Source: Basidiobolus ranarum (Eukaryota). Taken from it: 20,000 nucleotides of DNA. Within the stretch, counting starts at the first letter, position 1. Each line of letters opens with the position of its first letter. Shown here one piece after another: positions 1 through 20,000 of the stretch. The stretch spans positions 52,868 to 72,867 of the forward strand of contig JASJQH010006879.1 of NCBI GenBank assembly GCA_040143965.1, given 5' to 3'. Position numbers and translations under genes: made by a program. Below the pieces are notes generated by a model. It had not been told where the DNA came from, made no database searches, and was given only the letters and a program-made list of their open reading frames with translations.

Positions 1-388
1 AGCTGGTGATACGTGCGGTAATACAGCATGGATTCAACGTTGTACAAAAACTGAGTTTAACCTGTCACCATCGTTCATCATTTCAACATGCGCTAATGTT
101 CTTGGATATATATCTACAAGTCAATCTATTACCAAATAGTGAGGTGTTCAAGACATAATAGAATCTCCCTATTGGTGTAGACCTGGATATTTTGTGCATA
201 TCTGCTTTCTAATAATGATATTGGTGGTCAAGGGGTTGATTGGCTTGTTTCGAGATGAATATTGATTTTGTTGGTTTGATATTAGTAAGATTTTAACGAG
301 GTTCAATCCATTTCGAAGATCATTGTGTGTCGAAGAAAAATGGGACAGAATCGAAATATTTCCTAAAGGTTTTTTCGCTTTCTGTAAG

Positions 389-1657
389 ATGAATCTAGTC
401 ACAACAAAAAGATGGACTACATTAAGATGCCGTTTTAACTTGACAGATATTCCAACTTCTTCCAACCGCTCTAAACGCTTTACTTTTCCAACTTATTTTT
501 CCACCACCACCGGTAAAATCCAAACTAATATTGCTTTAAAAGTTAGTTATTTGGGTTGGGATTATCATGGATTTGCAAGACACGATCCTCTTCCTACTAT
601 CGAGGGGAGTTTGTTTACTGCCTTGAAGAAAACTGGCTTAATCGAATCCGTCGAACAATCCAAGTATTCTCGCTGTGGTCGCACTGATGCAGGTGTCAGT
701 GCATTTAGTCAAGTAATTGGTCTTGAAGTCAAACTGAAATCACATGAAGAGACAGGTCCGAAAATTGTCAGCATGCTCAATTCGAACCTTCCTAAAGATA
801 TTCAGGTGATTAGCTGGGCTTACACCAAGCCTAATTTCGATGCAAGACACGATTGTATTTCTCGAACCTACAAATATTACTTTCCACGACAAAAATTGAA
901 CCTCGACTTGATGAAAGAAGCTGGTCATAAATTCCTGGGTACCAAAGACTTTAGAAATTTTTGTAAAGTTCGTGGTGCCAAACAATTGACTCAATTTAAA
1001 CGGACTATATTTCAAGTTTCAGTTGAAGCTTCAAAAACTTTGGCTCATTTACAGATGCCTGAACGTCAGATTTGCGAACTTACCATATGTGGACGTTCCT
1101 TTCTTTGGCATCAGGTACGATGTATGACTGCGATATTGTTTCTGGTTGGTCAGGGTTTAGAAGCTCCTAGCATTGTAGATACTTTATTGAATATTGAAGA
1201 AACCCCCTCTAAGCCACATTATGAGATGGCTTCTGAACTTCCTCTGGTGTTATACGATTCAGAGTATCAAAATTTAAACTGGAACACCTCTACCACCCCT
1301 GATTTGGTTGCTATGTACTGGTTGCAGCGTCACCTGGAGCGTGAGTGGCAACGAAAAATGAATGAGGCCATAATATTAGAAAATCTTATAGATGCACTAG
1401 GTCAAACACCGGTCACACCGCCCTCGCTTCAGAATACACTTTCTTGGAGTGAATACTGGAACCAAGGAGAAGTCCAAGCGAGAGGTGCGGGAGTTGATGT
1501 CATATTGGGAGGTGGAAGTGAGAGTAGAGTTAGGAAGTATACTCCTCTTACGGAGCGTCAACATGGAATACCTGTTGGTGAGCTCAATAAACAATATTTA
1601 GATCGGAAAAAGTTTAAATTAAGTCAAGTATTGACCAAATCAAATGAGAACCAATAG
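389..1657 (+). CDS. PUS3: tRNA pseudouridine(38/39) synthase, Pus3/Deg1 (TruA family), about 422 aa from ATG 389; 5' end uncertain
   Basis: Motifs IALKVSYLGWDYHGFA, YSRCGRTDAGVSA (catalytic Asp), FDARHDCISRTYKYYF, GTKDFRNFCK, FLWHQVRCM and YEMASELPLVLYD are typical of eukaryotic Pus3/Deg1. The track ORF starts at TTG 323; the first in-frame ATG is 389. Confidence 0.88.
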   Translation: MNLVTTKRWTTLRCRFNLTDIPTSSNRSKRFTFPTYFSTTTGKIQTNIALKVSYLGWDYHGFARHDPLPTIEGSLFTALKKTGLIESVEQSKYSRCGRTDAGVSAFSQVIGLEVKLKSHEETGPKIVSMLNSNLPKDIQVISWAYTKPNFDARHDCISRTYKYYFPRQKLNLDLMKEAGHKFLGTKDFRNFCKVRGAKQLTQFKRTIFQVSVEASKTLAHLQMPERQICELTICGRSFLWHQVRCMTAILFLVGQGLEAPSIVDTLLNIEETPSKPHYEMASELPLVLYDSEYQNLNWNTSTTPDLVAMYWLQRHLEREWQRKMNEAIILENLIDALGQTPVTPPSLQNTLSWSEYWNQGEVQARGAGVDVILGGGSESRVRKYTPLTERQHGIPVGELNKQYLDRKKFKLSQVLTKSNENQ

Positions 1658-2127
1658 ACTAACAAATATTTGTTTATAGAAAATATGTTATCTAGAGTTT
1701 TATTATTTTAGAACAATGTAGAATATATGTAATGCCACTTGATACGATGTTAATCAATAATAAATCCTATTAACAACAATAGCTTCTGGCAGGCGTCTAC
1801 TTAATATAGATTTGGAATATTACTAACTAATGCCATATTAGTAACCAGTATTTGCGTTGAGACTCTGTTTCTACAAACGCACTGTTAGAAATTCTGCACC
1901 ATGGTTGGACTGTTACTATGGCACATCAACCCAATCATTACACTATATGGATTCATTATCGGAAGGTAAACTATTCCTTGTTAGTCGGTAAATGACATAC
2001 AAAATGTTTGATTTATTTACGTTCTAAATAACGGAAAATACATAGTAGTAATAGTAAGACAGGTGTCGGGGAAGGCAGTAAAGGGCATGCAGGTAGGTGA
2101 TGACGTGAGAATTAGTAGGATTAGAAT

Positions 2128-2870
2128 TTAGGCCATCACATCGTCATATTGAACTCCATTGATTGCACTACCACGCATACTACGACGTACATTTCCTTCG
2201 AAATGGCGGCGGTCAGTTCTCAAATCCTGTGCAGCTTCTATAAATAAATAGCAAATATGTTGATATGTTAACGAACATACATAAGAAGTGAAATAGAAAT
2301 GAGGTAACCTTTATTCAACGGATCTTCAGCGTTGGGTTCAAGGAATAGGTATTGAAGTCCAACCACGACTGAATTGATGTTCAATACAGGCTTCCAATCT
2401 TCACGCAAGATGTTTAGGCAAATGTTTCCGTCCAGGTCAATGTTAGGGTGATATATCTGAGAGAAACAAAAGATCCAAGTTTAGTGAGAAGACTTGGGTG
2501 TAAGTAGTTCCAATATTTTTTCAATACCTTTTGAGTACAGTGAACTTTTGGTGGTTCATGAGGGTAGCTGCTGTTGATTTTGAAAGTGAACTTAAATTCC
2601 CCTCCTTTGTAGAAACCTTCGTCTGGTTTGATACTTAAATTGAAGTTTAATAGATCTTCAGGGGAAGGAAACGACATTTCCATAGTTTTAGGTAATTCAA
2701 GTTCCGAGAGATCTACAAAAAAAGTCAAAAAGTACATAAGAAAGGGGTCAAACTCAGTTACAAGTTCCAAAATATTTACCCTTTTGAACTCGAATTTGAG
2801 CAGCACTGACTTTGGGCTTCTTTTTTTCAGCAGAAGCGGCGTCTTTTTTCATACTGAATAGTTTGATCAT
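2128..2870 (-). CDS. UBC12: NEDD8-conjugating enzyme Ubc12 (E2), 177 aa; exons 2870-2780, 2712-2528, 2456-2309, 2237-2128
   Basis: Spliced translation [38 protein letters not shown]...[52 protein letters not shown]... The MIKLFS N-terminus and LNILREDW are diagnostic of Ubc12. Three GT-AG introns give 534 nt in frame. Confidence 0.95.
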
Positions 2871-3343
2871 CGTGGTATTCCTTACGAAGGTAGATGTGGA
2901 TGGATAAAGTAATGTCTGCAAAGGTACAAATTAATATTTCGTAAGGAAACTTAAATATATCCTCAACCGCAGTTGAAAGCGCTCTTTTATTTGCAATTAC
3001 ATCACTCCCTCAAGAATTCGATCACAAATAAGCAAAACATCATGGTTAAAGTATAAGCGTAAGCCAAACAAAAAGGGTTATTTACCTCGCAAAAGGGCTA
3101 GTTTTAAGCAGATTACGTTGATTAGATGATTCGGATATTTAGGGTTAATGTCTAGCATTTATAATGAGCATCGATATTTCTAATGACTTTTTATTTCATT
3201 TTAGTTCAGTGATGTTATAACATGTGTACAAGTAATTGAAGTATGGAGGATTAGGATTAAATTATATGCGATAACCGTTGAAAACATCACACTATCAGAA
3301 ATCGATACGTAAACCAATTTTGATACGATTAAAATGTGCTCTC

Positions 3344-3817
3344 CTATTGTCTGGGAAGGGCATTACGAATGGTGTTGTATAAGTTTTGGGCAGAGGCGGC
3401 AACTTTGCTAACGTAAGGCTCAACAGTTGAGCGACAAGTCTCAACGACCTCATTGGTAGGCTTCTTGATCAGAGGGAACTTGCCCTCCAAGTAATCCAGT
3501 GATTGACACCCTAAGGCATCGACTTGCTGGATTTGGCGCTGGAAGTAGTTTTGAACTGGCTTAATCACTTTAACCGCAGTGGTGAAAGCAGAATTAGCAG
3601 TATCAGCTACGAAATGGACATAGCGGGAGTTGGAGTCATTGACATAACTTTTGACTGCGTTGACACCATCTTGGATGACAGGGATTTCGTAGATACGAGA
3701 GACAATGTGGAGTTCGTCAGTGGAGCCGTTAGTGGCACCATTCTCTGAGTTACCGTTTTGGTTGGTAGGTTTCTCCTTTTGAACCGATTGGTTGTTGGTG
3801 TTAGATTCTTTGCTCAT
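3344..3817 (-). CDS. Short perilipin-like (PAT domain) lipid-droplet protein, copy 1, 157 aa, intronless
   Basis: IVSRIYEIPVIQDG...QIQQVDALGCQSLDYLEGKFPLIKKPTNEVV matches the PAT pattern (VxRVxxLPxVxS...QIxxAxxxACxxLDxLExxxPxLxxP). Start placed at ATG 3817 (MSKES) because a minus-strand TATAAAA lies at 3901-3907 and MSKESN resembles the MSQESN start of copy 2. Confidence 0.8.
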   Translation of the reverse strand: MSKESNTNNQSVQKEKPTNQNGNSENGATNGSTDELHIVSRIYEIPVIQDGVNAVKSYVNDSNSRYVHFVADTANSAFTTAVKVIKPVQNYFQRQIQQVDALGCQSLDYLEGKFPLIKKPTNEVVETCRSTVEPYVSKVAASAQNLYNTIRNALPRQ

Positions 3818-3900
3818 GATTATACTGAGAAGGTTAAACTCTAGAAGAGATAAATTAAGGAAGGATACGAAGATGTTGTTGACCAGTGGGGAATGGCCAG

Positions 3901-3907
3901 TTTTATA
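3901..3907 (-). promoter_or_regulatory. TATA box of perilipin-like copy 1
   Basis: TATAAAA on the minus strand about 85 nt upstream of ATG 3817. Copies 2 and 3 also have upstream TATA elements. Confidence 0.55.
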
Positions 3908-4356
3908 GAATATGAAAAGCAAAATCATGTGATAGCGTATGCTAGTGGCAATTGCATATGAAAAGTAAATGGTCGGAATTTAGTTACTAGCTATCAGCTA
4001 CTAAAAGGAGCCAAGTAAGAATTTTCTAGGCATATGAAGATCAAAAAAGATGATTTGAGACGATTATCACATGCAAATGATGCTTTCGATATTGTCTATT
4101 TCCAGAGAAATCGATTTCTACATGACTGAAATGGGGTTACAGTACTGGTTTGATAATAACACCATTTCAATTCATTTTCAATGAAGCACTCAGCAACATG
4201 TAGGGCAAGGATTCTATGACGGCCAGGATGGTCTCTTAATTTAGTAAGCCTACTTCTCTTTCCCGAAGTGTATAAACAAGATTTAAACATAAACGTGCTA
4301 CTCTAGAGTCCACATTGAGTGCGTATTAGCAAATCTTCCCCAAAGTTAGGCGAAGC

Positions 4357-4426
4357 TAGTTCTCATCAGTACGGATTAAATGAACATTACATAGTTCTCA
4401 TCAGTACGGATTGAATGGATATTACC
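4357..4426. repeat. 35-bp imperfect tandem duplication
   Basis: TAGTTCTCATCAGTACGGATTaAATGaAcATTAC (4357) versus TAGTTCTCATCAGTACGGATTgAATGgAtATTAC (4392). Confidence 0.9.
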
Positions 4427-4704
4427 AGAGTCTGTGATCCTGGTGATAATGTTTTAGTCATCCCTTTCCATGTTTTAAAGCTGCAACATAATGTGTATGT
4501 TCCGAAGCCTTAATGGGGCTCAATCAATGTGTGATATACGAGATAAGGTGCTCATGAGACATCAAGTAGACTTGGATGATGAAATATTTTAATTTATTAC
4601 TGCTGGTTATTAATGATGAATGTAAATTGCGTACAGTGTATAGGAGTGATGTTATTCTGGTAAGGATTCAAAAACCAAATATTTTGGAGGTACAGGGAGC
4701 AAGC

Positions 4705-5268
4705 TTATTTTCCTTGGACAATGCTGCGAACATTCTGAACCAAGTTCTGTGCTGATGAGGTGACTCCTTCAATGTAGGGTTCTACGGTAGTGCGGCAGGT
4801 TTGAACCAATTCGTTAGTAGGACGCTTGATAATGGGAACTTTGTTCTCAATATAATCTAAGGAGCGGCAGCCGAGCTGATCAGCCTGCTCAATTTGAGAG
4901 TGGAAGCGAGTTTGAACAGGTTGAATCAAACCGGCAACAGTGTGCATAGCAGAACCTGCTGTATCCGCAACAAGGTGGACATAACGAGATTCTGAGCCTT
5001 CAACAAAGGATTTAACAGCGTTGATGCTATCTTGGACTAATGGGATACCACAGATGCGAGAAACAACCTCCAAACTAGCAGTGTTGGATTCTTCCTCAGG
5101 AGTAGGCTGCTCCTCTGTTTTTTCTTCTACTTTCTCGGCTTCTTGTACCTGGGGTTCCTGTTTTTCGACCTCTTCAGCAGTGTCTATGGTTTCAACTGTC
5201 TGAACAGTTTGGTCAGGTGCGTCGGTATTTTCGGATAGAACGCTAAATTGGTTAGATTCTTGAGACAT
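4705..5268 (-). CDS. Short perilipin-like (PAT domain) protein, copy 2, 187 aa, Glu-rich N-terminus
   Basis: VVSRICGIPLVQDS...SQIEQADQLGCRSLDYIENKVPIIKRPTNELV is a clear paralogue of copy 1. TATA element at about 5320-5329. Confidence 0.82.
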   Translation of the reverse strand: MSQESNQFSVLSENTDAPDQTVQTVETIDTAEEVEKQEPQVQEAEKVEEKTEEQPTPEEESNTASLEVVSRICGIPLVQDSINAVKSFVEGSESRYVHLVADTAGSAMHTVAGLIQPVQTRFHSQIEQADQLGCRSLDYIENKVPIIKRPTNELVQTCRTTVEPYIEGVTSSAQNLVQNVRSIVQGK

Positions 5269-5317
5269 ATTAGAAGGTAATTGGAGATTTGCTGATGTTT
5301 CCTTGAGGTGTTCTTAC

Positions 5318-5330
5318 GCTTATATATATG
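5318..5330 (-). promoter_or_regulatory. TATA box of perilipin-like copy 2
   Basis: CATATATATAAGC on the minus strand about 50 nt upstream of the ATG. Copy 3 has CATATATAAGC. Confidence 0.55.
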
Positions 5331-6024
5331 TGAAAAAAGCAAGCTTACTATATTCGGATATAACGGTAGAGATAGCATTGCCAAGTACAATCACCTATGA
5401 ATTATCATATGAAAATAAGCTTGGCTTGATCATTGGTCGATGGGTGGAGATTCGATCACCAATACTTACCGGTAGCGCAGTCACTTAGATTGCGTCAGTA
5501 TCCATGGAGGAAGTAGTAGGTATGATAAGGTCATCATGTCATTTTCACGTGTCGGCATATCTCGGCTTTCACATGGGATTTAGTGGTCTACGTAAATCCG
5601 CGAGAATCTGCGCACAGAAAAGGGAATTTATTCCACAATGGTTGATAGGGTGGCCTGGATGGAAAACGACATTAAACTTTGGGTTAAGGCTATCTGGAAA
5701 TAGAAGTTGTTGACAGCGGAAAGCAATTTAATTCGAAGGTTATTTTGACGAGAACTTTATTTTATCAACAACAAAGATAAAGACAATGTGCCACAGAATG
5801 CTCAAAATAATGCACGTCCCTTATGAAGTGAGTGCACTATAAAGCTCTAAATTTGGCTTTGTTACTGAGTTCCTTGCCATATAAAAAAGACAGGAGTGAT
5901 CACCCAAATAACGAAGAATGCTGATTAATATCAAAAACAGATGGCTATTCTCATATGATAATCCTGGTTGCTACACAACAACATGAGATGGGCAATGATG
6001 TTACAATAAAGCCACCCTGCCATT

Positions 6025-6492
6025 TTATATGAACTTAATGTAACCTAATACACTACGACCTATGGCAACTACTGGTTCTATGGTGGATTGACAAGCTGCC
6101 ACCACTTCATCAGTGGGCCTGTTGATTATAGGGAATCTCTCCTCTAAATAGTTCAAAGATTGGCAACCATAGTGATCCAAGAACTTGAGCTGTGATGTAA
6201 ATGGTGATTGTTGGACGAGCCTTGCCGAGGATTCATGAAGAGTTCCAGCCATATTAGCTATGGGCCGGACGAACTGGACGAATCGTGAGTTGGGGTTCTG
6301 AGTATAAGTTTTGACTGTATTGAGCCCATCGTGTACTATGGGAATTTGGCCAATCCGAGACATCACTTGAGAATCGGACGAGGGTGGAAGAGTCAGATTG
6401 GCAGATTCATCAAGTTTATGCTGAACTTTAGATTTCTTGATGGTTCTGGTCTTTCGGGAGGTTCCACTTTGACTGTTATTGATTGTATTCAT
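6025..6492 (-). CDS. Short perilipin-like (PAT domain) protein, copy 3, 155 aa, basic N-terminus
   Basis: VMSRIGQIPIVHDG...SQLKFLDHYGCQSLNYLEERFPIINRPTDEVV is a more divergent paralogue. TATA element at about 6526-6533. Confidence 0.78.
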   Translation of the reverse strand: MNTINNSQSGTSRKTRTIKKSKVQHKLDESANLTLPPSSDSQVMSRIGQIPIVHDGLNTVKTYTQNPNSRFVQFVRPIANMAGTLHESSARLVQQSPFTSQLKFLDHYGCQSLNYLEERFPIINRPTDEVVAACQSTIEPVVAIGRSVLGYIKFI

Positions 6493-6523
6493 GATTGTTG
6501 AGATAACTTGTGTTGGAACCTTT

Positions 6524-6534
6524 GCTTATATATG
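6524..6534 (-). promoter_or_regulatory. TATA box of perilipin-like copy 3
   Basis: CATATATAAGC on the minus strand about 32 nt upstream of the ATG, sharing its flanks with the copy 2 element. Confidence 0.5.
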
Positions 6535-7047
6535 GTAGCTGTCCTAGCTCAATCATACTTAGAGACGTCACCTGTATGGCATAATCACCTCTGGGCACCG
6601 CAGTATCGCTAGAGATGATCGTGACTAGACGAGTAATGCAAAGTGAAGGGAGCAGAGAGACCATGATTCAACAAATATGGAGCAGAGGCTGATTGAGCAA
6701 ATATGATGTTTGTCTTTGCGTCGCCAAAGCGCCCTCGATACAAAGCACCCTCAATAAAAACTGAACAGGTAATTCAATATAAGCTTATAAATTCTGATCC
6801 ACAAATTCGGTCAGAGGCTATATCGGCATGAAATTAGCATTATTTTGGGGGCTAGGGTTAGGGTGAATAAATTTGTAAATTAACTCAGGTTATACAAAAA
6901 ATGCTGGTTCTAACCCATTTATTAGGTCAAGTCAAGCACTGCATAGATGAGTGATTGTTACAAATGTTAGTGGATCTATAGTACACAGTACGGGAGTAAA
7001 GATAACAATACAAAATAAATGAAAAGGGTAAATTAAAGGGAGAGAAA

Positions 7048-8130
7048 TTACATCAGATGTTCTATTTTCCAATATTTGATGGTTCTTCTCAAGTCGACAT
7101 ATTGAGGCCCTTCAATAGATTCTAAATTTTCAAGGGTTTAGAACAAAGCATGGTTTAAAATGAAATTAGAGATATTGTACCTTCATTTAGCGCCGGTCCA
7201 CCACCGTAGGCCTGTAAGAATTGTTTCCATGCCTCTTGAGAGATCATGAAGAAGTCTTCCCATAATACCAAGTCAGGATCAAACCCGCCTTGTGCCGTAC
7301 ACAGTCTACTGTTGGTAATGGGGCCTGGTGCTGGGTTATTTCCAAGTACAAACCCCTGCCATTCAGACATCCAACTCTGCTCGATAAAGTGACCTATCTC
7401 AAATCCTTCATACATAGAGATATTCCGCTCCTTACGTCTACGTACGATCTCTTCTGAATTGTACAAACTGGGAACGTTGGTTGCCATCAGTGTCATAATT
7501 TCATTAGCTCTATGTGTTTCTATATCGGAGCAATTGGTGCCTATCCATCTGTTGCAATGATAGCACCACAACTCCATCGTATTTAGCTTAAGACTAATAG
7601 AGTGGCCAGTCGATTTGAAATGGTCGTAGGCATGAGCACCTCTCCAGCGTCCACATCCTGTAAATAAGAGGTGGTAAGGTTTTGATACATTTTCAGAAAT
7701 AGACTGAGTGAAGTTTACCTAAGAATTGACAATTGTCGTTTGCACATAGCCATAAATCTGGCACCCCTTCCGTACATTCATCAGAGGAACAGGAAAGTTG
7801 TGAATATATATCTACCAGAGATACATACTGCAAGATTTTCTTCTCCAAGCACTTTCGGTTGAACAGGCTCAAATGTGTACAAATATCGTTAAGCTCAGTA
7901 ACAAACAATTCTTTCCAAGTCATCTGAGGAAGTTTGAAGTTTATATTTTTTTGCAGGAAACACAAGCGGAACCAGATAGAATCCTCGGTAGACACTTGAT
8001 ATAAGTTTTTACATACTAATGTGCAATTGAGTAGATCAGAAAGAGTAAGGTTAGACAATATGTTGACCAGAACCTCATATGGAAGACTGAGCAAAGGGAA
8101 AGAACTCATGTTGCTCAAACGCATAACCAT
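7048..8130 (-). CDS. F-box + UBP-type zinc finger + DUSP domain protein, 320 aa; exons 8130-7719, 7657-7181, 7121-7048
   Basis: F-box: LLSLPYEVLVNILSNLTLSDLLNCTLVCKNLYQVSTEDSIW. ZnF-UBP: CTHL...CSSDEC...LWLCANDNCQFLGCGRWRGAHAYDHFKSTGHSI...LWCYHCNRWI, joined across a 61-nt GT-AG intron. DUSP: HFIEQSWMSEWQGFV...PGPITNSRL...EDFFMISQEAWKQFLQAYGGGP. The joined CDS is 963 nt, in frame. Confidence 0.85.
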
Positions 8131-8741
8131 CTTGTTTAGTCAAAGAAATAAGAAGGTTATGGTTGGTGAAAGAATTAACAAGGTACGAACAAGCACAAGT
8201 CCCTAGCTCAACAAATGAAGAGAACGTCTTGTAGTTCCCCCAATGGTTTCAATTTCTATAAAAAGCACAGATGTATATTGAGCATTTCCCTTTTCTAGTG
8301 AATTTTATATATATAGCAAGTACATAGCGTACAGTCAACTTAATCACTACCAACATCTTCAACAATCAACTCATTATCCCCAAAACACATAAAATACACT
8401 TTTAAAAGCTTGGTTCCGTGGCCAATGAATGATCTCCAGAATCAAGGTCATAGAATTAATGACCTCCTTGGTGTAGCAATAGTACGAAATAGGCAACACG
8501 CATATTAAGAATCAGGAGGGAATTCCCATGTTAGGGATAAGATGTAGGTTGTGTAGTGATGGATAGATACAAACTAGTTGTATGGGGTATCTCGATTAAG
8601 AAATCACCTCAAGCACACTCTCAGTATGAGCAGGCGTTCATGTTAAAAATCAAATGAGTTTATTGTGCTTGCTAGATGCTCTATTTATTCAAGTCGACCA
8701 GGCTACAGTATAATAAATACAATGCAATGGTTATGAAAGTA

Positions 8742-9983
8742 TTAATTTTTCTTCGATAAGACATCTTGGACTGCCTTCAAAACTTCGGGATGAATAGAGG
8801 CAATAGAAGCAACAACTCCTTTGTTGGCTTTCAAAGTTCTTCCAATGGAGAAGTCAAGAGGCTTCCCAGTAATGTCTGTTACTTCACCACCTGCTTCCTT
8901 CACTAACAAATCGCCTGAAGCATGATCCCAAATTTTTTCTTCATAATCAGCACGGGTGGGAAGTCTAAGATAAATATCAGCATCACCACGGGAGATAGAG
9001 CAATACTTGCATTGACTATCCATACGAACAGGTGACCTGGTGATATTAAGCAGTTTAGCTATTTGAGCGGCATCGCTGTGAGATGAATGCTCAGCTTCCA
9101 CAGATTCACAGAATGATGACTCGGAAGTAGAGCTCACTGCACTCATCTTGATAGGTTTCAAATCGTTGCTTTCGAATGATCTCTATAAATGTTCGGATTC
9201 AGTATGTCAAACTCAAGAAGTAGATTATATTGCTGGTAATTACGAACCTGGAAGGCGCCCTCTCCCTCAACAGCAACAAAGAGGCAACCTTTCTCACCTT
9301 CAGGATTTTTGGCATCAACTGGAAGATTAGGGCAACCCATTACTCCAAGACGGACCTTCCCGTCCACAATTAAAGCTAAGCATACAGCAAATTGCTCTCC
9401 GCGAAGAAATCCCTTGGTACCGTCAATGGGATCCAAAGTCCAATGACGACCCTTAGAACCACCTGAATAGCAACCACGATCAATTGCATCTAACAACTGA
9501 AGGTTACAGTTAAAAAAATGAAGCCTTGACCAAGCACTACTCTACTTACTTCTTTGATAGTTTGAGATTCTTCGAGAACTGAATTAGCCAAATCATAGAT
9601 TTTCTCTCTCATGTTTGCAGCGTCCTCTCCATGAAGATCTTTGGAATCTTCTTCACCAACAATTGGATCGTTGGGAAAAGACTTGGCAAGAATAGTATTT
9701 ACAACAGCTTGAGCACTGTAATCGGCAACTGTTATGGGTTACTTTTACTCAGTTTTTATTCAACAGTAAAACAATAAATATAAAACTTACTTGTCACTGG
9801 AGATTTATCTTTCTTTGTAATAGTTTCATTAGAGACGAGCTTTTGGAAGACATTTTGACAGACACGACTAGCTCTCAAGACAGCGTCAATTGCAACAGTT
9901 TTTTCCTGAGCGTAACTAGACATGGTTCTAAAGAAAGAGCAACGGAAATTGTTGTATGCGCGGGAAGCCAATATTCGATTCAT
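8742..9983 (-). CDS. MET22: 3'(2'),5'-bisphosphate nucleotidase (PAP phosphatase), 353 aa; exons 9983-9791, 9728-9550, 9496-9248, 9182-8742
   Basis: Motifs KKDKSPVTIADYSAQA, IVGEED, WTLDPIDGTKGFLRGEQFAVCLAL, ESVEAEHSSH, MDSQCKY and YEEKIWDHASG identify the Hal2/Met22 family. The spliced CDS is 1062 nt, in frame. Confidence 0.93.
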
Positions 9984-10463
9984 ATTTATAAATAAAAAGA
10001 CAATATTTGTATGTTAAATCTTAGAGCCAGAATGATTCATCAATTATGAGCATTGATTATATGACGTGCTTTTCCGCAACCTTACGCTAGTAGACTGCTC
10101 GATGATTTGCTACAATGAATTCAAGTTTAATCAAGATGTAACTTCCCTAAAGTAGGTGGGATAATTTTCGTATCATGTATTACGTACAACCATTGTCCAT
10201 GAAAAGTGGTATGTACAGTGTGGCATGTACAGTACAAAGGTAACTGTTGATTCTGTCTGTAGTATTAATGTTTTATTAACAAATAAATAAGGGAAAATTC
10301 TGACGATCTCACGTAAACGGGTCAAGTAGTCAAATAGGTTGCTTGGACATGTCTAGCAAACTCATTGCAATAGCCGTGGGTTGGAATTAGAAGAAGTAAT
10401 ATTTTAAAGGGAAATTCTTTCGAACAATAGCAACAGAATCCAGCCTAGTGTTGGAACTCTTTG

Positions 10464-12046
10464 TCAGTAGGAGCCTAACTCGAAGTTAGTCACTTGGGGC
10501 AAGTAAGCACAGGCACTCAAATCCAAGATGTAAACTTCATCATAAACATGCTGCCCATCATATCCACCGTACATGAACAGCCTAGAATCGTACAATACTG
10601 CGGTGTGATAACCTCTGCCTGTAGGTGGCATTCCGTAGATTTTCCGAGTTTCCCAATTCATGGTCACTGAAAATTCATGTAAATCTGAGATTCGTGCTAC
10701 CAGGAGAACAGGTCATGCAAAGTGAAAAGTTACCTAGATTCAGTAAAAGTACATCCTGTACATATTTATCACCATCATGTCCTCCGATTACAAATATATA
10801 TGAGCCAACTTGAGTAGCCGTGTGGGAAAGTCTGGGAACACGCTCACTCAACTTTACTCGTTGCCATGTGTGTGTCTCTTGAAAGGTGTGTCAGTTAGTG
10901 TGAAGTTGAATTGAGAATAAACCAGCTTACCAATGTCTAAGACATGAGCTTCACTAAAGCATTCGTGACCATCTGATCCGCCGTATATTAGAAGTTTGTT
11001 TTCAACCAGCGTACCAGTGTGATACCCCCTAGGGATCGGTGGCTTTCCTTTAACTTCAACGGGATACCACGTAAGTTTGCTTATATCCGCTGATTAAATG
11101 TGTTACTGAGAGGTCTGAGAAGTGCATCAGCAGAGAATACATACATATGTCTAAGCGGAAAACATCATTAAGCGCACGAAGTCCATCTCCTCCTCCAAAT
11201 AAATATATATATTGTCCATAATGGCATGCTGTATGTGCTCGACGAGGACCGGGGATTTCACCATGAATTTTCGGCTTTGACCAAGTCAGGGTGTCTATAC
11301 AAAATGAATGATTCTGTTCAGATTTGTGCATATTATGCGACTTGACGAGAAAATCATTAATACCCGTATCGAGAATATAAAGCTCATTAAAATAGTTGGG
11401 GCCATCACCACCGCCAAAGATAAACAATTTGTTATCAACTAACGTAGAGGTGTGAGCTCTACATGGGGCTGGTGGCTCACCATTCGTCTGTGGATTTGAC
11501 CAGTACATGGTTTCTATTGTTGATGGTCACATTAACCATTAAGCCTCATGAATAAAAAAGAAACATCCTTCATATCTTACCAGCATCGAATACATATAAA
11601 TCATTATAGCAAGTGTTTTCGTCACAACCACCAAAAATGTAAATCAATTCTCCCACCAAATTAACACTATGAGCTCGAAGAGATTTCGGAGGTGAATGGC
11701 CATAGATAGGCGCCTTAGACCAATACATCGCTGGAGCTGGAGCTGGAGCTGGAGGAACATCGGCAGTTGGTGATTCTAAATCAGAAGTGTACTTTTGTTC
11801 AGCGTTCGTTGAACCACGCCAAGAAGTTCTTCGACGATGATACGCCTGGGAATTGCTAGATATTTGAGCAGGCATGGACTGACGTGCCATTTGCTTAGTC
11901 TTAACAATAGCTGGTAAGCTAGCAGAAGCAGAGTTGGCTACTGTAGCGCCATGACTGGATGGACGTTGCGACTTATAGGTAAAGAATATTCGAGCATTAA
12001 CTTTGATAAATTAGACTGTACTAGGAAGTAATTGCGATATTACCAT
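10464..12046 (-). CDS. Kelch-repeat (six-blade beta-propeller) protein, about 399 aa; exons 12046-12044 (ATG only, tentative), 11971-11581, 11513-11364, 11294-11145, 11089-10931, 10877-10734, 10666-10464
   Basis: Six repeats of the pattern R-x-H-[ST]...IYIFGG.D.....D...LD....W (LRAHS, CRAHT, RRAHT, RGYHT, RLSHT, RGYHT). All junctions keep frame (1200 nt). The first micro-exon is inferred; ATG 11890 is the alternative start. Confidence 0.85.
11730..11753 (-). repeat. Coding hexamer microsatellite (GCTGGA)4 encoding a Pro-Ala repeat
   Basis: Seen directly; it encodes the PAPAPAPA linker just before the first kelch blade. Confidence 0.85.
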
Positions 12047-12903
12047 ATATCACCTAGACGTGGAGAAAAATTTGAAAGATTATTTAGACCTATAATATAT
12101 ACCTTCAGTATATAAATAGGAAAGCTTTGAGTACAATTGAAGAGGAGGATTAAAATGTCAATTTGCAGCAAGTACAGTACGATTAGTTTATGGCTTACTT
12201 CAAATATATGGGTGTTACTACCAAAATACTATTTCTCCTTTGTCTATATTGAATAAGAATCTGTGAGATGATTCTTAGTTCGAGTTGTATTTTATCATCA
12301 TTATCATGCAGAATGAAAGACTTTATACCACTTAATTGAAGAGAGGTCAACCTATGCTCTATTGTTGAGAATATTACAATAAATTTGCAAGTGCGTTCTA
12401 TATAATAATAGCAGTCTTCTACTCTCTATGTTCGTTAGAGGATATAGTATTATTTGTTGCTATTGAGTACGTTGTATATAAGATAGATGGCATAAGCGGC
12501 AAGGAAGGAGAGAATCTGTTAGTCGAAAAAAAATGTTACCTCCTAAAATGAGCTAAGCTGTATGTACGTTATTCAAAGTCCTGCTATAATTTGACAAGTT
12601 TGAGCCTCTGCCAAACTTTACTACTGAGATATTGGGTTATATTCTCTCTAATTGAATAGAATCATGTTTCGACACAAAGGCGGTAATGACTGGTTCAATC
12701 AATAATTCTGCGCTACCGGTGTTTCTTAATGTTAAATCATGTTACTATAATGGTAATTGTGATCTTAGACATACAGATTTTATGGCAGTTGATTTATTTT
12801 GTGGTTGAAACCAGCGGCAATGGCATATATAGGCGGCATGATTGAAATTCCAAAATTGCTAGTGTTTTTACGAACTTTACTATTTCTCCTAAATTTGATT
12901 CCT

Positions 12904-13940
12904 ATGTGCACCTCACCTATTATACTTGCAGAATATTTAAAAGAAAAGGTTTCGAGGTAGGTCTGATTGAGTTATTTGTGAAGGTCACACCATTTGCTGA
13001 GTCAAGGTTTTCTTGGTTATTAAAAGTTTAAGTAATTCATCTCGTTATATCGTTTCTGTGGCTGGTGAGTACATTATGACAACTACGATCGATAGTTCCT
13101 TCTCTAAGGATTGACTTTCTTCGACAGGAATTCCTGGAAGTGGAAAGACTACTTTATGCGATGAAGTGCGCAAACACTGTGGAACGGATGATGTCTTAGT
13201 GATCCCAATGGATGGTTTCCATTTGACCCGTAAACAACTTGATGACTTACCAGTACGCTGACATACGAATGCAATATTATTTAACAATATTTATCTAAAA
13301 AGACATAAAAAACTTAGAATCCGATTGAGGCACATGAACGTCGAGGAGCAGAATGGACTTTTGATGGCCAAGGTTTGTTGTTGCTAATTTTTAGTCAAAG
13401 CTAGTTGGCTCATACAATTCTTAGGCCTTATCGAGCTCGTTCGTAACCTTCGGGATAAGCCACAAGGCATTTTTCATGCACCTACATTCGATCACGCATT
13501 GAAGGACCCGATACAGGACGATTTGGTTGTTTTGCCAAGGTTTGTATTTCCATCACCCTTTGTTTAATAGAATAATGAGTAACCTTCACCGGTATACACG
13601 CCTCGAAGCCATCGTTTGATTATCATTGAAGGGCTATATCTGCATTTGGGCATTAAGCCGTGGTCAGAGTTAAGTGAACTTGTTGATGAGCAATGGTTTG
13701 TGCAAACCCCACCAAGTGTAGCCAATCAGAGGGTGGAAATCCGACACGTGCATTCTGGAATATGTTTGTATATTTTTAGATTTAGCTTTGATACATATTC
13801 TGAACCAAATTACGCTAGGTAAAAGCATAGAAGAGGCTAGAGTTAGGGTTGAAACAAATGATGCATTGAATGGCCAATTCATTTTGGAAAATAGTTTGAA
13901 GCCTACACGGTATATTGTGTTAGAGGATCATAGCAGTTGA
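12904..13940 (+). CDS. Yfh7-like P-loop kinase (uridine kinase/pantothenate kinase/PRK-like), 220 aa; exons 12904-12956, 13027-13064, 13128-13252, 13318-13372, 13425-13539, 13609-13763, 13819-13940
   Basis: Spliced translation contains RYIVSVAGIPGSGKTT (Walker A), VIPMDGFHL, AHERRGAEWTFD, APTFDHALKDP, IIIEGLYL, RHVHSGI and NDALNG, as in the Yfh7/YggC family. The CDS is 663 nt in frame and is largely missed by the ORF track. Confidence 0.88.
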
Positions 13941-13947
13941 TGTAATG

Positions 13948-13990
13948 TAGTTTCTGGAATAGTTTCTACGATAGTTTCTGGAATAGTTTC
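13948..13990. repeat. 12-bp tandem repeat TAGTTTCTGGAA, about 3.6 copies
   Basis: TAGTTTC recurs at 13948, 13960, 13972 and 13984, just after the kinase stop codon. Confidence 0.9.
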
Positions 13991-14010
13991 ATGGCACCCA
14001 ATAAAAATAT

Positions 14011-14137
14011 GCCTAGTTAGAAGAGTGTGTATTAACTAAATTGTCTAGTTAGAAGAGTGTGTATTAACTAAATTGTCTAGTTAGAAGAGTGTGTATTAAC
14101 TAAATCGCCTAGTTAGAAGAGTGTGTATTAACTAAAT
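14011..14137. repeat. Minisatellite, four tandem copies of a 32-bp unit CTAGTTAGAAGAGTGTGTATTAACTAAATTGT
   Basis: Units start at 14013, 14045, 14077 and 14109 and differ only in the junction bases (TTGT versus TCGC). Confidence 0.97.
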
Positions 14138-14442
14138 AACTGTTCACTGGTGGTTTGTGTTTTCTTATTCGCACAACCTGTACGAATCCAATTTCACACT
14201 ACTTATTCGCACTTGTTGACGAAGAAAACCTACAACTTGTACTATCCATATACTGACTACGATCCAAAACGATTCTTTTACGTAGTACTCGTGATTGACG
14301 ATAATCGGTGATCTTGTTTGAACTTCGCTGTCTACGCCGATTAAACCAGTCCGTTTCGTAACTTGTAACAGATAGCTGGTTTTTTGGATAAAAGACAACT
14401 TTATAATGAAAGTAGTGGATCCTATTGTTTCTAGGCTGAACA

Positions 14443-15483
14443 ATGCTTGCTAATCGTCTTGGAACACTCTTGGCTTGGCTAGCTTTGGGAATACCTCTAA
14501 CAGCACTGTCGACTTCTAATGATACCTTCCCACCGGACGGGAAATGGTTTAACCGCCTGATGATAGTAATGCTTGAGAATACTGACTTTGAGGTTGCAGC
14601 AAGAGAACAGTACTTCTCTGATATTGCGAGGAAGGGTCTCTTGCTCACGAATTTCTATGGTGTAACCCACCCCTCCAAAGGCAATTATATTGCTCAGTTG
14701 TATGGATCATACGAGGATCTCGATGATGACGGTCCTAGGACGTAAGTATTGGCCATCGAAATATATCGTATATTTTAGTTAATCGGACTCTGCTTACAGT
14801 TTTGCAGGGAATAATTTGGTAGACCTTCTAGAAGCAAGGGGTTTGTCTTGGAAGTCTTATCAAGAAAACTATCCAGGCAATTGTTTCACGGGTAATACAG
14901 ATCTGTACTACGAGAAGCATAACCCTTTTATCACTATGGAAAACATAAGGTAACGACTTGACCTGCGATATTAATGCTGATAAGATATCATATTAACATG
15001 AGTTATAGAAATCGACCGGAGCGTTGTGCCAAAATCGTGGATGCTTCAGAGCTTGACAGAGATATTCGAATGGATACCTTACCTCATCTAGTTTATTTTA
15101 CACCAAATATTATGAATGATGCGCACGATACTGATATCTCGTTTGCTGCAAATTGGCTGAAAAAGTTTATCGAGCCTAAACTGGCCAGTGCTGACTTTAT
15201 GGAAGAAACACTTATTGTGATTACCTTTGACGAGCGAGGAAGCTTTAACTCTAGTGAGGATCCTGACAACAAAGTGTTCACGGTATTGCTGGGGAAAGGT
15301 GTTGGCCAGCTTCCTGATGGAATCGATTCTACTCGATATGATCATTACAGTCTCCTGAGAACTATCGAGGATAACTGGGAACTCGGAACCTTGGGTAGAA
15401 ATGATACGAAATCTAATCCAATTAAGAGTCTTATCCCACTGCTAGATTTGGCTTACCAAGAATTAAATTTGAACAGTCCTTGA
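14443..15483 (+). CDS. Secreted phosphoesterase / acid phosphatase (PF04185-like), 307 aa; exons 14443-14741, 14800-14949, 15009-15483
   Basis: Hydrophobic signal MLANRLGTLLAWLALGIPLTALS. Motifs FNRLMIVMLENTDF, GVTHPSKGNYIA, DLLEARGLSWKSYQE, KHNPF, FTPNIMNDAHDT, LIVITFDE and YDHYSLLRTIEDNWELGTLGRND. The CDS is 924 nt in frame. Confidence 0.9.
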
Positions 15484-15811
15484 TGTTATTTATTTTAATG
15501 CTAGCCTCGATCAGATACGTCGGTGCTAATAATATTGTCCAAATGCCACTAATAAAATAATTTTCTGGGCACATAGATTTTGCTCTGCTTTCCGACTCAA
15601 TATTGTTCAGCATGCCATGTTGGTGCGTTCTGTAACGTATTCCTCTACCTTATTTTCAGTTCATAGCAGTTGTGATAATGTTTGCTTTATAATTCTTCAG
15701 TCGTGTCTCTATAGGCGGATGATATTCTTCTGGTTTAGTAGCCTCCTACGTTTAACCAAATTCTGCTAGAATAATTTGTTTCAAGCTATAAATATTTTAT
15801 TGGGCTCAGTA

Positions 15812-17127
15812 TTACACTTCAAGTTTCAAACTATCTAGAAACTCGGCGATATACTTATTACTCAGATCTGGTTCCTCCATAAGAACCCAGTGAGTACCAT
15901 TTTCAATATGCGCCCTTTTTAAGTTAGGAATGTACAAAGGCATATGGATAGTGAGGATGGGAAGTAATATCGTATCTTGACCTGCGGTAACCATCATTGA
16001 AGGGACATCGATGGTGGTGGGCAAATCTATCTCTTCTTCAAAGATTACTCGTAGGGTACGGTACCAACTCAGTCCCCCATAGAATCCAGCCTTAGTATAC
16101 GTATCAATATAGTACTGTAATTCCTTCTCAGACATAATATTGTCTGGTTTAGGCTGGGACAAGCCTGCATCTTGAGGAAGTAAGAGGGTGTGTTTAAGGA
16201 ACCCAAGAGCATCGTCTTCAGGTTTGTTGCATCTGAATATTGATCTCAATGCGAGTCCAACATTCGCGTCAAAGTACTTGACAGTTTCAAGCTTTGCAAA
16301 AATTAGTTGATAGGCCATAGTAGGTACCATTTTAACTATTTGTTCAGGCTTATAAAAAGTCTTTTGGGGTGGGATGTAGGGAGTACAAAAGCTAGCTACT
16401 CCCAACACTCGTTCGGGGTGGTGTAGATAAACCCTCCAAGCAAGAAAGCCTCCCCAATCGTGTCCGATGAGAACAAACTTGCCGATGTTATTCTTGTCAA
16501 GAATTTCAATTATGTCATTTGATATATTCTTCAGCCCATAACTACGAATGTCATTCGGTGGAGAGAGAGGTGAGCTGGTTTCACCGTAACCGCGCAAGTC
16601 TGGACATATCACACGATATCCGCGTGCTGTTAAAAACTTGATTTGATGTCTCCAACCATACCAGAGCTGTAAGCCTGACTTTTAGCAAAAAGCGGAAATA
16701 TTGAAGTGAACTAGAGTGGCACCACTTACATCGGGGAACCCATGGAGTAATACGACGACAGGACCATCCTTCGGTCCTTCGTCCACGTAGTCTAGAGCTA
16801 ATCTTTAGCCAAGATTTCAAGAGAAACGTCACTTTAGCATCTATACTTACGATACTTTATACCATTGATGTCATCGTATCGGTGATTGTAAGTGTCGGGG
16901 GAGAATGGATCTAAAGCAGTTATATTTCTGTTTGGCTCGACTGTGACGAGCTTACCTCCTTGGAAATATTAATGATTTGGGTTTAGTAAGCCGTTACGAG
17001 AAGAGTAGATATAATTGCTGTTTCTCTAACCTACAGGTGATGTGAGTACATTTTGATCTGCTCGAGAAAGAAAACTCTGACATAACAACACCACTATGGC
17101 GACAAAAAGAGAAGATCTACTTAGCAT
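15812..17127 (-). CDS. Epoxide hydrolase-like alpha/beta hydrolase with predicted signal peptide, copy 1, 373 aa; exons 17127-17031, 16958-16851, 16791-16730, 16666-15812
   Basis: LLHGFPDLWYGWRHQI (oxyanion motif), PDLRGYG, IGHDWGG (Asp nucleophile), AYQL and GLSWYR (lid Tyr), AGQD (charge relay) and THW (His base). Exon 1 encodes MLSRSSLFVAIVVLLCQSFLSRA. The CDS is 1122 nt in frame. Confidence 0.88.
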
Positions 17128-17796
17128 AACTAGATGGTAATTAACAAATGAAATGTTTAGTGCGAAAACTCGCATTTATTTGTATTGTCGTGTGTAACAT
17201 CGAGTAGGAGTGTTACGATCTTCATCTAAACGCTACGTTACAAGTTTTCCAGTGCAACAACTTTGAACCGCGAATCTGGCATTTTCGCAACCAACTTACT
17301 CAATCAAGCATGTAACAATGGCATTTTGTTTCCAGCAATTGATTTCAATTCCTCTTTGAAATTAGAGACTGAAACTGTTTGATCCTTGTCATAGAAGTTA
17401 TCGAGTGTTGAAACCTGATTGATCCCGATTAATCATAACCGTGGGTCACCGATCTAGACTCTGCAAATGCTAGTGCTGGTGTTCATATATCTCAAGCAAA
17501 TTCCAGATTAATGAAATGAAAGTTGGGAATTGTAGCCTTTTCATTCTTTACTACGAAGGTGAGTGCGCGACATAGGTTAGAAAAAAAGAGGTTACAGGAT
17601 TCAACTTGGAATAGGATGTTCACTAATTCTACATTTATTGCTATACTCCAGGATTACTTTCCAATCTGCCTTCATGTACTCGATACATGTATTGAATCAC
17701 GACTAAATGGCTACCGAGTGTTTGATCACAAGTTGAAACATAAGCCACAATCATTTTAGCAGTCCAAATGATTTATTGTGATTCATCAAACTACAA

Positions 17797-19092
17797 TCAG
17801 AATTTCAAACTGGCTAGAAACTCGGCGATGTACTTGTTACTCAAAGCCGGTTGCTCAATAAGAATCCAATGGGCACTATGCTCAACATGTTCTCTCTTCA
17901 AGTTTGGAATGCTCAAAGGCATGCGATTTGAAAGTTCTGGGAGCAATATTTTATCTTGGCCTGCAGTAACCATCATTGAAGGGACATTGATGGTGGTGGG
18001 CAGACCTTTCTCATCTTCCCAGTTAACTCTAGTCGTACGGTACCAGTTCAATCCACCATGGAACCCTCGCTTAGTGTATGTGTCAACATAGTACTGTAAC
18101 TCTTTCTCAGACATGATATTGTCTGGCTTAGGCTGAGGTACATTGGCATCTTTGGGAAGTAAGAGGATGTGTTTTAGGAACCCATTAACATCATCTTCAG
18201 GTTTGTTACATCTGAATAGTGATCTGAATACTAATCCAACATTATCGTCAAAGTATTTATCGGTTTTGGGATCTCTAAAAACGAGTTGATACGCAAAACT
18301 AGGGATCTTCTTCACTTTTTCTTCCAGAGAAACATAATCTTTGGTAGGTGGCAAGTAGGGAGTACTAAAACTAGCAATTCCCAACACTCGCTCGGGGTGG
18401 TATAGATAAATCCTCCAAACAAGAAAACCTCCCCAATCATGGCCGATGAGAGCAAACTTGCCAATATTGTTCTTGTCAAGAATTGCAATTATGTCCTTTG
18501 ATATACTCTTTAGCCCATAACTATGAATGTCATTCGGTGGGGAATGAGGTGAGCTAGTTTCGCCGTAACCGCGTAAGTCTGGACATATCACACGATACCC
18601 ACGTTCTGCTAAGAACTTGATTTGATGTCTCCAACCATACCAGAGCTGCAAACCTATCTTTTAGTACAAAGTAGAAATATCGAAATAAACTAGAGTAGCA
18701 CCACTTACATCGGGGAACCCATGAACTAGCACAACAACAGGACCATCCTTCGGTCCTTCATCCACGTAGTCTAGAGCTAGTTGTTAGCTGAGGTTGCAAG
18801 AGAAACAGCACTTTAGCTTCTATACATACGATACTTTATCCCATTGATGTGATCATACCGGTGATTGTAAGTGTTGGGAGAGAGTGGATCCAAAGTAGTT
18901 ATATTTCTATTTAGCTCGACTTTGACGAGCTTACCTCCTTGTAAACATTAATGATTTAAATCGTGGTTAGAGAAAAGGTTTTTTGTTCCCCTTACCTGCT
19001 CGTGATTTGTGTACACTTTGATGTGCTTGAGTGAGAAAACTCTGACACAACAACACCACTAGGGCGACGAAAAGAGAAGATCTACCCAGCAT
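17797..19092 (-). CDS. Epoxide hydrolase-like alpha/beta hydrolase with predicted signal peptide, copy 2, 371 aa; exons 19092-18996, 18937-18830, 18770-18709, 18645-17797
   Basis: Same catalytic motifs as copy 1 (LVHGFPD, GHDWGG, AYQL, GLNWYR, GQD, AHW) and the same sizes for exons 1-3 (97, 108, 62 nt). Exon 1 encodes MLGRSSLFVALVVLLCQSFLTQA. Confidence 0.9.
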
Positions 19093-19727
19093 AACTAGGC
19101 GGCAAGTAAGAAAGGAAACATCTAGTGAGAAGGCCCGTATTTATTCGTTTTATCATATGTAACATCAAGTAGGAGGACTCATCATAGATTGAATAATCCA
19201 TGACTTGTACCTATATCACGCCTTGAAGGTAATTCTATAGTATCAGGTTTAAGATAAGGAGCATTGACCGATCTAACACAATGATTGACTACTAATTATA
19301 TGACTACAAATTTTCTAGTGCAACCACTTAACCGCTAATCTAGAACTCTACGCAACCAATTATTCATATGTGTACCAATGACATTTTGTTACCAGTAATT
19401 GATTTTAGTTTCTCTTCAGTATCCTTTGAGGATTGAAACTGTTTGATCCTTTCGCCATGTCACAAAAGCTGTAGAGTGGTACCCGATTGATCTCGAGATC
19501 GTGATCTAGATTCTACAATTGAAATAACTACGACATATGTTAGAAACCATAAAAAAGATCAAATCTGCCTTTATGCACTCGTTATATGACTTGATACGGT
19601 CAGATGGATGTATTCAATCGCGATTGGGCGACGATTGGATGACTACAAAGTGTTTGATCACAAGTTGAAACGTAAGTTACAATTATTTAGCAATCCAAAT
19701 GATTTATTGTGATTCATCAAACTACAA

Positions 19728-20000
19728 TCAGAATTTCAAACTATCTAGAAACTCGGCGATGTACTTGTTACACAGATCGGGTTGCTCAATAAGAATCCAA
19801 TGAGTACTATCTTCAATATGCTCTCTCTTTAAGTTAGGGATATATTGAGGCATGTGATCTGAGAGTTTTGGAAGCAATACTTTATCTTTGCCTGCAGTAA
19901 CCATCATTGAAGGGACATTGATGGTGGTGGGCAGACCTTTCTCATCTTCCCAGTTAACTCTAGTCGTACGGTACCAGTTCAATCCACCATGGAACCCTCG
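19728..20000 (-). CDS. Epoxide hydrolase-like protein, copy 3, C-terminal part only (runs off the window)
   Basis: RGFHGGLNWYRTTRVNWEDEKGLPTTINVPSMMVTAGKD...STHWILIEQP...LDSLKF is a close paralogue of the C-terminus of copy 2. Confidence 0.88.
   Translation of the reverse strand, partial: RGFHGGLNWYRTTRVNWEDEKGLPTTINVPSMMVTAGKDKVLLPKLSDHMPQYIPNLKREHIEDSTHWILIEQPDLCNKYIAEFLDSLKF

Follow-up and report, generated by a model that had tools for sequence, protein, structure and literature searches.

The stretch of DNA considered here (the window) comprises 20,000 nt from Basidiobolus ranarum, positions 52,868-72,867 of the forward strand of contig JASJQH010006879.1 (assembly GCA_040143965.1). Positions 7,048-8,130 of the window hold a real three-exon gene, all parts of which lie on the minus strand. 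Excision of two GT-AG introns leaves a coding sequence of 963 nt, encoding 320 amino acids plus a stop, with the following features:

7719..8130, minus strand: exon 1, residues 1-137 and one base (the first) of codon 138; carries the start codon, the F-box, and the first half of the ZnF-UBP
7957..8094, minus strand: F-box, residues 13-58 (PF12937 and PF00646)
7542..7881, minus strand: ZnF-UBP, residues 84-176, interrupted by intron 1 (PF02148)
7658..7718, minus strand: intron 1, 61 nt, GT..AG, phase 1, inside the conserved G-C-G-R motif of the ZnF-UBP
7181..7657, minus strand: exon 2, residues 138-297 (in part); carries the second half of the ZnF-UBP, then the linker helices and the DUSP
7647..7649, minus strand: codon of Arg141, the key pocket arginine (equivalent to HDAC6 R1155 by alignment with HDAC6)
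7120..7391, minus strand: DUSP, residues 227-297 by Pfam, ending across intron 2 (PF06337)
7122..7180, minus strand: intron 2, 59 nt, GT..AG, phase 1
7048..7121, minus strand: exon 3, residues 297-320 with the stop codon TAA; encodes a conserved helix at the C-terminus

A three-exon gene

The spliced translation is letter-for-letter that of the NCBI entry "hypothetical protein K7432_000230 [Basidiobolus ranarum]" (P0004). An earlier note, made from the sequence alone, had proposed that two GT-AG introns (7718-7658 and 7180-7122) join two open reading frames into one protein of 320 residues, and the identity with the annotated protein bears this out. The frame at 7693-8139 terminates within intron 1 and that at 7155-7718 within intron 2. 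The length of neither intron is divisible by 3, and read-through of either meets a stop. An in-frame TGA (8142-8140) lies immediately 5' of the ATG region, so any 5' extension of the frame would require another intron.

One might suppose instead that gene prediction has produced a false three-domain protein, from an F-box ORF and a DUSP ORF that belong to separate genes or to a pseudogene. This can hardly be right. Exon 1 alone matches the Pfam F-box-like family (2.6e-14), and exon 2 alone matches DUSP (3.9e-16) but only positions 21-58 of the zf-UBP profile (6.1e-10), as against positions 3-58 for the spliced protein. Since intron 1 splits a single zinc finger, the two ORFs cannot be separate genes, and splicing restores the finger's GCGR motif, conserved in the family, with Gly138 as the junction codon. 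The B. meristosporus orthologue (P0005; 76% identity) is also 320 amino acids long, and a Trinity transcript of Copromyxa protea carries an ORF with all three domains uninterrupted. Several full-length relatives lie on contigs of some 0.94-1.03 kb that exceed the ORFs only slightly and are probably assembled transcripts. The confidence of the AF2 model is also high across both exon junctions. The gene may be regarded as confirmed.

Among the neighboring genes is one for a Ubc12-like E2, at a distance of about 4.2 kb. In eukaryotes the order of genes seldom says anything about what they do, and the neighbors, the E2 included, were rejected as functional context.

An F-box followed by a separate module

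The spliced protein contains the three domains expected of it (Pfam E-values of 1e-13 for the F-box, 8e-13 for the ZnF-UBP, and 6e-16 for the DUSP), within a few bases of where the earlier note had placed them (F-box 8094-7957, ZnF-UBP 7881-7542, DUSP 7391-7120). The F-box is recognized both as F-box-like, PF12937 (residues 14-58; 1.1e-13; 51.1 bits against a cut-off of 24.3), and as F-box, PF00646 (1.5e-10; 41 bits against a cut-off of 20.5). It aligns without gaps with the F-box of SKP2 (solved with SKP1) and with FBXO3, and the AF2 model (made from a 27-sequence alignment; mean pLDDT 91.4, pTM 0.84) gives the region helices at residues 18-25, 30-37, 41-47, and 50-61. C-terminal to the F-box and separate from it is a putative substrate module, with the ZnF-UBP (84-176) and the DUSP (205-300) modelled confidently as one unit. 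This is how canonical F-box receptors such as SKP2 and FBXO3 are laid out, with an N-terminal F-box and then a putative substrate-binding module, and a W-K-x-L-F stretch after the F-box is common to FBXO3 and the B. ranarum protein. The difference lies in the module, which here is ZnF-UBP plus DUSP, not LRR, WD40, ApaG, or similar.

Among Pfam matches to the 320-residue protein at E<=0.1 there is no RING family and no UCH/USP catalytic domain (PF00443/PF13423), the latter as the earlier note had said. The protein is a catalytically inert F-box protein, and the predicted target-binding part of this adaptor consists of two domains known elsewhere as accessories of deubiquitinases.

Must such a protein serve a cullin ligase? 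Some F-box proteins work with Skp1 outside cullin ligases. Perhaps this one binds Skp1 and/or ubiquitin without delivering a substrate to a cullin, acting as a sensor of the ubiquitin pool, a scaffold, a regulator or decoy of a deubiquitinase, or an adaptor that regulates itself, its stability varying with free ubiquitin. The pTM of 0.84, which suggests a compact unit, would suit such a role, as would the structural or regulatory ZnF-UBPs of USP22 and USP39, described in a preprint (bioRxiv 10.1101/2025.09.28.679104). Against this, a canonical N-terminal F-box followed by a separate binding module is the standard layout of a receptor, and no feature of the sequence points away from SCF. A function apart from cullins therefore seems improbable.

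The zinc finger and its pocket

The finger matches zf-UBP (PF02148) over residues 118-176 (8.2e-13; 48.8 bits against a cut-off of 22.7). Its Cys/His columns are all present (C84, H86, C114, C119, C129, C134, C139, H146, H150, H156, C169, and C172), and among the 45 three-domain members of the family between 34 and 45 have Cys or His at any one of them. By homology, we take the twelve columns to make up three zinc sites. The pocket residues are W127, G140, R141, W142, W168, Y170, and W175.

Residues 82-201 of the model match the HDAC6 ZnF-UBP with VIA Z of 11.0-11.1, including entries solved with ubiquitin or an RLRGG peptide (at Z 11.1, rmsd 2.6 A over 98 of the 101 HDAC6 finger residues), and match the isolated USP5 finger with Z of 9.0-9.2. 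The HDAC6 and USP5 fingers, readers of the C-terminus of unanchored ubiquitin, thus have the same fold as the B. ranarum finger, and also its pocket of G-R, W, Y, and an aromatic residue, but their hosts are a deacetylase and a deubiquitinase, whereas the host here is a putative ligase adaptor. In an ungapped alignment, G140, R141, W168, Y170, and W175 fall on HDAC6 G1154, R1155, W1182, Y1184, and Y1189; HDAC6 has Tyr where the B. ranarum protein has Trp142 and Trp175. In HDAC6, according to one study (PMC10424181), these residues grip the terminal glycine, and binding is lost in R1155A/Y1184A.

USP33 and USP20, by sequence comparison, have Glu at the site of the pocket Arg. In the vertebrate proteins this Glu goes with the binding of peptide motifs in place of ubiquitin, to judge from two sources (bioRxiv 10.1101/2025.09.28.679104; PMC13376213). 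The second has USP20/33 binding [KR]xxL[NED] peptides through that Glu, with the acidic residues E55 and D59 of USP20 holding the Lys/Arg of the motif (PMC13376213). At the positions of E55 and D59, the B. ranarum protein has R141 and A145. Judged by its residues, then, the finger keeps the canonical predicted ubiquitin-tail pocket and not the peptide-motif type of USP20/33, which favors the first of two options raised in the earlier note, free ubiquitin, over the second, the clients of a USP20/33-like enzyme.

Taken over its whole length, however, the finger is closest to those of USP33 and USP20 (6e-11 and 1.3e-9, its best sequence matches among solved structures), and since these do not bind ubiquitin, the resemblance counts against the reading of ubiquitin tails. 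The preprint that describes them as nonbinding describes the E3 ligase BRAP2 as a binder and USP49 as failing to bind the ubiquitin C-terminal peptide despite its CGRY (bioRxiv 10.1101/2025.09.28.679104). The pocket Arg would on the evidence of USP49 be necessary for binding but not sufficient.

The DUSP and the C-terminal helix

The DUSP (PF06337; 5.9e-16; 59.1 bits against a cut-off of 29.3) begins structurally, with its N-terminal helix, near residue 205-210 (about 7442). Residues 210-301 of the model match the DUSP of USP15/USP11 with VIA Z of 10.0, and superposition on the USP15 DUSP gives an rmsd of 1.6 A over 88 residues (model range 210-297). A C-terminal helix (302-319), modelled by AF2 with high confidence, packs on the DUSP; its Y..LR......W pattern is conserved in relatives.

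In 26 of 26 USP-type proteins with two DUSPs, a profile of the family's DUSP gives DUSP2 a higher score than DUSP1. With the finger's matches to USP33 and USP20, this upholds the kinship that had been claimed between the ZnF-UBP plus DUSP pair and the accessory set of USP20/33 (VDU2/VDU1). Common to both are ZnF-UBP and DUSP domains of the same subtypes, the former N-terminal and the latter C-terminal, a longer C-x-(Y/F)-(V/L)-G-C-G loop, and the likeness of the family DUSP to their DUSP2 together with its preceding RR..E helix. The B. ranarum protein differs in having no UCH catalytic domain, about 50 residues between finger and DUSP, one DUSP instead of two, and the N-terminal F-box.

This kinship suggests another sort of SCF receptor, one whose ZnF-UBP and DUSP dock internal short linear motifs of non-ubiquitin clients and oppose a USP20/33-type deubiquitinase on clients common to both, without reading ubiquitin tails. 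Both domains are indeed closest to the USP20/33 set, and the DUSP2 preferred by the family profile is a motif-binding DUSP with a groove for [FW]x[IL] peptides (PMC13376213). The DUSP is retained, moreover, in members that have lost the pocket Arg, and Pfam finds it in 26 of 27 aligned members as against 19 for zf-UBP. The contacts themselves speak otherwise. The acidic E55 and D59 of the USP20 finger are replaced, as described above. In the DUSP, W241 corresponds to USP20 W828, if one trusts a mapping based on an F..WE...K.K pattern in snake USP20 and on BLASTP, with an assumed offset of six residues; by the same mapping M238, Q242, L246, and N248 fall on USP20 F825, E829, K833, and K835, so the charged contacts of the USP20 DUSP are apparently not kept. 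Nor did the search for longer relatives turn up a USP20/33-type protein from Basidiobolus, which is weak evidence. Docking of this kind is conceivable but on the unlikely side.

Distribution and conservation of the family

The order F-box, ZnF-UBP, DUSP occurs in 45 of 151 classified proteins (the 150 listed matches of an exhaustive search plus the query). The family forms at least 45 clusters at 50% identity, from several eukaryotic supergroups; named members come from Basidiobolus, chytrids, Zoopagales, Mucorales, one amoebozoan, and one rhizarian. In the literature we found no characterised protein, and no described F-box protein, with F-box, ZnF-UBP, and DUSP. The architecture, unfamiliar to the earlier note, is therefore unfamiliar as regards characterised proteins but is no one-off: the family is widespread but unstudied.

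Its closest relatives without an F-box, among the classified proteins, are USP20/33-type deubiquitinases, the best of those looked up being vertebrate USP20. All 10 long relatives sampled have the order ZnF - UCH - DUSP, with UCH at 1e-53 or better. Longer forms in which the fused module accompanies a USP core were absent from 722 candidates, again weak evidence. Three long members, P0051 (TatD plus the module), P0068 (androglobin/calpain, the module, and LD-carboxypeptidase), and P0118 (DUF3020 plus the module), are probably merged gene models; weighed as informative fusions, they were set aside on that ground and left out of the family alignment.

A tree was made from concatenated ZnF and DUSP columns by a quick method (LG+G4), with 81 rows (45 F-box, 36 USP-type); 70 of the 151 proteins, being short fragments or lacking a domain, were omitted. 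On this unrooted tree the F-box label needs two changes, one being still compatible, and 37 of 78 inner branches are open. Unrooted and poorly resolved, the tree was rejected as evidence for the direction of domain transfer.

Three family members (P0006, P0007, and P0009) bear the database name "Ubiquitin carboxyl-terminal hydrolase 33". Such USP33-type hydrolase names are misnomers; P0006, the one checked, has no catalytic domain by Pfam.

The pocket is not uniformly conserved. Of the 45 three-domain members, 29 keep the Arg, 33 W168, 29 Y170, and 30 W175. The 16 members without the Arg belong mostly to a Mucorales-type branch, and several are missing zinc-ligand columns; in 8 of the 27 aligned members Pfam does not detect the finger at all. 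What is invariant in all 27 is one Cys/His set (C84, H86, C169, and C172), two glutamates of the helices that lie between the finger and the DUSP as delimited by Pfam (E184 and E214), and one of the DUSP (Y288), none of them a pocket residue. Given the loss of the Arg in 16 of 45 and of a detectable finger in 8 of 27, the function common to the family may not depend on the pocket.

A possible receptor for free Gly-Gly ends

With a probability a little short of even (roughly 0.45), the B. ranarum protein serves SCF as a substrate receptor that recognizes free Gly-Gly C-termini, for example that of unanchored ubiquitin, while the DUSP offers a second site for docking. According to this model, the N-terminal F-box would dock Skp1 and so join the cullin-1 ligase (SCF), and the ZnF-UBP, packed against the DUSP2-like domain, would form with it the unit that recognizes the substrate. 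Because the canonical pocket for a free Gly-Gly is retained in the ZnF-UBP, the preferred ligand would presumably be unanchored ubiquitin or polyubiquitin, or perhaps another protein whose tail ends in -GG like that of ubiquitin. Peptides would find a second surface for docking on the DUSP, and the outcome would be ubiquitylation of the bound ligand.

How would such a receptor compare with known systems? Some receptors of cullin ligases do recognize a glycine or diglycine at the C-terminus: CRL2-KLHDC2/3/10. The analogy is functional only, and holds only if the B. ranarum ZnF-UBP binds -GG ends; the KLHDC proteins have an unrelated Kelch propeller fold, use another cullin, and show no homology. 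To our knowledge, BRAP2 is the sole described precedent for an E3 with a ZnF-UBP. BRAP2/IMP is, like the putative receptor, a ligase component with a ZnF-UBP, one that binds the ubiquitin C-terminal peptide (bioRxiv 10.1101/2025.09.28.679104), but it is a RING ligase and not a cullin adaptor, with neither F-box nor DUSP, and the B. ranarum protein has no RING.

Implications

F-box proteins define the targets of SCF ligases, and the cell has in its ZnF-UBP domains specific readers for the tail of unconjugated ubiquitin. With both in one receptor, a cullin ligase would be coupled directly to the pool of free or unanchored ubiquitin, a link that so far as we know has been made only for the RING ligase BRAP2. 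The proteins of the family are small (about 300-400 amino acids), confidently predicted, and found in fungi, Amoebozoa, and Rhizaria, which should make them an easy target for biochemistry. As a practical matter, public databases wrongly give several members the names of USP20/USP33 hydrolases, though they are without a catalytic domain (as checked with Pfam for P0006).

Beyond this, the family is a natural experiment in the reuse of deubiquitinase accessory domains. It is possible, though doubtful, that the family as a whole is a cullin-1 receptor for free Gly-Gly C-termini, a counterpart on the ligase side of USP5/IsoT and HDAC6. If so, early-diverging fungi, amoebae, and rhizarians could use it to sense, lengthen, or remove chains of unanchored ubiquitin, or other proteins ending in -GG, by means of a ZnF-UBP and convergently with the diglycine C-degron pathway of animal CRL2-KLHDC2.

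Gene structure

The gene for the F-box protein lies on the minus strand:

8130-7719, minus strand: exon 1, with its ATG at 8130
7718-7658, minus strand: intron 1, 61 nt, GT..AG
7657-7181, minus strand: exon 2, the frame resuming at 7657
7180-7122, minus strand: intron 2, 59 nt, GT..AG
to 7048, minus strand: last exon, 74 nt, with a TAA stop at 7050-7048

Neither intron length is divisible by three, and translation that continues into either one is ended by a stop only a few codons later, leaving stop-to-stop ORFs at 7693-8139 and 7155-7718. An in-frame TGA occurs just 5' of the ATG region. Translation of the spliced coding sequence (963 nt) matches at every residue P0004, the protein's NCBI record ('hypothetical protein K7432_000230 [Basidiobolus ranarum]', 320 aa). 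The model of the earlier note, in which removal of two GT-AG introns joins two ORFs into a 320-aa protein, has thus been reached independently by an annotation pipeline. The orthologue in B. meristosporus (P0005) has the same length and 76% identity.

The strongest internal evidence that both ORFs form one gene is that intron 1 cuts the zinc finger, which splicing completes. The codon at the junction specifies the Gly of a family-conserved G-C-G-R motif, and exon 2 alone matches only positions 21-58 of the Pfam zf-UBP profile, while the spliced protein matches positions 3-58 with a better E-value. The gene and its F-box/ZnF-UBP/DUSP architecture are almost certainly real; that the three-domain protein is an artefact of joining separate ORFs is barely credible.

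Other genes in the window include the following:

2414-2848, minus strand: exon or part of a gene for a Ubc12/UBE2M-like NEDD8-conjugating E2 (PDB 1y8x, 6e-22; Pfam UQ_con)
3344-3979, 4705-5313 and 6025-6525, minus strand: three tandem perilipin-like ORFs (Perilipin, N-terminal part; 5.7e-10, 5.4e-12 and 2e-06)
8742-9541: inositol monophosphatase gene, on the flank of the F-box gene away from the perilipin-like ORFs
11056-12010, minus strand: Kelch-repeat gene (top Pfam match KLHDC2/KLHL20/DRC7 Kelch-repeats domain, 1.1e-29, a broad family that is not informative on function)
15812-16681 and 17797-18660, minus strand: two tandem alpha/beta-hydrolase (Abhydrolase_1) paralogues, ORFs of 287-289 aa
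Further neighbours: pseudouridine synthase and phosphoesterase genes

Immediately downstream of the F-box gene, the perilipin-like gene looks to have been triplicated locally. Neddylation by Ubc12 activates cullins, and human KLHDC2 reads diglycine C-degrons. The Ubc12-like ORF and the F-box gene lie some 4.2 kb apart, probably by chance, and we draw no functional inference from gene order.

Domains and fold

Pfam matches to the protein, all far exceeding the curated cut-offs, are:

Residues 13-54: F-box (1.5e-10)
Residues 14-58: F-box-like (1.1e-13)
Residues 118-176: zf-UBP (8.2e-13)
Residues 227-297: DUSP (5.9e-16)

The domain set read earlier from the sequence thus stands in full, as do its approximate coordinates. 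So does the absence of a USP catalytic core: neither the UCH/USP catalytic family nor any further Pfam family matches the 320 residues at E<=0.1. An AlphaFold2 model built from a 27-sequence family alignment has a mean pLDDT of 91.4 and a pTM of 0.84, with no segment of low confidence. By structure comparison, residues 82-201 resemble the ZnF-UBP of HDAC6 (Z 11.0-11.1, rmsd 2.6 A over 97-98 residues), including entries solved with ubiquitin or an RLRGG peptide, and residues 210-301 resemble the DUSP domains of USP15 and USP11 (Z 10.0, rmsd 1.6-1.9 A). Foldseek agrees, and also finds, weakly and at rank 47, the SKP1-FBXO3 complex.

The F-box aligns without gaps with that of SKP2, and the alignment with FBXO3 extends from the F-box through the W-K-x-L-F stretch that follows it. 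The protein might still act outside cullin ligases, as a sensor or scaffold, a role that we consider distinctly improbable. The product is compact and has no catalytic core; it combines a canonical F-box at the N-terminus with an intact ZnF-UBP of the ubiquitin-tail type and a DUSP2-like domain.

Extent of the family

The earlier note left room for a one-off architecture; what emerged is a family. Exhaustive searching of 1.84 billion representatives with phmmer gave 882 proteins at E<=1e-3, of which 136 reached E<=1e-10 and 23 reached E<=1e-30. The 150 matches listed plus the query were classified with three small HMMs (F-box, ZnF, linker plus DUSP) derived from the family alignment itself, Pfam serving as the independent check. 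Among these 151 proteins, at least 45 have the order F-box - ZnF - DUSP (42 plain, two with a split DUSP match, one with an extra N-terminal DUSP). Another 21 have F-box - ZnF only and are fragment-like, at 150-363 aa with 15 shorter than 240 aa. ZnF - DUSP accounts for 39, of which the short ones resemble fragments that have lost their N-terminus and those of greater length are deubiquitinases. ZnF - DUSP - DUSP accounts for 23 (665-1428 aa), and the remainder are ZnF-only or DUSP-only combinations. Of the 27 aligned members, 26 have a Pfam DUSP match, 24 an F-box-like match and 19 a zf-UBP match; by Pfam, P0006, P0010, P0020, P0023 and P0045 each carry all three domains.

The alignment takes in 27 of the 30 proteins matching over the full span, the long models P0051, P0068 and P0118 (from Chytriomyces sp. 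MP71 and Hesseltinella) being excluded. In these the module lies behind a TatD DNase (P0051), behind DUF3020 (P0118) or inside a 2347-aa androglobin/calpain ... LD-carboxypeptidase protein (P0068). They are probably merged neighbouring genes, not true fusions.

Names came from cluster look-ups and a word-index search, with lineages checked for Basidiobolus ranarum, Copromyxa protea and Paulinella micropora. Within Basidiobolus, B. ranarum has the paralogues P0004 and P0006, and B. meristosporus has one member. There is an amoebozoan member (Copromyxa protea, a Trinity transcript ORF) and a rhizarian one (Paulinella micropora). Further named members come from Thamnocephalis, presumably of the Zoopagales; from Rhizophlyctis, Borealophlyctis, Chytriomyces, Obelidium, Polyrhizophydium and Gonapodya, which we take to be chytrids; and from many fungi that we place in the Mucorales. 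No animal, plant or dikaryan fungus appears among the members that were listed or whose names were looked up; the majority of representatives are unnamed.

NCBI or UniRef gives the family members P0006 (KAK9763801.1), P0007, P0009 and P0180 the name 'Ubiquitin carboxyl-terminal hydrolase 33' or '20'. Since Pfam finds an F-box, zf-UBP and DUSP in P0006 and no UCH domain, its name is a transfer error.

Kinship with USP20 and USP33

By sequence, the closest solved structures to the finger are those of USP33 (6.1e-11) and USP20 (1.3e-9), and a snake USP20 (P0040, 6e-24) is the top non-F-box relative among those whose names were looked up. A UCH domain lies between finger and DUSP in all ten long ZnF-DUSP relatives sampled. 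In each of 26 non-F-box relatives of at least 600 aa with two DUSP matches, the family DUSP profile scores the second DUSP (36-75 bits) above the first (12-33 bits), the match to the second taking in the RR..E helix ahead of the domain. The F-box proteins cluster in a quick maximum-likelihood tree of concatenated ZnF and DUSP columns (81 rows; poorly resolved and unrooted). On this tree the F-box label needs two changes, one also being admissible, and none of 500 shuffles gave as low a count.

Sequence comparison thus supports common ancestry of the ZnF-DUSP module with USP20/33-type enzymes, whether through loss of the catalytic core and gain of an F-box by a deubiquitinase or through the opposite change. 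The link to the USP20/33 accessory set proposed earlier is borne out by the finger E-values, the preference for the second DUSP and the UCH-bearing relatives. USP20 and USP33 have the same accessory domains as the query but are enzymes.

The ubiquitin-tail pocket

According to a preprint (bioRxiv 10.1101/2025.09.28.679104), ubiquitin's free Gly-Gly C-terminus is bound by the ZnF-UBPs of HDAC6, USP5, USP16 and BRAP2 but not by those of USP13, USP20, USP22, USP33 and USP39. In HDAC6 the ligand lies between R1155 and W1182, with hydrogen bonds to G1154 and Y1184 and with Y1189 near, and R1155A/Y1184A abolishes binding (PMC10424181). An ungapped HMMER alignment of exon 2 with HDAC6 chain 5wpb places G140, R141, W168, Y170 and W175 on G1154, R1155, W1182, Y1184 and Y1189; W142 aligns with the Tyr directly after the Arg. 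At the Arg site USP33 and USP20 have Glu, with Asp four residues on, where the query has R141 and A145. Because the HDAC6 contacts are kept and the acidic pair is replaced, the finger, USP20/33-like in overall sequence, is judged from its residues to have a canonical ubiquitin-tail pocket, as in HDAC6 and USP5.

This bears on the main rival explanation, that the protein serves an SCF ligase but recognises motifs inside client proteins with its ZnF-UBP and DUSP, the way USP20/33 do. Those enzymes hold internal [KR]xxL[NED] motifs via the two acidic residues (PMC13376213); the query lacks these residues, which speaks against such a role for its finger. The DUSP groove gives a mixed picture, with W241 retained and the charged contacts lost. 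We consider this rival unlikely, though to be taken seriously.

In the 45 three-domain members the pocket is conserved as follows:

Trp127: kept in 28
Arg141: kept in 29
Trp168: kept in 33; Phe or Tyr in 9 more
Tyr170: kept in 29; Phe in 4 more
Trp175: kept in 30

The 16 without the Arg belong mostly to a Mucorales-type branch, where the zinc-ligand columns are eroded too, and Pfam detects no zf-UBP in 8 of the 27 aligned members. The finger of this branch looks, from its sequences, to be degenerating within a conserved scaffold. In the aligned rows P0053, P0074, P0076, P0083-P0087 and P0094, the finger lacks the pocket Arg and has lost several of its Cys/His columns, whereas F-box and DUSP are retained.

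The residue at the Arg site differs among 36 USP-type relatives: 16 have R, 10 have E, 3 have K, 2 have Q and 5 have some other residue. Since the site varies, the Glu of human USP20/33, which accompanies their loss of ubiquitin binding (same preprint), may be a derived state in only part of that enzyme family.

Proposed function

In the favored explanation, the F-box would recruit Skp1-Cul1-Rbx1; the ZnF-UBP would capture a free -Gly-Gly C-terminus, of unanchored ubiquitin or chains or possibly of another ubiquitin-like tail; the DUSP would offer a second peptide surface; and the bound partner would then be ubiquitylated. We hold this reading, in full, tentatively, at a probability of about 0.45. 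Counted against it are USP49, which indicates that the Arg is insufficient for ubiquitin-tail binding (same preprint), and the third of the family that has lost the pocket yet kept the DUSP. Because of that third, what the family does in common may depend on the DUSP and linker and not on the finger.

The closest known proteins are USP20/USP33, HDAC6 and USP5, ordinary F-box receptors and BRAP2/IMP. The last of these is an E3 whose ZnF-UBP binds ubiquitin, but it is a RING ligase and has no DUSP. Among the papers listed by searches of openly accessible full texts, none describes, in its title or the opening of its abstract, an F-box protein with a ZnF-UBP or a DUSP.

The architecture is visible in public annotation, where precomputed Pfam columns show F-box, zf-UBP and DUSP; it is thus on open record, though undescribed. 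The protein is best seen as an F-box receptor of modular build whose recognition module is undescribed. The well-known modularity of F-box proteins and the precedent of an E3 with a ZnF-UBP temper the surprise. With its ubiquitin-tail pocket intact and the family spread widely but patchily, the protein is a worthwhile biochemical target.
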